Source of the DNA: a virus | Taxonomy: Duplodnaviria > Heunggongvirae > Uroviricota > Caudoviricetes | Length of the DNA: 22,505 bases | Strand: one strand, 5' to 3' | IMG/VR virus record: IMGVR_UViG_2681813269_000007 | Part shown: piece by piece, positions 1 to 22,505 of the stretch | Layout of the letters: each line of letters starts with the position of its first letter | Numbering within the stretch: the first letter of the stretch is position 1 | Program-made: the position numbers and the translations under genes | The notes under the pieces: generated by a model | What the model was told of the DNA's origin: nothing | The model's input: the letters and a program-made list of their open reading frames with translations, nothing else | Databases searched by the model: none

Positions 1-1
1 T

Positions 2-430
2 TACGGCACTAAATCCACGAATAACACCGGGGCGCATACGCACAGTCTGAGTGGCTCTACGGGGTCTGCCGGTGCTCATACTCATGGTAATGGTATTCGT
101 TGGCCAGGAGGCGGCGGTTCTGCGTTAGCATTTTATGATGGCGGTGGGTTCACTTATGTCAATGATTCACAGTATCAAGTAAGCCCGGGGACTTCTTCCA
201 GTAGATCGTATTATCAACGTATTCAGACACAGTCAGCAGGTGCTCATACCCACTCGCTGTCTGGTACTGCAGCAAGTTCTGGCGCACATGCACATACTGT
301 AGGTATTGGTGCGCATACGCACTCGGTTGCGATTGGCTCACATGGACACACCATCACCGTTAACGCTGCGGGTAACGCGGAAAACACCGTCAAAAACATC
401 GCATTTAACTATATTGTGAGGCTTGCATGA
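2..430 (+). CDS. Side tail fibre protein, C-terminal fragment (5' end lies outside the window)
   Basis: Frame 2 is open from the window edge to TGA at 428-430. Translation carries repeated G-A-H-T-H-S / H-x-H motifs and ends ...[18 protein letters not shown], which I recognise as the C-terminal signature of lambdoid/P2-type side tail fibres. Stop overlaps the next ATG (ATGA). Confidence 0.8.
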
Positions 431-1317
431 TTACGCTCATTCTTTCTGCACCAGTAACAGAAATGGCGGAAGCATTTAAGCGGGTATTTGCAAACGCAGA
501 TAATGTGAATATTGTCGGAAAGCCATTTGAAACAATCAGAGAATTTGACTGCATGGTAAGTGCGGCAAATAGTTTCGGCCTGATGGATGGCGGCGTTGAT
601 GCCGCCATTACCGCATTCTTCGGTACTCAGTTACAGTCCCGCGTTCAGAATCATATTCTTCGTGAATATTTAGGCGAACAGCCTGTAGGTTCTGCATTTG
701 TAATTGAAACGGGGCATAATCATCACCCCTGGCTGGTACATGCGCCAACAATGCGTGTTCCGCTGACAATTGACGGAACAGACGCTGTATATAACGCAAC
801 CTGGGCCGCTCTGCTTGCCATCTTTCAGCACAATAAACACGCAACGACAGACAGGAAAATAAAAACTGTGGTATTCCCTGCAATGGGAGCCGGATGTGGT
901 CAGGTGCCGTTTGAAAGTGTTGCCCGGCAGATGAAGCAGGCATGGGATAACTTTAATAAAAAAACAGAATCAATTAACTGGGAATACGCACAATCCCGCC
1001 AGTCGGCAGTATTTGGCACATATGCATACTGTCCGGGTAATTCTGTTTGCCGTTATGCGGATACTAAATATATTGGATGCGGCGATTATCGGACGTATTG
1101 CTCACGTTCCGGGCAGTTCTGTATTAGCCATGTGCATCAGGCTGATGACGTGCTGACTAATAATCGCTCTCGCCCTGATTCGCATACACACCGGTTTAAT
1201 CCAGAAAATCCCGTAGGCAATCTCACCTCTGGCGCACATAGCCACGGAAGTAGCATCGTTATTGGTGCTCCCACCCATACGCTCAATAAACAATATTCTG
1301 TCTCTGATATTAAGTAG
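427..1317 (+). CDS. Macro-domain (ADP-ribose binding/processing) protein with a Cys-rich, His-x-His tail-fibre-like C-terminal region
   Basis: 296-aa ORF with GAGG 5 nt upstream of the ATG. N-terminal ~180 aa carry macro-domain motifs ([17 protein letters not shown] and [14 protein letters not shown], compare YmdB NAANPSLMGGGGVDGAI and VAFPAISTGVYGYP). C-terminal ~100 aa have SHVH, SHTHRF and GAHSHGS motifs like the upstream tail fibre. Confidence 0.6.
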
Positions 1318-1319
1318 AG

Positions 1320-1901
1320 GTGAACATGGATTTTAGAATGACTGAACAACCACGGACCATAAAAATTTATAATCTGCTGGCCGGAACTAATGAATTTATT
1401 GGTGAAGGTGACGCATATATTCCGCCTCATACAGGCCTGCCAGCAAACAGTACCGATATTGCACCGCCAGATATTCCGGCTGGCTTCGTGGCTGTTTTCA
1501 ACAGTGATGAGGCATCGTGGCATCTCGTTGAAGACCATCGGGGAAAAACCGTCTATGACGTGGCTTCCGGCGACGCGTTATTTATTTCTGAACTTGGCCC
1601 ATTACCGGAAAATGTCACCTGGTTATCCCCGGAAGGGGAGTTTCAGAAGTGGAACGGCACAGCCTGGGTGAAGGATACGGAAGCAGAAAAACTGTTCCGG
1701 ATCCGGGAGGCGGAAGAAACAAAAAACAACCTGATGCAGGTAGCCAGTGAGCATATTGCGCCGCTTCAGGATGCTGCAGATCTGGAAATTGCAACGGAGG
1801 AAGAAAACTCGTTGCTGGAAGCCTGGAAGAAGTATCGGGTGTTGCTGAACCGTGTTGATACATCACTATCTCCAGATATCGAGTGGCCAAGTCAACCATA
1901 A
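1320..1901 (+). CDS. tfa: Tail fibre assembly protein (Tfa family)
   Basis: 193-aa ORF with AGAGGTGA RBS. C-terminus ...[22 protein letters not shown] is the conserved Tfa / P2 gpG-type signature. Sits directly downstream of the tail fibre region. Confidence 0.85.
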
Positions 1902-1906
1902 ATCAA

Positions 1907-1929
1907 TATCCCCTGCAATGCAGGGGATA
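1907..1929. terminator. Hairpin between convergent tfa and sopB (candidate bidirectional terminator)
   Basis: ATCCCCTG-caatg-CAGGGGAT, an 8-bp perfect stem, lies between the tfa stop (1901) and the sopB stop (1934). The flanking U-tract is weak. Confidence 0.45.
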
Positions 1930-1933
1930 GTTC

Positions 1934-2899
1934 TTAATTATCAGTAGATTGTTCCTCTAGTAACAACTCAATTCTGCTTAGTATTTCTTTAGATATTTTG
2001 CGGCTATCAATTTTTATAGTTACAAAATTACCTTTATATCTAGCCGTGATCCCTTCCCCATATTTTTTCTCGTCTTTTGTTTTTTCCTCGTCGCCAACCA
2101 GAACAGAGTCAGATAATATTTGTATAATCCGTGAAGCTTCTAAATCCTCGCCGTTTTTTTTAATTGCCAGAAGATGATGAGCAGCATTGCTCATGGCAGC
2201 CATGTTTTTTTTGTAAACCTTAAACAAAGAATCTCCAGCACGAGCTGACAGTTCTCCTGGATGATTGAAGATAGCTAATATATCTTTTGGTAGACCAGCT
2301 GTATTAATACAGCGAGTGATAATATTTCTATCTATATTTTCAGCCTCGGCTAATGCTTTAACGTTACCATCAAAGTCATTTAGCTTGCGTAAGTATCTCT
2401 TTCCTCTTTCGTATGCACTAATAGGCCTATAATCGTTACCAATTTGGGATAACCAATGCATCTGTTCATCGTCGAGATCACCAATTAAGACGCGATAGTC
2501 ACATCCTGTTAATATCGCTGCTTTTCTTCTACGTGAGCCGTCAGCGACTTCAACGATTCCAGATACTTTTCTGGCGAAAGCTGGATTTTGTTGTCCAGAC
2601 GTTAGAAAAGATGGGATTAAATCGGCTAGAGAGGATTCATTTAATAAATCTTGATCGCGTTCATTACCTAGCCATACCATTGTTGCCATTTCAACTTTAT
2701 CTGCGGGAATTGTCTCTAACTTAAAGTTAACATTACGTCCGCATACTGGCAAAGTTATGCTGTTACCGGTTAATGAACTCAGTTGACGTTTTAAATCACC
2801 AACCATAGGTGATACGGGCTGATGTTCAGGGGCATGATGATTATTACTCATAATGCGATTAATATCTGGAGCATTTTTTAGAAGAGAGCGCTGTTTCAT
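1934..2899 (-). CDS. sopB: Partition protein SopB (ParB family, centromere-binding)
   Basis: 321-aa ORF colinear with F-plasmid SopB as I recall it (ITLPVCGR, WxGNERDQ, DLIPSF, PAFxRxVSG, IADGSRRRKAA, DYRVLxGxLDDEQM, GNDYRPxSAYERG, CINTAxLPK, HPGELSAR). Start overlaps the sopA stop. Confidence 0.9.
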   Translation of the reverse strand: MKQRSLLKNAPDINRIMSNNHHAPEHQPVSPMVGDLKRQLSSLTGNSITLPVCGRNVNFKLETIPADKVEMATMVWLGNERDQDLLNESSLADLIPSFLTSGQQNPAFARKVSGIVEVADGSRRRKAAILTGCDYRVLIGDLDDEQMHWLSQIGNDYRPISAYERGKRYLRKLNDFDGNVKALAEAENIDRNIITRCINTAGLPKDILAIFNHPGELSARAGDSLFKVYKKNMAAMSNAAHHLLAIKKNGEDLEASRIIQILSDSVLVGDEEKTKDEKKYGEGITARYKGNFVTIKIDSRKISKEILSRIELLLEEQSTDN

Positions 2900-4065
2900 T
2901 ATTCGTTCTCCCAGCGAGGTTTTATTAGATCATCAAAAATTTCTCGGCAAACAGGGTCCCATATAGAAACAGCATTTCTCCATGCATTCAATGTTGAACG
3001 TTGGTTTGCTGCTTGTTCAAATACTGTTCTCATTTTTATCTGGCCTTTACCTACTTCATCGGTAACGCGTACAACCTGACGTAATACCATTGATCCCCAT
3101 GTATTTCTTATTTGTTCTTCCATCCATCGTGATTGATTCCCTGTAGTGAGACTATATTTAGTCAGAAGTAAGCGAACGGTTGGCTCAAATCCACCTAGGT
3201 CAACGCTTTCCAATAGATCGAGAAGCATTGTGAAAAACTGTAGAACAGAAGCGTAATCAAATAATTCTGCAGGTGTAGCAACAACAATAACGTCAGCGGC
3301 ACAAACAACGTTAATGGTTCCTGTACCGAGGTTCGGAGCACTATCTATAACGATAACATCGTAGTTATCCCAAACTGATTCAATAGCTGCGCGCAGCATA
3401 AGGTGTGGAGGATGAGGCAATTTACCCTGAGCATGATATTGCATGAGATCTGTTTCTATACGATGTAAAGCTAGGCAGCTAGGGATAATGTCTAGCCCAG
3501 GCCAACATGTTGGCTTTATAGCATATTCAGCGTTATCGCGTTCTCCTAAGTAAAATGGCAGTAAAGTATCCTCGGCATGGATATGTAAATCAGGAACATA
3601 ACCGTGATACATAGAGGCCGTGCCTTGAGGATCGTTACCTTCAACCAAAAGAACACGATGACCTTGTAATGCTAACCATTGAGCTTGATGTACCGCAGAC
3701 GATGTTTTATAAACGCCGCCTTTGTGTGACATAACGGCAAGCGCAACAGGGTTTTTATCTTGTGGTCGTTGGTTTGGGTTGCCAAAAACTGCTCGCATAC
3801 TGTTGATTTGATCTATGGTATAACCAGCACGACGTTCAATTCTTCCTCTCATTTCAAAGTCAGGTGCAGGTAAACGCCCGCTCTTCTCAGCATCTCTAAT
3901 TGCTTGAGGAGTTACACCAATTAAATCTGCTACTTCAGTTATACCCCATCGGCGGGTGATACGCCGAGCTTCAGGACTATCATCACCGAATTGAGCGATA
4001 GCAATTGCTTTGGTCATTTCTTGACCTCTCGTAACACAATCTTGCAATAACTTTTTCAAAGACAT
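2899..4065 (-). CDS. sopA: Partition ATPase SopA (ParA family, type Ia with N-terminal HTH extension)
   Basis: 388-aa ORF with GGAGATGA RBS. Deviant Walker A KGGVYKTS, a long N-terminal extension, and the same length as F SopA. Transcribed divergently from telN. Confidence 0.9.
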   Translation of the reverse strand: MSLKKLLQDCVTRGQEMTKAIAIAQFGDDSPEARRITRRWGITEVADLIGVTPQAIRDAEKSGRLPAPDFEMRGRIERRAGYTIDQINSMRAVFGNPNQRPQDKNPVALAVMSHKGGVYKTSSAVHQAQWLALQGHRVLLVEGNDPQGTASMYHGYVPDLHIHAEDTLLPFYLGERDNAEYAIKPTCWPGLDIIPSCLALHRIETDLMQYHAQGKLPHPPHLMLRAAIESVWDNYDVIVIDSAPNLGTGTINVVCAADVIVVATPAELFDYASVLQFFTMLLDLLESVDLGGFEPTVRLLLTKYSLTTGNQSRWMEEQIRNTWGSMVLRQVVRVTDEVGKGQIKMRTVFEQAANQRSTLNAWRNAVSIWDPVCREIFDDLIKPRWENE

Positions 4066-4086
4066 ACTGTCATCTCCAGCTTGTAA

Positions 4087-4164
4087 CTTTGCTTAATAAT
4101 TAAATCTTTGCTTATTTCTAGCAAATTTGCATAAAAAAGGCAAAGCAAAACGAAAAACGCAAAG
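4087..4164. promoter_or_regulatory. sopAB promoter/operator region with clustered CTTTGC / GCAAAG hexamers
   Basis: At least six CTTTGC or GCAAAG copies (4087, 4106, 4121-4130, 4140, 4159) lie just upstream of the sopA start. CTTTGC repeats are the SopA autoregulatory sites in the F sop promoter. Confidence 0.45.
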
Positions 4165-4352
4165 GCGAATATTTGAGCTAAATCATCTTTTTTTCCCCTC
4201 CCGAAATGCATAAAACGAACAACAATATAATCATAACTAATTGATATTTATGACCTTTCTTAAGAAAGGAAATCATATAAAACTAGAGAAACATGATAAG
4301 AATCATCAATGAGATACGTTTTCTCTATTAGTTCTCCCAACCTTACCAACAT

Positions 4353-4500
4353 AAGAACACAAATAAAGAACATAAAAAACAAGTAATAACACAAACACAA
4401 TAAAGAACATAAATAAAGAATTAAAACAAATATTAAATAAAACAGTACGCAAACTGAGAACATTACATCAAATGAAAACACTAATCAAGAACATAACGAA
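4353..4500. repeat. AT-rich array of AAGAACA(T/C)AA direct repeats next to telO
   Basis: AAGAACA occurs at 4353, 4366, 4403, 4487 and as GAGAACA at 4456. The 13-mer ATAAAGAACATAA is exact at 4363-4375 and 4400-4412. All copies are on the sopA side of the palindrome. Confidence 0.5.
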
Positions 4501-4542
4501 ACATAATCACCCATTATACGCGCGTATAATGGGGAATTATGT
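4501..4542. other. telRL / telO telomere-resolution site (protelomerase target palindrome)
   Basis: ACATAATCACCCATTATACGCGCGTATAATGGGGAATTATGT has dyad symmetry centred between 4521 and 4522. The central 24 bp (4510-4533) are a perfect palindrome containing TACGCGCGTA; two mismatched pairs separate it from 7-bp matched outer arms. It lies between sopA and telN, as in N15. Confidence 0.85.
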
Positions 4543-4712
4543 GCTGATTTTCAGAACAAAGTCAAGGAACAAATTTTAACGTTCCGACATTGTGTTTTTA
4601 TTTATTATCTGTTATTGCGTTCTGTTAGTTTGTGCCTAAGTTAACGCGTTATTAGTTATCTTATTCTCAAATTGTGTTACGATAATCCGAGCGGATAATC
4701 AGGAGAGGAAAG

Positions 4713-6626
4713 ATGAGCAAAGTAAAAATCGGTGAATTAATAAACTCACTTGTTAGCGATGTTGAGTCAATAGATAACTCTGACCGTCCTCAAGGGGAGA
4801 AAACAAAAAAAATAAAGGCTGTTGCATTAAAATTTAAAAATGCATTATTTAATGACAAGCGAAAGTTTAGGGGGAAAGGATTAGAAAAAAGAATTACAGC
4901 CAACACATTCAATGCCTATATGAGCAGGGCCAGAAAACGGTTTGATGATAAACTTCATCATAGCTTTGAAAAAAATATACATCGCCTATCTGAAAAGTAT
5001 CCTTTATATAATGAGGAGCTATTGTCATGGCTTTCTCTACCTGCTGCCGATATTCGCCAGAGAATGTCAGCTTTACAGGCAAAATTAAAATTAATTCTCC
5101 CTCTATCAGAAGATTTATCTAATATCAGAATTGGCGATAACAAAAGTCATAATAAGTTATTGAAATTATCAAATAAATATAAAGAGTGGCAATTCGCCAT
5201 TTCTGATTTAACTAGCGATAACTGGAAAGATAAGCGCGATTATTTATATAAATTACTACAGCAAGGATCTGCCTTACTTGAGGAGTTGAATCAGCTAAAA
5301 GTTAACCATGAGATTCTCTATCATCTTCAACTAAGCCCTGCCGAACGTGCATCTATCCAGCAACGATGGGCGGACGTTCTGCACAATAAGAAACGTAACG
5401 TGGTGGTCATTGATTACCCTAAATATATGCAAGCTATTTACGATATTATAAATAGCCCTGCTACATTAAATAATCTAAACACTCGTTCAGGTATGGCTCC
5501 TTTGGCATTTGCACTTGCTGCATTGTCAGGAAGACGAATGATTGAGATTATGTATCAAGGTACATTTACTGTTTCTGGTAAGTATACCGTTGATTTTTTA
5601 GGCCAAGCTAAAAAAAGAACTTCTGATGATATAACCAGAAAAATATATACATTATGCGAAGCAAAAACATTTGTTTATTTAATAAATGTACTTCGCTCAT
5701 GCCCAGCAGCATCTGATTTTGATGATGTCGTTAAAGGTTATGGAGATAACGATACACGCTCTGAAAACGGACGTATTAATGCCATATTAGCAAAGGCTTT
5801 TAACCCGTGGGTTAAATCATTTTTCAAAGATGACCGCCGTGTTTATAAAGATAGTCGTGCTATTTATGCCCGTATTGCGTATGAAATGTTTTTCCGCGTA
5901 GATCCTCGTTGGAAAAACGTAGATGAAGATGTTTTCTTTATGGAAATTTTAGGCCATGACGATGAAAACACTCAATTACACTATAAGCAATTCAAGCTGG
6001 CCAACTTCTCAAAGACATGGAGGCCAAATACTGGAAACGAAAATACCAGGCTGGAAGCATTGCAGCAGCTTGATGACGAAATGCCTGGATTCGCCAGAGG
6101 AGATGCCGGGGTTCGTCTGCATAACACAGTTAAGCAGCTGGTAGAGCAGGACCCCTCTATAAAAATCACGAACAGCACTCTAAGAGCGTTCAAATTTAGC
6201 CCAACAATGATTAGTCGATACCTGGAATTTGCTGCTGATGCTCTGGGGCAATTTGTTGGCGAAAACGGACAATGGCAACTGAAAATAGATACTCCAGAAA
6301 TCGTTATGCCTGACGAAGAAGAACTGGAAGCAATACCTGAACTGGCGGATGAATTATCAGAGGATGACGATCTGGATGACGACGAAATTGAGATAGAGGA
6401 AGAGGAAGAGGAAGAGGAAGAGGAAGAGGAAGAGAGCGTAGAAGAACAGCAACCGCCTGCACCTTCTTCGCCTGTATCTAAGCCGGTATTTAAGCCGGTG
6501 AGAAATATTGGTGATGGCTCATACGTTGTTGAGTTTCATTATAATGGCCAGAATTATGCGTGGTCCGGCAGTGCAAACAGCCCCATGTCAGCAATGCAGT
6601 TAGCATGGCTGACATATTTCGGTTAA
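4713..6626 (+). CDS. telN: Protelomerase TelN (telomere resolvase, tyrosine-recombinase-like)
   Basis: 637-aa ORF with AGGAGAGG RBS. The N-terminus MSKVKIGELIN... and overall colinearity match N15 TelN (about 630 aa) as I recall it. An acidic C-terminal tract precedes the conserved tail. Confidence 0.92.
   Translation: MSKVKIGELINSLVSDVESIDNSDRPQGEKTKKIKAVALKFKNALFNDKRKFRGKGLEKRITANTFNAYMSRARKRFDDKLHHSFEKNIHRLSEKYPLYNEELLSWLSLPAADIRQRMSALQAKLKLILPLSEDLSNIRIGDNKSHNKLLKLSNKYKEWQFAISDLTSDNWKDKRDYLYKLLQQGSALLEELNQLKVNHEILYHLQLSPAERASIQQRWADVLHNKKRNVVVIDYPKYMQAIYDIINSPATLNNLNTRSGMAPLAFALAALSGRRMIEIMYQGTFTVSGKYTVDFLGQAKKRTSDDITRKIYTLCEAKTFVYLINVLRSCPAASDFDDVVKGYGDNDTRSENGRINAILAKAFNPWVKSFFKDDRRVYKDSRAIYARIAYEMFFRVDPRWKNVDEDVFFMEILGHDDENTQLHYKQFKLANFSKTWRPNTGNENTRLEALQQLDDEMPGFARGDAGVRLHNTVKQLVEQDPSIKITNSTLRAFKFSPTMISRYLEFAADALGQFVGENGQWQLKIDTPEIVMPDEEELEAIPELADELSEDDDLDDDEIEIEEEEEEEEEEEEESVEEQQPPAPSSPVSKPVFKPVRNIGDGSYVVEFHYNGQNYAWSGSANSPMSAMQLAWLTYFG
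6396..6431 (+). repeat. Perfect (GAGGAA)x6 in-frame hexanucleotide tandem repeat inside telN
   Basis: Six exact tandem GAGGAA units encode the poly-Glu run in the TelN C-terminal acidic linker. Confidence 0.9.
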
Positions 6627-6636
6627 AGCATACAGT

Positions 6637-6665
6637 AAAGGCACCGAATTAACGGTGCCTTGTTG
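6637..6665. terminator. Hairpin between convergent telN and the antirepressor gene (candidate bidirectional terminator)
   Basis: AAGGCACCG-aattaa-CGGTGCCTT, a 9-bp perfect stem, sits 11 nt after the telN stop and is followed by GTTGTGTG. Confidence 0.5.
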
Positions 6666-6797
6666 TGTGACCTACCTCGCCTGCCCCCTGCAAAGGGCAG
6701 AAGTAACGGAGGAAACGCGGCTGCAACCACAGACATCACCGCCCCGACTGCGAGGCTTCCCTTCTCTAAGAAGGGCATAAATTCGGGCTGGTCAACC

Positions 6798-7580
6798 CTA
6801 TTTATTGGTGATTTCTGCTGGCTTTAGCTGCGCGGATAACTGCTCAAGTTTTTGAACTGCCAGTTCAAAATGCGCGGGTAACGCCTTTTCCAGATCAGAG
6901 TTAATATCGGTGATGGGTAAATCACCACACGACATACTCCGCCTACCCCCACGAACAACATCACGCAACAACTCTCGTTCATACGTGCGCATGTTCCCCA
7001 ATGCCGACTCAGCAGCCGTCAAAATCCGGCGCAGTTCTGCCGTAATTGCTGGCAAATCATCAACCGTTATGGGGTTCGGGGATGGATTACGACACGCCCG
7101 ACGCAAAGCTAACCATACACCGCTAATCCAGGCATTTCGGTACTGAAAACTTTGTGCTATATCGTTAATCAGCCCTCGCAGATACTCTTTCTGCCTCCAG
7201 TTCAACGGCTCCGCTGCTCGCATTGGCTCAGGCTCGATGTAAACGTACTCTCCATTTTTGCGAATAGAGGGCAAGACTTCGTTCGTTACCCATTTGCGAA
7301 ACCGCCAAGCTGTTGTGCCTTGCTTCACCGCGTCACGGCAGCGGAGGATCAGGGTGTATAGACCTGACTCTGAAATAATATTTAGCTTTTGCTCTCCGCC
7401 AGGGGTGTAACTTAAAGTTACACCCTTTTCATCCTCATCCAGAGACATTAGCGCCTTCCGGGAATTAACGAGTCTTAAAGCATCACATACATCCTTAGCC
7501 ACAAACCACGGCTCACCGTTAATCATCACTACACGAACCTGATGCTCTTCCTGAAAGGAAAAGACTGCTAACGCGCTCAT
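6798..7580 (-). CDS. Phage antirepressor with Bro-N-like N-terminal domain
   Basis: 260-aa ORF. The N-terminus (FQEEHQVRVVMINGEPWFVAKDVCDALRL...) fits the Bro-N / KilA-N antirepressor fold. Start overlaps the stop of the upstream small ORF. Position matches the N15 anti-immunity locus. Confidence 0.7.
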   Translation of the reverse strand: MSALAVFSFQEEHQVRVVMINGEPWFVAKDVCDALRLVNSRKALMSLDEDEKGVTLSYTPGGEQKLNIISESGLYTLILRCRDAVKQGTTAWRFRKWVTNEVLPSIRKNGEYVYIEPEPMRAAEPLNWRQKEYLRGLINDIAQSFQYRNAWISGVWLALRRACRNPSPNPITVDDLPAITAELRRILTAAESALGNMRTYERELLRDVVRGGRRSMSCGDLPITDINSDLEKALPAHFELAVQKLEQLSAQLKPAEITNK

Positions 7581-7810
7581 TCAGCCTCCTTATCGCGCAG
7601 CAAGTGCGACGAGAGAGACGCAGAATATCCCTGTGCTTCATGCGTTAACTCACACGCAATCTGCAGAAGTTTTCCAGCCTCTGAGAGGTAAATCGACGCC
7701 TCACAACTGGAGACTGTCCGATGGGCTGATGATACGAGCGCATAGACCTGAGCCAGACGTTCATCCAACGATTCCAGCAGGCCAACAGTGTTCATTTTTA
7801 CCTGATTCAT
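7577..7810 (-). CDS. Small protein, first gene of the antirepressor operon (icd-like position)
   Basis: 77-aa ORF with GAGGTGG RBS 4-5 nt upstream, translationally coupled to the downstream antirepressor. The Icd-like assignment is by position only (P1-style c4-icd-ant order). Confidence 0.5.
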   Translation of the reverse strand: MNQVKMNTVGLLESLDERLAQVYALVSSAHRTVSSCEASIYLSEAGKLLQIACELTHEAQGYSASLSSHLLRDKEAE

Positions 7811-8137
7811 GCAGCCACCTCGCGCACCGGAATACGGGCAGACAATACCAGGACAAACCGGCTGGCGAACTGGCGACGAGCTTCCCGTTCAGATGACGCG
7901 ATAGTGGAAAGATGATGAATGTGGGACTTTTTGTCTGTGCGAACGACTGCCGCAAATTTGAATTTGAACATGGTATGCACTCCGTTTTATTGGTCGTGCT
8001 ACCTCCAGAGTTGCGAATCTCTTTATTGGTGGTAGCCCAGGCGGGGTTCGCAATACCGGTAAACGAAGAAACCGGCCCGACCGAAGTCAGCCCCACCTGA
8101 GCCACCATAATTCGGATATGCGCAGGTCTATACACAT

Positions 8138-8213
8138 AAAAAAACACGCTGGCGCGTGTTGTGCGCTTCGTTTTGCCAGGATTGCGAAGTCCCGACTGCG
8201 GGATTTACCGCAG
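8138..8213 (-). ncRNA. Candidate small regulatory RNA (c4/cA-like) upstream of the antirepressor operon
   Basis: On the minus strand: -35 TTGACG (8250-8245), -10 TAAAGT (8226-8221), then about 75 nt ending in an intrinsic terminator (ACACGC-GCCA-GCGTGT plus U7, 8159-8138). The predicted RNA has a 5' hairpin CUGCGG-UAAAUC-CCGCAG. No convincing ORF in the region. Confidence 0.3.
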
Positions 8214-8263
8214 CGAGGTGACTTTACCTCCAAAACGACGCACACGTCAATAATTTGCAAAGA

Positions 8264-8300
8264 CATTTTACCCCGTGACCAGTCACGGGGACAGGTGTTT
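8264..8300. terminator. Hairpin separating the lipoprotein cargo block from the anti-immunity promoter region
   Basis: CCCCGTGAC-ca-GTCACGGGG lies just after the lipoprotein stop (8352, minus strand) and is followed on the plus strand by ACAGGTGTTTTTAT. Confidence 0.4.
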
Positions 8301-8351
8301 TTATAGTTTGCTTGAACAAACGATCAGAACATGAACAATGTTATTGTTCCG

Positions 8352-9164
8352 TTATAAGAAAGCCTCACGCGAACGGAACACCCACTCTAGCTGTACTGGA
8401 TAAATTTCTCCCGTTTTAATATTTATTAGGCGCGCGGCTAATAACTCACCCATAAAAACCTGAGTTTTATGGCTCATATCTGACGGGTTAAAAATAGTAG
8501 GTGATGTTATATCAATATGATTACTGCTTAACCCATTTATCTTTGCTAAATATTCAATTCTAAGGTCTTTTACATTAACATCTTTTGGTATTTGTCCTTT
8601 TATATCAATATCTGCCCATATTGTTTCAGGGTTCCCTTCATTTATTTGTGTACTACCAAAGATAATTTCGGCACCTAAAGTATTTAACACTTCTACATCA
8701 GCAGATATTCCAAAAGCATTAGCACCAACATAGCTTCCATGCTTTGTTATTTCAGAGGAATCGACATGAAAACCATACCATCCAGACATATCTCGAGATG
8801 TTATCACGCTATCACTACCGCTATTCTCAACAAAATCACGGTTAAGATATGTTCCTGAGTATGTGATACTTCTAGGGATAGACAAACCTTGAGATGTTAA
8901 AACGTTGTTGTATGGCGCGTATGTTAATGAGTGAACGACATATCCACGCCATAAACCATCATCTATCTTTGATGCAATAATTCTATTAAATTCCTTACCT
9001 GTGAGTATTTTGCTGCTAAAATCACCAACAGAGTTGATAGGTACTCTTTTTTCTTTTTCGAATTTATACTCAACGTCCGTTGATGCCTTATTATCATATT
9101 GATAAGTGCATCCAGATAATAACAAGATAGAGAGTAATAAAGCTGTTGTTTTTTTGTTACGCAT
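8352..9164 (-). CDS. Lipoprotein of unknown function (AT-rich cargo gene)
   Basis: 270-aa ORF with signal peptide and lipobox (MRNKKTTALLLSILLLSGC). The gene is markedly more AT-rich than its neighbours and has its own AT-rich upstream region. Confidence 0.8.
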   Translation of the reverse strand: MRNKKTTALLLSILLLSGCTYQYDNKASTDVEYKFEKEKRVPINSVGDFSSKILTGKEFNRIIASKIDDGLWRGYVVHSLTYAPYNNVLTSQGLSIPRSITYSGTYLNRDFVENSGSDSVITSRDMSGWYGFHVDSSEITKHGSYVGANAFGISADVEVLNTLGAEIIFGSTQINEGNPETIWADIDIKGQIPKDVNVKDLRIEYLAKINGLSSNHIDITSPTIFNPSDMSHKTQVFMGELLAARLINIKTGEIYPVQLEWVFRSREAFL

Positions 9165-9253
9165 AATATTAACTTAACCTATTTGATTAATAATATGTTA
9201 TTCCATTAAATAAAATATGCCGAGAACGGTTTAACTTGAACAGTCATCACTAT

Positions 9254-9661
9254 TCAATCAACTTTTTTAGCATCAGCCATACGTTTCAACCAGTAATCAA
9301 CAATCGGCTGCTCATCCACAGAATGTTTACCAGGTATAACTCGCCAGCTATCTTGCGAAAATCTGCCGTACTTACGCGGGAATAGGCCTTTCTTTATCTC
9401 CCGCCATGTACTAGGAAAACCATCCACAAAAGTACCAATTAACAGGAGAGGGACAAAAATCAGAGCTACAAACCATCGTGCAAGAAAGTGTTCAACAACA
9501 ACATTTTCACCGTTGTAGTAATACGCATACGCATCCAATATGCGAATTTTCCTTACCTTAAAAATAGCCTTATGCTGAGAACGACTTAACTTGATACGAA
9601 TGTATCCCTTATCCAAAGGGGATTCGTATTTGTATGATTGAACAGCCATTTTTAACCCCAC
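9254..9661 (-). CDS. Small membrane protein of unknown function
   Basis: 135-aa ORF with GGGG-containing RBS and one clear hydrophobic helix (FLARWFVALIFVPLLLIGTFV). Overlaps the upstream ORF by 10 nt. Confidence 0.6.
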   Translation of the reverse strand: MGLKMAVQSYKYESPLDKGYIRIKLSRSQHKAIFKVRKIRILDAYAYYYNGENVVVEHFLARWFVALIFVPLLLIGTFVDGFPSTWREIKKGLFPRKYGRFSQDSWRVIPGKHSVDEQPIVDYWLKRMADAKKVD

Positions 9662-9978
9662 TCACCATCAGCAAACAAAGCGTTATACTCTGACAATGGT
9701 AGACGGTTGCCCTCGATGTAGAGATTCAGTTCATACTTCGTCTCCGGGTTTTCCTTGTCGGCTCGTTCCCAACGCTCAGCAGCCTCACGCGCCAATAATT
9801 CCACTGCTTTCAGATAATCCTCCGTACGGAACCAGCCAAAGATAAGGCCACGATCTGTTACAGCCCAGGCAACCTTTTTTTCTTCCTCCTGGATAGCCTT
9901 AATGCGTCGATCGCATTCATCCCGGCAAAACTGCAGCTGACGGTAATCAAGTTTGTCCAAAAATGCAGTAGTAGACAT
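9652..9978 (-). CDS. Hypothetical protein (first gene of the three-gene cargo block)
   Basis: 108-aa ORF with GGGGAG RBS 7 nt upstream of the ATG. No recognisable motifs. Confidence 0.6.
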   Translation of the reverse strand: MSTTAFLDKLDYRQLQFCRDECDRRIKAIQEEEKKVAWAVTDRGLIFGWFRTEDYLKAVELLAREAAERWERADKENPETKYELNLYIEGNRLPLSEYNALFADGEWG

Positions 9979-10166
9979 ATTTTTACTCCCCGTTCACCGA
10001 AAAATCACGATAGAAACGTTTCCACATACGATAAGTCTGCGCGAGTTGTTCACCACGAAACATCGCCTTCCTGGCCTTCATGTTTTCCTTGTGAGACTTT
10101 CGATCTATGAACCAAAACCATTGCTGGAACACACAAAGCAAGAGACACAAAGATAATATCCACTGA

Positions 10167-13100
10167 TTACCCATAGAAAGCGCCCTGCTCTTCGTAGCTG
10201 CATGGGCTATTCCCGGTAATGTATTCACGTAACCGCCGCAGTTCATTGCTGGATAAGTGATCCATGAACTCTGTGAGGTACAGAGATGCAAACGTCATAG
10301 CTATGCTGGCTGATGACCATGATGACATAGTGGCCAGCTCCTCACCGGAAAGCGCACTCATCGCCCAGGACTCAGGTACAACCACTGGCAACACAGCCAA
10401 AGCCTCAGAAATTACTGAATGAGGGGCGTTTTGAACCTGCTCGTTTGTGGATCGCGTTTTATCATCCATATATATATTGAGATCCAAATCGCGATCCATT
10501 TCGATGGCGGTCTTCTCGGCTTTACGCGTTTTCAGGGTTAGGCCATCTTTCTGACGCTGAGCAAGAATATCCAGCATAAATGCCGCTGATTCAGGCTCAA
10601 CAAAACGCAAGGTTGGACGCTTATCGCCGTCTCTGCCGCGACGTTTACCTGTTTTAAGGCCAAGAGAGTCGCAAATGTTTTTAAACAACGCTTCCGGCAC
10701 TTTAGGCTTCCCTTTTGGCGTCATAAAACCACCAATGTGCAGAACGTTATTCAACAGGTCACGGCGTTCGGCTGTCATGAGGTTATCTCGAGCAAATTTG
10801 AGACGCTCCTGAGTCGCCTCGCCGGTCATAGTCTCAGGGTTGATACCGCAGTCGATAAAGTACTGCCGGAGAGTTGCTGATTTAAGCGCATAGAAACCGC
10901 GCGCCCCGACTTCAACAGTAGGAGTAGCTTTTACCTTGTGATCGATTATTCCAGGGAATTTAGTTTTAAAGACATCATCAGCCTGCTCGCGAGTCATCGC
11001 GGTCACTACAAAATATTGCCACTGTCCCGCCTGACGGTATGCGTAGGTAAAATTGATGGCTGCTTCTTCCCGGTCGTAACGACGAGCTGTTACCTCATCT
11101 AAAAGCATTGTTTCATAGCGGCGAACTTTGTCTCGAGCACCATCGAAATAGAATTTCAGCGTGCCTTCTTCAACCGGTAGTTTCAGTTCGTTTTCAATAT
11201 CCCAGCGGACAAGTTTTGCCTGTTCTTCAAGCGTCAGCGCGCGTTTTTTTAGCAGTTCTTCACGCTCTGATTCTTGTGGAGTTTCTGTATTGAGATGCAG
11301 ATCCAGTGTCTGTTCCCACACAATATCCCGCGCTTCTTTACGCAGCTCTTTACCGATATCATTCGCAGCATAATCGGTGGCCAGCGGCGATACCTTATAA
11401 CCGTCGCTGTGCATGATGCAGATCATGTTGCTGGCGTAGTCGTTACGCGCAGTCGCTTCAATAGCGGCTGCTTTAATTTTCATCCTGGTAAAGTCGGTAT
11501 TGGCCACCCCCATTGATATACGGTCGCCATCGAAAACGACATCCGTCAGTTCACCGTTCATACCTGCGGTAGCAAGCAATGCCTGGGCGAATGCTCGTTC
11601 TATTTTTTGCGGGTCAGTTTCACGTTTTGCACGAGCTTTATCAAAGCCGATAATAAATTCTTTTGCTGTACGGTCGCGGCGTAGCATTTGCACTGCGTCG
11701 CTGGGTACAACTTCACCACAGAACATGCCGAAATGACGGTCAAAATGTTTTTGCTCAATCGACACGCCGGATGAAATAGACGGGCTATAAATCAGGCCGT
11801 CGTATTTTTTGACCATCTTTTTCGGTTGATTGGTAAATGCTTCAACTTCTGGCTCTGGTTTGTTTTTCTGGTTTACACACAGAAATTTCTTACCAGGAAA
11901 ATGCATTCTCAGGGTGGCTGTCACATCTTCTGCAAAGGTGGAGCTGTCGGTGGCCAACATGATTTTTTCGCCATCCGATACAGCTTTCACCACCTCGGTC
12001 ATGATGCGATCTTTTTCTGTATAAAAAACCCGGATTGGCTCACCTGTTTCGCGGTTGCGAACATCAACAGGTAATTCAATTACGTGGATCTGCAGCCATG
12101 CCGGTAAACCTAGTTCTTCACGGCGTTTCATAGCCAGTTCAGCCAGGTCAACCAGCAGATCGTTCGCATCAGCATCCACCATGATTGGGTGTTGTTCCGT
12201 TCTGGCCAGCGCGTCAATTAGCGTATTGAATACAGCCACCGGGTTTTCCATAGCCCGACCGGAAAGAACGGCACGTAGCCCTTGTGTGGCCTCGTCAAAG
12301 CCAAAATAGTCGTGCTGGCGCATCAACGGTTGCCAGCAGTTTTTAACAATCGAGTTTATGCAGATGGTCAGTTTACTGGCGTATGGAGCCATTTCCTGAT
12401 AGCCAGGGTCCTGATAGTGCAGGATATCGGCTTTTACACCTTTTCCTTCTGTCATCATTTCCCACAGGCCACCAATAAGGGAGACACGGTGAGCAACAGA
12501 GATACCACGTTCTGAGCTATGCATTAATGGTCGTAACAATCCTGTAGATTTGCCGGAACCCATACCAGCACGGACGATGACTATCCCTTGTAGTGATTGC
12601 ACGTACTTCAGGACATCATCGGTCATTACCGAAGTTTCAAAACGCTTATAGGTGATATGTTGAGGGCGTTTATTGGGATCAGTTATGCGTTCGCTGAAAG
12701 AGCGCGGAGCCTGGGCAATACGGCACTTTTTATTCAGGCGACGGGCAATGTGGTCTTTTACCGTAGCGCGATAGATATTTTCCAGTCCCATTTCACGCAG
12801 AACGATGCAGAACATGTTAAATAAATCTGACGGACTGTTAGGAACCGGACAGGTTAGCATGCCTATATCCACCGCTCTCAGCAGCTCTTTGGCAAAAGTA
12901 CGACGGTTATCCCGCTTAATTGTCTTCAGGCGGTTGAGCGTCAGAGATAGCAAATCAGTACCGGTTTTCAGGCGGTTTGCTGTTGTAAATAGTTGACGTG
13001 CGGTTTCACGAAGTCCACGTAGTTTGTGCAGGTCGTTGAAGTCACTGCACTCCATTTGCGGATCGTCTTCAAAAGTTGGATAGACGCAGCGGACATCGTT

Positions 13101-14162
13101 GAATTTCGATAAGATTTCATAGCCAGTCCGCAGGCCGGTATTCCCTTTTCCTTCTGTGGCAGATTTCCGGTCATTATCCAGTGCGCAGGTGATTTTTGCC
13201 GCCGGGTACATGTTTACCAGTTGTTCCACAACATGAACCATGTTGTTAGCGGATACAGCGACAACCACAGCGTCAAAGCGTTTATATTTTTTCGTGGCAA
13301 GCCAGATGGATGCACCAGTAGCAAAACCTTCTGTAACAGCGATGTTTTGCGCCCCTTTCAGCTCACCGATAACAAAGCAGGCACCGACGAAATCGCCGCT
13401 GGTTACTGCGCTGGTCTGGTATTTCCCACCTTGTTTGTCGATTCGCTGCCAACCCACAATACGACCATCGTAACGACCGTCCAGGTGAGCCAGAGGGATA
13501 GCCATATATGTGGTTGGCCCCCGGCTCCATTTCGCACTGTCGTGACTGGTCACGCGACGCACATCACATGAACTAAAAACGTCACGAATACCTTTTTTAA
13601 TCGCATATGGCCATGAGCCGTCTTCAGCCGGAGCATGTTCCCACGCGCTGTGGAATGCCAGCCATCCCAGCAAACGTTCATGGTCCATTTGGTTGTTTTT
13701 CAGGTCATTAATTCGTTTTTGTTCTTCACGGCGACGACGTGCTTCGGCCTGACGTTCTATTCTTTCCCGTTCTTCTTCCGGTTGTGCGACCACGGTCGCA
13801 TTATTCCGTTGTTGCTCACGGCGATATTCAGAAAACAGGAAGGAGAAACCGCTCCATGAGCCAGCATCGCTGCCTTTATGGACGAAGTTAATGAACGGGT
13901 AATCAATCCCTTTGCTGTGTTCCAGCCGGGAGTAAATTTCTACGCGTCCTTTCAGGCTCTTTTCGAGAGCTTCTGGAGATGTTTTATTGTATGAAGAGTA
14001 ACGCTCAACTCCCCCGCGAGGGTTGAGTTGGATGTTGTCGGAACAGGCAGGCCAGTTGATACCAGCCATCTGTGCCAGCTCGGTTAGTTCATCCCGTGCT
14101 GCTTCAATTAGCGAGAACGGATCGCTGCCAAAGCGATCCGCATAGAAATCGTTTAATGTCAT
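10167..14162 (-). CDS. repA: Replication protein RepA (multidomain primase-helicase)
   Basis: 1331-aa ORF, close to the roughly 1324 aa I recall for N15 RepA. Walker A GMGSGKST in the central helicase region. Same orientation and position relative to cB as in N15. Confidence 0.92.
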   Translation of the reverse strand: MTLNDFYADRFGSDPFSLIEAARDELTELAQMAGINWPACSDNIQLNPRGGVERYSSYNKTSPEALEKSLKGRVEIYSRLEHSKGIDYPFINFVHKGSDAGSWSGFSFLFSEYRREQQRNNATVVAQPEEERERIERQAEARRRREEQKRINDLKNNQMDHERLLGWLAFHSAWEHAPAEDGSWPYAIKKGIRDVFSSCDVRRVTSHDSAKWSRGPTTYMAIPLAHLDGRYDGRIVGWQRIDKQGGKYQTSAVTSGDFVGACFVIGELKGAQNIAVTEGFATGASIWLATKKYKRFDAVVVAVSANNMVHVVEQLVNMYPAAKITCALDNDRKSATEGKGNTGLRTGYEILSKFNDVRCVYPTFEDDPQMECSDFNDLHKLRGLRETARQLFTTANRLKTGTDLLSLTLNRLKTIKRDNRRTFAKELLRAVDIGMLTCPVPNSPSDLFNMFCIVLREMGLENIYRATVKDHIARRLNKKCRIAQAPRSFSERITDPNKRPQHITYKRFETSVMTDDVLKYVQSLQGIVIVRAGMGSGKSTGLLRPLMHSSERGISVAHRVSLIGGLWEMMTEGKGVKADILHYQDPGYQEMAPYASKLTICINSIVKNCWQPLMRQHDYFGFDEATQGLRAVLSGRAMENPVAVFNTLIDALARTEQHPIMVDADANDLLVDLAELAMKRREELGLPAWLQIHVIELPVDVRNRETGEPIRVFYTEKDRIMTEVVKAVSDGEKIMLATDSSTFAEDVTATLRMHFPGKKFLCVNQKNKPEPEVEAFTNQPKKMVKKYDGLIYSPSISSGVSIEQKHFDRHFGMFCGEVVPSDAVQMLRRDRTAKEFIIGFDKARAKRETDPQKIERAFAQALLATAGMNGELTDVVFDGDRISMGVANTDFTRMKIKAAAIEATARNDYASNMICIMHSDGYKVSPLATDYAANDIGKELRKEARDIVWEQTLDLHLNTETPQESEREELLKKRALTLEEQAKLVRWDIENELKLPVEEGTLKFYFDGARDKVRRYETMLLDEVTARRYDREEAAINFTYAYRQAGQWQYFVVTAMTREQADDVFKTKFPGIIDHKVKATPTVEVGARGFYALKSATLRQYFIDCGINPETMTGEATQERLKFARDNLMTAERRDLLNNVLHIGGFMTPKGKPKVPEALFKNICDSLGLKTGKRRGRDGDKRPTLRFVEPESAAFMLDILAQRQKDGLTLKTRKAEKTAIEMDRDLDLNIYMDDKTRSTNEQVQNAPHSVISEALAVLPVVVPESWAMSALSGEELATMSSWSSASIAMTFASLYLTEFMDHLSSNELRRLREYITGNSPCSYEEQGAFYG
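13783..13802. other. sopC-like centromere palindrome, copy 1 (inside repA coding sequence)
   Basis: TGTGCGACC-AC-GGTCGCATT. Positions 13785-13800 (TGCGACC-AC-GGTCGCA) are a perfect 7+2+7 inverted repeat with the same GACC-AC-GGTC core as the F sopC SopB-binding site. Confidence 0.6.
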
Positions 14163-14284
14163 TTTTTAGCCATTCCATGCGAATTATGTTTTTTCGGGTT
14201 GAAAAAATCCGCAGGAGCAGCCACAATAAACGCATCTTGAATTGACGGAATCCGTCGCGTTACTGTGGCTGCTTCCTGAAAAGG

Positions 14285-14313
14285 ACCCGAGTTTGCCGAC
14301 TCGGGTTTTTTTT
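14285..14313 (+). terminator. Intrinsic terminator on the strand antisense to the repA leader
   Basis: ACCCGAGT-ttgccg-ACTCGGGT followed by T8, on the plus strand 123-151 bp upstream of the repA start codon. A possible -35 TTGAAA lies at about 14200 on the plus strand. Confidence 0.5.
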
Positions 14314-14407
14314 CGTCTTTTTTCTGCTGCTGTAACCTGAGTCAACCCACAGAACATATGCCCTGCATTAAACCAGATTTACAGCAAACAATAAACCCCG
14401 TATTAAG

Positions 14408-15004
14408 TCATCTACCCTCAACCATGAATGATTTGATCGTTCCGACTATTTGGTGAACAAATTCAAGATCGCTTTTCCTGAAGATGGCTCGTTGTGAGTT
14501 TGTTCCATCCAGATAGTAATTTTCATCATCAAAACGGGCCAGGCGCTGGATAGTGATATTTCCTGCAGTATCACGAACCAGAACATCCTCGCCGGGGACC
14601 AGTTCCAGCGCAGAATCGACCAGGAGAAAATCGCCTGGCTGATAGTTTCCCTGCGTAAGATTGCTGATAGTTAACGCATACACAGTATTGCGCTGGCTGA
14701 TGAATGGCAGGAATCGCTCAGTATTTGGAACCTGTCCCGGCTTCCATTCTTCATCAGGCCCACTTTCAGTTGTGCCAATAATAGGAATGCGATCAGGGTC
14801 ATATTCTGTCCCATATAGCACCCAATGCACTGGCTTGCGTAAGCACTTAGCCAGGGCAATACCTATCTCCAGTGACGGCATTACGTCGCCACGTTCTAAG
14901 TTTTGGACGCCTGCTATAGAGATATCGACAGCCTCAGCAACTTCTCGCAACGTCAGCTTCATCTCTAAACGGCGTGCTTTCAGTCGTTCGCCTCGTGTTT
15001 TCAT
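14408..15004 (-). CDS. cB: Prophage repressor CB (CI-like, N-terminal HTH, C-terminal S24-like domain)
   Basis: 198-aa ORF with an XRE-type HTH (LTLREVAEAVDISIAGVQNLERG) and a LexA/CI-like C-terminal fold (GDFLLVD ... ITIQRL). Divergent from cro across an operator region. Confidence 0.85.
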   Translation of the reverse strand: MKTRGERLKARRLEMKLTLREVAEAVDISIAGVQNLERGDVMPSLEIGIALAKCLRKPVHWVLYGTEYDPDRIPIIGTTESGPDEEWKPGQVPNTERFLPFISQRNTVYALTISNLTQGNYQPGDFLLVDSALELVPGEDVLVRDTAGNITIQRLARFDDENYYLDGTNSQRAIFRKSDLEFVHQIVGTIKSFMVEGR

Positions 15005-15026
15005 ACTGTAATCATAAATGATCTTC

Positions 15027-15068
15027 TTATAGCTGGCTATAAAATTTATTTATTATAGCTGGCTTTAA
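15027..15068. promoter_or_regulatory. Paired operators in the cB-cro intergenic region
   Basis: TTATAGC-TG-GCTATAA (15027-15042) and TTATAGC-TG-GCTTTAA (15053-15068) are 26 bp centre to centre, followed by TATAAT at 15084-15089. Confidence 0.6.
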
Positions 15069-15095
15069 TTGTTATTTATTGTTTATAATAACAAC

Positions 15096-15317
15096 ATGAA
15101 ACCAGAAGAACTTATTCGCCACTTTGGCAGTGTTGAAAAAGCAGCGGCAGGGGTAGGTGTAACACCCGGAGCTGTTTACCAATGGTTAACCGCTGGAGAG
15201 ATTCCTTCATTGCGGCAAAGCGATATTGAAGTTCGTACTGCTTACAAGCTGAAGAGTGACTTTACAACTCGGCGGGTAAAGCAGTCGATTAAGGAGAGTC
15301 GTAAGCGTGGAGCTTGA
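15096..15317 (+). CDS. cro: Cro-like repressor
   Basis: 73 aa from ATG 15096 (MKPEELIRHFGSVEKAAAGVGVTPGAVYQWL..., an HTH). The ORF track extends to a TTG at 15069 that lies inside the operator, so the shorter start is preferred. Confidence 0.7.
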   Translation: MKPEELIRHFGSVEKAAAGVGVTPGAVYQWLTAGEIPSLRQSDIEVRTAYKLKSDFTTRRVKQSIKESRKRGA

Positions 15318-16017
15318 GTATATACGCAGCTGCGTCTCTACGGCATTGGCTGATGTTCATTATCGCCAGCGTGGCATTCTGGAGGTCCAGCTTGAGCAGA
15401 TGCGTCTCGGTAGATCAGGACGGTTTAACAATAAACCAGTCCGGTCAATCAGTGTGGGGGATGATAACTCATACGAAGTGTCCGTTCCCGCTGAGCCGGT
15501 TAGATTCCACCAAGGGAAAACATTTAAACAATCATCAATATTGCTCACTGATATTGATTTTCAGAGCGCCAGCTGGCGCAGGGCTATTGGTCAGTTGAAT
15601 AACGAGGAATCAGCCTGGCTTTATTATTGCTACGGATGCAAGCCTGACTACAACAATGATGTGATTGTTTGTCAGTGGTTATGGCTTGATTTTCTGGTTG
15701 CTCATTCTGGGGGCGGCTTTAAAAAAATGAAGGCCTCCACGAAAAAAGCCATGCGGAAATTGATTTATTACGCGGCACAGCAGGTTAAATCAGAACTTAC
15801 GTGTGCTGAGGCAGTTGATGAGAGAGAACAGGACAGGCATCTGAGTTTTCTACTGAATATATCTATTGATAGCTGGAGACAAGATTATAAAGAACGCTGG
15901 CTTTTAATTAAGTCGCGATGTCTGAGCTTAAATCGAACCGCATTATTAAATGCGGCGGAGAAGCGCAGTGAAATCATCAAACGCCATCGGGCAGGAAGTG
16001 CCATTCTGCCTTTGTAA
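15307..16017 (+). CDS. Hypothetical protein in the position of a Q-like late antiterminator
   Basis: 236-aa ORF with GTG start and AAGGAG RBS, overlapping the cro 3' end. Function inferred from gene order only. Confidence 0.35.
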   Translation: MELEYIRSCVSTALADVHYRQRGILEVQLEQMRLGRSGRFNNKPVRSISVGDDNSYEVSVPAEPVRFHQGKTFKQSSILLTDIDFQSASWRRAIGQLNNEESAWLYYCYGCKPDYNNDVIVCQWLWLDFLVAHSGGGFKKMKASTKKAMRKLIYYAAQQVKSELTCAEAVDEREQDRHLSFLLNISIDSWRQDYKERWLLIKSRCLSLNRTALLNAAEKRSEIIKRHRAGSAILPL

Positions 16018-16022
16018 ACAAG

Positions 16023-16270
16023 TTATGTTCAGGAAACCGTCGAAGCCAGAATTAAGGTATTCGGGGGTAAGAAATGAATATGTTATCTGGTGTCCAACTT
16101 GTGGTTACAGGACACGACCAGATAGTAATAAGCAGTCTGTAATTGCCGATTGGTATTTATCAAATCAGCCAGGTAATAAGCATATAGAAAATCTTTGGAT
16201 TAAGCGTTACTTGGAAATCAGCGAGGGTGCGACCACGGTCGCACAAGAAAATGAAAATAACGCCATTTAA
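16023..16270 (+). CDS. Small zinc-ribbon protein (possible Lar-type restriction-alleviation protein)
   Basis: 82 aa from ATG 16023 with a CPTCG motif in YVIWCPTCGYRTRPD. No clear RBS; the start is uncertain and the ORF track offers an alternative at 15950. Confidence 0.35.
16227..16244. other. sopC-like centromere palindrome, copy 2
   Basis: GTGCGACC-AC-GGTCGCAC, a perfect 8+2+8 inverted repeat at the junction of two small ORFs. Confidence 0.6.
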
Positions 16271-16454
16271 GCAGGGGCCGATGACGCATGATGAAGCAGA
16301 GCGTCTTTCAGATACTTATCGGCGGCGTGGTAAGAAAGTTCTGGTTGTTCGTTCTGATTTTTTAGGTGATGGATATTGCGTTTATGTTCATTTACCTGAA
16401 TCAGAAAGAACGCCAAAACCATCCAGAACATATCAACAGAAAATTTGGGTATAG
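16251..16454 (+). CDS. Hypothetical small protein (start uncertain)
   Basis: ORF open from 16227; the first ATG is at 16251. No strong RBS. Kept for continuity of the early-gene block. Confidence 0.3.
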   Translation: MKITPFKQGPMTHDEAERLSDTYRRRGKKVLVVRSDFLGDGYCVYVHLPESERTPKPSRTYQQKIWV

Positions 16455-16477
16455 ATAAACGTTGAGGAGAATTATTC

Positions 16478-17077
16478 GTGACTAATCAGATTATTTACGA
16501 CAGGAAACGGTCTGATGTAATGATTGACCTTGAAACAATGGGTACTAACACATGTGCTCCAATTGTTTCTATCGGGGCAGTGTTTTTTTCTCCAGAAAGT
16601 GAGGAATTAGGTCCTACTTTTTATGTGCCAGTGAATCTCAGAAGCTCGATGTTGAATGGTGGTGTCGCCGATGGTGATACCATTTTATGGTGGTTGAAAC
16701 AGAGCAAGGAAGCCAGAGCCGCAATTTGTACTAATGATGCCCTTGATATTAAGGATGCACTTTTTGAATTATCACACTTTATTACTTGCCATGCATGTAA
16801 TTTAAAAAAATTGAAAGTATGGGGAAATGGAGCAACATTCGACAATGTAATTTTACGCGGTGCTTATGAGCGCGTTGGCTTAGCCTGTCCGTGGGAATAT
16901 TTTAATGATCAGGATGTTCGAACAATCGTTAATCTTGGTCAGTTTATTGGTTTCAATTCTAAAAAAGATATGCCATTTGATGGCGAACGACACAATGCCC
17001 TAGCTGATGCTATTCATCAGGCTAAGTATGTATCCGCAATTTTCTCCCGTCTCATAAAAGGGAAAGGAGAATCGTAA
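16478..17077 (+). CDS. DEDDh-family 3'-5' exonuclease (DnaQ / RNase T-like)
   Basis: 199-aa ORF with GTG start and GAGGAGA RBS. Exo motifs MIDLET (D-x-E), WGNGATFD, and HNALADA (H-x4-D). Confidence 0.8.
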   Translation: MTNQIIYDRKRSDVMIDLETMGTNTCAPIVSIGAVFFSPESEELGPTFYVPVNLRSSMLNGGVADGDTILWWLKQSKEARAAICTNDALDIKDALFELSHFITCHACNLKKLKVWGNGATFDNVILRGAYERVGLACPWEYFNDQDVRTIVNLGQFIGFNSKKDMPFDGERHNALADAIHQAKYVSAIFSRLIKGKGES

Positions 17078-17496
17078 TGGCAAAAGTTTTTACACCAGAA
17101 CAGCGTGAAGAACTGAAGAAACAAATTGTGGAACTCGTGCGTCTGAATGGGCGAGGAACGGTTAGGCAACTGGCAGATGAAATTAGTATTAGCCGATGTG
17201 CTGTTAATCGTTTATCCAGAGAGCTTGCCACCAGTGGTGATTTGTATATCTCTGGCTCCGGGATATTTCTGTCTGCACAAGCGCGCAAGGACTGGCAAAA
17301 CGCCCGCAAAAAGCTATCAAGAGTAAAGTCGAAGAAATCGGTAGTTGTTGATCCTGACCTTATCTGGTCATTACCTGATGGAGAAATACGTCGTTACGAC
17401 AGGCGCTTGAACATGATTTGTCACGATTGTCGGAAGAGCGAAGTTATGCAGCGTGTGTTGGCGTTTTATCAGGGAAATTTTCAGGAGGTGGCGTAG
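17077..17496 (+). CDS. Hypothetical protein with probable winged-HTH segment
   Basis: 139-aa ORF with GGAGA RBS; ATG overlaps the exonuclease stop. VRQLADEISISRCAVNRLSRELA is HTH-like. Confidence 0.6.
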   Translation: MAKVFTPEQREELKKQIVELVRLNGRGTVRQLADEISISRCAVNRLSRELATSGDLYISGSGIFLSAQARKDWQNARKKLSRVKSKKSVVVDPDLIWSLPDGEIRRYDRRLNMICHDCRKSEVMQRVLAFYQGNFQEVA

Positions 17497-17786
17497 TGAA
17501 TATCGACACCACGATAACGATCGATACGGCCCTAAATACCGGTCTGGCACTTCTCGGTTGGTTTTACATCATGTTCAGTTCGTGGAAGTGGGCGGCCTCT
17601 GTTTTTCTAAAGCAGTGGGGAAAGCGCCGCAAACAGGAAAAACGCCAGAAAGCGTTGGAGGCGTTCTATGACGCATTTGAACTTAGCCGCATTGAGCCAG
17701 GCACAACAGCCAAGATAGCGACAAAAGGCGACCTGATGATAGTGATGTTCCGACAGGAGAGAGCAGAGAAAGGTGAATCAGCATGA
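17497..17786 (+). CDS. Small membrane protein (GTG start)
   Basis: AGGAGG 7 nt upstream of GTG 17497. One hydrophobic helix (ALNTGLALLGWFYIMFSSW). The ORF track's longer form would overlap the upstream gene by about 80 nt. Confidence 0.4.
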
Positions 17787-18457
17787 AATTTTCTAAATTT
17801 TCTGAGTTGGTGAATCGTATTTTGTTGAATCGTATTTTGTCCAACAACCACAGGCATCGTCGCGATATGGATGTAACAATCGTTGTTCATTCGCCTGGCA
17901 GCATTGGTTCAACACCTTCAGTTGAGGTTCAGTCAATTCACGCTGGTTTTGATTGGGATTCCGGGAAAGTGCTTATTTTCCCAGCACAGCCACTGACCAC
18001 GCTAACACCAGAACAGATTACTGATATTACTGATAGTGTGCGCAAAGGTCAGTCTTGGCACGCATATCAGGAATATAAAAAGCATAAAGAGCAGTTGGAA
18101 AAATTGTCGATTGAGTTGGAATCAGCCAAAAATCATATAGCAGAACTGGAAGCCAAACCTGTAAGCCAAACTTACAAGTTAACTTTTGAGCAATGGCTGG
18201 AACAGCAGCATGACAAAATTGATGTTGATTGTGGATGTGTAAGTACAGAAATGCTTATGCACTGGATAAGGGTCGCGTATGAGGCTGGCAACTCTCCGGT
18301 AACTCCGGATGGTCATATTCAGTTTTCTGTTTCACTTCCTGCAGCATGTGGTGGAGATAAATATTTTATTGATGGTGTATTTCAACCTTTGAGATATGAG
18401 CGTGACTGTGAAAAAGCGGTTGTGGCCGCTGGCGGTGTAGTTAATTGGGTTAAGTAA
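17783..18457 (+). CDS. Hypothetical protein
   Basis: 224-aa ORF, ATG overlapping the upstream stop, with a GGTGA RBS. No recognisable motif. Confidence 0.6.
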   Translation: MKFSKFSELVNRILLNRILSNNHRHRRDMDVTIVVHSPGSIGSTPSVEVQSIHAGFDWDSGKVLIFPAQPLTTLTPEQITDITDSVRKGQSWHAYQEYKKHKEQLEKLSIELESAKNHIAELEAKPVSQTYKLTFEQWLEQQHDKIDVDCGCVSTEMLMHWIRVAYEAGNSPVTPDGHIQFSVSLPAACGGDKYFIDGVFQPLRYERDCEKAVVAAGGVVNWVK

Positions 18458-18472
18458 TTTTCAGGAGGATTT

Positions 18473-18799
18473 ATGGCGCTGACAGCTGCAGAACGGCAAA
18501 GGAGACGCAGGGAACGGTTGAAGAAGGAAGGCACATCAAGACGGGACTGGATTCTGGAACCTGACGAGCTACGTATGTTGGGGGAAATTTGTGTATTGCG
18601 TAGACCGGGACGAGTTCCATATTCAGAGAATGAAGTCATCGGTCTGCTGATCAGGAAAAACTATAAGGAGCTGCAGAAGCAGCTATCTACTACTTGCTCG
18701 CGATGTGGTCAGAAAATGCCTGTTTCAGAATGTATTTTTGATGGTGAAGGCTCATGTCACCTTACAACTACGAGGCTGAAACTTGTGCTCAAAGTGTGA
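18473..18799 (+). CDS. Hypothetical basic protein with Cys cluster
   Basis: 108-aa ORF with AGGAGG RBS. Arg-rich N-terminus (ERQRRRRERLKKEG) and a CSRCG...C...C motif. Confidence 0.6.
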   Translation: MALTAAERQRRRRERLKKEGTSRRDWILEPDELRMLGEICVLRRPGRVPYSENEVIGLLIRKNYKELQKQLSTTCSRCGQKMPVSECIFDGEGSCHLTTTRLKLVLKV

Positions 18800-18998
18800 C
18801 TGGTCACGGAATGATAAATAAACAAAAAGGCATAGTTTTTGAAATGATGAGAAAACGAAGCGAAAAGAGTTTTTCTTATGGTGATGATGGGCTTCTGTAG
18901 GTGGTTGAGTGAGGCGTAGGAAGAGAACATAAGTATCGGACTACAAAGCTATTAACCCTGTTAATCCATTGAAAGTTGGCTATAAAATTTGAGTTTTA

Positions 18999-19018
18999 CC
19001 CTGTAATTTTATACAGTA
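18999..19018. promoter_or_regulatory. LexA (SOS) box
   Basis: CCCTGTAATTTTATACAGTA is a canonical CTGT-N8-ACAG with AT-rich spacer, 23 bp upstream of the ATG at 19041. It is the only such match I found in the window. Confidence 0.6.
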
Positions 19019-19040
19019 TCAAATAACCTTTTTTAATTAA

Positions 19041-19259
19041 ATGGTATTAGATTCAATGACTGAAGCATCTGTATCAACTCTTGAAGAACTCGGATCAAAC
19101 CTAAAAGACATCGACGCCGTTTTGGATCTGGTTAGCGTTGCTCTGGCTTCTCCCGAAGCTAGCTTGCATCTTGGCGAGATTTCACGGCTTGTTAGTATGT
19201 CGCGGGAGATTGCTCAGAATTGCCAACAAGCGATTGCTGTGGAGTGTTTACATCATTGA
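19041..19259 (+). CDS. Small acidic protein under the LexA box (candidate SOS-inducible antirepressor)
   Basis: 72-aa ORF, acidic and predicted helical, immediately downstream of the LexA box and convergent with the toxin-antitoxin pair. Confidence 0.55.
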   Translation: MVLDSMTEASVSTLEELGSNLKDIDAVLDLVSVALASPEASLHLGEISRLVSMSREIAQNCQQAIAVECLHH

Positions 19260-19302
19260 TACACACCCCGCCCTTCTGGACGGGGTAGTGAAAAGTGATT
19301 AA

Positions 19303-19590
19303 TCAATAGACGGCATTAATATTAATTGTTGCGCCACATGCTTGGGCATATTTTGATAAAGTTTTCATGCTTGCCCCTAAAGGATTGCTTTCCAGGCGGC
19401 TGATGGCGGACGGGCGCAATCCCATTCGTTCTGCCAGAGCTGACTTCGTTAAACCTGCTCTTTCCCTCATTTCGTATAACATTTCGACCATCTCCAGTTC
19501 TTTATCGGCCTCTTCATATCCTTTGATAGCTTCTGGAGTGTTGAGTAGTTTTTCCTTTACTTCGTTAAACGGGATGCCTTTTGCTTTCAT
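19303..19590 (-). CDS. HTH (XRE-family) antitoxin, HigA-like
   Basis: 95-aa ORF with HTH LTKSALAERMGLRPSAISRLES. Start codon overlaps the toxin stop (ATGA). Confidence 0.8.
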   Translation of the reverse strand: MKAKGIPFNEVKEKLLNTPEAIKGYEEADKELEMVEMLYEMRERAGLTKSALAERMGLRPSAISRLESNPLGASMKTLSKYAQACGATININAVY

Positions 19591-19901
19591 CAGTTCATCT
19601 CCTTCAGGCGAGTTCTGGCGATTTCTATAGCCTTTACTGGTGTTTTCTGTGTCTTTTTTACAAATGCATGCAATAGATAAATTTCGTTACCAGTCGCGTA
19701 GGCGTATAGCGTTCTTGCGATGTTTTTATCCCCTACTCTTAGTTCAAAGAGTCCTCCGCCTATTACACGGCTATGGGGCATCTTAAGTTTGTTTCCCTCT
19801 TTCTCCAGTCGTTCAATTAGCCTGGTCATGCGACCTCGCAGATCGTCTGGTAGTTCAAGCAGTTCATCCAGTGCTGCAGGGTGGGTTATCACGTTAAACA
19901 T
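19590..19901 (-). CDS. RelE/ParE-superfamily toxin (HigB / Gp49-like)
   Basis: 103 aa from ATG 19901, chosen over the ORF-track start at 19946 because AGGAGG lies 8 nt upstream. C-terminal ...LYAYATGNEIYLLHAFVKKTQKTP... matches the Gp49/HigB-type fold as I know it. Toxin-first order. Confidence 0.75.
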   Translation of the reverse strand: MFNVITHPAALDELLELPDDLRGRMTRLIERLEKEGNKLKMPHSRVIGGGLFELRVGDKNIARTLYAYATGNEIYLLHAFVKKTQKTPVKAIEIARTRLKEMN

Positions 19902-19959
19902 ATTATAGCCTCCTAATGCGCAAAATACACCAAAACGAGAAAACAAAGCAAATATAAAA

Positions 19960-19977
19960 TTTCACTAAAAAGTGAAA
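19960..19977. promoter_or_regulatory. Inverted repeat in the toxin-antitoxin promoter region (candidate operator)
   Basis: TTTCACT-aaaa-AGTGAAA lies 60-75 bp upstream of the toxin start within an AT-rich region. Confidence 0.4.
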
Positions 19978-20046
19978 ATAACACTGGATGTGTTCTTTTG
20001 GCAGAGTTACAGTTCGTGTTGTTGAGGGGGATAACCCACTAACTAT

Positions 20047-20286
20047 ATGAATTTTGAGGATATTATGAATTATCAAGGTAACGAAAAAATGCGCGGCGAC
20101 GTTGCGGAGATAGCTAACGAATTGTATGAGTTGTGGCAGAAGGTTGAACGTTTCGAAAAGGAATATGGTTTCAACAGTACCAACCTGACAGACCGACTGG
20201 CTGGCCGCTTAATTGGGACTATGGGGCCAAAACTGGCTGAGTTGAACCGCTTTATGGCTGATGTTGATTTCCAGTTTCAAGATTGA
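20047..20286 (+). CDS. Hypothetical small protein
   Basis: 79-aa ORF. An alternative ATG at 20065 is preceded by GAGGA. Confidence 0.5.
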   Translation: MNFEDIMNYQGNEKMRGDVAEIANELYELWQKVERFEKEYGFNSTNLTDRLAGRLIGTMGPKLAELNRFMADVDFQFQD

Positions 20287-20299
20287 TTAGAGAGGCGTT

Positions 20300-20527
20300 A
20301 TGAATATTAATGAAATTCGTGGAAATATGACTGAAGCGGCCCTGAGTGTGGAATGTGTTATGCGTGGATACCCACGCATTTCCCTGAAAGAGTTAAGCGA
20401 AGCCTGTTTTTTGAGTCAAGCTGCCGTTGAATTTATCATCGAACAGATGATCTGTTTTGGGGTTGCAAAGCGTAGCGGATCTGGTCGATATTCTTTGACC
20501 GATGAATATAAGCAGGCAACTTTCTAA
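20300..20527 (+). CDS. Hypothetical small protein (possible DNA-binding)
   Basis: 75-aa ORF with AGAGAGG RBS. Confidence 0.6.
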   Translation: MNINEIRGNMTEAALSVECVMRGYPRISLKELSEACFLSQAAVEFIIEQMICFGVAKRSGSGRYSLTDEYKQATF

Positions 20528-20530
20528 AAG

Positions 20531-20552
20531 CTGTGCGACCACGGTCGCACAG
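20531..20552. other. sopC-like centromere palindrome, copy 3 (longest perfect copy)
   Basis: CTGTGCGACC-AC-GGTCGCACAG, a perfect 10+2+10 inverted repeat starting 4 nt after the stop of the preceding gene. Confidence 0.65.
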
Positions 20553-20635
20553 CACAAAAACGAAAAAGCTTGGCAAAATGACGGTTTTTAGTTATTGTTT
20601 TGTTAAGTTGGGTTTTTTGTACCCAACAGCCAACA

Positions 20636-20659
20636 AGCCGCCTTTATGGCGGTTTTTTT
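20636..20659 (+). terminator. Intrinsic terminator downstream of the small-gene block
   Basis: GCCGCC-tttat-GGCGG followed by T7. Confidence 0.5.
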
Positions 20660-20794
20660 GTGCCTGAAAAGTGGGCGCAGGACAAGTTGCAGCTTGTCCT
20701 GCGGTCAACCCATGCCAGAGCTATAGGCTGAACCTAAAGCCCACCCGCGATGCGCATCGCCGGGTTAGCTTACCCAGGCAAAAAAATAATAGCT

Positions 20795-21871
20795 ATGTTC
20801 AAAACCACTAATATTCATGGCGCACAACTCGTTTGCGCAGATTCTCTGCAATTTATCAAAACCATCCCTGATAACTCGGTCAATTTGATTGCAACAGACC
20901 CACCATACTTCGGCGTAAAGGCTAACGCATGGGATAACCAGTGGGATAGCGATGCTGACTTTTTGGGGTGGATTGACGAATTTTTGGCAGAATTTTGGCG
21001 GATATTGGCCCCTAATGGCAGCCTGTATATGTTTACCGGCTCTCGCCTTGCGTCAAAAATTGAATTATTAACTCGCGACCGTTTCAATGTTCTGAACCAT
21101 ATCATTTGGGCTAAACCCAGTGGTATGTGGCGCGGTTGTCATAAAGAAAGTTTAAGGGCTTATTTTCCTGCTACTGAAAGAATATTATTTGCAGAGCATT
21201 ACGGCGCGTCAGGTTATGCTAAAGGTCAGTCAGGTTATGCTTCAAAATGTGCAGATTTAAGAAAAAATATTTTTTCTCCACTAATTGATGCTTTTTCGCT
21301 GGCTCGCCGTCAGTTAGATATATCAGCCGCAGACATTAATTCAGCGACAGGAAAGCAGATGTGTTCACACTGGTTTTCTTATTCGCAGTGGCGGCTTCCA
21401 TCATTAATTGATTTTAATAAACTATGCGAATTATTTCGCAGGAAGGCAGATTCACTCGGTGTCCCGTGTCCATATCCTTTTAATGTTGATTATTCAGAAC
21501 ATGAAAAGCGTTATAGCGATCTGAAATTGCATTATGAGGAAGTAAAGAAGCAGTATGATGATTTGAAGGCTCAGTATGAAAATTTACGCCGTCCATTTCA
21601 TGTTACTGCTGATGTACCTTATACCGATGTATGGGAGTTTCCTCCTGTGCAATATTATCCTGGCAAGCACCCATGTGAAAAACCTGCAGCGATGATGGAA
21701 CATATTATAAAGAGTAGTTCACGCCCCGGAGATATCGTTGCCGATTTCTTTATGGGATCAGGCTCAACTATTAAAGCTGCGCTGAAGTTAGGACGTCAGG
21801 CAATAGGTATTGAGATTGAGGGCGAACGTTATCTTCAGACAGTTGATGAAGTGAAAAAGTTATTTGAGTAA
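20795..21871 (+). CDS. DNA methyltransferase (amino-MTase, DPPY motif before FxGxG motif)
   Basis: ORF open from 20750; ATG 20795 is preferred because the 20750 ATG sits inside a palindrome. IATDPPY near the N-terminus and FFMGSGST near the C-terminus. No adjacent endonuclease is visible. Confidence 0.8.
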   Translation: MFKTTNIHGAQLVCADSLQFIKTIPDNSVNLIATDPPYFGVKANAWDNQWDSDADFLGWIDEFLAEFWRILAPNGSLYMFTGSRLASKIELLTRDRFNVLNHIIWAKPSGMWRGCHKESLRAYFPATERILFAEHYGASGYAKGQSGYASKCADLRKNIFSPLIDAFSLARRQLDISAADINSATGKQMCSHWFSYSQWRLPSLIDFNKLCELFRRKADSLGVPCPYPFNVDYSEHEKRYSDLKLHYEEVKKQYDDLKAQYENLRRPFHVTADVPYTDVWEFPPVQYYPGKHPCEKPAAMMEHIIKSSSRPGDIVADFFMGSGSTIKAALKLGRQAIGIEIEGERYLQTVDEVKKLFE

Positions 21872-21885
21872 CTGGAGAATATATT

Positions 21886-21915
21886 CCCCTGCCGTTTTTG
21901 GTAGGGGTTATTTTC
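21886..21915 (+). terminator. Hairpin plus U-tract between the methylase and holin genes
   Basis: CCCCTGCC-guuuuu-GGUAGGGG (8-bp stem with one G-U pair) followed by TTATTTTC. Confidence 0.45.
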
Positions 21916-21966
21916 GCCATATAGTTTCCAAGCCGAAACCTCAGCAACTATTGCGAGGTAAGAGAT

Positions 21967-22239
21967 ATGAAGATGGATGAACGATACAGCAGTGCATCTT
22001 ATGGTAGCGCTGGTCTTGCTGCGTTCTTTGCCAGCCTGTCATTGCAGGATTGGGGCTTCATTATCGGTGTCGCGTTCAGCATTATCCTCGGTGTGCTTAC
22101 ATACCGGCTCAATAAACGCGAGCAGATGAAGCGCACGAAGATATTGCAGGACATATTGGATAAAACTAATACCAATAATCTTTCTGCTACAGCGATGGTT
22201 ATTGGAGAGCTGGGGAAGAGAGCAACGAAGGAAATATGA
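21967..22239 (+). CDS. Holin (phage 21 S-type pinholin-like)
   Basis: 90-aa ORF with GAGGTAAGAG RBS. Two hydrophobic helices ([33 protein letters not shown]) and a charged C-terminus. Stop overlaps the endolysin start. Confidence 0.8.
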
Positions 22240-22505
22240 TGCAGTCATCATTACGCAAAGCTGTCACAGCTGCTATTGGTGGCGGGGCTATTGCCATAGC
22301 GTCTATGCTCATCACTGGCCCAAGTGGTAACGATGGTCTGGAAGGTGTCAGTTACATACCATACAAAGATATTGTTGGCGTATGGACTGTATGTTACGGA
22401 CACACTGGAAAAGACATCATGCTAGGTAAAACGTATACCGAAGCAGAATGCAAAGCTCTCCTGAATAAAGACCTTGCCACTGTCGCCAGACAAATTAACC
22501 CGTAC
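22236..22505 (+). CDS. SAR endolysin (T4-lysozyme fold), N-terminal fragment (3' end outside the window)
   Basis: N-terminal signal-anchor-release segment ([20 protein letters not shown]) followed by the catalytic region [19 protein letters not shown] with E, D (+9) and T (+6) spacing. Open to the window end. Confidence 0.85.

Follow-up and report, generated by a model that had tools for sequence, protein, structure and literature searches.

What is a macrodomain protein doing between a side tail fibre and its assembly chaperone? This question is raised by a virus of the Caudoviricetes (IMG/VR record IMGVR_UViG_2681813269_000007), of which we analyzed a stretch of 22,505 nucleotides, hereafter the window. 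The initial annotation had placed a macrodomain gene inside the receptor-binding module, and this position was confirmed, with the fibre gene upstream and the chaperone gene tfa downstream. The locus comprises the following features (window coordinates, strand):

2..430, plus strand: 3′ end of a lambda-Stf-type side tail fibre gene (Pfam Phage_fiber, 3.3e-9; PHROG 295 tail fibre, 3e-51)
418..421, plus strand: GAGG Shine-Dalgarno of the macro gene (sequence; junction alignment with CP088562 and lambda)
427..1317, plus strand: macro-domain protein gene, 296 aa, member of PHROG 2613 (E=5.6e-142)
427..1011, plus strand: macrodomain, aa 1-195 (AF2, Foldseek, profile search against the PDB, invariant columns)
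1012..1146, plus strand: Cys-rich linker, aa 196-240 (AYCPx4C...YIGxGDYRTxCx6CIS..HQ)
1147..1314, plus strand: variable His-rich tail, aa 241-296 (H-x-H motifs DSHTH, GAHSH and a degenerate APTHT)
1317..1320, plus strand: GAGG Shine-Dalgarno of tfa, brought in by the cassette (sequence; junction alignment)
1326..1901, plus strand: tail fibre assembly chaperone gene tfa (Pfam Caudo_TAP, 2.2e-43; PHROG 105, 7e-98)
1907..1929, no strand assigned: bidirectional intrinsic-terminator-like hairpin closing the late tail operon, ahead of the convergent sopB

The fibre gene has lost its 5′ part to the window start and ends on the TGA at 428-430. It is 95% identical at the nucleotide level to the 3′ end of lambda stf, and its product carries GxHxH repeats with a period of nine residues and has a complete C-terminus; a weak match to PHROG 14717 (E=0.0017) was also obtained. 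The macro gene, which matches the gene of RefSeq WP_032266298.1 at 100% DNA identity, starts on the fibre stop as the initial annotation had described: its ATG (427-429) overlaps the TGA in an ATGA, and in lambda, too, stf ends at the start of tfa. The GAGG at 418..421 lies 5 nt before this ATG and serves tfa in relatives without the cassette. On the downstream side, a distance of only 3 nt to tfa had been given and had to be corrected. The start of tfa is most likely ATG 1326 and not the GTG 1320 of the ORF list, judging from homology (MDFRMTEQ... from ATG 1326, MAFRMSEQ... in the translation of lambda DNA) and from the RefSeq start in relatives, 8 nt past the macro stop. Given this start, the macro-tfa gap is 8 nt and has its own GAGG, 5 nt before the tfa ATG. 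The macro gene is thereby enclosed in the operon, with the ATGA overlap on its left and the 8-nt spacer on its right, and the GAGG-N5-ATG arrangement at both cassette ends indicates that it is therefore translated within the late tail operon. No terminator-like site was detected between stf, macro and tfa save one weak match at 1097-1117, and promoter-like sites showed no excess (4 against 4.0 expected by chance); the gene does not have the own promoter and terminator, or the location between operons, of a moron. A Stf-macro fusion by ribosomal frameshift was considered and rejected because a stop closes the macro frame 6 codons ahead of its ATG, and no obvious slippery run was seen in the last six codons.

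The change of frame at this junction had been taken as a sign of mosaic insertion. It is no evidence of mosaicism in itself, because an ATGA with GAGG-N5-ATG is ordinary translational coupling, but the insertion was demonstrated by the comparison with related N15-like loci that the initial annotation had called for. In N15-like plasmids that share about 98% identity across the flanking 4.1 kb, the stf stop is directly joined to the tfa start; the junction in natural relatives reads TAATG. Since these near-identical plasmids lack the macro gene, we conclude that a cassette of 0.9 kb (about 429-1325 of the window) was precisely inserted at the stf-stop/tfa-start junction of an N15-like prophage. 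A foreign origin by base composition was rejected, the GC content of the cassette (46-49%) being similar to that of its flanks.

The cassette family is widespread in enterobacterial prophages. The fibre-macro-tfa order also occurs in Gifsy-1, Chuche, SEN4/5, P2-like and lambdoid prophages of E. coli, a 113-kb phage-plasmid, Erwinia and Izhakiella, and thus in sipho-, myo- and phage-plasmid genomes. An HxH-needle fibre ending in NYIVRLA flanks the macro gene at 12 of 12 loci examined, the window included; the fibre C-terminus of the window recurs upstream of the gene in 11/11 relatives checked, and a lambda-type tfa is present at every family locus whose downstream sequence was checked. Among complete E. 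coli genomes, 128 of 5426 (2.4%) possess the macro gene, with full-length matches in 127, and a tail or tail-fibre gene is annotated under the match in 23 of 25 sampled rows. Salmonella clusters of the protein collection hold hundreds of family sequences, and a remnant was found in SEN34. In some relatives, O-acetyltransferase morons of the O-antigen type cluster beside tfa. The conserved 3′ end of the fibre gene and 5′ end of tfa may serve as recombination handles that move the cassette between phages. The Gifsy-1 homologue STM2588.1n is 70% identical over aa 1-260, with a like gene order and overlapping junction, and differs, as do other PHROG 2613 members, solely in the repeat number and spacing of the His-rich tail. 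NCBI names these members either 'macro domain-containing protein' or 'phage tail protein'; no data behind the latter name were found.

The macrodomain signature announced for the N-terminus was fully borne out. Pfam Macro (PF01661) matches aa 44-169 with E=8.6e-19 (68.1 bits against a cut-off of 22) and matches 19/19 relatives as well. The AF2 model reaches a pLDDT >94 over aa 1-190 and displays the three-layer alpha/beta/alpha macro fold. Foldseek on this model gave 208 PDB matches at E<=1e-3, of which the best 50 are all macrodomains or proteins engineered from one. The structure search (E=2e-11, 198 columns, rmsd 2.9) and the profile search against the PDB (E=8e-16) both ranked first 1njr, that is yeast Ymx7/YMR087W (PDB 1njr, 1txz, 1ty8), an ADP-ribose-1''-monophosphatase. 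The phage protein shares with Ymx7 an N-terminal extension ahead of the core macro fold, the NS[FY]G..GG.D.A loop, the PT motif and the GxGxG loop. The identity is only ~21%, however, and Ymx7 is a eukaryotic enzyme that stands alone, lacks a Cys/His tail and has no connection with phages. By profile and by structure, the domain falls in the Ymx7/YMR087W-like macro subfamily, with a putative phosphatase activity. It scored at best 51.9 bits against a cut-off of 246 with the NCBIfam PRK00431 equivalogs for MacroD/YmdB-type O-acetyl-ADP-ribose deacetylases. The Asn/Asp pair typical of MacroD enzymes is, even so, present here as N48 and D58.

Family members are invariant at D41, N48, G55-G56-V57-D58 and G154-x-G156-x-G158, and the ligand loops (adenine Asp, N-x6-GG[VI], GxGxG) align with those of TTHA0132, macroH2A1.1 and Ymx7. 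Strong purifying selection acts on the macro part (dN/dS 0.02-0.15). Judged from these residues, the ADP-ribose pocket is intact, and we infer that the ligand or substrate of the macrodomain is an ADP-ribose derivative. The macro part also shares ~50% identity with stand-alone cytoplasmic macro proteins from many phyla, and its ligand is likely unchanged relative to theirs. The neighbourhoods of 73 such relatives contained no conserved functional neighbours; the recurrent ones were rejected as antisense shadow ORFs or lineage-specific synteny. In cyanophage Mae-JY35, a related macro protein of 185 aa is encoded among virion and ejection genes. The 'tail protein' labels carried by relatives in the jumbo phages Noxifer and P106B were discarded as transitive annotation, because those genes sit among small hypothetical genes.

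The C-terminal 101 aa contain five Cys and three H-x-H motifs. The Cys-rich, His-x-His character described for this region therefore stands, but the proposed likeness to fibre tips holds at the level of motifs only: Pfam Phage_fiber (PF03335) had no match in the window protein at E<=10 and matched 2 of 19 relatives, at E=0.76 only. In the linker (aa 196-240), C202, C225 and C232 are invariant in 19 relatives and C208 is nearly so. The model of this linker (pLDDT 66-85) contains strands at 211-217 and 220-225 and predicts a small beta-hairpin unit, which is a likely metal (Zn) site, and its dN/dS is 0.23-0.29. The dN/dS of the His-rich tail is 0.4-0.94, which could reflect low constraint. The pLDDT of this tail is below 50 as a monomer, and an AF2 run restricted to the tail, with 73 family sequences, gave a mean pLDDT of 47, too low to be used.

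Three H-x-H motifs are nonetheless more than the composition of the tail predicts (shuffling P=0.002; P<=1.4e-3 in 5 relatives). Relatives have as many as four G-x-H-x-H repeats with a 9-11 residue spacing (P ~1e-3 to <1e-4), the fibres upstream of family members have G-x-H-x-H repeats of like period, and the repeats persist in Izhakiella despite an otherwise different tail sequence. In Chuche, the last 7 residues are lost via a 1-nt indel. In the HxH 'needle' of T4 gp37, the H-x-H motifs of the three chains coordinate iron. This needle, found with Tfa/gp38 in T4 gp37 and lambda Stf, shares with the macro protein the G-x-H-x-H motif, the spacing of ~9-11 and the position directly upstream of tfa. 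In contrast to the fibres, the macro protein has its repeats after an enzyme and a Cys4 unit, not after a long shaft, and is without the conserved fibre end sequence. BLASTP of the macro protein against the upstream fibre gave E=0.02, and the DNA comparison of the tail with the fibre gene yielded a 12-nt identity alone (E=0.006 in a tiny search). Pfam and PHROG searches with the tail returned nothing besides PHROG 2613, a tail-only search of a word-indexed protein database returned truncated family members alone, and tail-only tblastn against phages returned the family and the SEN34 remnant only, the Cys/His module being found in no other protein type. The tail, as far as its sequence tells, resembles a fibre shaft in motif alone.

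Our best explanation, which we hold tentatively, is that the macro protein is a late, cytoplasmic ADP-ribose-processing counter-defence enzyme, trimerised or tethered by the fibre chaperone system. It would be made in the cytoplasm alongside the fibre and Tfa; through its Cys/His tail it would join, as client or partner, the Tfa- and metal-dependent trimerisation system of the fibre, and it would form a short trimeric stalk of its own or dock on a fibre-Tfa assembly intermediate. The macrodomain would act on an ADP-ribosyl adduct, Appr-1''-p, O-acetyl-ADPr or a TIR/Sir2-derived ADPr signal, and this activity would blunt an NAD+/ADP-ribose-based immunity triggered once late structural proteins appear. 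Motif resemblance alone suggests the trimerisation and the dependence on Tfa. [quoted passage not shown] Phage macro genes in virion-morphogenesis clusters were also predicted to oppose NAD+/ADPr-based immunity; in that work, macro domains were counted in only ~1% of siphoviruses, head packaging is discussed and the term 'tail fiber' has 0 occurrences (Iyer et al. 2022, PMC9503650). This picture of macro genes transcribed along with structural ones agrees with the homologue in cyanophage Mae-JY35. Against the counter-defence model, late expression is too late versus early-acting defences, and no defence system was linked to the macro gene here. A more specific form of the model, in which the macrodomain is built into the fibre system and its tail co-assembles with or docks on the HxH needle or fibre-Tfa, appears improbable to us. 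If true, it would place an ADP-ribose hydrolase or sponge where TIR/Sir2-type sensors recognise folded fibre-chaperone complexes, a 'trigger-linked antidote' that would move with the trigger at each fibre-tip exchange, and it would be the first macrodomain shown within tail-fibre assembly.

We regard as unlikely, though it fares best among the alternatives, a virion-borne accessory whose HxH tail binds the fibre tip or fibre-bound Tfa, with three macrodomains per fibre acting as structural decoration or as an enzyme delivered at the surface of the next host. The gene always lies between fibre and chaperone with a coupling that suits stoichiometric synthesis, the tail repeats copy the partner fibre type, and the fast-evolving C-terminus recalls receptor-binding tips. 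Phage macro genes have in addition been predicted to be virion-packaged (PMC9503650), in line with the cyanophage homologue among virion and ejection genes. However, fibres attach via their N-termini and here the N-terminus is the enzyme, the pocket of which is ~50% identical to cytoplasmic enzymes, and lambda-type Stf/Tfa pairs also occur without a macro gene. Side fibres remain outside the cell. An injected role, put forward by the initial annotation, is therefore hard to reconcile with a fibre-linked protein, and a virion-borne enzyme would be separated from its ADP-ribose ligands, which are intracellular. No virion proteomics of family members was found, and the SEN4/5 paper contains none.

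It is doubtful that the gene is a hitch-hiking passenger or lysogen-benefit gene, that is, a captured housekeeping-type macro enzyme held between the recombination handles, with the Cys/His tail as an unimportant fibre-derived leftover. This reading accounts for the stand-alone relatives, which like generic metabolic genes have no conserved neighbours, for the rarity of the gene (2.4% of E. coli genomes) and for the O-acetyltransferase morons clustered beside tfa. A tail dN/dS of up to 0.94 and the truncation in Chuche also agree with a leftover, but the Cys are invariant or nearly so and G-x-H-x-H is kept across genera, even in Izhakiella with its replaced tail. Furthermore, a passenger would not explain the absence of an own promoter or terminator, the strong purifying selection on the macro part, or a position strictly constant across unrelated phage types.

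The initial annotation had also suggested a counter to DarT, which would here be a DarG-like antitoxin mimic stripping DarT-type ADP-ribose from phage DNA. We consider this very unlikely. Macrodomain counter-defence does exist in phages: AdfM (PhiKZ gp104) was experimentally shown to strip DarT2 ADP-ribose from DNA, an activity also known from DarG2 macrodomains; AdfM is imported into the phage nucleus, has phage DNA as its target and is not connected with fibres (PMC13309987). Its catalytic Asn aligns with N48, and DarG macrodomains are among the Foldseek matches (5m3i, E=3e-6, rank 23). Yet the profile match to DarG is weak (5m3i, E=3e-4, versus 8e-16 for Ymx7), and no significant similarity to AdfM was detected, with a best BLASTP segment at E=2.0 and 1.1 bits by hmmsearch, below the inclusion threshold. 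The catalytic Lys of DarG/AdfM (K80 in T. aquaticus DarG2, K78 in AdfM, FPTK) corresponds to Met109 (APTMRVP) by motif alignment only, without a residue-level structural superposition, and this Met is nearly invariant across the subfamily. PhiPA3 holds a relative of the macro protein (gp271) distinct from its AdfM (gp108). Moreover, late-operon expression and a fibre-like tail would make no sense for a DNA repair enzyme.

Still less probable is an extracellular receptor-binding or receptor-modifying module, such as a macro-fold esterase or a binder for ribose-phosphate or O-acetylated glycan. In its favour, the gene belongs to the receptor-binding module, O-acetyl-ADP-ribose deacetylases are found among macrodomains and O-antigen acetyltransferase morons occur near some relatives. 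Against it, the residues that bind adenine and diphosphate do not vary, and the nearest relatives are cytoplasmic and come from unrelated phyla. We know of no macro-fold receptor-binding protein. Finally, the artefact in which a sequencing frameshift has split an ordinary fibre domain, which the initial annotation had itself considered and for which only the overlapping stop and start would speak, can be dismissed: the fibre ends on its conserved C-terminus, the macro frame has an in-frame stop 6 codons upstream of its ATG, the junction recurs in relatives examined at the sequence level as well as in 127 complete E. coli genomes with full-length matches, and residues 1-195 are a macrodomain and not fibre sequence.

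Overall, the family already has names in databases, but the literature searches yielded no study of PHROG 2613, of its function or of a macro gene placed at a fibre locus, and no biochemistry, proteomics or genetics on any member. ADP-ribose is chiefly read and erased by macrodomains, and many anti-phage systems, DarTG, Thoeris, Sir2 and TIR NADases among them, are built on NAD+/ADP-ribose chemistry. This family is common, reaching the above proportion of complete E. coli genomes and the model prophage Gifsy-1, and occupies one precise slot between fibre and chaperone in unrelated phage types, with a tail that imitates the fibre. If this tail tethers the enzyme to the fibre-chaperone complex, the exchange of receptor-binding modules would be linked to counter-defence, in a system tractable in Gifsy-1, phage Chuche or N15-like plasmids. 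Even as a passenger only, the gene illustrates the role of the conserved 3′ end of stf and 5′ end of tfa as handles by which cargo spreads among phages.

The gene under study lies in a tail operon, between the side tail fibre gene (stf) and the gene of the tail fibre assembly chaperone (tfa):

427-1317, + strand, macro gene (296 aa); ATG overlapping the stf stop (ATGA), with GAGG 5 nt before it; stop TAG at 1315-1317

At the left end of the window, we observed the final 142 codons of stf, with Pfam Phage_fiber repeats and 95% nucleotide identity to the 3' end of lambda stf. Its stop is at 428-430, its C-terminal ending recurs in all fibres detected upstream of members of the family (the enterobacterial prophage relatives with a macrodomain and a Cys/His tail), and lambda stf likewise terminates directly on the tfa start; the stf of the window is therefore complete. 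The placement inside the receptor-binding module, with a fibre upstream and tfa downstream, and the overlap of ATG 427 with the fibre stop had been proposed in the initial annotation and are confirmed. In contrast, the macro gene most likely does not end 3 nt before tfa, as had also been claimed: the ORF list gives GTG 1320 as the tfa start, but homology and the RefSeq annotation of relatives put it at ATG 1326, and tfa starts 8 nt past the macro stop in all 3 RefSeq E. coli loci. From ATG 1326, which is also preceded by GAGG-N5, the product reads MDFRMTEQ... versus MAFRMSEQ... from lambda DNA, and it matches Pfam Caudo_TAP (2e-43). The operon is closed by a strong hairpin at 1907-1929, and promoter-like sites within it were no more frequent than expected by chance. 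The macro gene thus belongs to the late operon, and its translation is coupled to that of the fibre and of the fibre's chaperone. An Rfam IS009 match (1669-1867, + strand; 220 bits versus a gathering score of 117) falls wholly within the tfa coding region and probably reflects the conserved 3' part of tfa underlying the family definition, not a separate RNA gene.

Judged by its gene content (sopB/sopA, a TelN-type protelomerase, a RepA-like primase-helicase, a CB-like repressor, Q and a C4 antisense RNA), the window comes from an N15-like linear plasmid prophage:

1934-6626, sopB, sopA and a TelK/TelN-type protelomerase (637 aa, four Tel domains), diagnostic of this prophage type
16478-17077, + strand, 3'-5' exoribonuclease of the Rv2179c-like family (9e-68), downstream of the Q antiterminator gene
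20750-21871, + strand, N6/N4 DNA methylase (1e-46), downstream of the Q antiterminator gene

The tail operon adjoins the partition genes, the bidirectional hairpin at 1907-1929 being the sole separator. The C4 RNA (8025-8112, - strand, 82 bits) and an isrK Hfq-binding RNA (8139-8214, - strand, 53 bits) lie upstream of a Bro-N domain gene (6798-7580, - strand), a layout resembling the P1/N15-type antisense-controlled antirepressor module.

Seven N15-like plasmids share stf-macro-tfa-sopBA with the window at 97-98% identity, whereas CP088562, CP126957, CP088810 and CP055678 (94-98% identity) lack only the macro gene. The junction in these macro-less plasmids and in lambda reads ...GCATAATGGCATT..., the stf TAA overlapping the tfa ATG, and the window has about 0.9 kb extra (about 429-1325) exactly there. 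The initial annotation had suggested a mosaic insertion, to be checked against N15-like fibre loci, and this comparison supports it. The GC content of the cassette was no different from that of its flanks. A split fibre or frameshift artefact can practically be discarded, given the complete stf C-terminus and a stop codon six codons upstream of the ATG in the macro frame, which makes a frameshift fusion with Stf implausible.

The product belongs to the macro superfamily and to PHROG 2613 (5.6e-142; annotated as function unknown). We found 1720 relatives in the protein database at E<=1e-3, the closest in Escherichia, Salmonella, Erwinia, Citrobacter and Enterobacter, named 'macro domain-containing protein' or 'phage tail protein'. 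Of 5426 complete E. coli genomes, 128 carry the macro gene, at 109 sites on chromosomes and 22 on plasmids; a tail or tail-fibre gene underlies the match in 23 of the 25 rows sampled. The arrangement seen in the window (fibre, ATGA overlap, macro gene, tfa) recurred in Gifsy-1 (STM2588.1n), the P2-like phage Chuche, an E. coli P2-like prophage, a lambdoid prophage (gene 100% identical), a 113-kb plasmid with phage tail genes and Izhakiella; in SEN4/5 and Erwinia, the macro gene is directly downstream of a tail fibre gene. The upstream fibre ended in HxH repeats and ...TVKNIA(F/Y)NYIVRLA in 11 of 11 relatives checked. The family is already in databases, the Gifsy-1 record noting a Macro domain; our literature search turned up no work on the family or on any macro gene placed between fibre and chaperone.

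Several other loci were noted. Microcystis phage Mae-JY35 encodes a 185-aa PHROG 2613 member without the tail (locus 3935-4492, 4-nt overlaps), flanked on one side by a gene for a virion structural protein and on the other by genes with hits to DNA-ejection and 'released upon infection' PHROGs. We rejected the 'tail protein' labels on jumbo-phage relatives, whose genes sit among small hypothetical genes; macro proteins of Noxifer (locus 4983-5630) and P106B (locus 3905-4453) are labelled 'tail protein' or 'tail assembly-like protein', apparently through homology-based transfer of the name from the enterobacterial family. Salmonella phage SEN34 has only a Cys-rich piece (locus 4001-4177; aa 184-242, 61% identity), downstream of an O-acetyltransferase gene that itself follows fibre and tfa; the piece resembles a leftover of a macro cassette. 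An E. coli-type fibre-macro locus (87% protein identity) on a contig of the MAG 'Bacillota bacterium OH_SDB_141' is probably a mis-binned enterobacterial prophage. In a Logan assembly, one predicted protein of 463 aa fuses actin-like/StbA plasmid-segregation domains to a macro domain (93% identity), probably through an error of assembly or gene calling.

At the N-terminus, residues 1-195 form a genuine macrodomain under constraint. As the initial annotation had proposed, subject to profile searches, the macro fold was recovered by Pfam Macro (E=8.6e-19) and by a 76-relative profile, as well as by the AF2 model (pLDDT >94 over residues 1-190) and Foldseek. Against the PDB, Foldseek ranked yeast Ymx7 (YMR087W, an ADP-ribose-1''-monophosphatase, 1njr) first (E=2e-11), above MacroH2A, TTHA0132, PARP9, MacroD, Af1521 and DarG domains; 1njr was again top with the profile (E=8e-16), DarG reaching merely 3e-4. 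D41, N48, G55-G56-V57-D58 and G154-x-G156-x-G158, which form the ADP-ribose-holding loops in other macrodomains, do not vary within the family, and dN/dS was 0.02-0.15 against seven relatives. The gene thus encodes a constrained ADP-ribose-type pocket, and its product is predicted to work like a Ymx7-type macrodomain enzyme. It is not of the DarG/AdfM type (AdfM being the PhiKZ anti-DarT2 macrodomain) nor an equivalog of MacroD/YmdB, and no NCBIfam equivalog matched at its cut-off. Many stand-alone proteins of ~200 aa, from Chloroflexota, cyanobacteria, Acidobacteriota, others, giant viruses and jumbo phages, showed 40-55% identity, with no conserved neighbour in their gene neighbourhoods.

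The C-terminal 101 residues (196-296) are a family-specific Cys/His module imitating the fibre. When 19 relatives (62-94% identity) were aligned, they shared the conserved segment AYCPx4C...YIGxGDYRTxCx6CIS..HQ, with C202, C225 and C232 invariant and C208 almost so, followed by G-x-H-x-H repeats of varying number spaced 9-11 residues apart (e.g. IGAHTHTIDIGAHNHAIHTGAYAY). The upstream-encoded fibres bear the same kind of repeat, and the macro protein tail, as its motifs read, copies the putative metal-binding repeat of its partner fibre. The window protein carries partly degenerate copies (DSHTH, GAHSH, APTHT), yet H-x-H is enriched (P=0.002, shuffling); G-x-H-x-H was enriched in five relatives (P <=1.4e-3, down to none in 20,000 shuffles). 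The Izhakiella tail has another sequence, yet is Cys-rich and ends in such repeats. Izhakiella australiensis carries three fibre-macro-tfa copies in one genome, two at contig ends, its tail reading CGC, CDCGCG, CRCG, then four GxHxH repeats. The fibre-tip-like C-terminus seen by the initial annotation stands for its Cys-rich and H-x-H character but not as fibre homology, none being detectable beyond the motifs (BLASTP against the upstream fibre; Pfam Phage_fiber); by profile criteria the product is not a tail fibre. The module was not found outside the family (protein database, tblastn against phages), and the tail as a monomer gave no usable AF2 model. Constraint was looser here (dN/dS 0.23-0.29 in the Cys unit, 0.4-0.94 in the tail). 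A 1-nt indel (AATAATTC at Chuche 4990-5035 versus AATATTC at window 1290-1326) shifts the stop; Chuche-type proteins end 7 residues (YSVSDIK) earlier, at 289 aa, so the extreme C-terminus is evidently dispensable.

Among the possible roles, a virion-borne decoration appears unlikely, and a passenger or lysogen-benefit gene is doubtful. The anti-DarT enzyme envisaged by the initial annotation is improbable: the domain does not resemble those of DarG/AdfM, and motif alignment shows no counterpart of their catalytic Lys. An extracellular glycan module is very improbable. We tentatively favour a cytoplasmic counter-defence enzyme: the macro protein would act in the cytoplasm as fibres fold, the Tfa and metal system would trimerise it or tether it to the fibre, and it would process an ADP-ribose adduct or signal. 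Indirect support comes from a survey (PMC9503650), which predicts that phage macro genes within morphogenesis clusters counter ADPr-based immunity. More speculatively, a fibre-tethered macro enzyme might serve as a 'trigger-linked antidote'.

Follow-up and report, generated by a model that had tools for sequence, protein, structure and literature searches.

Oriented, arm-related repeats beside telRL of an N15-like phage-plasmid: candidate half of an extended protelomerase target

The DNA analysed here, referred to as the window, is a stretch of 22,505 bases that is, according to its ORF layout and database matches, an N15-like telomere phage-plasmid of E. coli. The gene order across the locus is sopB, sopA, telRL, telN and repA, with the telRL palindrome (arms at 4501-4542) located between sopA and telN (Table 1). 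The TelN protein of the window aligns with the TelK crystal chain 2v6e across residues 1-536, and the closest database record is plasmid pRHBSTW-00124_4, which is 97.5% identical across 4050-4720. The positions of short words are given as registers, meaning distances in bp from the telO centre, negative toward sopA and positive toward telN.

Table 1. Genes, telomere resolution site and arm-related words in the window
Feature	Position	Strand	Register	Remarks
sopB	1934-2899	-		Pfam: SopB_HTH
sopA	2899-4065	-		Pfam: ParA-type ATPase domain
Arm-like word AAGAACACAA	4353-4362	+	-167	One mismatch to AAGAACATAA; its GAACA begins 167 bp before the telO centre
Exact AAGAACATAA	4366-4375	+	-154	
Weak variant word AATAACACAA, TAACA type	4385-4394	+		Poorly conserved; 5.8 bits on 10-mer arm matrix
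Exact AAGAACATAA	4403-4412	+	-117	
Weaker word GAGAACATTA	4456-4465	+	-64	
Decayed word GAAAACACTA	4474-4483	+	-46	
Exact AAGAACATAA abutting telRL	4487-4496	+	-33	
telRL, 56 bp	4494-4549	.		Inverted repeat; matches annotated telRL of N15 and phiKO2
telRL left 14-bp arm TAACGAAACATAAT	4494-4507			11.6 bits on arm matrix
Left-arm word CGAAACATAA	4497-4506			
telO palindrome	4511-4532			Centre between 4521/4522
telRL right 14-bp arm	4536-4549			Reverse complement AATCAGCACATAAT; 19.2 bits on arm matrix
Right-arm word CAGCACATAA	4537-4546	-		
Word CAGAACAAAG	4552-4561	+	+32	Reads away from telO
Word AGGAACAAAT	4565-4574	+	+45	Reads away from telO
Arm-like 14-mer AATAAAAACACAAT	4589-4602	-	about 81	Points to telO; 7.9 bits on arm matrix
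Arm-like 14-mer TAACAGAACGCAAT	4614-4627	-	106/101	Points to telO; 15.2 bits on arm matrix
Arm-like 14-mer TATCGTAACACAAT	4671-4684	-	163/158	Points to telO; 12.0 bits on arm matrix
telN	4713-6626	+		Four of four TelK domains (including Pfam ResT-TelK_cat)
repA-size ORF, 1331 codons	10167-14162	-		

The spacer between sopA and telRL carries the array of direct repeats that an initial annotation of the sequence had described, with exact copies of a decamer starting at 4366, 4403 and 4487 and a near copy, AAGAACACAA, at 4353. Exact AAGAACATAA occurs three times in the entire 22,505-base window, each time inside 4366-4496, and the array on the sopA side amounts to about seven copies once degenerate ones are included. 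The annotation had further listed two exact 13-mers. This pair is real, but its members are longer, being identical 15-mers (AATAAAGAACATAAA, at 4362-4376 and 4399-4413) that owe their identity to an imperfect 37-bp tandem duplication (TRF: period 37 bp, 1.9 copies, 86% match). The array was also said to abut telRL, and it does so closely: the 4487-4496 copy shares 3 bases with telRL, overlapping the start of the left arm, and exactly 10 bp after this last decamer comes the arm word CGAAACATAA. All copies on both flanks lie 29-172 bp from the telO centre, which is inside the size of the natural TelN target of about 310 bp (PMC12624138).

The base composition of the segment 4341-4500 (60% A, 7.5% G) bears on the simplest account of the array, namely that it is functionless, A-rich, low-complexity DNA derived from slippage or from the 37-bp duplication and perhaps serving as a flexible or bent spacer. 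Since the segment is 60% A, we drew shuffles from that segment alone, 5000 in number and preserving dinucleotides, and tested motifs that had been picked after the data were seen. RGAACAY was observed five times against 0.20 expected, and AAGAACAYAA four times against 0.04 expected; neither count was ever reached in the 5000 shuffles. As the enrichment survives local shuffling, the array is real and not a by-product of composition. The AA dinucleotides of the segment lack 10-11 bp phasing (power in this range was below the shuffle mean, P 0.79-0.92), which speaks against the bent region that the initial annotation had offered as one explanation.

In an alignment of the window and nine relatives with identities of 79-97.5%, all ten sequences share the GAACA cores at 4355, 4405 and 4489 as well as TAAAGAACA at the 4403-4412 copy, and CAAGAAC at the 4487-4496 copy is kept by every relative. 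The 4366-4375 copy is not universally kept and reads AAAGATCGTA in the relatives of about 80-85% identity, the pS142-3 group, where the words at 4368 and 4458 have been lost and a GAACA has been gained at register -77. In most relatives the 4474-4483 word reads (A/G)AGAACACTA, so that GAACA is intact at 4476. The gain and loss of individual copies (those at 4366 and 4456 in the pS142-3 group) is a point in favor of the array being functionless, along with the tandem duplication and the A content.

The same alignment settles the status of an ORF called across the array at 4260-4481 on the minus strand, which had already been flagged as probably not real. If genuine, the region would encode a small protein, and in the window the frame is indeed open for 73 codons from a GTG start. 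The frame is broken in all nine relatives, with the 97.5%-identical one terminating at codon 9 and length changes of 1-2 bp shifting the frame in the other eight, and single-base indels are scattered throughout 4260-4481. Its low-complexity translation, in which F, L, C and V abound, matches no Pfam family. We consider a protein product hardly conceivable, and the ORF should be removed from genome annotation. A known structured RNA was rejected as well: Rfam gave only two sub-threshold chance matches over the palindrome, with 21-24 bits against a gathering score of 79.

The repeats had also been described as sitting only on the sopA side, which holds for the exact decamer and fails for related words: these occur on the telN side at 4552-4574 on the plus strand and at 4589-4684 on the minus strand. 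The first two, CAGAACAAAG and AGGAACAAAT, are spaced 13 bp apart. Farther out, TAACAGAACGCAAT is the best arm-matrix match in the window outside telRL, and in most close relatives the 14-mer at this place reads CAGAACACAA. The outermost word, TATCGTAACACAAT, overlaps a TGtTACGAT element located 28 bp ahead of the telN start codon, which is probably the extended -10 (4676-4684) of the telN promoter. From the supposed one-sidedness it had been argued that the repeats are not telO arm repeats. This argument fails, because the decamers match the arm at 8 of 10 bases, are co-oriented with the adjacent arm and have copies on the telN side. The plasmid prophage, moreover, resolves telRR and telLL junctions (PMC12624138), where, by inference, each flank would face a perfect mirror copy of itself. 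The asymmetry of telRL would therefore be absent from the normal substrates of the plasmid, making it a weak argument in any case.

The kinship between the flank words and the arm can be put in numbers. The decamer AAGAACATAA agrees with each of the window's own arm words, CAGCACATAA and CGAAACATAA, at 8 of 10 positions, and the left arm of the window has itself drifted toward the flank word, having CGAAACATAA in place of CAGCACATAA. On a 10-mer matrix made from arms only, the four best decamers score 9.5-9.9 bits compared with 10.5 bits for the left arm, and the A-rich segment contains 4 matches of at least 8 bits versus 1.0 in dinucleotide shuffles (P = 0.0085). A comparable likeness is seen in phiKO2-type phages, where 11 of 13 bases are identical between the flank word ATCATAACACAAT and the arm ATCAGCACACAAT.

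The comparison was then extended to more distant phages. The BLAST alignment between N15 and the window was confined to about -33 to +163 relative to the telO centre, at 69.5% identity, and in the sopA-side spacer left of about -33 BLAST gave no alignment of N15 or phiKO2 to the window; the sequences were therefore stacked by their distance from the telO centre. Stacked in this way, [G/T]AACA words stand at fixed distances from telO in the window clade, in N15 and in phiKO2-like phages. GAACA at registers -33, -64/-65, -154/-155, +32, +45 and +101 is common to the window clade and N15 or Enterobacter phage MStein-2023a. At the first of these registers, GGAACAT in N15 and the Enterobacter phage is in a position identical to that of the window's 4487-4496 copy; GAACA at -64 or -65 is found in N15, the Enterobacter phage and a Klebsiella clade, and the N15 GAACA at -155 lies near the window's -154 copy. 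On the minus strand, N15 and the Enterobacter phage have GAACA at +77 and +101. At the corresponding registers phiKO2, KpLi5 and a Citrobacter plasmid mostly have (A)TAACAC, for example catcaTAACAc at -46 and TAACA at +32 in the phiKO2 types, and at register 77 on the telN side N15 has GGAACACAAC where the phiKO2 types have TAACA. Unbiased word counts return GAACA and (A)TAACAC-type words as the top words of the respective flanks, and by our count the sopA side of N15 contains five GAACA. The left flank of N15 is not A-rich, yet its registers match those of the window. A comparison of this kind had been suggested at the outset as a check on the array, and its result refutes non-conservation: between the window clade and N15 the words keep their registers. 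We also considered a clean switch from G to T between N15-type and phiKO2-type phages and rejected it: the preference is real but mixed in a larger set, where the Klebsiella clade retains GAACA at -64 and N15 types have some TAACA.

This larger set consisted of all stored contigs with the telO core (37 IMG/VR loci and 2 genome loci) and was divided into 32 unique sopA-side arms and 29 unique telN-side arms, together 61 flanks, which are phylogenetically related, so that the counts over them are not independent. Register -46 is filled in 20 of the 32 sop-side arms, the register of the 4614-4627 word in 28 of the 29 telN-side arms, and the 4671-4684 word with its TGtTACGAT overlap is likewise present in 28 of 29. 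The word [GT]AACA[CT] oriented toward the centre has a mean of 4.16 in sop-side arms, compared with 0.70 in shuffles and 0.31 in the opposite orientation, and a mean of 3.17 versus 0.50 in telN-side arms. We also scanned the 61 flanks outside telRL with a 14-mer matrix derived from telRL arms only (positions -28 to -15). This gave 158 matches pointing toward the telomere and 2 in reverse, where shuffles averaged 16 and peaked at 28, and the 158 matches cluster at recurrent registers. On this longer matrix only 4350-4363, the 14-mer over AAGAACACAA, exceeds 2.5 bits on the sopA side of the window, at 7.9 bits; the other decamers are poor matches, and the better copies of the window are those on the telN side (15.2 and 12.0 bits). 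A fair test is offered by the nine N15-like sop-side arms, as this clade was not used to define the motif. In these arms, which have a mean pairwise identity of 68%, the five GAACA words are 98% conserved compared with 75% for the other flank columns, and none of 20,000 random column sets equalled 98%.

These results weigh heavily on the idea that the array lacks a function. Within flanks that have otherwise diverged, conservation is highest in the GAACA columns, and matching registers are filled in the N15 flank despite its different composition and its failure to align by BLAST. Together with the enrichment over local shuffles and the absence of AA phasing, this leaves functionless DNA as a very improbable explanation, one that is largely refuted by the conservation of register across clades.

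If the words are functional, their reader need not be TelN: a nucleoid or regulatory protein of the host, or some other phage protein, could bind them, and their resemblance to the arm would then be partial and coincidental. The flank consensus [G/T]AACA differs systematically and consistently from the GCACA of the arm, and this difference could mean that another protein reads the words or that low affinity has been selected for. The preferred first base of the flank word also depends on the clade (G in N15 types, T in phiKO2 types, each followed by AACA) despite nearly identical arms, and pairs of words 12-13 bp apart recur (-167/-154, -46/-33, +32/+45), unlike the known geometry of a TelN dimer. 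What argues most directly for the arm reader is PY54, a phage whose protelomerase shows 43% identity. Its arm word, GT[AC]ACC[CT]A at +/-24, is unlike the N15-type arm and recurs at -100, +74, +101 and +149, in each case pointing to the centre, with the last three registers near +77, +101 and +145 of N15. Arm and flank words thus change together across clades, and the flank words are therefore tied to whatever reads the arm; that the flank words of PY54 follow its own, different arm word is not predicted by an unrelated factor. Strict orientation and a fixed register relative to telO likewise tie the words to the telRL complex, nor would a host protein that is highly conserved account for words that differ by clade.

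The known specific binders SopB, SopA and CB/Cro all have unrelated sites. The partition factor SopB had been put forward initially as a candidate; sopC-like sites, defined as a 16-bp inverted repeat related to TGGGACCACGGTCCCA, are found as TGCGACCACGGTCGCA at 13785, 16228 and 20534, with none in 4300-4720. The SopA operator, recognised by its hexamers and F-type spacing (PMC8465637), was rejected as an identity for the array: its CTTTGC/GCAAAG hexamers are at 4087-4092, 4106-4111, 4140-4145 and 4159-4164, outside the array. CB/Cro operators were rejected as well, since the immB repeats TTATAGCTGGCTATAA and a partial copy, TTATAGCTGGCT, at about 15027-15066 are unrelated to AAGAACATAA. Overall, we regard a reader other than TelN as quite improbable.

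Repeats flanking the resolution site have been published for N15. According to Houmel et al. 2025 (PMC12624138), TelN has a natural target of about 310 bp in this phage, of which the 56-bp telRL comprises telO and the L3 and R3 motifs (PMC12624138), and degenerate copies of L3 and R3, named L1/L2 and R1/R2 and numbering at least two per side, are mentioned in that paper with reference to Deneke 2000 and 2002. Because such repeats are already described around N15 telRL, the array is a local form of a known feature, this phage's version of the degenerate arm-motif copies. The two sets are alike in their location between sopA and telN within about 170 bp of the telO centre, in their kinship to the arm motif, in their orientation toward telO, and in the several registers shared by the window clade and N15 (-33 through +101, as listed above). 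They differ in that the window has the word AAGAACA(C/T)AA in a 60%-A tract, partly arising from the 37-bp duplication, and about seven sopA-side copies, where the literature on N15 speaks of "at least two" per side.

We propose that the array is the sopA-side (telR-side) half of an extended protelomerase target ("tos"), that it is the counterpart of L1/L2 and R1/R2 of N15, and that it is read by TelN. We hold this to be probable, though well short of certain. Support at the level of sequence comes from arm relatedness, orientation, conserved register and the joint change of arm and flank words across clades, and the view of the repeats as putative protein-binding sites connected with TelN fits all of the evidence. 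We speculate that the protelomerase domain that reads the telRL arm would also read the weaker flank words, and that because of this the flanks would hold extra TelN beside the resolution site and, after resolution, beside the hairpin end. TelN held in this manner could load faster on the replicated telRR and telLL junctions, and it could enlarge the assembly that protects the hairpin. Bound at the 4671-4684 word, which overlaps the probable telN -10, it could also repress its own promoter. The orientation of the +32 and +45 words is opposite to what a simple mirror-symmetric assembly of TelN would call for.

[quoted passage not shown] Other groups have worked with "tos" fragments of 0.4-0.52 kb (0.4 kb and 519 bp) instead of the 56-bp site. 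For N15 itself, it has been called "conceivable" that CTD1 of TelN, the stirrup, might bind the repeats and recruit several TelN molecules (PMC12624138). [quoted passage not shown] The truncation results suggest that an effect of the flanks, if any, would be visible only where TelN is not overproduced. Our alignment of the TelN C-terminus shows an acidic poly-Glu linker and a conserved domain, about 45 aa long, in which certain residues are clade-specific. We rejected this extreme C-terminal domain as the reader of the words, as its clade-specific residues are confounded by phylogeny and the domains are dispensable (PMC12624138).

The strongest rival to the extended target is that the words serve mainly as transcriptional operators, positioning TelN or another phage protein at the divergent telN and sop promoters. 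It overlaps our proposal and does not exclude it. The overlap of the 4671-4684 word with TGtTACGAT, retained in 28 of 29 arms, is what would be expected of an operator. A sigma-70-like site, TTGACT-18-CATAAT at 4565-4536 on the minus strand, has its -10 inside the right arm and its -35 between the +32 and +45 words, and a second promoter-like site at 4299-4272 on the minus strand is located just downstream of the array in a very conserved block. A 2003 paper reportedly found that TelN also controls the sop operon of N15. The promoter evidence itself is slight, however: the scan found 2 sites versus 4.1 in shuffles, which gives them no statistical weight, and by eye the TTGACT -35 lacks a counterpart at the equivalent place in N15. 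Most of the sopA-side words (4353-4496) are 190-400 bp upstream of the SopA-operator promoter region (4087-4164), and they are too distant and too numerous for a simple operator. We see a mainly transcriptional role as unlikely, while overlapping promoters could account for parts of the conservation.

Returning to the extended target, several known systems offer likenesses. PY54 has repeats beyond its minimal palindrome, and the cited accounts describe one inverted pair suspected to aid processing in vivo (PMC10612081, PMC3540006). As with the array, the repeats are additional to the core site of a telomere phage; the published inverted pair differs in that its sequence is unrelated to AAGAACATAA. 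The equivalent repeat of phage P840, which is related to PY54, proved dispensable for processing in vivo. A second likeness is to phage lambda, where the P and P' arms of attP contain accessory sites for a tyrosine recombinase beside the core. Protelomerases share the tyrosine-recombinase/topoisomerase IB catalytic fold (Pfam ResT-TelK_cat), and in both systems a core site is flanked by extra, directional and weaker sites, which in lambda build a higher-order complex. Lambda Int uses a separate N-terminal domain to read arm sites whose sequence has no relation to that of the core, whereas the flank words here resemble the telRL arm itself. The systems also differ in that a bending protein is not indicated here and the core reaction is independent of the flanks. 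A third likeness, the tandem telomere repeats bound by Rap1 or shelterin in eukaryotes, was drawn by Houmel et al. 2025 (PMC12624138). By this analogy the words would be short oriented elements beside a chromosome end that recruit several end-protecting proteins; there is no homology, and the words are few, degenerate and fixed in position, unlike a tandem array of variable length.

A more far-reaching and more tentative version of our proposal, which we consider possible but doubtful, is that the flank words are not decayed remnants of the arm but a selected lower-affinity variant of it ([G/T]AACA for GCACA), and that their fixed registers over about 170 bp per side would template a defined multi-TelN cap or loop on the hairpin end and on replicated telRR and telLL junctions. 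The register is conserved from N15 to PY54 although the word changes. If this were true, enterobacterial telomere phages would possess a genuine "subtelomere" whose layout is under constraints as tight as those on the resolution site, and the array in the window would be one half of it. The helical phasing of the words relative to the arm is mixed: by arithmetic, those at -33, -64 and -117 are in phase and others are not.

The comparison of flank words addresses a puzzle of these phages, in which a 56-bp site suffices yet the natural target is about 310 bp. It provides handles in the form of conserved words, their exact distances from telO, their orientation to the end and their tracking of the arm word of each phage, and it shows that the array is neither one-sided in kind nor peculiar to this phage. 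In phage PhiR46_1, which was deposited in its prophage form, the sopA side terminates in an annotated "telR site".

The two arms of telRL, the protelomerase target, are unequal in the window. On a weight matrix built from telRL arms, the left arm scores well below the right (Table), and its drifted sequence, TAACGAAACATAAT, is common to seven unique arms in the collections. The arms are symmetric in the pS142-3 group, the more distant relatives of the window phage, and in N15.

The right arm also contains the -10 element of a predicted sigma-70-like site that matches the consensus at 10 of 12 positions and points leftward over telRL, towards sopA; its -35 element lies between the GAACA-type words at +32 and +45 from the telO centre. 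Sequence comparison indicates that this site is kept in the close relatives of the window phage (the window clade), and a comparison by eye with N15 found no counterpart of the TTGACT -35. Expression of sop from this predicted promoter could be possible only while telRL is uncut. A second sop promoter, controlled by TelN, has reportedly been described for N15.

The block at 4262-4335, which lies between the SopA operator and the arm-like repeats on the sopA side of telRL, is nearly invariant in all 10 aligned close relatives and more conserved than its surroundings (alignment A1). A promoter scan placed a promoter-like site inside this block, which could serve either as a second promoter for sop or as a regulatory site. 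Immediately upstream of the telN ribosome-binding site, GATAATCCGAGCGGATAATC consists of a GATAATC direct repeat enclosing the small palindrome ATCCG-AG-CGGAT. This element, which could be an operator, is kept in the window clade but not in N15.

Features around telRL and elsewhere in the window, with the N15 inverted repeat
Feature	Position	Strand	Sequence	Detail
Left telRL arm	4494-4507		TAACGAAACATAAT	11.6 bits
Right telRL arm	4536-4549		AATCAGCACATAAT	19.2 bits
Sigma-70-like site	4536-4565	-	TTGACT-18-CATAAT	10/12 matches
Promoter-like site	4299-4272	-	TTATCA-16-TATGAT	promoter scan
Repeat before telN	4681-4700		GATAATCCGAGCGGATAATC
sopC-like inverted repeats	13785-13800, 16228-16243, 20534-20549		TGCGACCACGGTCGCA	three identical copies
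N15 inverted repeat	about -166 to -151 and +141 to +156 from telO centre		ACACAATCAAAGAACA	one copy each side of telRL

In N15 (L010), telRL is flanked by a perfect inverted repeat of 16 bp, ACACAATCAAAGAACA, whose two copies have a 10-bp offset with respect to the telO centre. In the window, the GAACA on the telN side of this pair has been lost, and GAATA stands in its place. Away from telRL, TGCGACCACGGTCGCA occurs three times in the window against 0.06 copies expected by chance, and one of the three lies in repA. These repeats resemble the dispersed centromere sites described in N15. The pJAZZ paper placed an N15 centromere within repA.

Several IMG/VR contigs carry an identical arm on either side of telO, forming telRR- or telLL-like palindromes: both arms are of the sopA-side type in L023, L024 and L031 and of the telN-side type in L041, L047, L051, L054 and L057. 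These contigs represent either captured replicated junctions or assembler read-through around the hairpin. In pPEC1013-3 (L009), deposited as linear, the sopA flank is joined to the telN flank with about 50 bp missing (alignment A1 columns 454-503), including the entire telO core; the assembly has probably collapsed at the hairpin here.

TelN residues ~531-637 (window 6303-6626), for which Pfam has no family and the TelK crystal structure no counterpart, consist of a long, acidic linker of the poly-Glu type and, after it, a conserved ~45-residue domain with the signature PVFKP...YAWSG...AW.TY. The length of the linker differs among clades.

Follow-up and report, generated by a model that had tools for sequence, protein, structure and literature searches.

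The 42-bp palindrome at 4501-4542 of the DNA analysed here (the window, i.e., the whole 22,505-bp stretch) is very probably an ordinary telRL, i.e., the hairpin-telomere resolution site of a linear phage-plasmid of E. coli that resembles N15; by analogy to the phages N15 and phiKO2, the element's own protelomerase TelN would resolve it. The initial annotation had already proposed a protelomerase target at this place, and this assignment is borne out by a telO core equal to that of N15 and phiKO2, by the adjacent gene with TelK domains and by the flanking SopA and SopB genes. The kind of element is known, and its lineage has already been deposited and annotated.

Structure of the palindrome

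The features of the site and of its neighborhood are compiled in Table 1. In a repeat search, the two arms of the dyad (21 nt each) directly abut with a spacer of 0 and a complementarity of 90%, and the dyad axis runs between positions 4521 and 4522. The 22-bp telO (4511-4532; 22-mer CCATTATACGCGCGTATAATGG) lies within the perfect core. The 22.5-kb window contains no other 42-bp palindrome with up to four mismatches, and the runner-up among the perfect palindromes comprises 18 bp. A first-order Markov model of the window, simulated 300 times, never generated a 42-bp palindrome with at most two mismatches; in these simulations, perfect palindromes reached a mean maximum length of 11.9 bp, the overall maximum being 22 bp. 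Thus, the palindrome is far above chance, and the dyad with its perfect 24-bp core is as real as had been claimed. As single-stranded DNA, the telRL region folds with -12.4 kcal/mol, corresponding to z = -4.6 compared to shuffled sequences. The window features further, smaller palindromes. A perfect 16-bp palindrome upstream of sopA (CCTTTCTTAAGAAAGG, 4254-4269) could be an operator, and an 18-bp A/T palindrome is located at 21260-21277. Another perfect 16-bp palindrome (GCTGTATTAATACAGC, 2298-2313) lies within sopB; it was considered as a repeated centromere motif, which was ruled out by its single copy in the window.

Table 1. Coordinates of the telRL site, its repeats and the neighboring genes in the window (half-site positions are counted outward from the dyad axis).
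Feature	Position	Strand	Description
telRL dyad	4501..4542		42 bp, 21-nt arms, 2 mismatches; ACATAATCACCCATTATACGC / GCGTATAATGGGGAATTATGT
Perfect palindromic core	4510..4533		24 bp; CCCATTATACGCGCGTATAATGGG
Central CGCGCG	4519..4524		Hexamer spanning the dyad axis; TATA on its flanks; no spacer
Mismatched dinucleotide	4508..4509 (CA) vs 4534-4535 (GA)		Adjacent mismatches, positions 13-14 from the dyad
Left outer repeat (L3-like)	4495..4507		AACGAAACATAAT; degenerate, 9/13 positions match the mirror of the right repeat
Right outer repeat (R3-like)	4536..4548		ATTATGTGCTGAT; 1 base off N15 and phiKO2; intact
tos-like zone	4354..4623		9 AGAACAYAA matches: 6 on + left of the dyad, 3 on - right of it
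telN	4713..6626	+	637-aa protelomerase; Pfam TelK_N, muzzle, catalytic and stirrup domains
sopA	2899..4065	-	ParA-type partition ATPase; reads away from telRL; 'sopA' in relatives, 98% identity
sopB	1934..2899	-	ParB-type centromere-binding protein, SopB-HTH; in relatives ParB-family partition protein
repA	10167..14162	-	1331-aa replication protein; in relatives 'plasmid replication protein, CyRepA1 family'

Genetic context

The placement of the dyad 'exactly between sopA and telN', as initially described, holds insofar as the dyad lies within the 647-bp intergenic region of these genes, but it is found off the midpoint, at a distance of 456 bp to the start of sopA and 191 bp to the ATG of telN. 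The TelN protein aligns over residues 1-536 with the TelK crystal chain (PDB 2V6E; E = 2.5e-295), and its Tyr424 (QLHYKQF) aligns with the nucleophile tyrosine of TelK and is conserved. Rightward of telN, a Bro-N antirepressor-like gene, RepA and a cB/cro/Q-type immunity region follow. The resulting arrangement of tail genes, sopBA, telRL, telN, antirepressor region, large RepA and cB/cro/Q is the gene order of the Ravinvirus type, and records with such an annotation are 95-98% identical to the window. Besides, a Macro-domain protein of 296 aa is encoded at 427-1317 on the plus strand, upstream of a tail-fibre assembly gene (1320-1901) and adjoining sopB; this gene looks like variable accessory cargo, since three closely related contigs (L016-L018) have other genes at this place.

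A palindrome within a divergent promoter region might also serve mainly transcription, either as a bidirectional terminator or as an operator for SopA, SopB or another repressor, instead of being a recombination site. A simple scan assigned a terminator-like score to 4533-4510 on the minus strand, and a sigma-70-like match (4565-4536) overlaps the right arm. Nevertheless, sopA and telN both read away from the palindrome, so that a terminator would have nothing to terminate there, and the promoter-like matches are below the shuffle expectation (2 vs 3.3). Moreover, the cut sites defined by experiment for N15 and phiKO2 contain the same telO, and the replicon ends of relatives map to this place. 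On these grounds the terminator or operator reading was rejected as extremely unlikely, although a secondary regulatory role via occupancy by TelN may exist beside telomere resolution.

Comparison with N15, phiKO2, and PY54

An alignment to the telRL sites of N15, phiKO2 and PY54 had been suggested as a check, and it assigns the site clearly. The 22-mer of the window is identical (22/22) in N15 and phiKO2, i.e., in experimentally defined cut sites, and forms the center of the annotated 56-bp repeat of N15 (NC_001901, 24775-24830; TATCAGCACACAATTGCCCATTATACGC / GCGTATAATGGACTATTGTGTGCTGATA), the prophage cut site with the cut at 24802/3. The N15 telO core that had been noted for the window is therefore present. 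The corresponding sites are …AACGAAACATAATCACCCATTATACGC / GCGTATAATGGGGAATTATGTGCTGATTTT in the window and …AACAGCACACAACAGCCCATTATACGC / GCGTATAATGGGCTATTATGTGCTGATTAT in the annotated telRL of phiKO2 (NC_005857, 29121-29170).

The likeness to N15 includes the central CGCGCG, the placement between sopA and telN, the divergent sopA, the degenerate repeats pointing toward the dyad and the distance between dyad and telN ATG, which amounts to 192 bp in N15 vs 191 bp in the window. N15 TelN shares 77% identity with the window's TelN over the full length, with Tyr424 being conserved. Likewise, N15 has a dinucleotide region that lacks symmetry within positions 12-14 of the half-site, its functional site being asymmetric at positions 12 and 14. 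In contrast, the outer arms differ, as had been noted: N15 carries ACACAAT/ATTGTGT where the window carries ACATAAT/ATTATGT, which is a symmetric change at position 18. The core-adjacent triplets are TTG/TAG in N15, including the asymmetric position 12, vs TCA/TTC in the window, and the left repeat of N15 (CAGCAC) extends the symmetry to 28 nt per arm, whereas the symmetry of the window (CGAAAC) comprises 21 nt.

The Klebsiella phage phiKO2 shares the identical core CCCATTATACGCGCGTATAATGGG with the window, and from position 15 outward the two also have the same right arm (ATTATGTGCTGAT in phiKO2); the TelK of phiKO2 is 75% identical to the window's TelN over the full length. Its left arm reads ACACAAC, and it is asymmetric at positions 15, 18, and 26, whereas the window is asymmetric at 13-14 and 22-24. 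In the Yersinia phage PY54, too, a similarly sized palindrome directly precedes tel, and the partition gene spyA lies beyond icd. However, this palindrome (…CAGCATACTACGC / GCGTAGTATGCTG…) shares only the central 10 bp (TACGCGCGTA) with the window, the arms are unrelated past position 5, and the Tel proteins are about 40-43% identical. A PY54-type telRL was ruled out by this overlap of only 10 bp together with the low Tel identity; judged by the alignment, the site is of the N15/phiKO2 type and not of the PY54 type.

Proposed mechanism of resolution

Protelomerases act as dimers, form 3'-phosphotyrosine links and reseal each strand onto its complement. By analogy to N15 TelN and phiKO2 TelK, two TelN monomers would bind the half-sites head to head and cut both strands 6 bp apart flanking the central CGCGCG, i.e., at 4518/4519 and 4524/4525, via a 3'-phosphotyrosine link at Tyr424. 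The self-complementary 5' overhangs of 6 nt would then fold back and be resealed to hairpins, and a linear molecule would arise from the circular or replicated form. The telR hairpin is expected to keep the side of sopBA and the virion genes (4521 leftward), and the telL hairpin the side of telN, repA and the immunity region (4522 rightward). These predictions follow the phiKO2 system, in which the TelK target is cleaved with a 6-bp stagger and CGCGCG lies between the scissile positions (PMC3558466), and the crystallised TelK538 formed a head-to-head dimer on a 44-mer (PMC3575837).

Half-site anatomy from natural variation

The variation of the site was analyzed in about 90 arms, comprising all IMG/VR loci with the telO 22-mer (n = 37) and other fetched loci, with each arm read outward from the dyad. 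The right arm of one locus (L010, NZ_OY757103.1) was left out of these statistics; this arm (GCGTATATTAGGGAATTTGTG) differs from all relatives by substitutions and a deletion, which probably represents a sequencing error at the palindrome. Positions 1-11 have an entropy of 0, being fixed by the search pattern, and position 12 is nearly invariant (entropy about 0). At position 13, all four bases were found (0.9-1.6 bits), and position 14 is variable, too (0.3-1.0 bits). Further outward, positions 15-21 have an entropy of 0 in the E. coli lineage and a low one in the wider family, in which conservation covers positions 15-27; past position 27, the sequence is random. This pattern suggests that reading of each half-site involves positions 1-12 and approximately 15-27 but not 13-14. 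Both mismatches of the window fall exactly on these two unconstrained positions (about 90 half-sites) and should therefore be harmless. At position 18 (N15 vs the E. coli lineage) and at position 16 (L059 and L046), the two arms show symmetric, compensated changes, which fits two identical protein subunits on two half-sites. One of the latter loci, a 46,169-bp contig of Pseudocitrobacter vendiensis (L059, NZ_CALSBS010000033.1), shows an A-to-G change at position 16 in both arms (CACAGTAGCCC / GGGCTACTGTG); this species is also the only one among the GTDB species-representative genomes in which the exact telO was found. In a more distant relative (L056, IMGVR_UViG_3300036778_000064; TelN 58% identical), the core CCCATTATACGCGCGTATAATGGG is kept while the outer repeat differs (TATCGTCACCACATTT); accordingly, the core persists longer than the outer arms during evolution. 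In the prophage, telR and telL form two hairpins that are physically apart, so that the arms would evolve independently, each needing only to stay a half-site for TelN.

A mutational hot spot at positions 13-14 was considered and found to be unsupported. Across four contigs that share an identical TelN, 5/54 columns of the telRL block are variable vs 52/647 for the intergenic region, i.e., the density is similar; therefore, positions 13-14 are unconstrained and not hypermutable. The same four contigs (the window, L016, L017, and L018; TelN 100% identical) have 52 of their 68 variable columns in the intergenic DNA between sopA and telN, mostly on the telR side (4100-4500), and the genes around this region are nearly invariant among them. 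Thus, variation at this locus is highest in the telomere-proximal non-coding DNA. The exact left arm of the window (TCACCC variant) was absent from the 37 IMG/VR telO loci and had 0 matches among JGI metagenome contigs; it may be due to an erroneous consensus of the draft assembly at 4508-4509.

Outer repeats and flanking motifs

Compared to the L3/R3 consensus CAGCACAYAAT, the right side of the site is intact, and the left, sopA-side (telR) repeat, with 9/13 positions, carries the CGAAAC allele: it reads CGAAAC..A where CAGCAC..T is usual, with differences at positions 22-24 and 26. The dyad symmetry consequently ends at 21 nt per arm. Among the relatives, CGAAAC..A was present in 15 of 21 telR arms and CAGCAC..T in the other 6, and the telL arm featured CAGCAC throughout. 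No co-variation of the telR allele with TelN was found, as both alleles occur with TelN proteins that are 98.4-100% identical. The CGAAAC allele was further detected in perfectly mirrored telRR junctions (L014, L034, and L057); therefore, it forms real hairpin ends, and the outer-repeat feature of the site appears relaxed instead of failed. The simplest reading of these data is a tolerance at positions 22-24 and 26.

A different interpretation regards the site as a decayed telRL, in which the core-proximal mismatches and the degenerate left repeat abolish resolution and leave a circular plasmid or a defective prophage. It could draw on the low flanking symmetry (only 25/60 symmetric positions), on the 9/13 match of the left outer repeat to the right one and on the TCACCC variant, which is unique to the window's contig among the sequences collected. 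Nevertheless, the mismatches occupy positions that vary freely in the family, and the functional N15 site is itself asymmetric at positions 12 and 14. In addition, the mirrored junctions with CGAAAC include elements with TelN 98-100% identical, and telN, sopAB, repA and the immunity genes are intact ORFs. Decay is thus very unlikely, and an ordinary telRL remains the preferred reading. Still, TelN could process the left half-site less well, since the full 56-bp site with L3/R3 is treated as needed and the left repeat matches at only 9/13 positions. The requirement of the full 56-bp N15 site for efficient processing is stated in the part of PMC12624138 that cites the N15 literature.

It is unlikely that the combination of a CGAAAC repeat restricted to telR and free positions 13-14 reflects a functional asymmetry beyond mere tolerance. 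If this were true, the asymmetry might result in different TelN affinities for the two telomeres, and the difference could set the order of resolution, differentiate the protection of the ends from SbcCD or couple TelN occupancy to the expression of sopAB.

Beyond the outer repeats, all nine matches of the tos-like zone point toward the dyad. Allowing one mismatch, AGAACAYAA was found 25 times in the window vs 12.6 ± 3.5 expected. This zone resembles the degenerate L1, L2, R1, and R2 copies around the telRL of N15, where the natural TelN target covers about 310 bp with these degenerate copies of the L3/R3 motifs surrounding the 56-bp site (PMC12624138).

Relatives and replicon ends

In megablast searches, records of E. 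coli, E. albertii, E. fergusonii, and Shigella reached 95-99% nucleotide identity to the window, and the element is present in 18 of 5,426 complete E. coli genomes. The suggestion of a distinct family member is therefore only partly upheld: the element is a relative of N15 with a TelN that is 77% identical, but it is not new, given the records at 95-99% identity and the annotated phage PhiR46_1. The E. coli-lineage phage-plasmids (PhiR46_1, YDC107_1, E. albertii pEA8_3, and RL465 plasmid III) encode TelN proteins 98-100% identical to that of the window and share its telO and right arm, and most of them also share the CGAAAC left allele, whereas CAGCAC on both arms characterizes PhiR46_1 and a minority of the lineage. 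Otherwise, only positions 13-14 of the left arm differ, where these relatives feature TC, TT, TA or TG vs CA in the window.

Several deposited records end at the dyad. Among the 18 complete E. coli genomes with the element, the junction is intact in 5, and the other 13 are interrupted at the dyad or close to it. Numerous PLSDB and RefSeq matches end exactly at 4501 or 4542, or the records start a few tens of bases from the dyad; an intact telRL junction was found in 8 PLSDB records. The genome of phage PhiR46_1 (PV340565) was deposited as linear, with a 'telL site' and a 'telR site' annotated at its ends, both containing the window's telO. In the Ravinvirus YDC107_1 (CP025712), telN occurs as an inverted duplication about the dyad. 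The linear 61.5-kb record of E. coli RL465 plasmid III (NZ_LT906558) has two perfect mirror points (60/60 positions), one telLL and one telRR, which are 45.7 kb apart, corresponding to one N15-sized genome; these mirrors are the product of sequencing around hairpin ends. Two further relatives with a TelN 100% identical to the window's show a telLL mirror (L020) and a contig end 15 nt past the dyad (L021), respectively. As far as the deposited records indicate, the dyad is thus the true replicon end in relatives with TelN 98-100% identical. Many family 'plasmids' of 61-92 kb have four matching places each (NZ_LT906558, NZ_CP014491, CP088738, NZ_CP019258, CP088810, CP088430, and others). These records look like linear prophages of about 46 kb whose arms were duplicated by sequencing around hairpins, one of them (NZ_LT906558) having been inspected.

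Configuration of telRL in the window

The window itself carries a telR-type flank on the left and a telL-type flank on the right, with 25/60 symmetric positions. A hairpin read-through as its origin was ruled out, since true read-throughs are symmetric at 60/60 positions. With its unrelated flanks, the window accordingly holds the unresolved telRL junction, i.e., the uncut telR-telL configuration. For the intact site, the initial annotation had named the circular or virion form or an assembly read through hairpin telomeres, as opposed to resolved prophage ends. This stands with regard to an unresolved site, but the read-through is excluded and a join made by an assembler was missing from the list. 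Two origins remain, namely real DNA (circular, replicative or from virions) of cells that underwent spontaneous induction and a join by an assembler or scaffolder.

The latter origin, with only a resolved linear plasmid in the strain and its telR and telL ends joined via the palindromic core, is possible but somewhat doubtful. The window equals the entire 22,505-bp contig CXNR01000057.1 of the draft isolate assembly GCA_001256515.1; as a draft contig of a bacterial isolate, it represents DNA of a lysogen rather than of a virion preparation. In most complete relatives, the match is interrupted at the dyad, and the core of at least 24 bp is common to both ends, so that a graph with small k-mers could cross it. 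On the other hand, because the arms differ at positions 13-14, k-mers of more than about 27 nt covering 4508-4509 and 4534-4535 would be present only in genuine telRL molecules, and the typical assembly k is larger, which slightly favors real molecules. Temperate phages are spontaneously released in cultures of lysogens, which yields true telRL DNA and counts against a join as well. Furthermore, the intact junction in the 8 PLSDB records and 5 of the complete E. coli genomes argues against it.

Implications

As a textbook element, i.e., the protelomerase target of an N15-like phage-plasmid, the site has little discovery value in itself. Its benefits concern annotation, as the contig can be labeled as a linear phage-plasmid with its true ends at 4521/4522, and many of the 61-92 kb 'plasmids' of this family in the databases appear to be artefacts of hairpin read-through. 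Moreover, the natural variation offers a map of the half-site, with positions 1-12 and approximately 15-27 apparently constrained, positions 13-14 free and positions 22-24 tolerating an alternative allele, which could help in designing minimal TelN substrates for producing closed-linear DNA.

Follow-up and report, generated by a model that had tools for sequence, protein, structure and literature searches.

Ravin, Svarchevsky and Dehò reportedly described in 1999 the immA locus of phage N15, in which icd, antA and antB are placed under the control of the CA RNA. Reviews give immA the same icd/antA/antB composition (PMC4488713, PMC10612081), and a further article, with reference to Ravin 1999, puts the N15 antirepressor gene under negative control by the small RNA CA (PMC10732415). 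The immI locus of P1 is annotated in the order a1 b1 - c4 - a2 b2 - icd - ant. In the isrK-orf45-anrP segment of Gifsy-1, an isrK-family leader with a partly read-through terminator precedes a processed RNA and the small orf45, which is translationally coupled to the gene of the antirepressor AnrP (PMC4825925). The immunity region of P4 (seqA - CI RNA - seqC) controls replication genes by premature termination, and no antirepressor is under its control.

The window analyzed here, a stretch of 22,505 nucleotides from the IMG/VR record IMGVR_UViG_2681813269_000007, covers the right arm of a telomere phage of the N15 type, a linear plasmid prophage. Ravinvirus phages are its closest DNA relatives, and TelN, SopAB, RepA and a CB-like repressor are encoded around the locus of interest, which sits between telN and repA and faces telN, in a layout identical to that of N15 and phiKO2. 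The original prediction placed a two-gene anti-immunity operon at 6798-7810, made of the minus-strand open reading frames (ORFs) of 77 and 260 amino acids. The junction between them is as predicted: tcat at 7577-7580 on the plus strand reads ATGA on the coding strand, so that the shorter ORF ends on a stop codon overlapping the ATG of the longer one. These limits are nevertheless too narrow and one gene was missed. The full unit occupies 6798-8250 on the minus strand and comprises, 5' to 3', a promoter, an isrK/seqA-like leader with its terminator, a C4-type RNA, the targets a2 and b2, and three genes, icd, antA and antB (Table 1). We identify it, with a probability of about 0.88, as an N15-type secondary-immunity (immA) operon with leader, C4-type RNA and icd-antA-antB, of which the predicted pair is the distal part.

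Table 1 Features of the operon and of related elements in the window
Feature	Position	Strand	Evidence or remark
Putative sigma-70-type promoter (Pa-like)	8221-8250	-	TTGACG, 18-nt spacer, TAAAGT; promoter scan
isrK/seqA-like leader RNA	8139-8214	-	Rfam RF01394, 52.8 bits, barely clearing the gathering score of 50
Leader hairpin 1	8196-8214	-	compensatory changes at 4/7 pairs
Target a1	8181-8188	-	in the loop of leader hairpin 2
Target b1	8166-8173	-	in the leader
Intrinsic terminator	8138-8159	-	ACACGCGCCAGCGTGT + T7; terminator scan
C4-type antisense RNA gene	8025-8112	-	Rfam RF01695, 82.3 bits (gathering score 45), full length 1-87
C4-type RNA, b' loop	8061-8068	-	CUUCGUUU
C4-type RNA, a' tail	8047-8054	-	AUUGCGAA
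Downstream C4 target region	7980-8017	-	read from sequence
Target a2	8011-8017	-	UUCGCAA
Target b2	7980-7987	-	AAACGGAG; includes icd Shine-Dalgarno GGAG, 8 nt before ATG
icd (Icd-like cell-division inhibitor, 54 aa)	7807-7971	-	NCBIfam NF033153 phage_ICD_like, E 1.3e-18
antA Shine-Dalgarno	7815-7821	-	GAGGTGG
antA orthologue (77 aa, predicted helical hairpin)	7577-7810	-	63% identity to N15 gp31 (BLASTP)
antB Shine-Dalgarno	7585-7591	-	AAGGAGG
antB orthologue (260 aa)	6798-7580	-	74% identity to N15 gp30 (BLASTP)
Hairpin	6640-6659	both	GGCACCG-AATTAA-CGGTGCC, T-rich tails on both strands; read from sequence
telN	4713-6626	+	convergent with the operon
RepA-like ORF (1331 aa)	10167-14162	-	
LexA box	19001-19016	+	CTGTAATTTTATACAG, perfect CTGT-N8-ACAG; read from sequence
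antC-like ORF (72 aa)	19041-19259	+	outside the operon, downstream of the LexA box

The hairpin between antB and telN is likely a bidirectional terminator common to the operon and the convergent telN; the phiKO2 record has a 'putative bidirectional' terminator at the matching position, and our terminator scan did not flag the hairpin. Plus-strand ORFs overlapping the operon (e.g., 7633-7896 and 6910-7146) were rejected as genes, as was a 128-aa ORF at 7761-8147, which is the RNA region translated.

The resemblance to N15 immA extends from the position between telN and repA, the orientation and the gene order to both 4-nt overlaps, and the orthologues of gp32, gp31 and gp30 are 95%, 63% and 74% identical, the first value applying to the C-terminal 57 aa of gp32 (BLASTP). 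The notes of the phiKO2 record name the N15 icd, AntA and AntB counterparts in the same order as in the window. This orthology supports the predicted antirepressor (anti-immunity) nature of the operon. The N15 record differs in that gene 32 is a 96-aa ORF running over the RNA gene.

The presence of icd alters the assignment of the proteins. Variable sites in this gene number 16/14/48 by codon position, and its stop codon overlaps the antA start in a second ATGA, at 7807-7810. P1 Icd also matches NF033153 (E 3.4e-14); BLASTP gives no alignment between P1 Icd and window Icd, and the two are joined only via the phage_ICD_like profile. Since a 54-aa Icd homologue lies upstream, the role of Icd analogue that had been given to the 77-aa protein falls away, and this protein is instead the orthologue of AntA. 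It matches PHROG 10889 'anti-repressor', its phiKO2 counterpart gp28 is annotated as 'similar to antirepressor encoded by N15 AntA', and its AF2 model consists of two helices (pLDDT 85.7). The assignment of the N15 protein that binds CB rests on these phiKO2 annotation notes and on reviews. In each of the 47 related loci read, an ORF of 74-77 aa starts at the stop codon of icd. A full HMMER search of 1.84 billion representatives returned only 9 clusters of relatives; the AntA family is thus narrow, and the search gave no functional lead. A word-indexed protein search gave near-identical E. coli copies only, and a pattern scan of genome contigs found no relatives. Against solved structures, the AntA profile gave only weak matches to unrelated proteins (best E 0.019), and Foldseek with the AntA model retrieved generic helical hairpins (best E 0.27). 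AntA bears the label 'hypothetical protein', 'putative gp31' or Gp28 in the plasmid and phage records covered.

The 260-aa protein, AntB, is a Bro-N protein, as predicted: Pfam PF02498 matches residues 14-104 over profile positions 1-96 of 96 (E 9.9e-22), while its helical C-terminal half has no family match. Its phiKO2 counterpart, gp27, is annotated as 'similar to auxiliary anti-repressor N15 AntB'. The identical protein is found on 430 contigs. About a quarter of related loci have a truncated antB or another ORF in its place: PhiR46_1 and nine IMG/VR loci retain only 54-55 aa, one locus has 129 aa, and TnpB-like ORFs replace the gene in three IMG/VR loci. The AntB sequence matches no solved structure, and the top Foldseek match of its model is the N-terminal domain of CpGV Orf22 (weak, E 0.08). 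Since the C-terminal half is poorly modeled (pLDDT about 50-60), this fold search tells nothing beyond a weak Bro-N-like match. Ant antirepressor is a common annotation for Bro-N proteins (PHROGs 130, 245 and others, with E values as low as 2.7e-50), and this one is easily mistaken for the main antirepressor.

Of the 47 IMG/VR relatives read, 46 keep ATGA at the icd/antA junction and the remaining one (L050) has GTGA; in 42, the antA stop lies in a 4-nt overlap with an antB-type ORF, which in some of them is truncated. Both antA and antB, with their 4-nt overlap, also recur in N15 and phiKO2; judged by this sequence conservation, the pair does not consist of chance ORFs. These overlaps suggest the translational coupling that had been predicted, although antA and antB are each preceded by a good Shine-Dalgarno sequence, so that coupling may be partial.

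Upstream of the genes lie the promoter, the leader and the controlling C4-type antisense RNA, all three absent from the original prediction. The promoter -35 TTGACG and the -10 pattern T-A..G-T are invariant in 29 related leaders, and the Rfam isrK match starts at 8214, 7 nt downstream of the promoter. The leader carries sites a1 and b1, complementary to the a' and b' sites of the C4-type RNA, and the intrinsic terminator, nearly invariant among relatives, directly follows b1. The C4-type RNA is the counterpart of N15 CA RNA and P1 c4, and its stems are 98-100% paired over 29 sequences, with compensatory changes. The pair of isrK-like leader and C4-type RNA is also found by Rfam in N15, phiKO2 and YDC107_1; in N15, the annotated terminator falls within the isrK match. 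The C4 RNA gene is sometimes translated in records and labeled 'ash family protein' or 'secondary immunity repressor'. Target b2 lies over the icd Shine-Dalgarno sequence in the window and in most b-types.

Pairing between the antisense RNA and its targets is supported by covariation. The a'-a2 helix can form completely (100% paired) in all 29 distinct related leaders, five of its seven pairs showing compensatory changes, and the whole structure is 97.8% paired, compared with 34-43% after a shift of the partners by 1-3 columns. In a1, the reverse complement of the a' core occurs in 181/181 same-type pairs and in 0/660 different-type pairs; the corresponding test on the a2 core gives 30/630 matches across types. 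Duplex energies of cognate and non-cognate C4/target pairs overlap once the conserved flanks are included, and these flanks also blur longest-run scores, so core-motif and column-pair counts were used instead. Both sites vary: the 33 distinct leaders fall into at least five a-types and several b-types, in 18 combinations. Relative to N15, a' is UUGCGAA in the window and UUGAGAA in N15, and b' is CUUCGUUU in the window and CUUCUUGU in N15. Because both antisense specificity sites differ, the window phage and N15 should be heteroimmune at immA.

The predicted likeness to P1 icd-ant holds for the arrangement and not for the antirepressor. The immI loci of P1 and P7 share with the window the C4 RNA family, a1/b1 upstream and a2/b2 downstream of it, b2 at the icd ribosome-binding site, and an Icd-family first gene with a 4-nt overlap with the next gene (icd/ant1 in P1). 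P1 Ant1/2 has an ANT/KilAC domain and is produced from two in-frame starts, whereas the window has two unrelated proteins, the 77-aa helical hairpin and the Bro-N protein. P1 Ant1 contains PF03374 and no Bro-N domain; BLASTP of P1 Ant1 gives E 0.18 against AntB and E 0.72 against AntA. The Bro-N protein is not a homologue of P1 Ant1/2, and the operon lacks an antirepressor of that type. The P1 promoter also carries a C1 operator. The operon has the Gifsy-1-type layout as well, with an isrK RNA and a Rho-independent terminator upstream of a putatively coupled small ORF and a predicted antirepressor gene. In Gifsy-1, by contrast, translation is activated in trans by the short leader RNA, and the output feeds the antiterminator AntQ (PMC4825925). 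The P4 immunity RNA belongs to the same RNA clan, and an Icd-like ORF (50% identity, E 7e-7) lies directly downstream of it.

The original prediction also held that a separate LexA-controlled small ORF at 19041 might provide a second antirepressor input, and this ORF does appear antirepressor-like. With the unannotated N15 ORF that lies between genes 47 and 48 it shares 56% identity; a LexA box accompanies that N15 ORF too, and we take its position to be that of antC. According to Mardanov and Ravin (2007), N15 AntC is reportedly a LexA-controlled antirepressor. Direct BLASTP between AntA and the antC-like ORF is not significant (E 0.089); hhalign gives a probability of 94% (E 1.4e-7), with a score of 40 against at most 15 for shuffled controls. 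This homology is visible only through the PY54 'AntA' and profile comparison, by which the antC-like ORF is a remote paralogue of AntA.

Based on these data, we propose the following mechanism. Transcripts that pass the leader terminator would carry the C4-like RNA, which, by analogy with N15 CA RNA and P1 c4, would be excised as a small, stable RNA. Through loop b' and tail a', this RNA could then pair with b2 and a2 on transcripts of the same kind. As b2 covers the icd Shine-Dalgarno sequence, icd would remain untranslated in the paired state, and translation of antA and antB, whose start codons overlap the preceding stops, would fall with it; an mRNA left untranslated would also be likely to terminate early. 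Pairing of the C4-like RNA with a1/b1 may promote termination in the leader, in the manner of P4 and N15, or alternatively the short terminated leader may act as a decoy for C4, in the manner of IsrK. Once C4 control is overcome, Icd would block cell division and AntA, assisted by AntB, would inactivate the CB repressor. The SOS input would come separately, from the LexA-repressed AntA paralogue, the antC-like ORF.

The balance between the two levels of control may differ from this scheme. If the C4-like RNA acted mainly on transcription, at the leader terminator or a Rho site, the block of the icd ribosome-binding site would be minor and the ATGA overlaps incidental. The near-invariant intrinsic terminator directly after b1 is consistent with such a mode, as is the Icd-like ORF downstream of P4 cI. 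N15 CA RNA, too, reportedly works by termination. P4 CI RNA works through seqA/seqC and termination (PMC4825925). Yet b2 covers the icd Shine-Dalgarno sequence in the window and most b-types, and in the P1 record the purpose given for a2/b2 is 'repression of icd ant translation'. We consider a mainly transcriptional action somewhat unlikely, the two modes not being mutually exclusive.

The division of labor among the proteins leaves room for two other readings. AntB might act mainly apart from CB, for example in DNA binding or on the repressors of co-resident prophages, with AntA alone acting on CB. Its function has not been elucidated according to reviews (PMC4488713, PMC10612081), natural relatives can dispense with it, its C-terminal half combines a low-confidence model with the lack of a family match, and Gifsy phages have trans-acting antirepressors (PMC3121763); but the phiKO2 note names N15 AntB an auxiliary antirepressor, the conserved 4-nt overlap ties antB-type ORFs, even some truncated ones, to antA, and direct evidence for another target is lacking, which makes a separate role improbable. 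The predicted unit of two genes, with the 77-aa protein in the role of P1 Icd, as a coupling or division-inhibitor ORF, and the Bro-N protein as the CB-binding antirepressor, is very unlikely. The frequent Ant annotation of Bro-N proteins in PHROGs and the coupling of the small upstream orf45 to AnrP in Gifsy-1 (PMC4825925) speak for it. Against it stand the true Icd homologue upstream, coupled likewise, the paralogy of AntA with the LexA-box ORF, the phiKO2 record with AntA as the antirepressor and the Bro-N protein as 'auxiliary', and the cutting or replacement of antB in relatives, in which the antA-type ORF is retained after icd in 47/47. The preferred reading keeps AntA as the main antirepressor. 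A more specific form of it, to which we give even odds, is that AntA and the AntC-like protein are paralogous two-helix antirepressors acting on the same CB surface, that AntB is a dispensable accessory, and that the a/b 'barcode' sets immA heteroimmunity groups.

The immA-type operon is already known, and this is an ordinary locus of little weight as a discovery; both antirepressor inputs having been described for N15, they add nothing new here. Its value is mainly one of annotation, the operon DNA being found in 87 plasmid records, with near-identical copies in dozens of sequenced linear plasmids of E. coli, E. albertii and Klebsiella. The covariation of the C4-type RNA with its targets provides a clean natural case of antisense specificity switching. 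The AntA/AntC-like convergence and the barcode may each already be contained in the work of Ravin (1999) or of Mardanov and Ravin (2007). If the convergence is true, two independent signals, RNA immunity and LexA, would meet on one surface of the CB repressor.

The region is immA, an anti-immunity operon already described in N15-like phages; its anatomy, its orthology and the covariation of its RNA pairing are shown here. The original prediction had described an anti-immunity operon in a phage that may have two antirepressor inputs, which stands, but it missed the first gene and the RNA regulator and misassigned the main antirepressor. The overlap it described between the stop of a 77-aa ORF and the ATG of a 260-aa Bro-N ORF is present on the minus strand (ATGA at 7577-7580, tcat on the plus strand), and the Bro-N domain of the 260-aa protein is complete (PF02498, E 9.9e-22). 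A two-gene extent is incomplete, since a second ATGA junction (7807-7810) joins the 77-aa ORF to a third ORF further upstream. This ORF, the window Icd, matches NCBIfam phage_ICD_like (E 1.3e-18) and shares 95% identity with the C-terminal part of N15 gp32; its likely start, the ATG at 7971, lies 8 nt past GGAG and gives 54 aa, the length of phiKO2 gp29. The 77-aa and Bro-N proteins are 63% and 74% identical to N15 gp31 and gp30, respectively, and phiKO2 RefSeq notes read, in the same order, similar to N15 icd, 'antirepressor ... AntA' and 'auxiliary anti-repressor ... AntB'. Reviews describe immA of N15 and phiKO2 as an icd-antA-antB operon in which the function of AntB has not been elucidated (PMC4488713, PMC10612081). 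Because of the N15 orthology, the phiKO2 notes and these reviews, we assign the 77-aa protein, previously taken for an Icd analogue, as AntA, and the Bro-N protein as an accessory rather than the main antirepressor.

AntA is modeled as a two-helix hairpin (pLDDT 85.7) and belongs to a very small family (9 clusters among 1.84 billion representatives); structure searches returned no solved or informative relatives. For the C-terminal half of AntB, no family match was found and the model is of low confidence only. Between antB and a hairpin (6640-6659) whose tails are T-rich on either strand lies a hydrophobic 51-aa ORF (6623-6778, minus strand) lacking a Shine-Dalgarno sequence, which is probably not a gene; YDC107_1 has a hypothetical protein annotated in this gap. 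The hairpin probably ends the immA unit and matches the bidirectional terminator annotated in phiKO2. Upstream of the unit, a perfect palindrome (8271-8290) probably insulates it.

Features of the immA unit and of its setting in the window
Feature	Position	Strand	Sequence, score or remark
SopA-/SopB-like genes	1934-4065		
antB (Bro-N ORF)	6798-7580	-	260 aa
antA (small ORF)	7577-7810	-	77 aa
b2, just before icd	7980-7987		AAACGGAG
a2, just before icd	8011-8017		UUCGCAA
C4 antisense RNA, full length	8025-8112	-	Rfam 82.3 bits (gathering score 45)
a', C4 single-stranded tail	8047-8054		AUUGCGAA
b', C4 hairpin-2 loop	8061-8068		CUUCGUUU
Intrinsic terminator, leader end	8138-8159	-	
isrK RNA	8139-8214	-	Rfam 52.8 bits (gathering score 50)
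b1, leader	8166-8173		AAACGAAG
a1, leader	8181-8188		UUCGCAAU
Sigma-70-like promoter, 5' of leader	8250-8221	-	TTGACG, 18 nt, TAAAGT
RepA-like ORF	10167-14162		1331 aa
HTH repressor, CB-like	14408-15004		
Perfect LexA box, 5' of ORF 19041-19259	19001-19016		CTGTAATTTTATACAG

Directly 5' of icd, the coding strand carries C4 and isrK RNAs, a pair that Rfam also places at the corresponding position in N15, phiKO2 and YDC107_1; phiKO2 additionally matches the 'c4-a1b1' target family. The promoter -35 hexamer is invariant among 29 relatives. The 255-nt leader-to-icd RNA folds much better than its shuffles (z = -5.07), and its predicted fold recovers the leader hairpins, the terminator and the C4 structure. 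Elsewhere, 209 phage records match the isrK-plus-C4 leader module, many of them Stx-converting phages; some matches overlap features annotated as antirepressor or Rha, and one record annotates both RNAs. A 128-aa ORF (7761-8147, minus strand) matches Pfam Phage_ASH (E 2.1e-12, residues 10-61). The matching stretch coincides exactly with the C4 RNA gene and the a2/b2 targets. Over the C4 region, certain plasmid records show an 'ash family protein', and ORFs in the N15, YDC107_1 and P4 records are called cA/cI or 'secondary immunity repressor'. This protein family model seems to have been derived by translating an RNA gene.

The b' and a' segments of C4 are complementary to two site pairs, a1/b1 in the leader and a2/b2 before icd, and the icd Shine-Dalgarno GGAG falls inside b2. 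Covariation of this pairing is observed in an alignment of 29 distinct related leaders: every cell of the a'-a2 helix is paired (100%), with compensatory two-sided changes at five of its seven pairs, one of which occurs as GC in 14, CG in 12 and UA in 3. The whole structure is 97.8% paired, versus 34-43% with partners slid by 1-3 columns, and none of 500 shuffles reached the observed covariation score. The a-core exists in five types. An exact reverse complement of the core is present in the a1 region for 181/181 same-type and 0/660 different-type comparisons, and in the a2 region for 181/181 and 30/630, respectively. The b loops change in step with b1 and b2, and a and b types occur in free combination, with 18 different combinations in the 33 distinct leaders. 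N15 differs from the window at both sites (a UUGAGAA versus UUGCGAA, b CUUCUUGU versus CUUCGUUU). A conserved GGUGGUAGC could pair with the C4 3' arm GCUACCACC (8028-8036), to which it is complementary, in an alternative hairpin presenting a2 in its loop. Position 8004 (within 7998-8006, minus strand) is A in the window (GGAGG) but U in all of the 32 other distinct leaders (GGUGG), which puts a mismatch in this candidate hairpin.

The experimentally annotated P1 record gives the order a1, b1, c4, a2, b2, icd, ant1 and labels a2/b2 'repression of icd ant translation'. The window has the same layout of targets, C4 and icd, and P1 icd and ant1 also overlap by 4 nt. The likeness to P1 immI holds for the RNA, the targets, icd and the overlap, but not for the antirepressor: P1 Ant1 carries an ANT/KilAC domain, and no similarity was found between it and the window AntA or AntB. 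Although it works in the manner of immI, the locus is of the N15 immA type.

The known N15/P1 scheme is the best-supported reading of the mechanism, in which RNA processing, translational block, coupling and protein activities are inferred. The operon's own leader would yield a C4-like RNA that pairs with a2/b2 and occludes the icd ribosome-binding site, and overlapping start and stop codons would transmit the block to antA and antB. This coupling may be partial, because antA (GAGGTGG, 7815-7821) and antB (AAGGAGG, 7585-7591) each have their own Shine-Dalgarno. Pairing at a1/b1 would either favour termination in the leader, the mode of N15 and P4, or let the short terminated leader titrate C4. 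Such titration has been shown for Gifsy-1 IsrK (PMC4825925). Upon failure of the block, Icd would halt division and AntA, with help from AntB, would inactivate the repressor CB.

Natural variation was read in 47 Icd-encoding IMG/VR loci. The icd stop and next start form ATGA in 46 (GTGA in L050), and the ORF opening there is 74-77 aa long in all 47. An antB-type ORF overlaps the antA stop by 4 nt in 42; antB is full length in about 32, shortened to 54-55 aa in nine (L005, L007, L010-L015, L049) and to 129 aa in L016. TnpB-like ORFs take its place in L048, L050 and L051, and no ORF was seen downstream of antA in L035 and L046. An antA-type ORF is kept in every locus with a truncated or replaced antB and in PhiR46_1, where an antB remnant of 54-55 aa (2150-2314) adjoins telN. 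This loss agrees with AntA as the antirepressor and the Bro-N protein as an accessory. Variable sites by codon position (icd 16/14/48, antA 54/39/71) fit coding sequences. The icd locus occurs twice on CP025712.1 (YDC107_1) and on the IMG/VR contigs of L006/L008, L020/L021, L030/L031, L033/L034 and L041/L043, the IMG/VR copies being oppositely oriented; the duplication might stem from assembly of hairpin-ended linear plasmids into inverted dimers.

As a whole, the window represents the right arm of a telomere phage of the N15-like kind. A 637-aa ORF (4713-6626, plus strand), which we take to be the TelN protelomerase, matches N15 gene 29 and the phiKO2 protelomerase in position. The closest phage records are Ravinvirus: YDC107_1 (90% DNA identity), PhiR46_1 and N15. 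The immA locus is present in 87 plasmid records, three of them at 99.9% identity and labelled 'Bro-N domain-containing protein', 'hypothetical protein' and 'host cell division inhibitor Icd-like protein'. Between immA and repA (8352-10291, minus strand) lie four ORFs without Pfam match, one encoding a 270-aa protein whose signal is of the lipoprotein type (…LLSGC); they are probably variable cargo. In Klebsiella telomere phages this slot is occupied by telocin/immunity cassettes (PMC12042878), and in PhiR46_1 by a 'Spackle' exclusion gene. Within the left-arm coding region, Rfam IS009 matches at full length (220 bits; 1669-1867, plus strand).

Two independent antirepressor inputs, immA and the LexA-box ORF at 19041, were rightly proposed and are already known for N15. 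ORF 19041-19259 shares 56% identity with an ORF left unannotated in N15, located between genes 47 and 48; that N15 ORF, NAR688 and MStein-2023a likewise have a LexA box. These features fit N15 AntC, the LexA-controlled antirepressor described in PMC3121763 and PMC4488713 after Mardanov and Ravin (2007). Directly downstream of and convergent with this ORF, a Gp49/HigB-like (PF05973) and HTH_3 gene pair (19303-19946, minus strand) occupies the place of N15 genes 48/49 and resembles a toxin-antitoxin pair. PY54 'antA' (15602-15865 of the related locus L003) adjoins a dinI-like gene in an AntC-like position, and a search of the 300 nt upstream revealed no CTG-N10-CAG box. Its product is about equally close to the window AntA (E 5e-9) and the AntC-like ORF (E 9e-10). 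Alignment of the AntA family profile with that of the AntC-like family gave 94% probability (E 1.4e-7) and a score of 40; the reversed alignment scored 9.9, and none of 30 column shuffles exceeded 15.1. Given this alignment with its controls, the dual PY54 match and the predicted AntA hairpin, the two proteins are probably paralogues under different controls, a relationship that goes beyond the sources we read.

Follow-up and report, generated by a model that had tools for sequence, protein, structure and literature searches.

The minus-strand region upstream of an icd-like gene and two antirepressor genes is very probably the regulatory head of an immA-type operon in an N15-family linear plasmid prophage, built as a processed antisense-RNA switch of the c4/CI/CA type. 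The stretch of DNA analysed (22,505 nucleotides of the virus record IMGVR_UViG_2681813269_000007; hereafter the window) holds this locus between a 1331-aa repA-like open reading frame (ORF), upstream, and a protelomerase gene, downstream, in synteny with N15, YDC107_1 and phiKO2. At the nucleotide level, the region shares 99% identity with Escherichia phage PhiR46_1, 82-89% with YDC107_1, 78-81% with N15 and about 79-81% with Klebsiella telomere phages. It is present in hundreds of linear-plasmid prophage records, and matches were obtained in roughly 470 public phage and plasmid records. By these comparisons, the window represents a telomere phage-plasmid of the N15 family, and the locus is placed at the position of the N15 immA (secondary immunity) region because of both synteny and similarity (repA upstream, telN downstream, then icd, antA and antB). 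In N15, immA has been described as an icd-antA-antB operon (PMC4488713; PMC10612081).

As judged from its sequence, the element is an orthologue of the N15 CA system, and this kind of switch is already well known. There is nothing new in kind about a c4/CI/CA switch with an isrK-like partner, which has been described in P1, P7, P4, N15 and Gifsy-1. The features of the locus are listed below.

8221-8250, minus strand: predicted sigma-70 promoter of the anti-immunity operon (Pa-like), with the -35 hexamer TTGACG at 8250-8245, an 18-nt spacer and the -10 hexamer TAAAGT at 8226-8221.
8139-8214, minus strand: short leader RNA of the isrK / c4-a1b1 / P4-seqA type (Rfam RF01394).
8181-8188, minus strand: a1, the upstream copy of the a target, UUCGCAAU, located in the hairpin 2 loop, an 8-bp Watson-Crick match to a' of the C4 RNA.
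8166-8173, minus strand: b1, upstream target copy AAACGAAG, an 8-bp match to the b' loop of the C4 RNA.
8138-8160, minus strand: intrinsic terminator, with a stem at 8160-8143 (AACACGC GCCA GCGUGUU) and a U-run at 8142-8138.
8025-8112, minus strand: C4/CA-type antisense RNA (Rfam RF01695), a 17-bp closing stem around two hairpins.
8061-8068, minus strand: b', recognition segment CUUCGUUU, situated in the second hairpin loop of C4.
8047-8054, minus strand: a', recognition segment AUUGCGAA in the single-stranded C4 junction.
8007-8022, minus strand: leader hairpin AGAG-AUUCGCAA-CUCU (helix 7), whose loop presents a2, UUCGCAA (8017-8011).
7980-7987, minus strand: b2, AAACGGAG, an 8-bp match to b' that includes one G-U pair.
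7807-7971, minus strand: icd-like gene of 54 aa, first cistron of the operon (NCBIfam NF033153 phage_ICD_like, 67 bits).
7577-7810, minus strand: antA-like gene of 77 aa (PHROG 10889 anti-repressor, 67.6 bits).
6798-7580, minus strand: antB-like gene of 260 aa, Bro-N / Ant family (Pfam Bro-N, 77.8 bits; PHROG Ant families).
4713-6626: protelomerase (telN) gene, with four TelK domains (Pfam).

Two RNA elements and the operon behind them

When the whole window was scanned with the Rfam models at their curated thresholds, two adjacent minus-strand matches were obtained, one to C4 and one to isrK. The C4 antisense RNA model (RF01695) matches 8112-8025 from end to end (model positions 1-87 of 87) with 82.3 bits, against a cut-off of 45. 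This segment folds into a three-way junction with a minimum free energy (MFE) of -48.1 kcal/mol (z = -5.56), a stability reached by none of 200 shuffled sequences, and the MFE structure is the consensus fold of the family. From homology with the annotated ends of P1 c4 (77 nt), the mature form is predicted to be a 79-nt RNA spanning 8106-8028, with a 5' G following AU and a 3' end in CCACC. All the defining sequence features of the C4 family that lend themselves to analysis in silico were found, and they identify the multi-branch structure at 8112-8025 as the predicted c4/CA-type regulator itself.

The second match lies just upstream. The isrK model (RF01394) covers 8214-8139 in full length with 52.8 bits, a small margin over its cut-off of 50. 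The related model c4-a1b1 (RF03163), which represents the a1/b1 targets of the C4 RNA, gave 24.8 bits on 8227-8173 (E = 3.8e-4) in a permissive scan, below its cut-off of 46.7; this cut-off is passed by P1 and by the relatives phiKO2, L070 and L133. The alignment also shows that hairpin 2 of the window copy carries a 2-nt insertion relative to its relatives. Membership of isrK is thus marginal by score and is backed by position and conservation. The short RNA consists of hairpin 1 (8214-8195), hairpin 2 (8194-8177) and the terminator, with b1 placed 7 nt past a1 and 5 nt ahead of the terminator stem. Its fold (-27.3 kcal/mol, z = -2.4) is less exceptional than that of the C4 junction.

The signals that delimit this short unit are conserved. 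Transcription is predicted to start near 8214 on the minus strand. A consensus scan for promoters is by itself no better than chance (one site found, 1.9 expected in 1.2 kb). All 13 N15-family loci of a first alignment (A1) share the same -35 hexamer. So do all but two of the 23 loci in a second one (A2), where the two most distant loci depart from it (the hexamer is altered in L038, and it is offset in ARM81ld). Among the N15-family loci, the -10 hexamer hardly varies (TAAAGT, TAGAGT or TACAGT). The terminator stem has 7 bp, four of them G-C, is conserved with 98.8% of positions paired and with compensatory changes (helix 3), and matches terminators annotated in the N15 and phiKO2 records. 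The predicted primary transcript thus runs from about 8214 to 8139, roughly 76 nt. We looked for a conserved antiterminator that would compete with the 8160-8143 stem and found none. Two candidates were rejected, a weak 4-bp pairing GCGC/GCGC and the window-specific CUUCG/CGAAG, neither of which is conserved.

These results confirm much of the initial annotation of this DNA and reverse one of its assignments. The minus-strand promoter TTGACG-18-TAAAGT, the strong terminator about 75 nt further on and the multi-branch dyad at 8020-8110 are all there, the last as the closing stem and two hairpins of 8112-8025. The attribution to a c4/cA-like RNA system of an N15-like icd-antirepressor operon also stands, with the roles of the two RNAs swapped. 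Since Rfam places C4 at 8112-8025 and isrK at 8214-8139, what had been taken for a mere structured leader is the c4-type RNA, a homologue of P1 c4, and the promoter-terminator RNA that had been read as c4-like is instead of the isrK / c4-a1b1 / P4-seqA type and bears target copies. The general idea of a small RNA controlling readthrough or translation of the antirepressor is retained. The homologous short IsrK of Gifsy-1 does work in trans, although as an activator and not as a repressor of the c4 kind (PMC4825925).

The same tandem of isrK and C4 is found with Rfam in N15, phiKO2, P4 and an Stx2 phage, and the GenBank record of the Stx2 phage annotates both RNAs. An 'IsrK-C4' pair has been noted as common to P4, P1, P7 and N15 (PMC3632133). 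Public plasmids such as NZ_CP101200 and phage PhiR46_1 carry the identical sequence under the labels 'ash family protein', 'Icd-like protein' or 'hypothetical protein', which should be corrected to two RNA genes.

Downstream of the C4 segment, the leader contains a second copy of each target. The a2 segment (8017-8011) is a 7-bp match to a', and it is followed after 23 nt by b2, which contains the Shine-Dalgarno sequence of icd (GGAG, 7983-7980) and ends 8 nt ahead of the ATG at 7971. A helix between b' and b2 is thus predicted to occlude the putative ribosome-binding site of icd. The three genes of the operon are coupled, both the icd/antA and the antA/antB junctions being overlapping ATGA sequences. 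In the phiKO2 record, the homologue of icd is labelled as N15 icd-like and Gp28 as 'similar to N15 AntA'.

Covariation of structures and pairing segments among relatives

The comparison of pairing segments drew on 25 distinct loci, taken from annotated phages, from plasmids and from viral contigs, and the structure alignment on 23 distinct loci. A scan of viral contigs with 14-mers was set aside, as most of its 120 loci were chance matches and only about 20 carried the element according to nhmmer. Over the 23 loci, the seven specified helices (two hairpins of isrK, the terminator, three helices of C4 and the leader hairpin) are 98.4% paired, and in 19 pairs both partners have changed. This was never reached in 500 column shuffles, and controls in which the helices were slid by 1-3 columns gave at most 6 compensatory pairs. 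Within this total, the C4 helices (4-6) are 98-100% paired and contribute 10 compensatory pairs; such pairs are also present in helices 1 and 3 of the short RNA. The covariance analysis across related phages that the initial annotation had proposed as a check therefore speaks for structured RNA.

Pairing between the separate segments was analysed by extracting them with anchors. Counting by MAFFT columns was dropped because the row of the window was off by 1-2 columns in hairpin 2 and because the b segments were gappy. In all 25 loci, a' matches both a1 and a2 perfectly, with at least 7 Watson-Crick bp, even though eight types of a occur among them. Similarly, b' pairs with b1 and with b2 over 6-10 bp, and the end of b2 always lies 6-14 nt ahead of the ATG of icd. 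The variable blocks of this otherwise conserved leader are exactly the six a and b segments, which change jointly. Cognate duplexes have mean predicted energies of -24.0 kcal/mol for the upstream targets and -22.7 kcal/mol for the downstream ones, against -13.7 and -14.5 kcal/mol for non-cognate combinations. No second pair of a and b motifs exists elsewhere on the minus strand of the 22.5-kb window. When the C4 RNA and the downstream leader of the window alone were treated as one continuous duplex, the result was not significant (z = -1.6). This test was replaced by motif co-occurrence and covariation, since two separated sites require another model. The case for a2 and b2 as predicted targets is consequently one of covariation, not of duplex energy.

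The pairing segments do not vary as one block. There are 19 combinations of a and b in the 25 loci (counting pairing segments of different length separately), and a single a segment, UUCCUAC, is found with five different types of b. As a modest comparative finding, the a and b specificity modules appear to reassort among relatives. A bolder reading, possible and on balance rather unlikely, is that the modules are swapped independently among N15-like phage-plasmids to form a two-key combinatorial code of heteroimmunity under diversifying selection, in which the short isrK-like RNA would be a dedicated decoy and the balance between it and the processed C4 RNA, governed by terminator readthrough, would decide the expression of the antirepressor. 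The three-way covariation with reassorting modules is in any case a clean natural data set of 'compensatory mutations', and it could be used to study the evolution of specificity in two-site RNA-RNA recognition and the avoidance of cross-talk among co-resident phage-plasmids.

A candidate scheme of control and its alternatives

The data are best accounted for by the following scheme. The promoter at 8250-8221 looks constitutive and would initiate near 8214. Most transcripts would end at the terminator (8160-8138), giving the ~76-nt isrK-like RNA that bears a1 and b1. Those that read through would hold the junction RNA at 8112-8025, which may be excised from the leader as a stable RNA of ~79 nt, its 5' end being cut by RNase P if the analogy with P1 c4 and P4 CI holds. 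Acting in trans, this RNA would pair through the b' hairpin loop and the a' junction segment with b2, at the Shine-Dalgarno sequence of icd, and with a2, in the loop of the leader hairpin. The pairing would stop the translation of icd and, with antA and antB coupled to it through the ATGA overlaps, switch off antirepressor synthesis. The untranslated leader would be open to Rho, and polarity is a likely amplifier. Either translation or termination may be the dominant step.

The a' and b' segments would also bind a1 and b1, whether these lie in the leader as it is being transcribed or in the short RNA; the role of this contact is the least certain step of the scheme. The pairing may reinforce premature termination, as in the model for N15 and P4, and so provide autoregulation, although the search turned up no conserved antiterminator to account for such an effect; alternatively, the short RNA may titrate the regulator and lift repression, as in the model for IsrK of Gifsy-1. 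According to its title, the work of Ravin, Svarchevsky & Deho (1999, Mol Microbiol 34:980) has the N15 antirepressor controlled 'by a small processed RNA'. The N15 CA RNA is reported to act through premature termination. The c4 RNA of P1 is processed from the leader and represses the synthesis of Ant in trans (PMC8546580; PMC12197685), and the CI RNA of P4 pairs with seqA and seqC to cause premature termination (PMC4825925; PMC3632133). A further report, PMC13502914, concerns another sRNA.

The alternative that survives best makes positive control of the IsrK type the main job of the upstream unit: the short RNA would pair in trans with a' and b', on the readthrough transcript or on the mature C4 RNA, and derepress icd. 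We regard this as quite possible, while leaning against it. The element is an Rfam isrK member, its a1/b1 pairing with a' and b' has been kept by covariation, and in Gifsy-1 the readthrough transcript is inactive, and the short IsrK binds to it and switches on translation of the antirepressor encoded downstream; a processed RNA, STnc1160, comes from the region past IsrK (PMC4825925). Against this, a1/b1 (seqA) has been described in P4 and N15 as a target through which the C4-type RNA brings about termination, an effect that represses instead of activating (PMC3632133; PMC4825925). For the C4 part, this alternative fits the preferred scheme and differs from it solely in the role of a1 and b1.

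A purely cis-acting attenuator, in which a1/b1 would pair with a'/b' within one transcript and no diffusible RNA would be made, is improbable. The long-range pairing is possible (-28.8 kcal/mol), and 'structure A' of Gifsy-1 is a comparable cis helix. Yet the MFE structure of the whole leader retains the independently folded modules and not the long-range helix, the homologues c4, CI and CA have been described as processed RNAs that act in trans, and the second copy of the targets at the icd ribosome-binding site, which co-varies with a' and b', would be superfluous for a switch made of a1 and b1 in cis. At the level of sequence, pairing of a1/b1 with a'/b' in cis looks the same as pairing in trans.

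It is very unlikely that the ~76-nt RNA at 8214-8139 is itself the c4/cA-like antisense repressor and the structure at 8110-8020 a mere leader target. The short unit does have its own promoter and terminator, and it is complementary to the downstream structure over about 30 nt (-28.8 kcal/mol, z = -3.7). It is nevertheless the downstream segment that yields the full-length C4 match and aligns with the experimentally defined P1 c4 RNA; the short unit fits the target-bearing elements isrK and c4-a1b1 and is not itself complementary to the ribosome-binding site of icd, with which it instead shares sequence (a1 is identical to a2, and b1 nearly so to b2).

It is hardly credible that the conserved block 8108-7988 codes for a small protein (of the Ash family, or the orf45 product of Gifsy-1) instead of, or besides, an RNA: the ORF from the ATG at 8108 does score on Pfam PF10554 Phage_ASH (42.9 bits, cut-off 26), eight E. 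coli plasmids in RefSeq have the identical 88 nt annotated as 'ash family protein' and translation of orf45 has been reported in Gifsy-1, but this ATG has no preceding Shine-Dalgarno sequence, loop indels of 1-2 nt shift its frame in relatives so that the frame changes past the loop, substitutions within the helices are compensatory, and Phage_ASH also matches the old 'cI' ORF of P4 and gp32 of N15, both of which overlie a C4-family RNA. Because of the frame-shifting indels and of lengths that vary from 15 to more than 59 codons, we do not consider this ORF a conserved coding sequence. The initial annotation, which saw no credible ORF, was essentially right in spite of the Phage_ASH hit, and the conservation as a short coding sequence alone that it had named as evidence against an RNA is not what the relatives display, as the helices co-vary and the ORF is not conserved.

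Comparison with known systems

The immI region of P1 and P7 (c4, a1/b1, a2/b2, icd-ant1/2) corresponds one-to-one to the architecture of the window. The curated layout in P1 is a1, 7 nt, b1, c4 (77 nt), a2, 22 nt, b2, icd and the overlapping ant1. The spacing between a1 and b1 is 7 nt in both, and that between a2 and b2 is 23 nt in the window and 22 nt in P1. In both, b2 overlaps the ribosome-binding site of icd, the stop of icd overlaps the next start, and the c4 RNA belongs to the same Rfam family. The upstream units differ in the model that they fit best: in P1, c4-a1b1 gives 51 bits and isrK only 35, and the reverse is observed in the window. P1 has a C1 operator on the c4 promoter. The antirepressors also differ, Ant1 and Ant2 in P1 against AntA and the Bro-N protein AntB in the window.

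In P4 (CI RNA or seqB, with seqA and seqC), an isrK-like seqA unit precedes an RNA of the C4 family that is processed from the leader, an order also seen in the window, and the RNA pairs with one upstream and one downstream site (PMC3632133; PMC4825925). The P4 system targets replication genes (the alpha operon) and not an antirepressor, and its two RNAs are 107 nt apart, against 26 nt in the window.

The IsrK/STnc1160/orf45-anrP system of Gifsy-1 (Hershko-Shalev et al. 2016, PMC4825925) also combines a short terminated RNA with a readthrough transcript, has a processed RNA located past the short one and controls an antirepressor gene. The complementarity between the short RNA and the structured region downstream is again of about 30 nt. 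It differs in that the short RNA is described as an activator and that the structured region is regarded as orf45, a translated gene (PMC4825925). In the window, the corresponding ORF is not conserved, and a separate cistron, icd, bears the regulated ribosome-binding site. Binding of Hfq by IsrK and activation of antirepressor translation in trans are known only for Gifsy-1 (PMC4825925).

The closest system is immA of N15 (CA RNA, icd-antA-antB), which occupies the same position between repA and telN and has the same order of promoter, isrK-like unit with terminator, C4-type RNA, icd, antA and antB. The two loci differ in their specificity segments: a' is GUUGAGAA in N15 and AUUGCGAA in the window, b' is CUUCUUGU in N15 and CUUCGUUU in the window, and all four target copies have changed to match. 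Predicted cross-pairing between the window and N15 is about -12 kcal/mol, compared with -19 to -23 kcal/mol for cognate pairs. This weak cross-pairing makes heteroimmunity likely, and the phage of the window and N15 are probably heteroimmune at this locus. We thus predict that the anti-immunity specificity of the phage-plasmid in the window differs from that of N15.

Recognition modules of the C4 system

The C4 RNA, an antisense RNA and the predicted switch of the icd-antA-antB operon, carries segments a' and b', which have target copies upstream (a1, b1) and downstream (a2, b2). Among 25 related loci (e.g., L001, which is N15, L003-L008, L011-L016, L070 and L133), we found eight types of a and 19 combinations of a and b, a count that treats pairing segments differing in length as distinct types. 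The three copies of each module vary jointly across these loci. This suggests that immunity specificity is exchanged as modules among phage-plasmids.

RNA elements beside the C4 RNA

In P1, a hairpin followed by a U-run (CCGCA...TGCGG TATTTTT; L138 48277-48311) lies between b1 and c4, as in the window. At this place the model of isrK, the short leader RNA, reaches 35 bits and so falls short of its cut-off. Given this hairpin, the isrK-type terminator seems to be a general, under-annotated component of c4 loci.

The minimum free energy fold of the full leader predicts an additional hairpin (8117-8138, minus strand) in the 26-nt spacer separating the terminator from the C4 RNA. Its core, CCTGCGCA, is kept in relatives, and the predicted structure may be relevant to 5' processing. 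In one viral contig (L035 10460-10517), the 3' half of the C4 region is matched a second time, partially and at 27 bits, about 90 nt upstream of that contig's complete locus; this copy may be a remnant duplication.

Models coinciding across RNA and protein

Conceptual translation of the C4-family RNA matches the Pfam family PF10554 (Phage_ASH), and the NCBI name "ash family protein" falls on the same translated RNA, in three elements:

Window, 8025-8112, minus strand: C4 RNA overlapped by Phage_ASH and the NCBI name
P4 (L137), 8168-8584: the same overlap
N15 (L001), 2748-3038: the same overlap

The reading frame of the ash-type ORF is not conserved among relatives, and on eight E. coli plasmids RefSeq gives this label to a sequence identical to that at 8025-8112. 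This part of the Phage_ASH family, at least, looks like a spurious protein model on top of an RNA gene. Elsewhere in the window, the IS009 "sRNA" family (Rfam RF02111; 220 bits; 1669-1867, plus strand) coincides with protein-coding sequence: this strong match lies wholly within a 193-aa ORF (1320-1901) that matches tail-fibre-assembly PHROGs (1e-98).

The interval between repA and immA

Upstream of the promoter, this interval contains:

8272-8291, minus strand: G+C-rich hairpin with a perfect 8-bp stem, CCCCGTGA-CTGG-TCACGGGG
8352-9164, minus strand: 270-aa ORF, directly upstream of the promoter
9254-9661 and 9652-9978, minus strand: listed with the 270-aa ORF

The hairpin follows the upstream ORF, precedes the promoter and has no U-run behind it; it could serve the cargo gene as a terminator or insulator. 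The 270-aa ORF had no match in Pfam, NCBIfam or PHROG and may be cargo. In Klebsiella telomere phages, the interval between repA and immA (the secondary-immunity locus of N15) is where telocin toxin-immunity cassettes lie, and Kpn74 has a colicin-like pore-former at this position.

Follow-up and report, generated by a model that had tools for sequence, protein, structure and literature searches.

The locus described here raises the question of whether an AT-rich tract flanked by GATC-containing inverted repeats, situated within the 3′ part of a replication initiator gene, is the origin on which that initiator acts, or whether its form reflects another function of the DNA, the mRNA, or the encoded protein. 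The window (the whole stretch of DNA analyzed, 22,505 nucleotides, IMGVR_UViG_2681813269_000007) is that of an N15-like telomere phage-plasmid with 98% identity to Escherichia phage PhiR46_1, and the hallmarks of the N15 type, namely telRL, telN, repA, and a repressor gene, are all found in it. The gene that contains the locus, and the other features of the window to which reference is made below, are as follows.

10167-14162, minus strand: repA, a 1331-codon ORF encoding a multifunctional initiator of 1331 amino acids
RepA residues ~274-383: Toprim primase region (Pfam Toprim_3 match)
RepA residues 522-1034: UL9-like SF2 helicase/CyRepA1 domain (Pfam Herpes_ori_bp and NCBIfam NF042913)
4510-4535: telRL, the tel site
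4713-6626: telN, with four TelK/ResT domains
13784-13801 (inside repA) and 20530-20553: centromere palindrome TGTGCGACCACGGTCGCA
20750-21871: phage methylase gene of the N6_N4_Mtase family

The repA gene is 98% identical to the “primase” gene of PhiR46_1, and its homologues are gp37 of N15 and gp35 of phiKO2; over the whole protein, the identity is 75% to N15 and 49% to PY54, and the 3′ third of the gene has diverged from that of N15 beyond detection by megablast. The helicase region of RepA matches Pfam Herpes_ori_bp (PF02399) with an E-value of 5.4e-6 and a score of 25.2 bits against a gathering cutoff of 20, and the CyRepA1 model NF042913 (NCBIfam) scores 260.8 bits on the protein. The C-terminal region is weakly conserved, and the element under study is encoded within it at residues 1221-1238. 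In a single-sequence AlphaFold model of the C terminus the mean pLDDT is only 39, too low for the model to be informative, with the element-encoded residues in the lowest-confidence, coil-predicted stretch, and a profile search with this part of the protein found no match among PDB sequences (best E = 0.27). The C-terminal part of the window RepA is matched by 223 plasmid records.

The initial annotation had placed in the 3′ part of repA a pair of flanking repeats, a 33-bp AT-rich core, and three GATC sites, and had interpreted them as a candidate internal origin. The description proved to be exact. The repeats GGATCGCG and CGCGATCC lie at 10449-10456 and 10490-10497, within the minus-strand ORF 10167-14162; the spacer between them, 10457-10489, contains CATATATATATTG at 10467-10479; and the GATCs are at 10450, 10481, and 10493, spanning 47 bp. 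The perfect repeat extends to 9 bp (TGGATCGCG/CGCGATCCA) and belongs to arms of 13 nucleotides that are complementary at 12 of 13 positions. The element, which is located 283-329 nucleotides ahead of the repA stop codon, also contains three 11-mers, each with a GATC at its head. Its parts are listed below.

10443-10453, minus strand: 11-mer repeat A, GATCCACAAAC, inverted with respect to B and C and homologous to U63085 1421-1431
10448-10460, unstranded: left dyad arm, TGGATCGCGTTTT, holding GATC-1 (10450-10453)
10457-10489, unstranded: AT-rich spacer or core, 79% A+T, with an (AT)5 run at 10468-10477 and the inner GATC-2 at 10481-10484
10481-10491, plus strand: 11-mer repeat B, GATCCAAATCG, identical to the N15 repeat_region U63085 1460-1470
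10486-10498, unstranded: right dyad arm, AAATCGCGATCCA, holding GATC-3 (10493-10496)
10493-10503, plus strand: 11-mer repeat C, GATCCATTTCG, starting 12 bp after the start of B and homologous to U63085 1472-1482, GATCCACTTCG
10452-10511, minus strand: island of synonymous-site conservation, encoding a variable, indel-prone peptide

The start-to-start spacings of the GATCs are 12, 31, and 43 bp, corresponding to 1.1, 3.0, and 4.1 helical turns, and the AT-rich spacer is a candidate unwinding element. No further copy of the element was found within the 22.5-kb window.

Taken singly, the features of the element are near chance level and depart from it only partly, and it is the comparison across the repA family that provides the decisive evidence. 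Perfect 8-bp inverted repeats with spacers of 3-60 bp number 57 in the window, compared with 25 ± 7 in dinucleotide shuffles, and an inverted repeat of this length is therefore unremarkable. The element is the sole spot in the 22.5 kb with three GATCs per 50 bp, and GATC is underrepresented in the window (51 observed, about 81 expected); a cluster of this kind occurs in 55% of shuffles, which hold more GATCs. No other 33-mer of repA is as AT-rich as the spacer, the core is the least stable 20-30-bp duplex in the gene (z = 3.7), and the region folds as single-stranded DNA better than shuffles do (z = −3.1 and −3.6). The minimum of the cumulative GC skew, at ~14.7 kb, is away from the element, but it is uninformative about the origin at the scale of the window because it tracks a switch in gene orientation.

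Third-position conservation and codon counts were obtained from 46 non-redundant repA genes. The 15-codon segment 10452-10496 ranks first of ~1317 in third-codon-position conservation (0.714 compared with a mean of 0.525, residual z = 4.8), whereas its amino acid conservation is below the repA average; a finer third-position profile climbs between ~10511 and ~10457. The second-ranked peak (z = 3.5), at 13761-13805, corresponds to the centromere palindrome, annotated as a partition site in the phiKO2 record; a cis site that was already known is thus picked up, which serves as a positive control for the method. The conserved island is only ~55-60 bp long, and no other conserved DNA features were found in its flanks. 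In a gap-free alignment of 32 distinct family sequences (63 columns), the outer GATCs are invariant in all 32 and are exactly 43 nucleotides apart, GATC-1 occupying columns 52-55 and GATC-3 columns 9-12 of the coding strand; the TATA(T/G)AT core is retained by all lineages, and there are usually two inner GATCs. Over the 46 genes, the element holds 79 GATCs per kb and the remainder of repA 3.6 per kb, a 22-fold difference.

The choice of codons points in the same direction. GATC-3 is maintained by an Asp codon that is GAT in 46 of 46 genes, compared with a gene-wide GAT share of 52%, and the codon that follows begins with C in every gene and yet encodes His, Arg, Leu, or Pro. An Arg or Gly codon is always NGA (CGA in 28 genes, GGA in 13, and AGA in 5), although the gene-wide shares of these codons within their families are 9, 13, and 6%, respectively, and a Ser codon is always TCN. 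Rare codons thus serve, in a systematic way, to preserve the GATCs of the element. The layout persists down to 35% identity of the C-terminal protein, while the peptide shifts from EMDRDLDLNIYMDDKTRS to EPDLTCGSDIDIRSQVGS to DDPDLFLGLIDNERSGS and a few of its residues (Asp, Ile, and Ser) are conserved. In comparison with N15, the window uses the same codon at 11 of 12 conserved residues, as opposed to 45% gene-wide (P = 0.001). In comparison with PY54, the nucleotide identity is 0.47 in the element and 0.53 gene-wide, and between distant lineages the identity of the element is in general not above the gene average; what is conserved across such distances is the layout rather than the sequence. 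In Rouxiella pSP2 the element occurs twice; the additional copy, identical at 53 of 54 nucleotides and situated 321 bp downstream, has unrelated flanks and sharp borders, is outside every ORF of at least 50 amino acids, and is non-coding. The arms of the dyad covary. Pairing is found in 69.5% of arm cells, compared with 59.5 ± 1.2% in shuffles (reached by 0 of 500) and 30-46% with the partner slid, and the covariation score is 0.316 compared with 0.171, with changes on both sides in 13 of 22 pairs; it should be noted that the shuffle statistics are inflated because the sequences are related, the covariation resting on perhaps 6-8 independent lineages. Six or more distinct arm sequences occur, each complementary to itself, among them CGCG, TAACTTG, CAGCTTTT, and CAGATCTTT; in PY54 the palindrome spans 47 bp, is near-perfect, and holds four GATCs. 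The comparisons show that selection acts on the element as DNA, and on the symmetry of the duplex rather than on an RNA hairpin, and that the element need not lie within a reading frame.

Mardanov and Ravin in 2006 and Ziegelin and co-workers in 2005 reportedly mapped the N15 and PY54 origins, placing them in the 3′ portion of repA and within 212 bp. These genomes are of the same type as that in the window, with a protelomerase and a tel site, and their initiator genes are orthologous to the window repA, a gene of the CyRepA1 type that holds the element in its 3′ part. The element is homologous in position and sequence in both, lying 230-330 nucleotides before the repA stop codon, and the homologous GATC-to-GATC spans are 30145-30191 in N15 (NC_001901) and 27863-27909 in PY54 (AJ564013). 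The GenBank records of N15, phiKO2, and PY54 contain no rep_origin feature, and in the record of N15 repA (U63085) the depositors annotated three repeat_regions exactly at the homologous position. N15 differs from the window in having arms of 6-8 bp, whereas in the window a CGCG beside the GATC generates the perfect 9-bp repeat, a lineage-specific feature. The statement in the initial annotation that N15-type replicons have their origin inside repA agrees with published statements that the N15 origin lies within repA and that RepA begins bidirectional replication there (PMC4165912; PMC2847241).

The interpretation of the locus as an internal origin is supported by the N15-type character of the genome, by DNA-level selection that is the strongest in repA, by the alignment with the U63085 repeats, and by the presence of the element in every lineage examined, including PY54. 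It is probable that the element, at ~10443-10503, is the core of the RepA-dependent origin of this plasmid-prophage, located inside repA, and it is possibly gated by Dam and SeqA. If the minimal origin requires ~200 bp, the element may be necessary but not sufficient. Against this reading, the dyad is weakest in the N15 group (fold z ~ −1), the group whose origin has been studied by experiment, in which the arms are just GGATCG/CGATCC or TTTGGATC/GATCCAAA. Because N15-type linear plasmid-phages carry their origin inside their own initiator gene, the element is very probably an expected feature of a known system that family comparison delimits more sharply, and the known picture of N15-type plasmid replication is unchanged by it. 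The remark that such an arrangement is unusual inside a coding region was fair, but it is already known from N15 and from the lambda origin in gene O.

Comparison with other replication systems helps to place the element. HSV oriS is a palindrome of ~45 bp with a central A+T stretch and with inverted initiator boxes at its flanks. The element has a similar palindrome, central A+T core, and inverted arms, and the gene around it encodes a UL9-family SF2 helicase, the region that matches Herpes_ori_bp; oriS and UL9 offer the best analogy for how the element may work. The origin sequences are unrelated, however, and oriS has no GATC or Dam component; the analogy is one of architecture and of a distant helicase-domain match, the binding of RepA to the arms being putative. 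In the P4 alpha protein, primase, helicase, and origin recognition are combined in a single protein. It is multifunctional like the window RepA, but its helicase is of a different class, and P4 ori and crr consist of repeated octamers at two separate sites outside the alpha gene, whereas the window has a single copy of the element. In the lambda origin, dyad-symmetric initiator sites lie beside an AT-rich region, and the stretch of protein encoded there is linker-like. This origin has four 19-bp iterons that are bound by O, and it uses the host DnaB and DnaG through the P protein, in contrast with the window, where there are three or four 11-mers only and no long iterons and where the initiator has its own primase and helicase domains. 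Like the element, the lambda origin is located inside the gene that encodes its initiator, gene O (PMC7157519).

The Dam/SeqA-controlled origins, oriC and P1 oriR, similarly have a cluster of GATCs in or beside an AT-rich unwinding region, and the element resembles them in its clustering of GATCs and in their spacing on one helical face, which SeqA binding needs (PMC2691817). They differ in that their initiator is DnaA or an iteron-binding Rep protein, whereas that in the window is a primase-helicase. No DnaA box (TTWTNCACA, with at most one mismatch) was found in 10400-10550, and the two matches in 10167-10900 represent the chance rate (57 in the whole window). The region 10167-10900 also lacks the set of three or more direct repeats of ~17-22 bp to which Rep binds in an iteron-type origin; its repeats are two-copy repeats at chance level and the three 11-mers only.

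Among the alternatives, it is rather unlikely that the element is a cis control site, either for RepA autoregulation or “handcuffing” copy control or as a Dam/SeqA switch, with the start and the unwinding region elsewhere in or near repA. Conservation as DNA, dyad symmetry, and invariant phased GATCs would also suit a symmetric regulator, minimal origins are typically longer than the island, and SeqA binds paired hemimethylated GATCs on one helical face (PMC2691817). Against this, the gene's least stable short duplex falls exactly between the arms, as would be expected for an unwinding element; no further origin-like feature was found in the 3′ 730 bp, which contain no iterons, no above-chance DnaA boxes, and no other conserved island; and the N15 depositors marked the repeats in their repA record.

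It is very improbable that the element is a site for a protein without a role in initiation, such as a partition protein, a repressor, TelN, or a host nucleoid protein. A conserved palindrome is the usual form of a site for a dimer, and in N15-type phages other cis sites, the centromeres, are indeed located within repA. However, the centromere palindrome differs in sequence and has its own locations, telRL is unrelated in sequence, the operators of the N15 repressor are annotated upstream of repA, and the IHF consensus is absent from the element.

Slightly less probable still is a hairpin in the repA mRNA, acting, for example, as a site for RNase III, as a translational pause, or as an attenuator of downstream genes, a reading prompted by the better folding of the coding strand than of shuffles in most lineages and by the covariation of the arms. 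An RNA stem would tolerate G·U but not A·C, yet the mismatched pairs on the coding strand are G·T in 68 cases and A·C in 64, and this lack of strand bias indicates a symmetry of the duplex and not of RNA. An RNA stem also leaves unexplained the invariant palindromic GATCs at fixed positions and the near-identical copy outside the ORF in Rouxiella pSP2; no Rfam family was matched, the only match being a chance miRNA hairpin (E = 0.53), and no terminator-like T-run follows the stem.

That the pattern arose by chance or as a side effect of constraint on the encoded protein, as might be argued from the near-chance level of each feature singly in the window and from the few conserved residues, is effectively refuted by amino acid conservation that is below average where third-position conservation reaches its maximum for the gene, by the systematic retention of GATC through rare codons, by a fixed layout and 43-nucleotide spacing in a peptide that varies by lineage, and by the existence of a non-coding copy.

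If the element is the core of the origin, as is preferred here, RepA, with its Toprim primase and UL9-like SF2 helicase domains, would recognize the two inverted GATC-headed arms, in which the lineage-specific bases adjoin the GATC, and it would probably bind as a dimer or double oligomer to one helical face. The central (AT)5 or TATA(T/G)AT core between the arms would melt, the helicase would load in both directions, and the primase domain would prime both strands, giving rise to bidirectional replication as reported for N15. The three or four GATCs would be methylated by the host Dam and would be hemimethylated after initiation; in the most speculative step, SeqA may bind them in this state and delay re-initiation.

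A more general proposal, possible but on the whole doubtful, is that Dam and SeqA gate initiation in every telomere-phage replicon of the RepA (CyRepA1) type and that the covarying bases between the GATCs constitute a RepA-origin specificity code that sets incompatibility groups. Gating is suggested because the outer GATCs are 43 bp apart, usually with two inner ones, on one helical face and around a TATA(T/G)AT core. No statement of either idea was found in the literature searched, the scope of which excluded the N15 and PY54 origin-mapping papers, and no paper linking N15 with SeqA or Dam was found there.

N15-type phage-plasmids are widespread in Klebsiella and Escherichia coli, and linear cloning vectors, the pJAZZ series among them, are built on N15-type replicons (PMC2847241). 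A candidate origin core of ~55 bp, with invariant positions (GATCs, spacing, and AT core) and variable ones (arms), may assist the design of minimal origins, and it suggests the engineering of compatible replicon pairs and tests of whether copy number is tied to the host Dam and SeqA. It also offers a putative annotation signature for the origin of any CyRepA1 replicon, GATC-N39-GATC with an AT core, 230-330 nucleotides before the repA stop codon. The hosts are all γ-proteobacteria that have Dam.

Several other candidates were considered in the course of the analysis. The element was rejected as a TelN pseudo-tel site because it has no sequence similarity to telRL, and an inverted repeat in the 5′ part of repA (14118-14141), which shares GGATCGC with the arms, is not regarded as part of the system and is conserved only in a few lineages. 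No σ70 promoter-like site was found in 10100-10900. A scan of IMG/VR with the pattern GGATCGCG-N25-40-CGCGATCC gave matches that are mostly due to chance, in GC-rich contigs (median GC 64%) and with a flat distribution of spacer lengths. The matches with AT-rich spacers are known relatives together with two further sequences, one (L084) that shares the 33-nucleotide spacer and one (L124) with a spacer of 31 nucleotides.

The window represents an N15-type telomere phage-plasmid whose repA gene shares 98.4% identity with that of Escherichia phage PhiR46_1 and 95% with that of YDC107_1; megablast matches to phiKO2 and N15 are limited to the 5′ two-thirds of repA. The repressor region resembles that of N15, and the telomere region contains two features.

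4510-4535, intact telRL-type palindrome CCCATTATACGCGCGTATAATGGG, upstream of the protelomerase gene
4713-6626, protelomerase gene

Because the palindrome is intact, the window derives either from the genome in its uncut state, as phage or circle, or from assembly across the telomere site. In N15 the origin is within repA, and RepA starts bidirectional replication there (PMC4165912; PMC2847241). The RepA of the window combines a Toprim region with a helicase region that matches Pfam Herpes_ori_bp, and the protein also matches the NCBIfam family CyRepA1; these domain matches leave its last 300 residues uncharacterised.

The initial annotation had described an AT-tract with flanking GATC-containing inverted repeats in the 3′ part of repA, and on re-reading the window its sequences and coordinates proved exact to the base. 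The repeat halves GGATCGCG (10449-10456) and CGCGATCC (10490-10497) enclose a 33-bp spacer (10457-10489) that includes CATATATATATTG, and GATCs start at 10450, 10481 and 10493, within the 3′ part of the 1331-codon minus-strand ORF at 10167-14162. The repeat is where it had been placed, but its length had been slightly understated: 9 bp match perfectly (TGGATCGCG / CGCGATCCA), and the 13-nt arms match at 12 of 13 positions. The coding strand of the element, ATC GAA ATG GAT CGC GAT TTG GAT CTC AAT ATA TAT ATG GAT GAT AAA ACG CGA TCC, encodes the peptide IEMDRDLDLNIYMDDKTRS, residues 1220-1238 of RepA. In the original N15 repA entry (GenBank U63085) the homologous element is annotated as three repeat_regions of 11 nt each, 1421-1431 (minus), 1460-1470 and 1472-1482, reading ATCCAAAACAG, GATCCAAATCG and GATCCACTTCG, and the window carries the same three repeats.

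Counterparts in the window of the U63085 repeat_regions
10453-10443, minus strand, 11-nt repeat A
10481-10491, plus strand, 11-nt repeat B
10493-10503, plus strand, 11-nt repeat C

Taken singly, the features of the element exceed chance weakly within the window. The window has 57 perfect 8-bp inverted repeats separated by short spacers, as compared with 25 ± 7 in shuffles; three GATCs within 50 bp occur at one place, the ori cluster, yet also in more than half of the shuffles, and GATC is under-represented in the whole window (51 sites, where dinucleotide-preserving shuffles predict about 81). Among all 33-mers of repA the spacer has the highest A+T content, and among 20-30 bp duplexes it is the least stable in that gene (z = 3.7), but not in the whole window. 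As a single strand, the element folds more stably than its shuffled versions do (z = −3.1 and −3.6). Since these features are weak one by one, the case stands on comparison with relatives.

For this comparison, repA genes from nine phage records, three genomes and 68 IMG/VR contigs were reduced to 46 non-redundant genes and codon-aligned, and conservation was sequence-weighted. Third-position conservation reaches its gene-wide peak in the 15-codon window 10452-10496 (0.714 versus a mean of 0.525), where amino-acid conservation is below average (0.51 versus 0.68; residual z = 4.8). The second-ranked window for synonymous conservation, 13761-13805 (z = 3.5), includes the palindrome TGTGCGACCACGGTCGCA, which the phiKO2 record labels "putative plasmid partitioning site" and which occurs twice.

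13784-13801, partition-type palindrome TGTGCGACCACGGTCGCA(CA), copy 1, inside repA at codons ~121-127
20530-20553, partition-type palindrome TGTGCGACCACGGTCGCA(CA), copy 2, intergenic

As the second peak is a known cis-acting partition site, the method recovers a known site of this kind, and the candidate origin outscores it. Between the window phage and N15, conserved residues in the element have an identical codon in 11 of 12 cases, compared with 45% gene-wide (P = 0.001). All 46 genes use GAT for the Asp at the site, the codon following it begins with C in every gene despite encoding His, Arg, Leu or Pro, and the last Ser, TCN in all genes, is always preceded by NGA (CGA, GGA or AGA, all three little used in these genes, with 9%, 13% and 6%, respectively). 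Taken over all 46 genes, the element has 22 times the GATC density of the remainder of repA.

Between distant lineages the layout of the element is kept and the sequence of its arms is not. The layout is retained where the C-terminal protein identity to the RepA of the window is only 35-40% and the peptide is quite different; 32 distinct 63-nt versions align without gaps, with two invariant GATCs exactly 43 nt apart, and identity between the window and PY54 is 47% at the site versus 53% gene-wide. When column i of the 63-nt alignment is paired with column 64-i, 69.5% of pairs are standard, as against 59.5 ± 1.2% in column shuffles (0 of 500 reach the observed value), although with perhaps 6-8 independent lineages these shuffle statistics overstate independence. 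Two further results are free of the lineage-independence assumption: sliding the partner lowers standard pairs to 30-46%, and there are at least six different arm sequences, each self-complementary within its own lineage. Changes on both sides are seen in 13 of 22 column pairs, and the symmetry is weakest in the N15 group (z about −1).

Arms of the element in four lineages (L-numbers denote individual sequences compared)
Window, TGGATCGCG / CGCGATCCA
PY54, GATCTAACTTG / CAAGTTGGATC
L072, CTGATCCAGCTTTT / AAAAGCTGGATCAG
L075-L080, TGATCCAGATCTTT / AAAGATCTGGATCA

Rouxiella badensis pSP2 (L082, CP114059), a circular plasmid of 116 kb that encodes a member of the protelomerase family, has the element twice, at ~2366-2419 and ~2687-2740. 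The first copy is inside a 380-aa ORF that resembles the RepA C terminus and is the sole RepA-like gene in the 4.2-kb stretch examined; the second is 321 bp downstream, past the stop codon, and no plus-strand ORF of 50 aa or longer covers it. The copies share 53 of 54 nt. As the second is non-coding and their flanks are unrelated, the element is a discrete ~54-bp module for which coding is not required. A contig missed by the protein-based search (L084, IMGVR_UViG_3300036791_000702) has GGATCGCG-N33-CGCGATCC at 8804-8852 with a related spacer, GTTTGGATCTTAATATAGAG..., and probably represents a further repA lineage. The distant CyRepA1 gene of Aeromonas veronii pHm21 (L083, NZ_CP059397; 26% identity) packs seven GATCs into 117 bp (2906-3019), 200-310 nt before the stop and at the same relative position. 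This stretch differs from the element in being GC-rich, without an AT core and of different layout, and it may be a differently built origin.

The origin of N15-type replicons reportedly lies in the 3′ portion of repA. Ziegelin et al. in 2005 reportedly obtained an origin of 212 bp for PY54 and found that RepA can act in trans without the 3′ end of its gene, and Mardanov and Ravin are said to have reached a similar result for N15 in 2006. The comparison with relatives, the U63085 repeats and the pSP2 copies support the proposal of a candidate internal origin in this part of the gene, and the best-supported reading of these sequences is that the element is the origin core of an N15-type replicon; that it is a copy-control or other regulatory site, and not the start site itself, appears rather unlikely. 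A function at the RNA level is disfavoured by the invariance of the GATCs, the non-coding copy in pSP2, the lack of an Rfam match for the element and the absence of strand bias among mismatched pairs: on the coding strand G.T pairs (68) are not commoner than A.C pairs (64), and the symmetry therefore belongs to the duplex and not to an mRNA hairpin. Coding constraint or chance as the source of the pattern is excluded by the third-position peak, the gap-free GATC layout and the codon choice; the partition, repressor and TelN sites that are known or annotated lie elsewhere and differ in sequence, and a promoter at the element is not supported.

As an origin core, the element would present inverted recognition arms on either side of a short, easily melted AT core, on which the primase-helicase initiator would act to start replication both ways. 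Lineage-specific, covarying arms would account for replicon-specific recognition, which has reportedly been seen in PY54. The nearest parallel in mode of action is HSV oriS with UL9: the palindrome-plus-AT-core layout is shared, and the RepA helicase region has its Pfam match to the UL9 family. For an origin within its own initiator gene, lambda ori, inside gene O, is the textbook example (PMC7157519). The GATC start spacings of 12, 31 and 43 bp, about 1, 3 and 4 helical turns, fit a protein array on one helix face, and they also fit the rule for SeqA, whose targets are two hemimethylated GATCs that share a face (PMC2691817). It is therefore a reasonable hypothesis that Dam and SeqA would gate re-initiation; no link of N15 to SeqA or Dam was found in the literature searched. 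The element would thus be the expected N15-type origin in a lineage where it had not yet been mapped; the analysis adds a precisely delimited core, a list of which positions are invariant and which vary, and the Dam/SeqA hypothesis.

Other features of the window
20750-21871, DNA methylase of the N6_N4_Mtase family (PF01555), 373 aa
14118-14141, perfect 9-bp inverted repeat CGGATCGCT-N5-AGCGATCCG, repA codons 8-15
Within 14214-14312, in the interval separating repA from the repressor gene, inverted repeat of 10-11 bp, GAGCAGCCACA ... TGTGGCTGCTTC, with a ~40-bp spacer
Within 14214-14312, after that repeat, strong terminator-like hairpin and T-run, GACCCGAGT...ACTCGGGTTTTTTTT

The methylase is not of the Dam family, and the phage itself may or may not methylate the GATCs of the ori. 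The heptamer GGATCGC is common to the 14118-14141 repeat and the ori arms, and its four copies in the window are all in these two inverted pairs. The 14118-14141 repeat is kept in few lineages only (N15 has GGAGCGC) and is probably incidental. The 14214-14312 region resembles the annotated terminator and operator region of N15, which is in the same place.

Follow-up and report, generated by a model that had tools for sequence, protein, structure and literature searches.

A predicted SopB centromere site within the repA gene of an N15-like linear phage-plasmid

The element and its boxes

Does the palindrome inside this repA gene serve as a centromere site for the partition protein SopB, and is it kept for its DNA or for the peptide that it encodes? 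The sequence at 13783-13802 of the window, the whole 22,505-nucleotide stretch analysed here, is tgTGCGACCACGGTCGCAtt. It contains a perfect 16-bp palindrome at 13785-13800, with 7-bp arms TGCGACC/GGTCGCA and a central AC. An earlier note on this DNA had placed a palindrome in this span, about 120 codons from the start of repA, and both the repeat and its placing are correct. The palindrome (the box) lies inside a 1331-codon minus-strand ORF (10167..14162, repA), ~363 nt into the gene. On the coding strand it runs from the third base of codon 121 through codon 126, where the reading is AAT GCG ACC GTG GTC GCA (N A T V V A).

By its sequence, the window belongs to an N15-like linear phage-plasmid of E. 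coli and represents the maintenance and immunity arm of a linear plasmid-prophage. Its gene set by Pfam includes sopA, sopB, telN, repA, a CB-like repressor and Q, and telN marks the replicon as a linear plasmid-prophage. The repA region shares 98.4% identity with Escherichia phage PhiR46_1, 94.9% with YDC107_1 and 74-78% with N15, phiKO2 and Klebsiella/Enterobacter N15-like elements, and the first 863 nt of the gene are 100% identical in the E. coli plasmid CP056845. Compared with N15, repA is ~78% identical in nucleotides and RepA 83% identical in amino acids (first 400 residues); the 5' region of repA is ~76% identical in nucleotides to that of phiKO2. The features are as follows.

1934..2899, minus strand: sopB, ParB-family centromere-binding protein, presumed binder of the boxes (Pfam SoPB_HTH, 87 bits; 75% identity to N15 SopB)
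2899..4065, minus strand: sopA, ParA-type partition ATPase (Pfam AAA_31 and CbiA; 93% identity to N15 SopA)
4713..6626, plus strand: telN, protelomerase (Pfam TelK/ResT domains; 82.5% identity to N15 TelN)
10167..14162, minus strand: repA, 1331-aa primase-helicase replication protein, N15 gp37 homologue, host of copy 1 (Pfam Toprim_3 and Herpes_ori_bp; Toprim and origin-binding helicase domains)
13785..13800, unstranded: predicted SopB box copy 1, TGCGACC-AC-GGTCGCA, in repA codons 121-126; counterpart of N15 IR1
14408..15004, minus strand: CB-like repressor (Pfam)
15307..16017, plus strand: antiterminator Q (Pfam)
16228..16243, unstranded: predicted SopB box copy 2; counterpart of N15 IR2, with flanks resembling IR2
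20534..20549, unstranded: predicted SopB box copy 3; counterpart of N15 IR3, the site that immediately precedes the late promoter

All three copies (13785, 16228 and 20534) have the same full 16-mer. Copy 2 follows the Q gene by ~210 bp and precedes the start of a small ORF by 7 bp; a site is annotated at this place in phiKO2 too. Copy 3 precedes a -35-like TTGGCA by ~22 bp and stands in front of the methylase gene, in the same geometry as the annotations in N15 and phiKO2. The boxes are single, dispersed at 13.8, 16.2 and 20.5 kb (2.4 and 4.3 kb apart), and stand more than 9 kb from sopB (sopAB at 1.9-4.1 kb). CP056845, a near-identical complete plasmid and the closest complete relative, has five boxes, two of them beyond the window's span.

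Other control elements are found elsewhere in the window. A C4 antisense RNA (82 bits) and isrK (53 bits) match in tandem at 8025-8214 on the minus strand (Rfam), which marks an anti-repressor control region of the immA/immI type, like those of P1 and N15. A strong IS009 sRNA match (Rfam, 220 bits) occupies 1669-1867 on the plus strand, within the tail-fibre-assembly region and just past sopB at its 3' end. A perfect LexA-box-like CTGT-N8-ACAG at 19001-19016 (CTGTAATTTTATACAG) stands upstream of a 72-aa ORF (19041..19259), an arrangement consistent with an SOS-controlled antirepressor like N15 antC. The function of N15 antC was reportedly described by Mardanov and Ravin in 2007.

Counterparts in N15 and its relatives

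The repA palindrome is the counterpart of N15 centromere site IR1 in both position and sequence. Dispersed SopB-binding inverted repeats IR1-IR4 in N15 were reportedly described by Ravin and Lane in 1999 and by Grigoriev and Lobocka in 2001. The N15 genome carries four boxes, at 33483 (in repA, at the same codons as in the window), 35934 (following Q), 41128 (immediately before the annotated late-promoter -35) and 45565, and these are IR1-IR4. The oligonucleotides that rebuild the "N15 centromere" carry the flanks of the N15 genome boxes, and the IR1 flanks are repA sequence (PMC7205306). The N15 centromere site is located within repA, and plasmids that carry the site are stabilised by SopAB (PMC2847241). 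SopB binding and SopAB-dependent stabilisation or incompatibility are reported for N15 (PMC2847241, PMC7205306).

The window box and IR1 share a 14-bp core, GCGACCACGGTCGC, in repA codons 122-126, in a linear plasmid-prophage with sopAB, telN and repA, and both elements have one sister site beyond Q (IR2) and another before the late promoter (IR3). However, the window box is a perfect 16-mer, while IR1 as deposited for N15 carries a mismatch at its outer end (AGCGACC...), and CP056845 has five boxes rather than the four of N15. The deposited IR1 (N15 33480-33495) reads AGCGACCACGGTCGCA, with the outer-arm mismatch arising because codon 126 of N15 is GCT; the IR1 oligonucleotide in PMC7205306 has TGCGACC, unlike the deposited sequence. 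The phiKO2 site in gene 35 has the identical 16-mer at homologous repA codons, but it is annotated by similarity only and its host is Klebsiella. It is said to have been described by Casjens et al. in 2004 as a 'putative plasmid partitioning site'. The GenBank record of phiKO2 (AY374448) holds four annotations of that kind, at places parallel to N15, the first of them in its repA homologue. A centromere site inside repA is already known, shown experimentally in N15 and annotated in phiKO2, and the window element is an uncharacterised N15 relative.

The cognate sopA-sopB operon of the window encodes an N15-specificity helix-turn-helix. The recognition helix of its SopB, ALAEAENIDRNIITRC, is of the N15 type (DRN) and not of the F/PY54 type (SRK): the window has IDRNII, N15 has IDRNIV, and PY54 SpyB has ISRKII. 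Among loci where a box could be paired with its sopB, DRN helices go with TGCGACC, and SRK helices and one DRK helix go with TGGGACC. Each half-site of the F centromere differs from that of N15 by one nucleotide, and the specificity determinants have been mapped to this helix (PMC2910045); the covariation of box and helix agrees with that mapping. For elements with mixed-type boxes (TGCGACC..GGTCACA) and for the relative L088 (63% RepA identity), the helix-to-box pairing is only suggestive, because SopB and SopA scans did not recover their partner sopB/sopA contigs with certainty.

The earlier note's view of a centromere-like SopB site inside repA is borne out by the counterparts in N15 (IR1) and phiKO2 and by the cognate sopAB in the window. 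We consider it very probable that the window box is an N15-type SopB centromere site, of a type Ia ParABS system, with SopB binding carried over from N15. Its sequence, copy number, positional homology, DNA-level selection, sopAB and SopB helix come from the present analysis; SopB binding and stabilisation come from the N15 literature.

F sopC is similar in having a 16-bp inverted repeat with 7-bp arms, a central purine-pyrimidine dinucleotide and a homologous SopB helix-turn-helix. However, the F arms are TGGGACC, and the window boxes depart from the F consensus TGGGACCACGGTCCCA by a C for G at the third base of each arm, the specificity base. The F boxes also stand in 43-bp tandem repeats adjoining sopB, an array that the window lacks, its boxes being single and dispersed.

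The comparison was extended to ~80 repA loci from IMG/VR and GTDB contigs together with N15, phiKO2, PY54 and a Salmonella plasmid. The scan of genome contigs gave five loci, and viral contigs supplied the diversity; a protein search with a 400-aa RepA query gave nine mostly fragmentary matches, of which three distant ones were informative. These loci comprise 63 distinct 5' repA sequences with amino-acid identity down to 43%. A perfect GACCNNGGTC core occupies the homologous codons in 59 of the 63. Two of the remaining four (L102 and L105) have one mismatch, and two (L087 and L088) have no box at this position, so the box is not indispensable.

PY54 and the Yersinia/Salmonella telomere phage-plasmids (SpyAB) resemble the window in having a Sop-type box at the same repA codons and boxes dispersed genome-wide. 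They differ in that their boxes are F-type (TGGGACC), with 8-11 per sequence examined, and their SopB helix is SRK, not DRN. PY54-like and mixed-type relatives have a second Sop box in repA, at nt 619-631 and in another reading frame; this site is absent from the N15 clade, including the window. The second box, TGG/TGC GAC CNN GGT CNC A, encodes W/C-D-R/H-G-H/P/R, and its amino acids track the box type; in PY54-like elements it lies at nt 625-631 and encodes W-D-R/H-G-H/P. The paired repA boxes are located as follows.

L030 (PY54): 30987 and 31243
L033 (Salmonella CP054718): 20375 and 20631
L029: 4782 and 5050

The Salmonella record, 118.8 kb and deposited as 'circular', contains the repA 5' region twice (20375-20640 and 33924-34189), inverted and with mirror-image Sop boxes, which looks like a head-to-head assembly or a replication intermediate of a linear telomere plasmid. 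TGNGACC boxes are absent from L088, which has in their stead three copies of AAGTGTGGCCATGGCCACACTT with a GGCC core, at 2165-2186, 7875 and 16688, and a TGGGGCCGTGGCCCCA palindrome at the second repA position (repA nt 634; 10634-10653). The L088 boxes suggest a further switch of centromere specificity.

A second palindrome family, (C)CGTGAC-NN-GTCACG(G), is also present. It has three exact copies in the window against 0.45 expected:

8275-8286, CGTGAC-NN-GTCACG palindrome
13542-13553, CGTGAC-NN-GTCACG palindrome
18796-18807, CGTGAC-NN-GTCACG palindrome

One copy falls in repA codons 204-207 (GTG ACC AGT CAC), where synonymous positions are invariant among N15-clade homologues. Another directly precedes a -10-like TAAAAT in front of the isrK/C4 anti-repressor RNA region, and a further one is 245 bp upstream of the LexA-box/antC-like ORF. 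N15 has the palindrome at the same three relative positions (28550, 33237 and 39269). This three-position pattern recurs in most N15-clade loci with enough sequence on either side and also in L085 and L088, and shorter contigs show one or two copies. The family is essentially absent from PY54-like loci, with one stray copy far upstream in L036. Its assignment as a CB operator was rejected, and a literature search for the sequence returned irrelevant primer matches only.

The location inside repA

The palindrome would be one of several dispersed parS-type centromere sites. A SopB dimer (ParB family) would bind the 16-bp box through its helix-turn-helix and nucleate a partition complex, and the SopA ATPase would then position the plasmid copies such that each daughter cell receives the low-copy prophage. 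In N15, replication starts within repA (PMC2847241). Since the origin lies in repA, the box is most likely located there through its linkage to the replicon: with replicon and box in one gene, every replication-competent derivative would keep a centromere.

The earlier note had proposed that a site in this place couples assembly of the partition complex to repA transcription. SopB bound at the box would spread or act as a roadblock and so lower or tune repA transcription, connecting partition with replication and copy number. At ~363 nt into the gene, the box is close enough for ParB-type spreading to reach the promoter region near 14.2-14.3 kb, and excess SopB or ParB is known to silence genes in F and P1. 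In N15, the transcriptional role documented for Sop reportedly concerns late genes and the other IR sites, near Q and the late promoter, according to Ravin, Rech and Lane in 2008. The box has held its position in repA while its specificity changed, and a second repA box is added in PY54-like and mixed-type elements. However, inheritance together with centromere selection explains the positional conservation equally well, and L087 and L088 manage without a box here. A promoter and terminator scan around the box found nothing promoter-like or terminator-like on the repA strand, and as far as is known, spreading of ParB generally affects transcription weakly when the protein is at its native level. 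Coupling of partition to repA transcription is undocumented in the accessible literature. As a function added to partition, we regard it as unlikely.

A broader proposal is more doubtful still. The repA-internal box may be an ancestral, near-universal centromere of the N15/PY54 group. It would have stayed at one codon position while SopB specificity changed at least three times, because loading of SopB in repA does more than partition. The gene itself might then be a platform for embedded regulatory palindromes, since the CGTGAC-NN-GTCACG family also has a conserved repA copy. If this were true, SopB loading could tune RepA synthesis or origin use, which would be a true coupling of replication and partition.

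DNA site and encoded peptide

A palindrome in coding sequence might also have arisen by chance, or be the target of a restriction-modification enzyme, a protelomerase or an origin element. The GACCNNGGTC core occurs three times in the window (13788, 16231 and 20537) against 0.17-0.18 expected by chance, and none of 100 shuffles gave three copies. The box is one base per arm away from the F sopC consensus, has no resemblance to AT-rich CB operators and matches no RNA family in Rfam. Chance and other binding proteins are therefore rejected as highly improbable, on the shuffles, the likeness to sopC and the unlikeness to CB operators.

The predicted SopB site has left its mark on the codons. Third-position entropy was calculated for 31 representatives with less than 92% nucleotide identity, over 102 columns dominated by fourfold-degenerate codons. 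The median is 1.73 bits. The four lowest values of the 102 belong to codons 125, 122, 123 and 124 (0.22, 0.42, 0.42 and 0.64 bits, respectively), and codon 126 ranks eighth. The amino acid at codon 121 is hypervariable (N, R, H, G, C, T, S), yet in 20 of 22 sequences the codon ends in T, which is the base that opens the box. Comparison of the palindrome with synonymous variation in repA homologues was the check that the earlier note had proposed, and the palindrome passes it, with 59 of 63 homologues keeping the box and codons 122-125 the most constrained. The pattern supports a functional DNA site at repA codons 121-126, under selection at the DNA level.

The encoded peptide follows the type of box. 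With an N15-type box (TGCGACC..GGTCGCA) the peptide is A-T-x-V-A, and with an F/PY54-type box (TGGGACC..GGTCCCA, the consensus of F sopC) it is G-T-x-V-P. A mixed box (TGCGACC..GGTCACA) gives A-T-V-V-T, and one box of the form TGGGACC..GGTCTCA gives G-T-T-V-S. The amino acids seen at residue 124 are V, T, A and M (GTG, ACG, GCG, ATG), which are exactly the four purine-pyrimidine-G codons; F SopB requires a purine-pyrimidine central dinucleotide, and the codons of residue 124 match this. The earlier note had the palindrome constrained by the codons that it encodes, and this relation is inverted. Because the peptide switches with the box (ATVVA to GTTVP or ATVVT), the aligned sequences indicate that the DNA site dictates the codons and not the reverse.

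The protein appears to accommodate this. An AlphaFold (AF2) model of RepA residues 1-400, built from a six-sequence alignment, is of moderate confidence (mean pLDDT 69); in it, residues 122-127 form a loop with pLDDT below 50 between helix 105-120 and the long helix 129-175. This segment is likely tolerant of an imposed sequence, and the box would have been written into a structurally tolerant, loop-coding part of repA, where the DNA requirement fixes the local peptide. The converse, that a conserved A-T-V-V-A motif under protein selection is encoded palindromically by chance, can cite the near invariance of T123 and V125 in its favor, but it is rejected as scarcely credible, since it is contradicted by synonymous third positions that are the most constrained of the first 400 codons and by flanking residues that follow the box arms (A..A, G..P, A..T, G..S), and it also faces the restriction of residue 124 to purine-pyrimidine-G codons, the low-confidence loop and the two further copies of the same 16-mer in non-coding DNA of the window.

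The discovery value is small, as papers on N15 have covered the repA centromere site from 1999-2001 onwards and N15-derived linear cloning vectors (pJAZZ-type) make use of it. Pillet et al. 2011 makes no mention of N15, PY54 or phiKO2, the P840/PY54 paper has nothing on the boxes, and in a 2024 preprint on ParB on linear DNA, N15 serves only for linearising F. The positional retention through specificity switches, the covariation of codons and box, and the second repA box at nt 619-631 may be undescribed. These comparative details refine a known system and do not change it. The locus offers a clear case from nature in which a DNA site for protein binding overrides the amino-acid sequence of an essential gene. 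The box, the encoded peptide and the SopB recognition helix change together, which could help specialists in partition specificity and incompatibility.

Follow-up and report, generated by a model that had tools for sequence, protein, structure and literature searches.

The repA leader of an N15-like phage-plasmid: a homologue of the putative N15 antisense RNA module and a possible anti-Shine-Dalgarno switch

Genes and features of the repA control region

The window, i.e., the whole stretch of viral DNA that was analysed (22,505 nt), contains at 14163-14407 a region lying between a cB-type repressor gene and a large repA gene. The best matches of this part are N15-like phages and plasmids. Megablast of 13900-15100 revealed 99.2% identity to the Escherichia phage YDC107_1, 97.8% to PhiR46_1, 77.8% to N15 and 77.7% to phiKO2, and the 291-nt leader occurred in 14 records of phages and 214 of plasmids, mostly from Klebsiella and Escherichia. 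On the basis of these matches and of the occurrence of the leader, the window is assigned to the N15-like linear phage-plasmids and 14163-14407 to its repA control region. According to the ORF list, the gene order repA (minus strand), cB (minus), cro (plus) and Q (plus) equals that of the N15 genes 37-40. Over its first 391 residues RepA is 82% identical (amino acids) to N15 gp37; in plasmid records the gene is labelled 'plasmid replication protein, CyRepA1 family'. Beyond the repressor ORF, cro- and Q-like ORFs are situated on the plus strand. The genes and the elements of the sense promoter are as follows:

10167-14162, minus strand: repA, 1331-codon multidomain replication protein, homologue of N15 gp37 (gene 37), from the ORF list
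14162-14160, minus strand: ATG start codon of repA, from the ORF list
14356-14395, minus strand: repA promoter PL, mapped from U45242 by pairwise alignment
14395-14390, minus strand: -35 box of PL, TTTATT, identical to N15
14372-14367, minus strand: -10 box of PL, TTTAAT, identical to N15; predicted start near 14360
14356-14371 and 14379-14394: operator-like sites OL1 and OL2, overlapping PL, mapped from U45242
14408-15004, minus strand: cB-type prophage repressor gene of 198 codons, upstream of repA and homologous to N15 gene 38

The GenBank entry of the N15 immB region (U45242) holds annotated features at homologous positions, and all of its promoter hexamers could be mapped unchanged onto the window by pairwise alignment. 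The entry lists a 'Pinc; promoter of putative antisense RNA' with -35 and -10 boxes, a 'putative terminator of RNA antisense to repA transcript', a 'putative terminator of repA leader transcript', OL1, OL2, and 'PL; putative promoter of repA gene'. Since the promoter and the terminator of the antisense RNA are thus already recorded there, the initial annotation, which had proposed a countertranscript to the repA leader, re-derived a published hypothesis. The idea was annotated for N15 in 1996, and judged by its sequence the element described here is a homologue and not a discovery. The name 'Pinc' suggests an incompatibility phenotype in N15. A literature search, whose reach did not include the primary N15 papers, found no paper testing the N15 antisense RNA.

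The window and N15 share the position of the module between cB and repA as well as the -35 and -10 boxes, the spacer, the terminator and the PL hexamers. They differ in a 43-nt recognition stretch (approximately 50-65% identical), in a 1-nt deletion near 14186, in the Shine-Dalgarno (SD) sequence, which reads GGAAUGG instead of GGAAAGG, and in the sequences of OL1 and OL2. Furthermore, the antisense feature is annotated in N15 merely as 'putative'.

In both putative operators the frame TA-N10-TA is kept, while the sequence deviates from N15 (pairwise alignment). Binding of CB to OL was reported for N15 and phiKO2 (PMC4997575); CB bound there represses repA and lowers the copy number (PMC4997575, PMC4488713). 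In N15 vectors, inactivation of CB raised the copies from about 5 to about 50, i.e., about tenfold (PMC2847241). Because of this tenfold effect, any antisense control should be secondary: the copy number is governed mainly by the CB repressor at OL, with the antisense RNA as a second layer at most.

Antisense promoter, terminator and predicted countertranscript

On the strand opposite to repA the following features were identified:

14199-14227, plus strand: Pinc-type antisense promoter, from a promoter scan and the U45242 annotation
14199-14204, plus strand: -35 box TTGAAA, separated by a 17-nt spacer from the -10 box
14222-14227, plus strand: -10 box CACAAT; predicted start near 14234
14278-14313, plus strand: terminator T1, from a hairpin scan; 16 pairs including an A/T extension, a 4-nt loop, then CGTCTTTTTT
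14286-14292 and 14299-14305, plus strand: core stem of T1, CCCGAGT and ACTCGGG, followed by T8 at 14306-14313
14234-14313, plus strand: predicted countertranscript of about 80 nt, from the Pinc start to the T1 end

The strong terminator that the initial annotation had placed opposite to repA was confirmed at its position. The core stem and the T8 tract on the plus strand (14286-14313) lie 124-151 nt upstream of the repA ATG at 14162 in opposite orientation, and U45242 assigns the same hairpin to the antisense RNA. In a scan with a loose definition terminators were not enriched (two matches versus 2.8 expected in shuffles); the T1 hairpin is far above the minimum of this definition. The window, N15 and phiKO2 agree fully in the terminator sequence, CCCGAGTTTGCCGACTCGGG and then T8, which is situated about 80 nt downstream on the antisense strand. 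On the sense (minus) side the tail of T1 is much weaker, reading UCCUUUUC in the window and CCUUUUUU in the Klebsiella types. Homologues of T1 are annotated variously as antisense-RNA terminator, leader terminator and 'putative bidirectional'.

A promoter-like site about 80 nt before the terminator end is also present. Its hexamers TTGAAA and CACAAT, with the 17-nt spacer, match the consensus at 9 of 12 positions on the plus strand, and they are the same as those of N15 Pinc at the annotated position. As promoter-like sites in the region were not above chance (three found, 4.1 expected), the assignment is supported by conservation and the N15 annotation and not by the 9/12 match alone. Both hexamers are invariant in 18 leaders, which had been gathered via RepA or BLAST and not via the promoter sequence.

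The 80-nt plus-strand RNA folded at -30.1 kcal/mol (z = -4.0), a value that none of 200 shuffles attained. Its predicted parts are a single-stranded 5' tail (about 13 nt), one stem-loop and, at the end, the stem-loop of the terminator. This three-part architecture was kept in the 16 variants displayed, with 5' tails of 11-13 nt, and in the predicted folds the tail is complementary to the apical/internal loop of the leader hairpin described below. Across 28 variants the body of the RNA folded better on the plus strand than its complement did, with weak z values (-0.7 versus +0.5). Rfam covariance models including CopA, RNAI, FinP and C4 gave no gathering-level match within 14100-14450; the best score, 26.4 bits for NsiR1 (threshold 39), reflects resemblance to the terminator. 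The countertranscript would stop 72 nt before the start codon of repA, leaving the ribosome site uncovered. For this reason it cannot mask that site directly, and its action must be indirect. Overall, we consider it moderately probable that the countertranscript is made and represses repA.

The leader hairpin

The repA leader itself contains the following elements:

14212-14278, minus strand: leader hairpin LH, with an invariant 3' arm (14212-14233) and a variable loop and 5' arm (14236-14278)
14189-14207, minus strand: small A/U hairpin UUUUUUC-AACCC-GAAAAAA, from the folds, situated between elements A and S and overlapping the antisense -35 box
14167-14179, minus strand: repA ribosome-binding region, sense CAUGGAAUGGCUA, mapping to the U45242 RBS, positions 23-35
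14168-14185, minus strand: element S (Shine-Dalgarno region), sense AAUUCGCAUGGAAUGGCU, able to pair with element A
14206-14222, minus strand: element A (anti-Shine-Dalgarno), sense GGCUGCUCCUGCGGAUU, comprising the base of the LH 3' arm and its flank
base of the LH 5' arm: element M of the window type, CAGGAAGCAGCC
14326-14347, minus strand: conserved 5'-leader islands, from the alignment; on the plus strand GCTGCT (14326-14331) and TCAACC (14342-14347)

A repeat search recovered dyad arms at 14216-14229 and 14260-14273 that are 93% complementary, with GCAGCCACA at 14217-14225 and TGTGGCTGC at 14264-14272. The second long dyad reported by the initial annotation is therefore real, but its left arm had been set about 11 nt too far to the right; instead of about 14228-14276, the full hairpin extends over 14212-14278. 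The left (plus-strand) arm overlaps the -10 box and is located upstream of the predicted antisense start at about 14234. Hence, only the repA leader is able to form the hairpin as a whole, while the countertranscript carries just the loop and the right arm.

LH formed in each of the 28 sequence variants, with folding energies of -24 to -40 kcal/mol and a mean z of -5.9 relative to shuffles of the variable part, and the 230-nt sense leader folded at -81 kcal/mol (z = -5.7). RNAalifold, applied to 16 leaders aligned with MAFFT, missed the long hairpin owing to misaligned indels in its variable arm, and folds of single sequences and shuffles were used instead. An attempt to deduce the strand of the dyad from the asymmetry of G.U versus A.C pairs was promising in the window and N15 but failed over the 28 variants: the sense strand was favoured by 16 of them at about equal mean energies, which is not decisive.

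Conservation of the module

The alignment comprised 18 distinct leaders, gathered by BLAST or through the similarity of their RepA proteins. When viral and metagenome contigs were scanned for the pattern, the number of distinct variable segments rose to 28; the scan of genome contigs yielded one extra locus. The block reaching from the repA ATG through Pinc (14163-14235) was invariant at 88% and the terminator block (14279-14325) at 92% of its positions. In both blocks the identity between the window type and all other types amounts to 93-94%, compared with 0.36-0.52 (about 43%) for the 4-fold sites of repA in the same comparisons. The 43-nt stretch between them (14236-14278) is only 14% invariant and 49% identical; nevertheless, the hairpin is kept in all 28 variants. 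We count the apparent selection on the promoter and terminator blocks in favour of a functional antisense module. As far as the alignments go, what is new here is an invariant promoter and terminator flanking 43 nt that vary freely and yet keep the dyad. The 5'-leader islands GCTGCT and TCAACC are complementary to the invariant positions 14216-14222 and 14197-14202, respectively.

The comparison with 4-fold sites supported diversifying selection on the variable module only in part. The module diverges faster than 4-fold sites in 15 of 66 pairs, mostly close ones, while in deep comparisons it is no more diverged than these sites. For the leaders L023 and L024 the values were 0.77 (variable module) and 0.94 (synonymous sites). 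Since just 15 of the 66 pairs behaved in this way, diversifying selection or module exchange is suggested at best.

A similar layout in distant relatives

We also compared PY54, P840, the Salmonella plasmid pAR-0403 and seven IMG/VR elements. RepA of PY54 and P840 is 50% and that of pAR-0403 53% identical to RepA of the window; nucleotide similarity between the window and these PY54-type relatives was not found. The relatives possess a sense promoter about 200 nt upstream, a terminator directed against repA about 110-135 nt upstream of the ATG, and a dyad with a -10-like box, TACAAT or TAAAAT, in one of its arms, the other arm and the loop being variable. At a distance of 17-18 nt there is a -35-like box (TTGCGC or TTGCAC) within a second small hairpin, T2. 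The small A/U hairpin of the window occupies the position equivalent to T2, and each of the two overlaps the antisense -35 box. Compensatory changes are seen between N15 and PY54 as well: the N15 pair CCACAATAAAC/GTTTATTGTGG corresponds to CTACAATCAAC/GTTGATTTGTAG in PY54.

Some of the differences among the relatives are compensatory. The change from TACAAT to TAAAAT (C to A in the -10 box) goes along with a change from TTGTAG to TTTTAG (G to T) in the pairing partner, and the terminator stem is CCGGT/ACCGG in one group and CCGGA/TCCGG in the other. In VP882 a similar dyad (CTCTACACAAC/GTAGTGTAGAG) and an A/T-flanked hairpin were seen, with a promoter match, judged by eye, of just 8/12; phiHAP-1 has a promoter-like site on the antisense strand and a hairpin, the dyad being absent. 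As evidence for the same layout, VP882 and phiHAP-1 count weakly.

These comparisons bear on the explanation that no functional countertranscript exists and that 14286-14305 is a bidirectional terminator or attenuator for the sense transcripts of cB and PL, the plus-strand face and the hexamers being by-products. It would account for the sense-side tails mentioned above, for the leader-transcript terminator in U45242 and the 'putative bidirectional' annotation in phiKO2, and for a promoter match that by itself is not above chance. However, the T8 tract on the plus strand is perfect and the sense tail poor. PY54 and P840 retain the U-tract on the antisense side of the terminator and have none on the sense side, which indicates that termination on the antisense side is the conserved function. 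Moreover, elements of the N15, PY54 and Salmonella types all have promoter-like boxes with 17-18-nt spacing in this position, the -10 box changes solely together with its pairing partner, and the predicted RNA fold is constant across the variants examined. We therefore regard a mere bidirectional terminator as unlikely.

All predictions of the countertranscript reading that can be tested on sequences hold, namely the N15 annotation, the near-invariance and the layout in the PY54 type. Three corrections apply to the initial annotation: the full dyad is not part of the countertranscript, the action would be indirect, and CB is dominant for the copy number.

A possible anti-Shine-Dalgarno switch

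How the countertranscript might act can be outlined as follows. The repA mRNA would start at PL (near 14360), which is probably repressed by CB, and possess a leader of about 198 nt. Within this leader the constitutive-looking plus-strand promoter (14199-14227) would give an RNA of about 80 nt (14234-14313) that ends at T1, is fully complementary to the middle of the leader and is the homologue of the putative N15 Pinc RNA. In the free leader, LH (14212-14278) would sequester GGCUGCUCCUG and the ribosome site would be open. The countertranscript, whose single-stranded 5' tail is complementary to the apical region of LH, would bind the loop, the 5' arm and the hairpin of the terminator, thereby opening LH. 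The freed 3' arm and its flank (anti-SD, 14206-14222) could then pair with AAUUCGCAUGGAAUGGCU (14168-14185). This pairing would close the ribosome site, and less RepA would be made. The 43-nt variable stretch would set the recognition between countertranscript and leader and thus the specificity of incompatibility. Because the -10 box resides inside the 3' arm, this arm would always stay outside the countertranscript, which would span the loop, the 5' arm and the SD-mimic.

The predicted pairing energies of the window are consistent with such a switch. The A:S duplex reached -18.2 kcal/mol, compared with -9.5 +/- 2.6 kcal/mol for shuffled A (0.6% of the shuffles attained the value), and A:S duplexes of the window type amounted to -18 to -20 kcal/mol. 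With the 3' arm released, the SD was costlier to open: 10.6 instead of 0.8 kcal/mol in the window, and 9-13 instead of 2.1-3.0 kcal/mol in N15, phiKO2 and the leader L018. In constrained full-length folds of the N15 type, in which the target was held unpaired, the accessibility of the SD was unchanged since the released arm paired with the conserved 5'-leader islands. On steric grounds we infer that this pairing is unlikely, as it would have to span the rigid 80-bp duplex.

In the PY54 type, the antisense target includes an SD-mimic, M, flanked by the terminator and the 5' arm, whereas A is an anti-SD directly 3' of the hairpin and S is the SD region; the pairings M:A and A:S are mutually exclusive. 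Cognate M:A pairs had a mean energy of -11.0 kcal/mol, versus -7.8 kcal/mol for non-cognate pairs and -7.1 +/- 2.3 kcal/mol for shuffles, and this preference is block-diagonal across three sub-lineages. PY54, for example, has UUUCCGC/GCGGAAA where L121 has UUUCGCC/GGCGAAA. The mean for A:S was -12.0 versus -6.9 +/- 2.1 kcal/mol. With the antisense target blocked, unconstrained full-length folds of four Salmonella-type leaders gave an increase of the SD opening energy from 3.1-4.1 to 10.7-13.3 kcal/mol. In PY54, P840, L118 and L120 the SD is already closed in the free minimum-energy fold, and the shift is small or modest.

From these folds and pairings, occlusion of the SD appears to be a possible route of the countertranscript, and we put it forward tentatively, at somewhat less than even chances. 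Still a little more tentative is the wider proposal that all hairpin-ended phage-plasmids of the N15/PY54/Salmonella pAR-0403 group, possibly along with VP882, share one undescribed device for the control of RepA, in which the antisense -10 box lies inside the 3' arm of the leader hairpin, pairing frees an anti-SD that shuts the repA ribosome site, and a freely evolving module of loop and 5' arm sets the incompatibility specificity of elements residing in the same cell. The comparative anatomy and the mimic/anti-SD/SD switch may be new.

Other modes of action and known control systems

A countertranscript could also act mainly through RNA decay or transcriptional interference without any specific refolding of the ribosome site. 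A perfect 80-bp RNA duplex is a substrate of RNase III, and such a duplex would be available here; in addition, PL and Pinc are convergent, with predicted starts about 125 bp apart and the terminator between them. Neither process, however, explains the conserved and covarying triplet of mimic, anti-SD and SD or the invariance of the hairpin arm that lies outside the countertranscript, which makes it quite improbable that one of them is the main route. Decay and SD occlusion could coexist, as the 3' product of cleavage would adopt the closed fold.

Coupling to a leader peptide, as in tap-repA of R1, would mean that the countertranscript blocks a short ORF (A/GUG at 14235) whose translation opens the repA site. 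The ORF starts exactly at the 5' boundary of the antisense complementarity, in the N15 type it has 25 codons with a UGA overlapping the repA AUG (AUGA), and indels compensate each other within each class. Yet its frame varies: the ORF extends into repA for 56 nt in the window and for either 35 or 56 nt among the phiKO2 types, shares the frame of repA in the Salmonella plasmid, and in PY54 already ends 11 nt upstream. Chance alone would produce an open frame of about 22 codons in approximately one of three cases, and the ORF of the window is devoid of a recognisable SD. Invariance of the block even at third codon positions indicates a constraint that is not on the protein. Assignment to the R1-type coupling was rejected since frame and stop differ among the lineages, and we consider the leader-peptide explanation very improbable.

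Transcription attenuation in the style of pT181 or pIP501, with the polymerase stopping at LH and U6 (14202-14207) or at T2 and its U-run in the PY54 type, is barely credible. UUUUUU follows 4 nt after the long hairpin, PY54 has a terminator-like hairpin with U8 on the sense strand just before the SD, and the Salmonella plasmid has one with nine pairs, but the sign is wrong: antisense RNA on the 5' arm blocks the hairpin and would relieve termination. Furthermore, the U-run in L116, L117, L118, L120 and L123 is 5-6 nt away from the T2 stem, and an upstream segment able to pre-empt T2 was not found. Membership in the pT181 type was rejected, as the geometry has the opposite sign and no antisense-dependent terminator could be constructed. 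A pseudoknot of loop and SD as in ColIb-P9 is excluded by the contrast between a hypervariable target loop and an invariant SD region.

In outline the module nevertheless resembles several plasmid systems. CopA of the IncFII plasmid R1 is a cis-encoded RNA of about 80-90 nt that is complementary to the rep leader and acts indirectly, with CopB as transcriptional repressor. The position tens of nucleotides upstream of the rep start, the uncovered ribosome site and a transcriptional repressor as second control (CopB there, CB here) are common to CopA/CopT and the window. A sequence or Rfam relationship does not exist; R1 uses the tap leader peptide, while a conserved leader ORF is unsupported here, and CopA consists of two stem-loops with a kissing loop, whereas the window RNA would present a single-stranded 5' tail. 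With pT181, pIP501 and pAMbeta1 the module shares a countertranscript binding the 5' part of the leader, mutually exclusive pairings and the release of an inhibitory segment; there the inhibitory structure is a transcription terminator, here it is predicted to be the closed SD. The Inc RNA systems of ColIb-P9 and IncB require an activating pseudoknot, formed by the target loop with a site near the rep SD, and a leader peptide. There, too, translation of rep is blocked at a distance by a small RNA that targets a stem-loop of its leader, but the hypervariable loop and the invariant SD of the window do not permit a loop-SD pseudoknot. By its sequence features the element is a member of the N15 Pinc/repA-leader module that resembles R1, ColIb-P9 and pT181 in outline and belongs to none of them.

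Significance for N15-like phage-plasmids

For N15 the idea of a countertranscript acting on the repA leader dates back nearly 30 years and will not surprise a specialist; the comparative result offers a concrete mechanism that is testable by mutations, with invariant promoter and anti-SD blocks on either side of a freely varying recognition module and, in the PY54 group, covariation of mimic, anti-SD and SD. N15-like linear phage-plasmids are common in Escherichia and Klebsiella, as the 214 plasmid records with the leader illustrate, and the N15 replicon is the basis of the pJAZZ linear cloning vectors (PMC2847241). If it works, an antisense layer over CB would bear on the buffering of the copy number in lysogens, on the question which related elements coexist in one cell, and on the tuning of vector copy number.

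Small elements of the repA leader

A short leader ORF and two conserved islands were identified:

14104-14235, minus strand: leader ORF of 43 codons with an AUG start, reading through the repA ribosome site
14326-14331, plus strand sequence: conserved island GCTGCT (leader alignment)
14342-14347, plus strand sequence: conserved island TCAACC (leader alignment)

The AUG of the 43-codon ORF is located exactly at the 5′ boundary of the complementarity to the predicted antisense RNA. The corresponding ORF of N15-type leaders is 25 codons long and ends in a UGA that shares bases with the repA start codon (AUGA). Within each leader class, indels in the ORF offset one another; the frame differs between the classes and is different again in the distantly related PY54-type leaders.

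The Shine-Dalgarno (SD) sequence is polymorphic at position 14172, reading GGAAUGG in the window and GGAAAGG in N15. In parallel, codon 2 of repA shows a synonymous exchange at 14157 (ACA in the window, ACC in N15). Because these changes are paired, a 4-bp helix around the start codon is kept (AAUG/CAUU or AAGG/CCUU). The match is not general, since in the leader alignment L028 has AAC.

According to the alignment, the remainder of the 5′ leader around the islands GCTGCT and TCAACC is variable. Their complementary sequences are the invariant 14216-14222 and 14197-14202, and in constrained folds the islands captured the released arm of the leader hairpin. In two PY54-type leaders (L121 and L127), at about 90-130 nt before repA, the terminator and the leader hairpin are set apart by an extra insertion of approximately 37 nt. 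In predicted folds, the pairing of SD-mimic and anti-SD still closes around this insertion.

Records with two repA loci, and Rfam matches in the window

Several contigs contain two copies of the repA locus each (L012/L015 on IMGVR_UViG_3300045988_113976, L040/L042 and L089), and some plasmid records likewise carry it at two places. The L012/L015 copies lie on opposite strands. The double loci probably arose when hairpin-ended linear plasmids were assembled head-to-head, and are not real duplications.

An Rfam search of the window also gave the following matches:

8025-8112, minus strand: C4 antisense RNA (gathering level, 82 bits)
8139-8214, minus strand: isrK (gathering level, 53 bits)
1669-1867, plus strand: IS009 RNA (full length, 220 bits)

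The first two adjoin each other on the same strand. This pair presumably represents the N15 immA-type anti-immunity region, a small processed RNA of which controls the antirepressor operon.

Operators of the cB-cro region and upstream of repA

The cB-cro operator region (15010-15068) is nearly identical in the window and N15, and OR3 (TTATAGCTGGCTATAA) is the same in both, whereas both OL sites in front of repA (14356-14394) diverge markedly. Judged from the sequences, this combination hints that the immunity specificity may be shared with N15, while the hold of CB on repA may have been altered.

Follow-up and report, generated by a model that had tools for sequence, protein, structure and literature searches.

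How does a prophage respond to DNA damage when its repressor carries the fold, but lacks the active site, of the self-cleaving LexA-like repressors? This is the question raised by the cB locus of a 22,505-nucleotide stretch of viral DNA (IMG/VR record IMGVR_UViG_2681813269_000007), which we refer to as the window. In our view the answer is very probably the one worked out for phage N15, applied here to a CB orthologue that is 77% identical to the N15 protein. The sequence analysis itself establishes the homology and fold of CB, the lack of the catalytic residues, the places of the operators and the joint conservation of the LexA box and antC. DNA binding by the window CB, its resistance to cleavage and its interaction with AntC would follow the published work on N15 and phiKO2, from which we infer them. 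A non-cleavable CB, five operators and a LexA-controlled antirepressor are already documented for N15 and phiKO2, and GenBank and RefSeq already contain near-identical sequences; the scheme itself thus contains nothing new.

The element and its primary immunity region

Judged by its sequence, the window is a linear plasmid-prophage of E. coli and resembles N15. Around cB, the DNA of the Escherichia phages YDC107_1 and PhiR46_1 is 99.0% and 97.3% identical to it, respectively, and that of N15, phiKO2 and the Klebsiella/Enterobacter relatives about 75%. Genes follow one another as they do in N15: protelomerase, the immA-like operon, repA, cB, and then the divergent cro and Q (Table 1). This gene order identifies the block formed by repA, cB, cro and Q as immB, the primary immunity region of an N15-type phage-plasmid; by analogy, CB acting at OL/PL would be expected to control repA, which lies downstream. 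Because both sequence identity and gene order match those of N15, the name CB, which the repressor had been given in the original prediction, is apt. A search of 5426 complete E. coli genomes identified the cB-cro segment in 18 of them, on plasmids in every case and never on the chromosome; the plasmids listed with this segment are 27-63 kb long, mostly about 46-51 kb. N15-like phage-plasmids are carried by many Klebsiella and Enterobacter genomes and by a small fraction of those of E. coli.

Table 1. Features of the immunity regions and of the antirepressor loci (positions are those of the window; strand is left empty for sites)
Feature	Positions	Strand	Basis or remark
immA-like operon	6798-8147	-	homologues of N15 genes 31 and 30; Ash-family ORF first
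Bro-N protein	6798-7580	-	Pfam Bro-N; 74% identity to N15 gp30
AntA-like small antirepressor, 77 aa	7577-7810	-	63% identity to N15 gp31; same PHROGs as AntC
Ash-family ORF	7761-8147	-	Pfam Ash; at the position of N15 gene 32
repA, 1331 aa	10167-14162	-	matches N15 gene 37 and phiKO2 gp35
OL1-position site, ATATGCCCTGCATTAA, diverged, candidate	14356-14371		position of N15 OL1 GTATAGATCGGATTAA, 9/16 identical
OL2-position operator, TTACAGCAAACAATAA	14379-14394		3 mismatches; aligns with N15 site TTATAGTCAGCAATAA, annotated as CB-binding
cB, prophage repressor CB, 198 aa	14408-15004	-	ORF; 77% identity to N15 CB; phrog_4
S24-like C-terminal domain of CB, without catalytic pair, residues 72-195	14420-14791	-	AlphaFold2 model, Foldseek, Pfam in relatives
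Gln153 codon CAG, catalytic Lys position (LexA K156, UmuD K97, lambda K192)	14546-14548	-	profile alignment, hhalign
Thr117 codon ACG, catalytic Ser position (LexA S119, lambda CI S149)	14654-14656	-	alignment to lambda CI 2ho0
Ser81-Gly82, position of LexA Ala84-Gly85 cleavage site	14759-14764	-	register by eye, IPIIGTTESGP against LexA LPLVGRVAAGEP
HTH_3 DNA-binding domain of CB, residues 8-61	14822-14983	-	Pfam PF01381, E 3.3e-11
OR3, TTATAGCTGGCTATAA, perfect palindrome	15027-15042		same as OR3 of N15 and phiKO2
OR2, TTATAGCTGGCTTTAA, one mismatch	15053-15068		aligns with N15 OR2 TTATACCTAGCTTTAA
OR1, TTATTGTTTATAATAA	15076-15091		aligns with N15 OR1 TTATTGATTATAATAA and phiKO2 TTATCGAATATAATAA
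cro, 73 aa	15096-15317	+	Pfam P22_Cro, E 1.7e-22; synteny with N15 cro
Q-like antiterminator	15307-16017	+	Pfam Phage_antiter_Q, E 1.8e-83
LexA (SOS) box, CTGTAATTTTATACAG	19001-19016		overlaps inferred antC promoter TTGAGT-17-TACAGT
antC-like small antirepressor gene, 72 aa	19041-19259	+	56% identity to N15 ORF behind the N15 LexA box

The match between the window CB and N15 CB has an E value of 7e-121, with 23% of positions differing, and the protein also matches the transcriptional repressors of phrog_4 (E 7e-25). The N15 annotation starts the protein at an ATG further upstream (MIKGM...), which in the window is not in frame; therefore, CB is 198 aa long here. PDB sequences matched by its helix-turn-helix domain are the N-terminal domains of DdrO, 434 Cro and P22 C2, and the recognition-helix segment GVQNLERGD is the same in the window CB and in N15 CB. 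In an AlphaFold2 model of CB built on the family alignment (mean pLDDT 87), a five-helix N-terminal domain is followed by an all-beta C-terminal domain, which begins at residue 72.

Fold and catalytic positions of the C-terminal domain

The AlphaFold2 model, together with its Foldseek matches in the PDB, assigns the C-terminal domain of CB to the LexA / lambda CI / UmuD (S24) fold. Lambda CI, 186 CI, LexA from several species and UmuD are the top matches of the CB model (E 1e-5 to 1e-3, probability 1.00), with 186 CI (2fjr) at an E value of 1.6e-5, and nearly every match at E ≤ 1e-3 is a chain of LexA, lambda CI, 186 CI or UmuD. Sequence comparisons give a fainter picture. The Pfam Peptidase_S24 model matches residues 99-171 of CB with an E value of 2.2e-4 and 21.3 bits, which is under the gathering cut-off of 23.3; PDB profile E values are 0.04-0.3; and hhalign, run against LexA as a single sequence, gives a probability of 3.5%. 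Such values would also be expected if the domain were not derived from S24 at all and instead were an unrelated beta-rich oligomerisation domain, in which case to speak of missing catalytic residues would be meaningless. We consider this highly unlikely: Peptidase_S24 is matched at E ≤ 0.01 by 11 of the 21 full-length homologues, with a best E value of 1.3e-8, the structural search groups the model with the S24-fold proteins named above, and a single register emerges from three independent references.

The original prediction had aligned CB to LexA by hand, reading Thr in ISNLTQ (residues 113-118) at the position of the catalytic Ser and Gln in ITIQRL (residues 150-155) at that of the catalytic Lys. 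A profile made from the C-terminal domains of 17 CB homologues and searched against PDB sequences returned the same assignments. In the alignment to lambda CI (2ho0), '...EVEGNS' falls on '...LTISNLT', which places Ser149 (EGNSM) opposite Thr117, in a column that is variable in the family; lambda 'FTFKKL' and UmuD 'FTVKKL' fall on 'ITIQRL', which places Lys192 and Lys97, respectively, opposite Gln153. With the same profile, hhalign put 'VTVKRL' of E. coli LexA on 'ITIQRL' and thus Lys156 opposite Gln153, at the probability of 3.5% given above; the E. coli LexA sequence used was checked by its A84-G85, S119 and K156 numbering. The individual E values are weak (0.01-0.3), those of the matches to PDB chains (0.04-0.3) being non-significant, and it is the agreement among the lambda, UmuD and LexA alignments, along with the fold match, that argues for the Thr117 and Gln153 equivalences. 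The manual and profile alignments thus concur, and neither places Ser or Lys at a catalytic position. An earlier single-sequence PDB search with full-length CB, which retrieved HTH domains and UmuD just at an E value of about 0.7, was superseded by the C-terminal domain profile.

More informative than these scores is the comparison of the same two columns among 21 homologues. At the Ser position we found Ile in seven, Val in five, Lys in two, and Thr, Ala, Phe, Leu, Ser and Asn in one each; at the Lys position, Gln in eight, Tyr and Gly in four each, Leu in three, and Phe and Met in one each. Lys is absent from the latter column in all 21, and none of them has the Ser and Lys pair. Within this set, Thr117 is found only in the window CB: N15 has Ile, and cluster P0001, which is 98% identical to CB and has 156 member sequences, has Ala. 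At the position that corresponds by eye to the LexA cleavage site, 12 of the 21 homologues have Thr and nine have Ser, followed by the invariant Gly82 and Pro83; Pro74 and Gly77 are invariant too. In this manual register, N15 CB has Thr-Gly, and neither Ala-Gly nor Cys-Gly was found at the equivalent linker position of CB.

The alignments confirm that CB is without the catalytic Ser nucleophile and the Lys general base, and RecA*-stimulated self-cleavage would not be expected. Because its S24-like domain appears to be catalytically dead, CB would be unable to cleave itself, as the original prediction had proposed. Could CB nevertheless still be an autocleaving S24 repressor that relies on non-canonical residues, such as Ser114 or a Thr117 nucleophile paired with a different base, and that RecA* inactivates directly? 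On the one hand, Thr serves as the nucleophile in other hydrolase families, Ser114 lies three residues upstream of Thr117, and the invariant Gly82-Pro83 occupies the position of the LexA cleavage loop. On the other hand, Thr117 is not retained even in the 98% identical cluster, position 114 is variable (G/S/T/E/D/N/A), and the Lys column (Q/Y/G/L/F/M) never holds Lys. Published results on the relatives point the same way: neither the Ser and Lys of the active site nor a site for RecA cleavage was detected in phiKO2 CB or N15 CB (PMC4997575), and the N15 repressor was 'non-proteolytic' in vivo upon SOS induction with ciprofloxacin (Silpe et al. 2023, PMC10432266, Fig. 1b). Thus, we regard direct autocleavage as extremely improbable, and a cryptic Thr-based protease in CB is very unlikely.

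CB resembles LexA, lambda CI and UmuD in the beta-fold of its C-terminal domain and in its GD (G124-D125) and GEDV motifs, and it shares the two-domain layout with LexA and CI; it differs from them in lacking, at the aligned positions, the Ser nucleophile, the Lys base and an Ala-Gly or Cys-Gly bond for cleavage. Automatic NCBI labels among its relatives vary and include 'LexA family transcriptional regulator' and 'S24 family peptidase'. Cleavage in response to RecA should not be taken for granted in CB-family proteins, a point whose importance beyond correct annotation is small.

It is mildly puzzling that the GTTxS/TGP loop stays invariant although the protease domain appears to be dead. One tentative and, in our estimate, rather unlikely explanation is that the conserved remnant of the cleavage region, (V/I)P(V/I)IGTTx(S/T)GP, has been kept through re-use, either as a docking surface for AntC/AntA or as a latch that acts within the protein on the cleft of the dead active site. 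If this were true, antirepressor binding would imitate the conformational switch that RecA* sets off in LexA.

Operators on both sides of cB

In the N15 immB record (U45242), three CB operators lie between cB and cro (OR3, TTATAGCTGGCTATAA; OR2, TTATACCTAGCTTTAA; OR1, TTATTGATTATAATAA) and two lie between cB and repA. N15 CB and phiKO2 CB each bind all five of their 16-bp operators, for which the motif TA-N10-TA was described, and phiKO2 CB binds most strongly at OR1 (PMC4997575). The original prediction had recognised two TTATAGC-TG-GCTATAA operators next to the window cB and had concluded that these were the only ones, with no lambda-like triple. Both palindromes are real, but they are not identical, as the one at OR2 carries a mismatch. 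The conclusion about their number did not hold: a homologue of OR1 lies just outside the segment then considered, and the spacer between cB and cro is colinear with the OR1-OR3 region of N15 and phiKO2, without rearrangement and with a mean column identity of 90%. OR1 carries the TATAAT -10 hexamer of the cro promoter and is situated directly upstream of cro. The OL2- and OL1-position sites are both found between cB and repA, upstream of repA. The TA-N10-TA frame is kept in all five window sites. A palindrome search across the window that allowed up to three mismatches gave 6 matches, in comparison with 1.37 expected, a number that was reached in none of 100 shuffles. The fragment 15020-15075, which had been suggested for EMSA, would leave out OR1, which is probably the best site.

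On the minus strand, a promoter-like site (TAGCCA-17-TATGAT, 15039-15011) overlaps OR3, and OR3 overlaps the -35 element of this predicted cB promoter. The end of the promoter-like site and the ATG of cB are 7 nt apart, so that cB might be transcribed without a leader.

These sites suggest how the N15 model would operate in the window. The N-terminal HTH domain of CB would bind the 16-bp TA-N10-TA operators, while the C-terminal domain, a degenerate S24 beta-domain, would presumably contribute only dimerisation and cooperativity. OR1 and OR2 together would cover the -10 and -35 elements of the cro/Q promoter, OR3 would cover the cB promoter, and one or two operators would overlie the promoter of repA. 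CB dimers on OR1-OR3 and OL would silence cro/Q and throttle repA; thus, the operator layout suggests that CB represses the lytic genes and limits plasmid copy number in the prophage state.

Routes of induction

The window contains a single perfect CTGT-N8-ACAG sequence, the LexA box, which lies 25 nt upstream of a small ORF on the plus strand. The second ATG of this ORF, at 19056, is more likely to be the conserved start, which would shorten the product to 67 aa. A perfect LexA box, CTGTGTTTATATACAG, is also present in N15 (39564-39579 of its genome), and behind it lies an unannotated ORF of 75 aa, to which the window ORF is 56% identical (E 3e-26). On the strength of its position we take this N15 ORF to be antC. 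N15 gene 47 was also considered as antC and was rejected because its sequence does not resemble that of the window ORF; the true homologue is the unannotated ORF downstream of gene 47. The product of the window ORF matches phrog_6301 (E 3e-35) and phrog_10889, the latter labelled 'anti-repressor'. Using tblastn, we identified the ORF in 13 phage records, all of them N15-like Escherichia, Klebsiella or Enterobacter phages.

The LexA box and the ORF behind it are kept in all six N15-like phages that were aligned (the window, N15, PhiR46_1, MStein-2023a, KpLi5 and phiKO2). In the upstream alignment of these six, the box TGT-N8-ACAGTAT and the TTTG upstream of it are invariant, and the flanks diverge. 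This pattern fits a LexA-occluded promoter of the form TTGnnn-17-TACAGT. A generic sigma-70 promoter scan returned nothing at antC, and by our own count the putative promoter, to which conservation points, scores 8/12. An operator-like half-site at 18970-18985, adjoining the putative antC promoter, was dismissed as a chance occurrence, as it is not conserved in relatives.

Passages on N15 in two papers (PMC3121763 and PMC4488713, citing Mardanov & Ravin 2007) describe AntC as a LexA-controlled antirepressor that acts on CB, and place antC expression at the start of N15 induction. The proposal that SOS induction of the window prophage would have to go through an antirepressor is thus supported by an apparently LexA-box-controlled homologue of the putative N15 antC, along with this literature. 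DNA damage would be sensed indirectly: cleavage of LexA would derepress the antC promoter at the SOS box, and the small AntC protein would bind and inactivate CB. A paralogous small antirepressor encoded in the immA operon might provide a second, SOS-independent anti-immunity route. Shared PHROG profiles suggest a kinship between the AntC-like and AntA-like ORFs; a BLASTP comparison of the two was non-significant.

The immA operon might instead be the main route. According to this possibility, induction would proceed chiefly through its AntA-like and Bro-N products, or through an SOS-independent signal, and the LexA box would serve some other use. The window does contain a complete immA-like operon, with both the AntA-like paralogue and the Bro-N 'Ant' protein. 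Furthermore, AntC is just 76% identical to that of the nearest relatives, in comparison with 97-99% for cB, which leaves the cognate pairing of AntC and CB putative. However, the LexA box was retained with antC in each of the six phages while the flanking DNA diverged, a search of the window revealed no LexA box before immA, and induction of N15 is reported, in the passages cited above, to begin with antC. In addition, the AntC and immA routes are not mutually exclusive. Thus, we consider a mainly immA-driven induction unlikely, and we favour the N15-type route, in which LexA controls antC and AntC would inactivate CB. For N15-like phage-plasmids, predictions of induction should therefore look for the module formed by a LexA box and antC.

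Known systems resemble the window to different degrees. The closest are N15 and phiKO2, which share with it the repA, cB, cro and Q order, the 77% identity of CB, an identical OR3, an OR2 and an OR1 in matching places, OL-position sites upstream of repA, the lack of Ser, Lys and Ala-Gly in CB at the aligned positions, a LexA box with an antC homologue behind it, and the immA operon. The differences comprise about 25% DNA divergence, an AntC that is 56% identical, an OL1 that is strongly diverged in the window, Thr rather than the Ile of N15 at the Ser position of CB, and a window OR2 (TTATAGCTGGCTTTAA) that is nearer to a palindrome than its N15 counterpart (TTATACCTAGCTTTAA). Coliphage 186 likewise has an HTH repressor, CI, the C-terminal domain of which gave one of the best Foldseek matches to the CB model; however, 186 is an integrating P2-like phage with another operator architecture and genome type, and no sequence resemblance between AntC and Tum was noticed. 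We know of no report of cleavage of 186 CI. This repressor is inactivated by Tum, a small LexA-controlled antirepressor that binds it (PMC3121763). The Gifsy prophages are similar in their use of small antirepressors: their induction proceeds via GfoA and GftA, which are directly controlled by LexA and are encoded outside the immunity region (PMC3121763), although these are integrated lambdoid prophages.

Two antirepressor-like genes and a possible exchange of the AntC module

The window has two small antirepressor-like ORFs, one within the immA-like operon and the other behind the LexA box (see the table for the coordinates of these and the other features). Both match phrog_6301 (AntA-like ORF, E 1.5e-36; AntC-like ORF, E 3.3e-35), and both also match phrog_10889, which is labelled "anti-repressor"; a BLASTP comparison of the two ORFs with each other found no significant similarity. 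These ORFs are probably distant paralogues under different control. The AntC protein is only 76% identical to its counterparts in the nearest phages, PhiR46_1 and YDC107_1, whereas identity to these phages is 97-99% across the cB-cro-Q segment. This disparity suggests that the antirepressor module was swapped by mosaic exchange relative to its target repressor.

Features of the window discussed in this section
Feature	Coordinates	Strand	Location or basis
AntA-like small ORF	7577-7810	-	immA
Promoter-like site TTGAAA-17-CACAAT	14199-14227	+	repA leader
Strong hairpin terminator	14278-14313		repA leader
Putative 116-aa ORF	14661-15011	+	antisense within cB
Predicted -10 TATGAT	15016-15011	-	upstream of cB ATG
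Gene 47 homologue, apparently disrupted	18818-18955		comparison with N15 gp47
Operator-like site TGAAAGTTGGCTATAA	18970-18985		16 nt upstream of antC LexA box
AntC-like small ORF	19041-19259	+	behind LexA box

Sequences ahead of the antC LexA box

OR3, the CB operator at 15027-15042, has the same right half-site and flanking sequence (GGCTATAAAATTT) as the operator-like site. The latter is not conserved in PhiR46_1 or N15, and for that reason the likeness is probably due to chance; if genuine, the site would allow CB to bind at the promoter of the antirepressor gene. The homologue of N15 gene 47 has an early stop in its reading frame (MINKQKGIVFEMMRKRSEKSFSYGDDGLL), followed by a C-terminal remnant (KYRTTK...). 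N15 gp47 is 73 aa long, and the version in the window looks like an internal deletion or a pseudogene relative to it.

The CB start and CB homologues

Alignment with N15 places a gap directly upstream of the cB ATG (15005-15016), so that, by manual reading of the frame, the upstream start annotated in N15 (MIKGM...) is out of frame in the window; CB would then begin at MKTRGER. The predicted -10 would yield a near-leaderless cB transcript, similar to that of lambda cI from PRM. The N15 record holds an equivalent of the putative antisense ORF, labelled "unknown", that also overlaps cB. In some database homologues of CB from Klebsiella (P0029, P0035, and P0039), the reading frame is shifted locally within the linker or HTH (e.g., "LVLNLILTAFLLLAQQK"), which points to errors in sequencing or to prophage repressors that are decaying.

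The repA leader

In N15, a promoter for an antisense RNA (Pinc) and a bidirectional terminator are annotated; their counterparts in the window are the promoter-like site and the hairpin of the repA leader. This correspondence suggests antisense control of repA on top of control by CB.

Follow-up and report, generated by a model that had tools for sequence, protein, structure and literature searches.

What function is served by three copies of one palindrome that lie kilobases apart in a phage genome, and which protein acts on them, is the question raised by this locus. The DNA analyzed here, hereafter the window, is the whole stretch of 22,505 nucleotides from record IMGVR_UViG_2681813269_000007, and a preliminary description of it had proposed that the palindromes are sopC-like sites forming a scattered centromere. 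Based on its ORFs and Pfam domains, the window belongs to an N15-like linear phage-plasmid of E. coli with sopA, sopB, telN, repA, cB, Q and a late promoter, and it keeps the gene order of N15 (sopB, sopA, telN, repA, cB-type repressor, Q, methylase). The closest records are Escherichia phage PhiR46_1 (96.8%) and YDC107_1; many plasmids of E. coli, Shigella and E. fergusonii are 95-98% identical to the window, no record covering more than 90% of it. At the DNA level, N15 is about 76% identical to the window over repA to Q and only about 70-77% overall. The features relevant to the palindromes are:

1934-2899, minus strand: sopB, 321 aa, encoding a ParB-family centromere-binding protein (Pfam SoPB_HTH, E = 7e-25), the putative binder of the three sites.
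2899-4065, minus strand: sopA, 388 aa, encoding a ParA-type partition ATPase (Pfam AAA_31 and CbiA) with 93% identity to N15 SopA.
4713-6626: the protelomerase gene (telN).
10167-14162, minus strand: repA, 1331 aa, a primase/helicase-type replication gene that hosts site 1.
13785-13800: site 1 (TGCGACC-AC-GGTCGCA), orthologue of N15 IR1, inside repA at codons 122-126 and 363 bp into the gene.
14408-15004, minus strand: the cB-type repressor gene.
15307-16017, plus strand: the Q antiterminator gene (Pfam Phage_antiter_Q, E = 2e-83), upstream neighbour of site 2.
15950-16270, plus strand: a small ORF, 106 aa in its longest form, that carries a CxxC motif and weakly resembles Lar (Pfam Lar_restr_allev, E = 3.5e-4, under the gathering score).
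16227-16244: site 2 (GTGCGACC-AC-GGTCGCAC), orthologue of N15 IR2, 210 bp 3' of the Q stop codon and within the 3' end of the small Lar-like ORF.
20530-20553: site 3 (GCTGTGCGACC-AC-GGTCGCACAGC), orthologue of N15 IR3, intergenic, starting 3 bp past the stop of the gp51 homologue.
20570-20598, plus strand: the late promoter orthologue (TTGGCA, 17 bp, TATTGT), directly downstream of site 3, located by a scan and by alignment with the annotated N15 and phiKO2 late promoters.
20635-20655, plus strand: an intrinsic terminator downstream of the late promoter, found by a scan, conserved in N15 and phiKO2 (where it is annotated as a terminator) and presumed to be the target of Q antitermination.
20750-21871: a DNA methylase gene; the window also has a holin.

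The sequence TGCGACC-AC-GGTCGCA occurs in three exact copies in the window (at 13785-13800, 16227-16244 and 20530-20553), all of which share the exact 14-mer core GCGACCACGGTCGC (13786-13799, 16229-16242 and 20535-20548) and have perfect arms about a 2-bp AC centre. The copies are single, separated by 2443 and 4306 bp, and spread over about 7 kb of the replication/early region. The proposed family of three palindromes with a conserved GACC-AC-GGTC centre was thus recovered, with some correction of its boundaries: the 8-bp arms and the span 16227-16244 given for site 2 were exact and the 7-bp arms of site 1 were confirmed, but the span 13783-13802 given for site 1 includes two unpaired bases on each side, and site 3 has 11-bp arms at 20530-20553 rather than 10-bp arms at 20531-20552. 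Given 22.5 kb, both strands and the base composition, chance would produce 5.7e-5 exact copies; when up to three mismatches were allowed, six matches were seen (each site on both strands), compared with a mean of 1.0 in dinucleotide shuffles, and none of 100 shuffles reached six. A chance origin of the palindromes was ruled out on these grounds. Searches with both patterns, N15-type and F-type, turned up no extra degenerate copies in the window when as many as three mismatches were allowed. A match with two substitutions at 796 was discounted as non-palindromic.

The likeness to the F plasmid that had been pointed out is close. The SopB-binding unit of F sopC, TGGGACCACGGTCCCA, has the same GACC-AC-GGTC centre and the same 7+2+7 geometry, works with homologous SopA and SopB proteins, and differs from the window sites only at position 3 and its mirror. 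This F-type 16-bp site is not present in the window, where its best matches are the three N15-type sites with two mismatches each, at those same two positions. In F, sopC consists of 12 tandem 43-bp repeats next to sopB, each with one 16-bp site, whereas the sites described here are single, kilobases apart, and have C instead of G at position 3. As had been noted earlier, no tandem array follows sopB: Tandem Repeats Finder was blank across 1-4352, so that the window has no F-like sopC as an alternative centromere, and the region past the sopB stop codon encodes tail-fibre genes.

The arrangement of the sites is that of N15. The pattern GCGACCNNGGTCGC has four copies in the N15 genome: one within repA (33481), one between Q and gene 41 (35932), one 23 bp ahead of the -35 of the annotated late promoter (41126) and one after gene 58 (45563). 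These copies are the published centromere sites IR1-IR4, whose sequences and flanks are printed as oligonucleotides (PMC7205306, Table 4); the precedent of dispersed N15 sites, which the preliminary description had invoked, is therefore documented. The window sites occupy the first three of the four positions, with alignable flanks. The flanks of site 1 (cttcttccggttgt and attattccgttg) match those of IR1, which lies at the same repA codons; site 2 can be aligned with IR2; and site 3 aligns with IR3, along with the late promoter and its terminator, the 14-mer core of site 3 ending 21 bp before the late promoter -35. The window core is identical to the published IR1 and IR4, and only the centre differs from IR2 and IR3.

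Both elements have the core GCGACC-NN-GGTCGC at the same three locations (repA codons, after Q, before the late promoter), SopA and SopB as partners, and no array by sopB. The differences concern the centres (AC, TC, AT and AC in N15, AC in all three window sites), the arms of site 1 (7 bp here, 6 bp in the N15 RefSeq record) and of site 3 (11 bp here, 9 bp in N15), and the number of sites, which is four in N15 and five in complete genomes of the window's E. coli clade. With regard to IR1, the N15 RefSeq record (33479-33496) reads ...ctgaGCGACC..., with 6-bp arms, and the IR1 oligonucleotide in PMC7205306 reads CTGTGCGACC, with 8-bp arms; MStein-2023a has the same version of IR1 as the N15 RefSeq record.

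In the RefSeq record of phiKO2 (NC_005857), 18-bp features labelled 'putative plasmid partitioning sites' occupy all four of the N15 positions, and the orthologue of site 3 is annotated there as a partition site adjoining a 'putative late promoter'. The 18-mer GTGCGACC-NN-GGTCGCAC is identical, and located at the same four genomic positions, in phiKO2 and the N15-like phages of Klebsiella and Enterobacter, which differ from the window's element in host genus; Enterobacter phage MStein-2023a and Klebsiella phage 48ST307 are among the carriers of the sites. We know of no experimental test of the annotated phiKO2-type sites.

Closer to the window, complete genomes of its own clade (PhiR46_1, p23GD35035_P4, pPEC1013-3 and YDC107_1) carry five sites spanning about 10 kb: the three described here and two more, about 3.0 and 3.3 kb to the right of site 3. 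This extra pair lies after the lysis and DUF4406 genes, with its members 220 bp apart (17795-17808 and 18015-18028 in clade record L002, 15740 and 15960 in L006, 42652 and 42872 in L007). Projected onto the window, sites 4 and 5 would fall at about 23.6 and 23.8 kb, past its end at 22505, so that the window probably shows three of five sites. The three copies counted originally are all there, but they are probably not the full set of the element. In YDC107_1 (CP025712.1) the telN-repA arm is present twice, in inverted orientation and with the second copy frameshifted, which looks like a product of assembly, with read-through of a hairpin telomere, and not like biology. Several plasmid records, 61-81 kb long (e.g., NZ_CP014491.1), have four matching places and may share this problem.

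A dispersed arrangement is likewise found in PY54, a telomere phage of Yersinia, which has a site at the same repA codons and another in a Lar-like ORF after Q. The PY54 sites differ in being of the F type (GGGACC..GGTCCC) and in their number, about 11, and the recognition helix of its SpyB protein starts with SRK, as in F. F-type sites or near-sites of PY54 were located at 509, 6567, 22252, 26514, 30985, 31241, 34395, 39871, 40977, 41122 and 44410, that is, over the whole genome including the virion-gene arm. In the N15-type phages examined, unlike PY54, all sites are on the repA-to-lysis side.

The SopB protein of the window is 73% identical to N15 SopB and is without about 20 C-terminal residues of the latter. 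Its best solved relative is F SopB (3mky), with a weak match to the Spo0J structure 6sdk. The GSRRRK ParB box, the helix-turn-helix with its recognition helix, and the SAR motif are conserved, including the Arg that corresponds to R219 of F SopB, a residue essential for sopC binding. The recognition helix starts with DRN in the SopB proteins of the window, N15 and phiKO2, which go with GCGACC sites, and with SRK in F SopB and PY54 SpyB, which go with GGGACC sites; the type of site thus co-varies with the SopB recognition helix. F SopB fails with N15 sites and N15 SopB accepts both types (PMC7205306). Binding by F SopB depends critically on site positions 2, 4, 5, 6 and 7 and least on positions 1 and 3, and it requires a purine-pyrimidine centre (PMC3177203). 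The window sites keep all five critical positions and have a purine-pyrimidine centre (AC).

The centre is more variable among relatives, where it is AC, GT, GC or AT, always purine-pyrimidine, and it sometimes differs between near-identical genomes. At site 2 it is AC in the window (16229), GT in PhiR46_1 and pPEC1013-3, and GC (on the window strand) in p23GD35035_P4 and 48ST307 (L002 10376, L006 23276); since site 2 lies within an ORF, these centre flips change Thr to Val or Ala. N15 IR2, with its TC centre, is an exception to the purine-pyrimidine rule. A further comparison can be made with chromosomal parS (ParB/Spo0J, 16-bp repeats around the origin), which resembles the window in having several single palindromes over the replicon and a ParB binder with a GxxRRxxA-type box (GSRRRK here). 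The chromosomal sites differ in their unrelated sequence (TGTTNCACGTGAAACA type), and the system described here is instead a type Ia plasmid system, in which SopA has an N-terminal DNA-binding extension.

Two of the three sites lie within ORFs, which allows the constraint on the DNA to be separated from that on the protein. Site 1 is in frame in repA, whose counterparts in relatives are annotated as 'plasmid replication protein, CyRepA1 family'; on the minus strand it reads GCG ACC GTG GTC GCA (ATVVA; Ala-Thr-Val-Val-Ala, residues 122-126), and its codons are all four-fold degenerate. When the repA genes of the window, N15, phiKO2 and 48ST307 (70-86% pairwise identity) were aligned by codon, 79 of 437 comparable four-fold sites were invariant (18%), while all four four-fold-degenerate third positions of the 14-mer core were invariant in the four genomes (P about 0.18^4, or about 0.001). 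Invariance of the synonymous positions of the core against this 18% background argues for selection on the site at the DNA level. At the same repA codons PY54 has GGG ACC ACG GTC CCA, an F-type site, with the residues changed to Gly-Thr-Thr-Val-Pro.

Site 2 occupies the last codons (GCG ACC ACG GTC GCA, ATTVA) of the small ORF at 15950-16270, which overlaps the end of Q and ends ...EGATTVAQENENNAI. Conservation of this ORF with a three-base period across N15, phiKO2, 48ST307 and MStein-2023a suggests that it is coding. Neither the N15 RefSeq record nor the PGAP annotation of relatives includes it; at this place PY54 has a 'Lar-like' ORF44, which has a site in its 3' end as well. Centromere sites can therefore sit inside essential coding sequence, where they constrain the choice of codons and, in PY54, even the amino acids.

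We then asked how specific the motif is to this group of elements. A scan of IMG/VR for GTGCGACCNNGGTCGCAC returned at least 120 stretches, with 157 sites among the matches listed; among these, 155 of the 157 sites have N15-like 400-bp flanks (with the motif masked), and 155 of 157 have a purine-pyrimidine centre. In 596 Gb of representative bacterial and archaeal genomes, the fully specified 18-mer was found in 37 stretches, with 38 matches compared with about 17 expected under uniform composition. Of these stretches, 32 are singletons in unrelated, mostly high-GC genomes, at about chance level, and the other five are N15-like DNA, the only multi-copy contig being a 46-kb one of Pseudocitrobacter with three copies. 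Outside N15-like elements the motif is therefore found at about chance frequency and was never clustered (in the 596 Gb and among the IMG/VR matches listed), so that the comparison with unrelated genomes, suggested at the outset as a way to refute the proposal, comes out in favour of the centromere reading. A 52-kb contig labelled Limoniibacter endophyticus (NZ_BMZO01000013.1) contains N15-like DNA, of which 5.9 of 8 kb can be aligned (GC 0.52); this is a surprising organism label for an enterobacterial-type phage-plasmid, and the contig may be contamination.

For N15, the function has been established by experiment. N15 SopB uses IR1-IR4 as centromere sites, and it forms foci on an IR array (PMC7205306). 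When sopAB is expressed from the chromosome, plasmids with N15 IR1 within repA (pJAZZ-type vectors) are stably inherited, with <0.1% loss per generation (PMC2847241). The stabilization assay that had been suggested, a single site with sopAB in trans, has on this account already been done for N15 IR1 (PMC2847241), and since one N15 repA site suffices for sopAB-dependent stability, centromere activity is demonstrated for the orthologue of site 1. A cognate N15-type sopAB operon is present on the same replicon as the window sites, and by orthology with N15 these sites would be expected to bind SopB and to act in partition of the window's own element. Taking into account the orthology, the phiKO2 annotation, the selection at the DNA level, the co-variation with SopB and the N15-like specificity of the motif, the original reading as a scattered N15-type centromere stands: the three palindromes are very probably SopB-binding centromere (parS-type) sites, orthologues of N15 IR1, IR2 and IR3, with a probability that we put at roughly 0.93.

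On the model of N15 and F, a dimer of the element's own SopB would recognize each 16-18 bp site through its helix-turn-helix. More SopB would then load and spread around each site to form partition complexes, and these would stimulate the SopA ATPase, which would place copies of the low-copy linear prophage on either side of the division plane. By analogy with N15, site 2 (by Q) and site 3 (by the late promoter) probably also help late transcription in lytic growth. Late transcription of N15 is reportedly stimulated through IR2 and IR3, mutation of IR2 or IR3 is said to delay lysis, and full activity of the late promoter reportedly needs IR3, together with Q, IR2 and SopAB. The conserved placement of sites 2 and 3 fits this reported second role of N15 Sop in late gene expression, and Ravin, Rech and Lane (2008) state in their title that the N15 Sop system 'facilitates late gene expression'. 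Site 3 may have an added structural or transcriptional role, given its unusually long arms (11 bp) and the four T's on its minus-strand side.

These same observations can be turned into an alternative, namely that the palindromes are mainly transcription-control elements and that partition is secondary, with SopB either bound at them or spreading from them to silence early genes (repA, post-Q), an effect that the preliminary description had raised as a further possibility, or bridging Q and the late promoter. Such a role would suit the positions of the sites, 21 bp upstream of the late promoter -35 (site 3), 210 bp after Q (site 2) and 363 bp into repA (site 1), and the conservation of this placement in N15, phiKO2 and the E. 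coli relatives. However, the effect in N15 is reportedly a stimulation of late expression and not a silencing of early genes. Silencing by F SopB is generally seen only on SopB overproduction. The published title quoted above is in line with transcription control and SopB silencing has been used as an assay on an N15 4xIR array (PMC7205306), but the sufficiency of one N15 site in repA for sopAB-dependent stable inheritance (PMC2847241) speaks for partition itself. We therefore regard transcription control as an improbable main role, and any regulation by the sites most likely comes on top of partition and does not replace it.

It is hardly credible that the palindromes are intrinsic terminators, or other RNA or DNA hairpins that share a sequence. 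In favour of this are the perfect, G+C-rich inverted repeats, the TTTT that follows site 3 on the minus strand, and the N15 record, which marks the fourth copy as a 'putative rho-independent transcription terminator' (45560-45584); yet the scan that called the real late-operon terminators called none of the three palindromes, sites 1 and 2 are inside coding sequence and without a T-run on either strand, and no minus-strand gene ends at site 3. Moreover, terminators would not need an identical 14-16 bp in each copy, conserved across genera and co-varying with the type of ParB. The terminator reading was rejected because the scan called 0 of 3 sites and two of them are within ORFs. Binding by another phage protein instead of SopB (RepA at the origin, the CB repressor, the protelomerase, or methylase/restriction functions) could be considered because site 1 is inside repA, within which N15 replication initiates (PMC2847241), and because the window has other palindromes of comparable size at which proteins bind, namely the telRL core (4514) and operator-like repeats (15027). 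These palindromes, however, are unrelated in sequence to the three sites, whose sole departure from the proven SopB site of F sopC is at the position that matters least to F SopB, and which have the same purine-pyrimidine centre. Given in addition that N15 SopB foci are specific to these IR sequences (PMC7205306) and that the type of site switches together with the type of ParB in PY54, a binder other than SopB seems extremely unlikely.

With the centromere reading preferred, the feature is an already well-described N15-type dispersed centromere in an unannotated relative. For N15, the dispersed-centromere design, its dependence on SopB and its link to late transcription were established between 1999 and 2008. 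Three minor points may be new: that the E. coli clade has a set of five sites, that the sites constrain codons in repA and in the Lar-like ORF, and that DRN or SRK co-varies with position 3. The sites are unmarked in the public entries for PhiR46_1 and the PGAP-annotated plasmids of this family, and recent telomere-phage papers (PMC10612081 and PMC12042878) make no mention of centromere sites. The three sites can be annotated with confidence as partition sites in the phage-plasmid family of E. coli, Shigella and Klebsiella.

A broader interpretation, which we offer tentatively and consider possible but doubtful, is that these elements hold a natural specificity code. In such a code, C at site position 3 (window, N15 and phiKO2) would go with D-R-N at the start of the SopB recognition helix, and G (F and PY54) with S-R-K, the two residues that flank the invariant Arg changing together with the base and forcing changes in RepA at the embedded site (ATVVA or GTTVP). 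The same interpretation would extend to the E. coli clade, whose set would have grown from four sites to five with those near Q and the late promoter retained; a conserved loop bridged by SopB, coupling partition proteins to late transcription, would be in keeping with this. If a swap of the two residues alone re-targets SopB, orthogonal ParB/parS pairs could be obtained by design.

Our analysis also identified other repeats in the window. The protelomerase target telRL is intact between sopA and telN (4490-4550, with the core TTATACGCGCGTATAA at 4514-4529) and aligns with the annotated telRL of N15 and phiKO2; the window is therefore in phage/circular map order and not in linear-plasmid order. 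Between the sopA start and telRL there is an A-rich block of degenerate tandem repeats (4353-4488) with periods of 13, 18 and 37 and a consensus such as AAGAACACAAATA, which may correspond to a sop promoter/operator or to TelN-accessory repeats. At 15027-15080, between the cB repressor gene and cro, a 26-bp unit with the palindrome TTATAGCTGGCTATAA is repeated about twice and looks like the CB operator region of N15. Finally, the 3' part of the protelomerase gene contains a perfect hexamer repeat (AGAGGA x 6.7) at 6395-6434.
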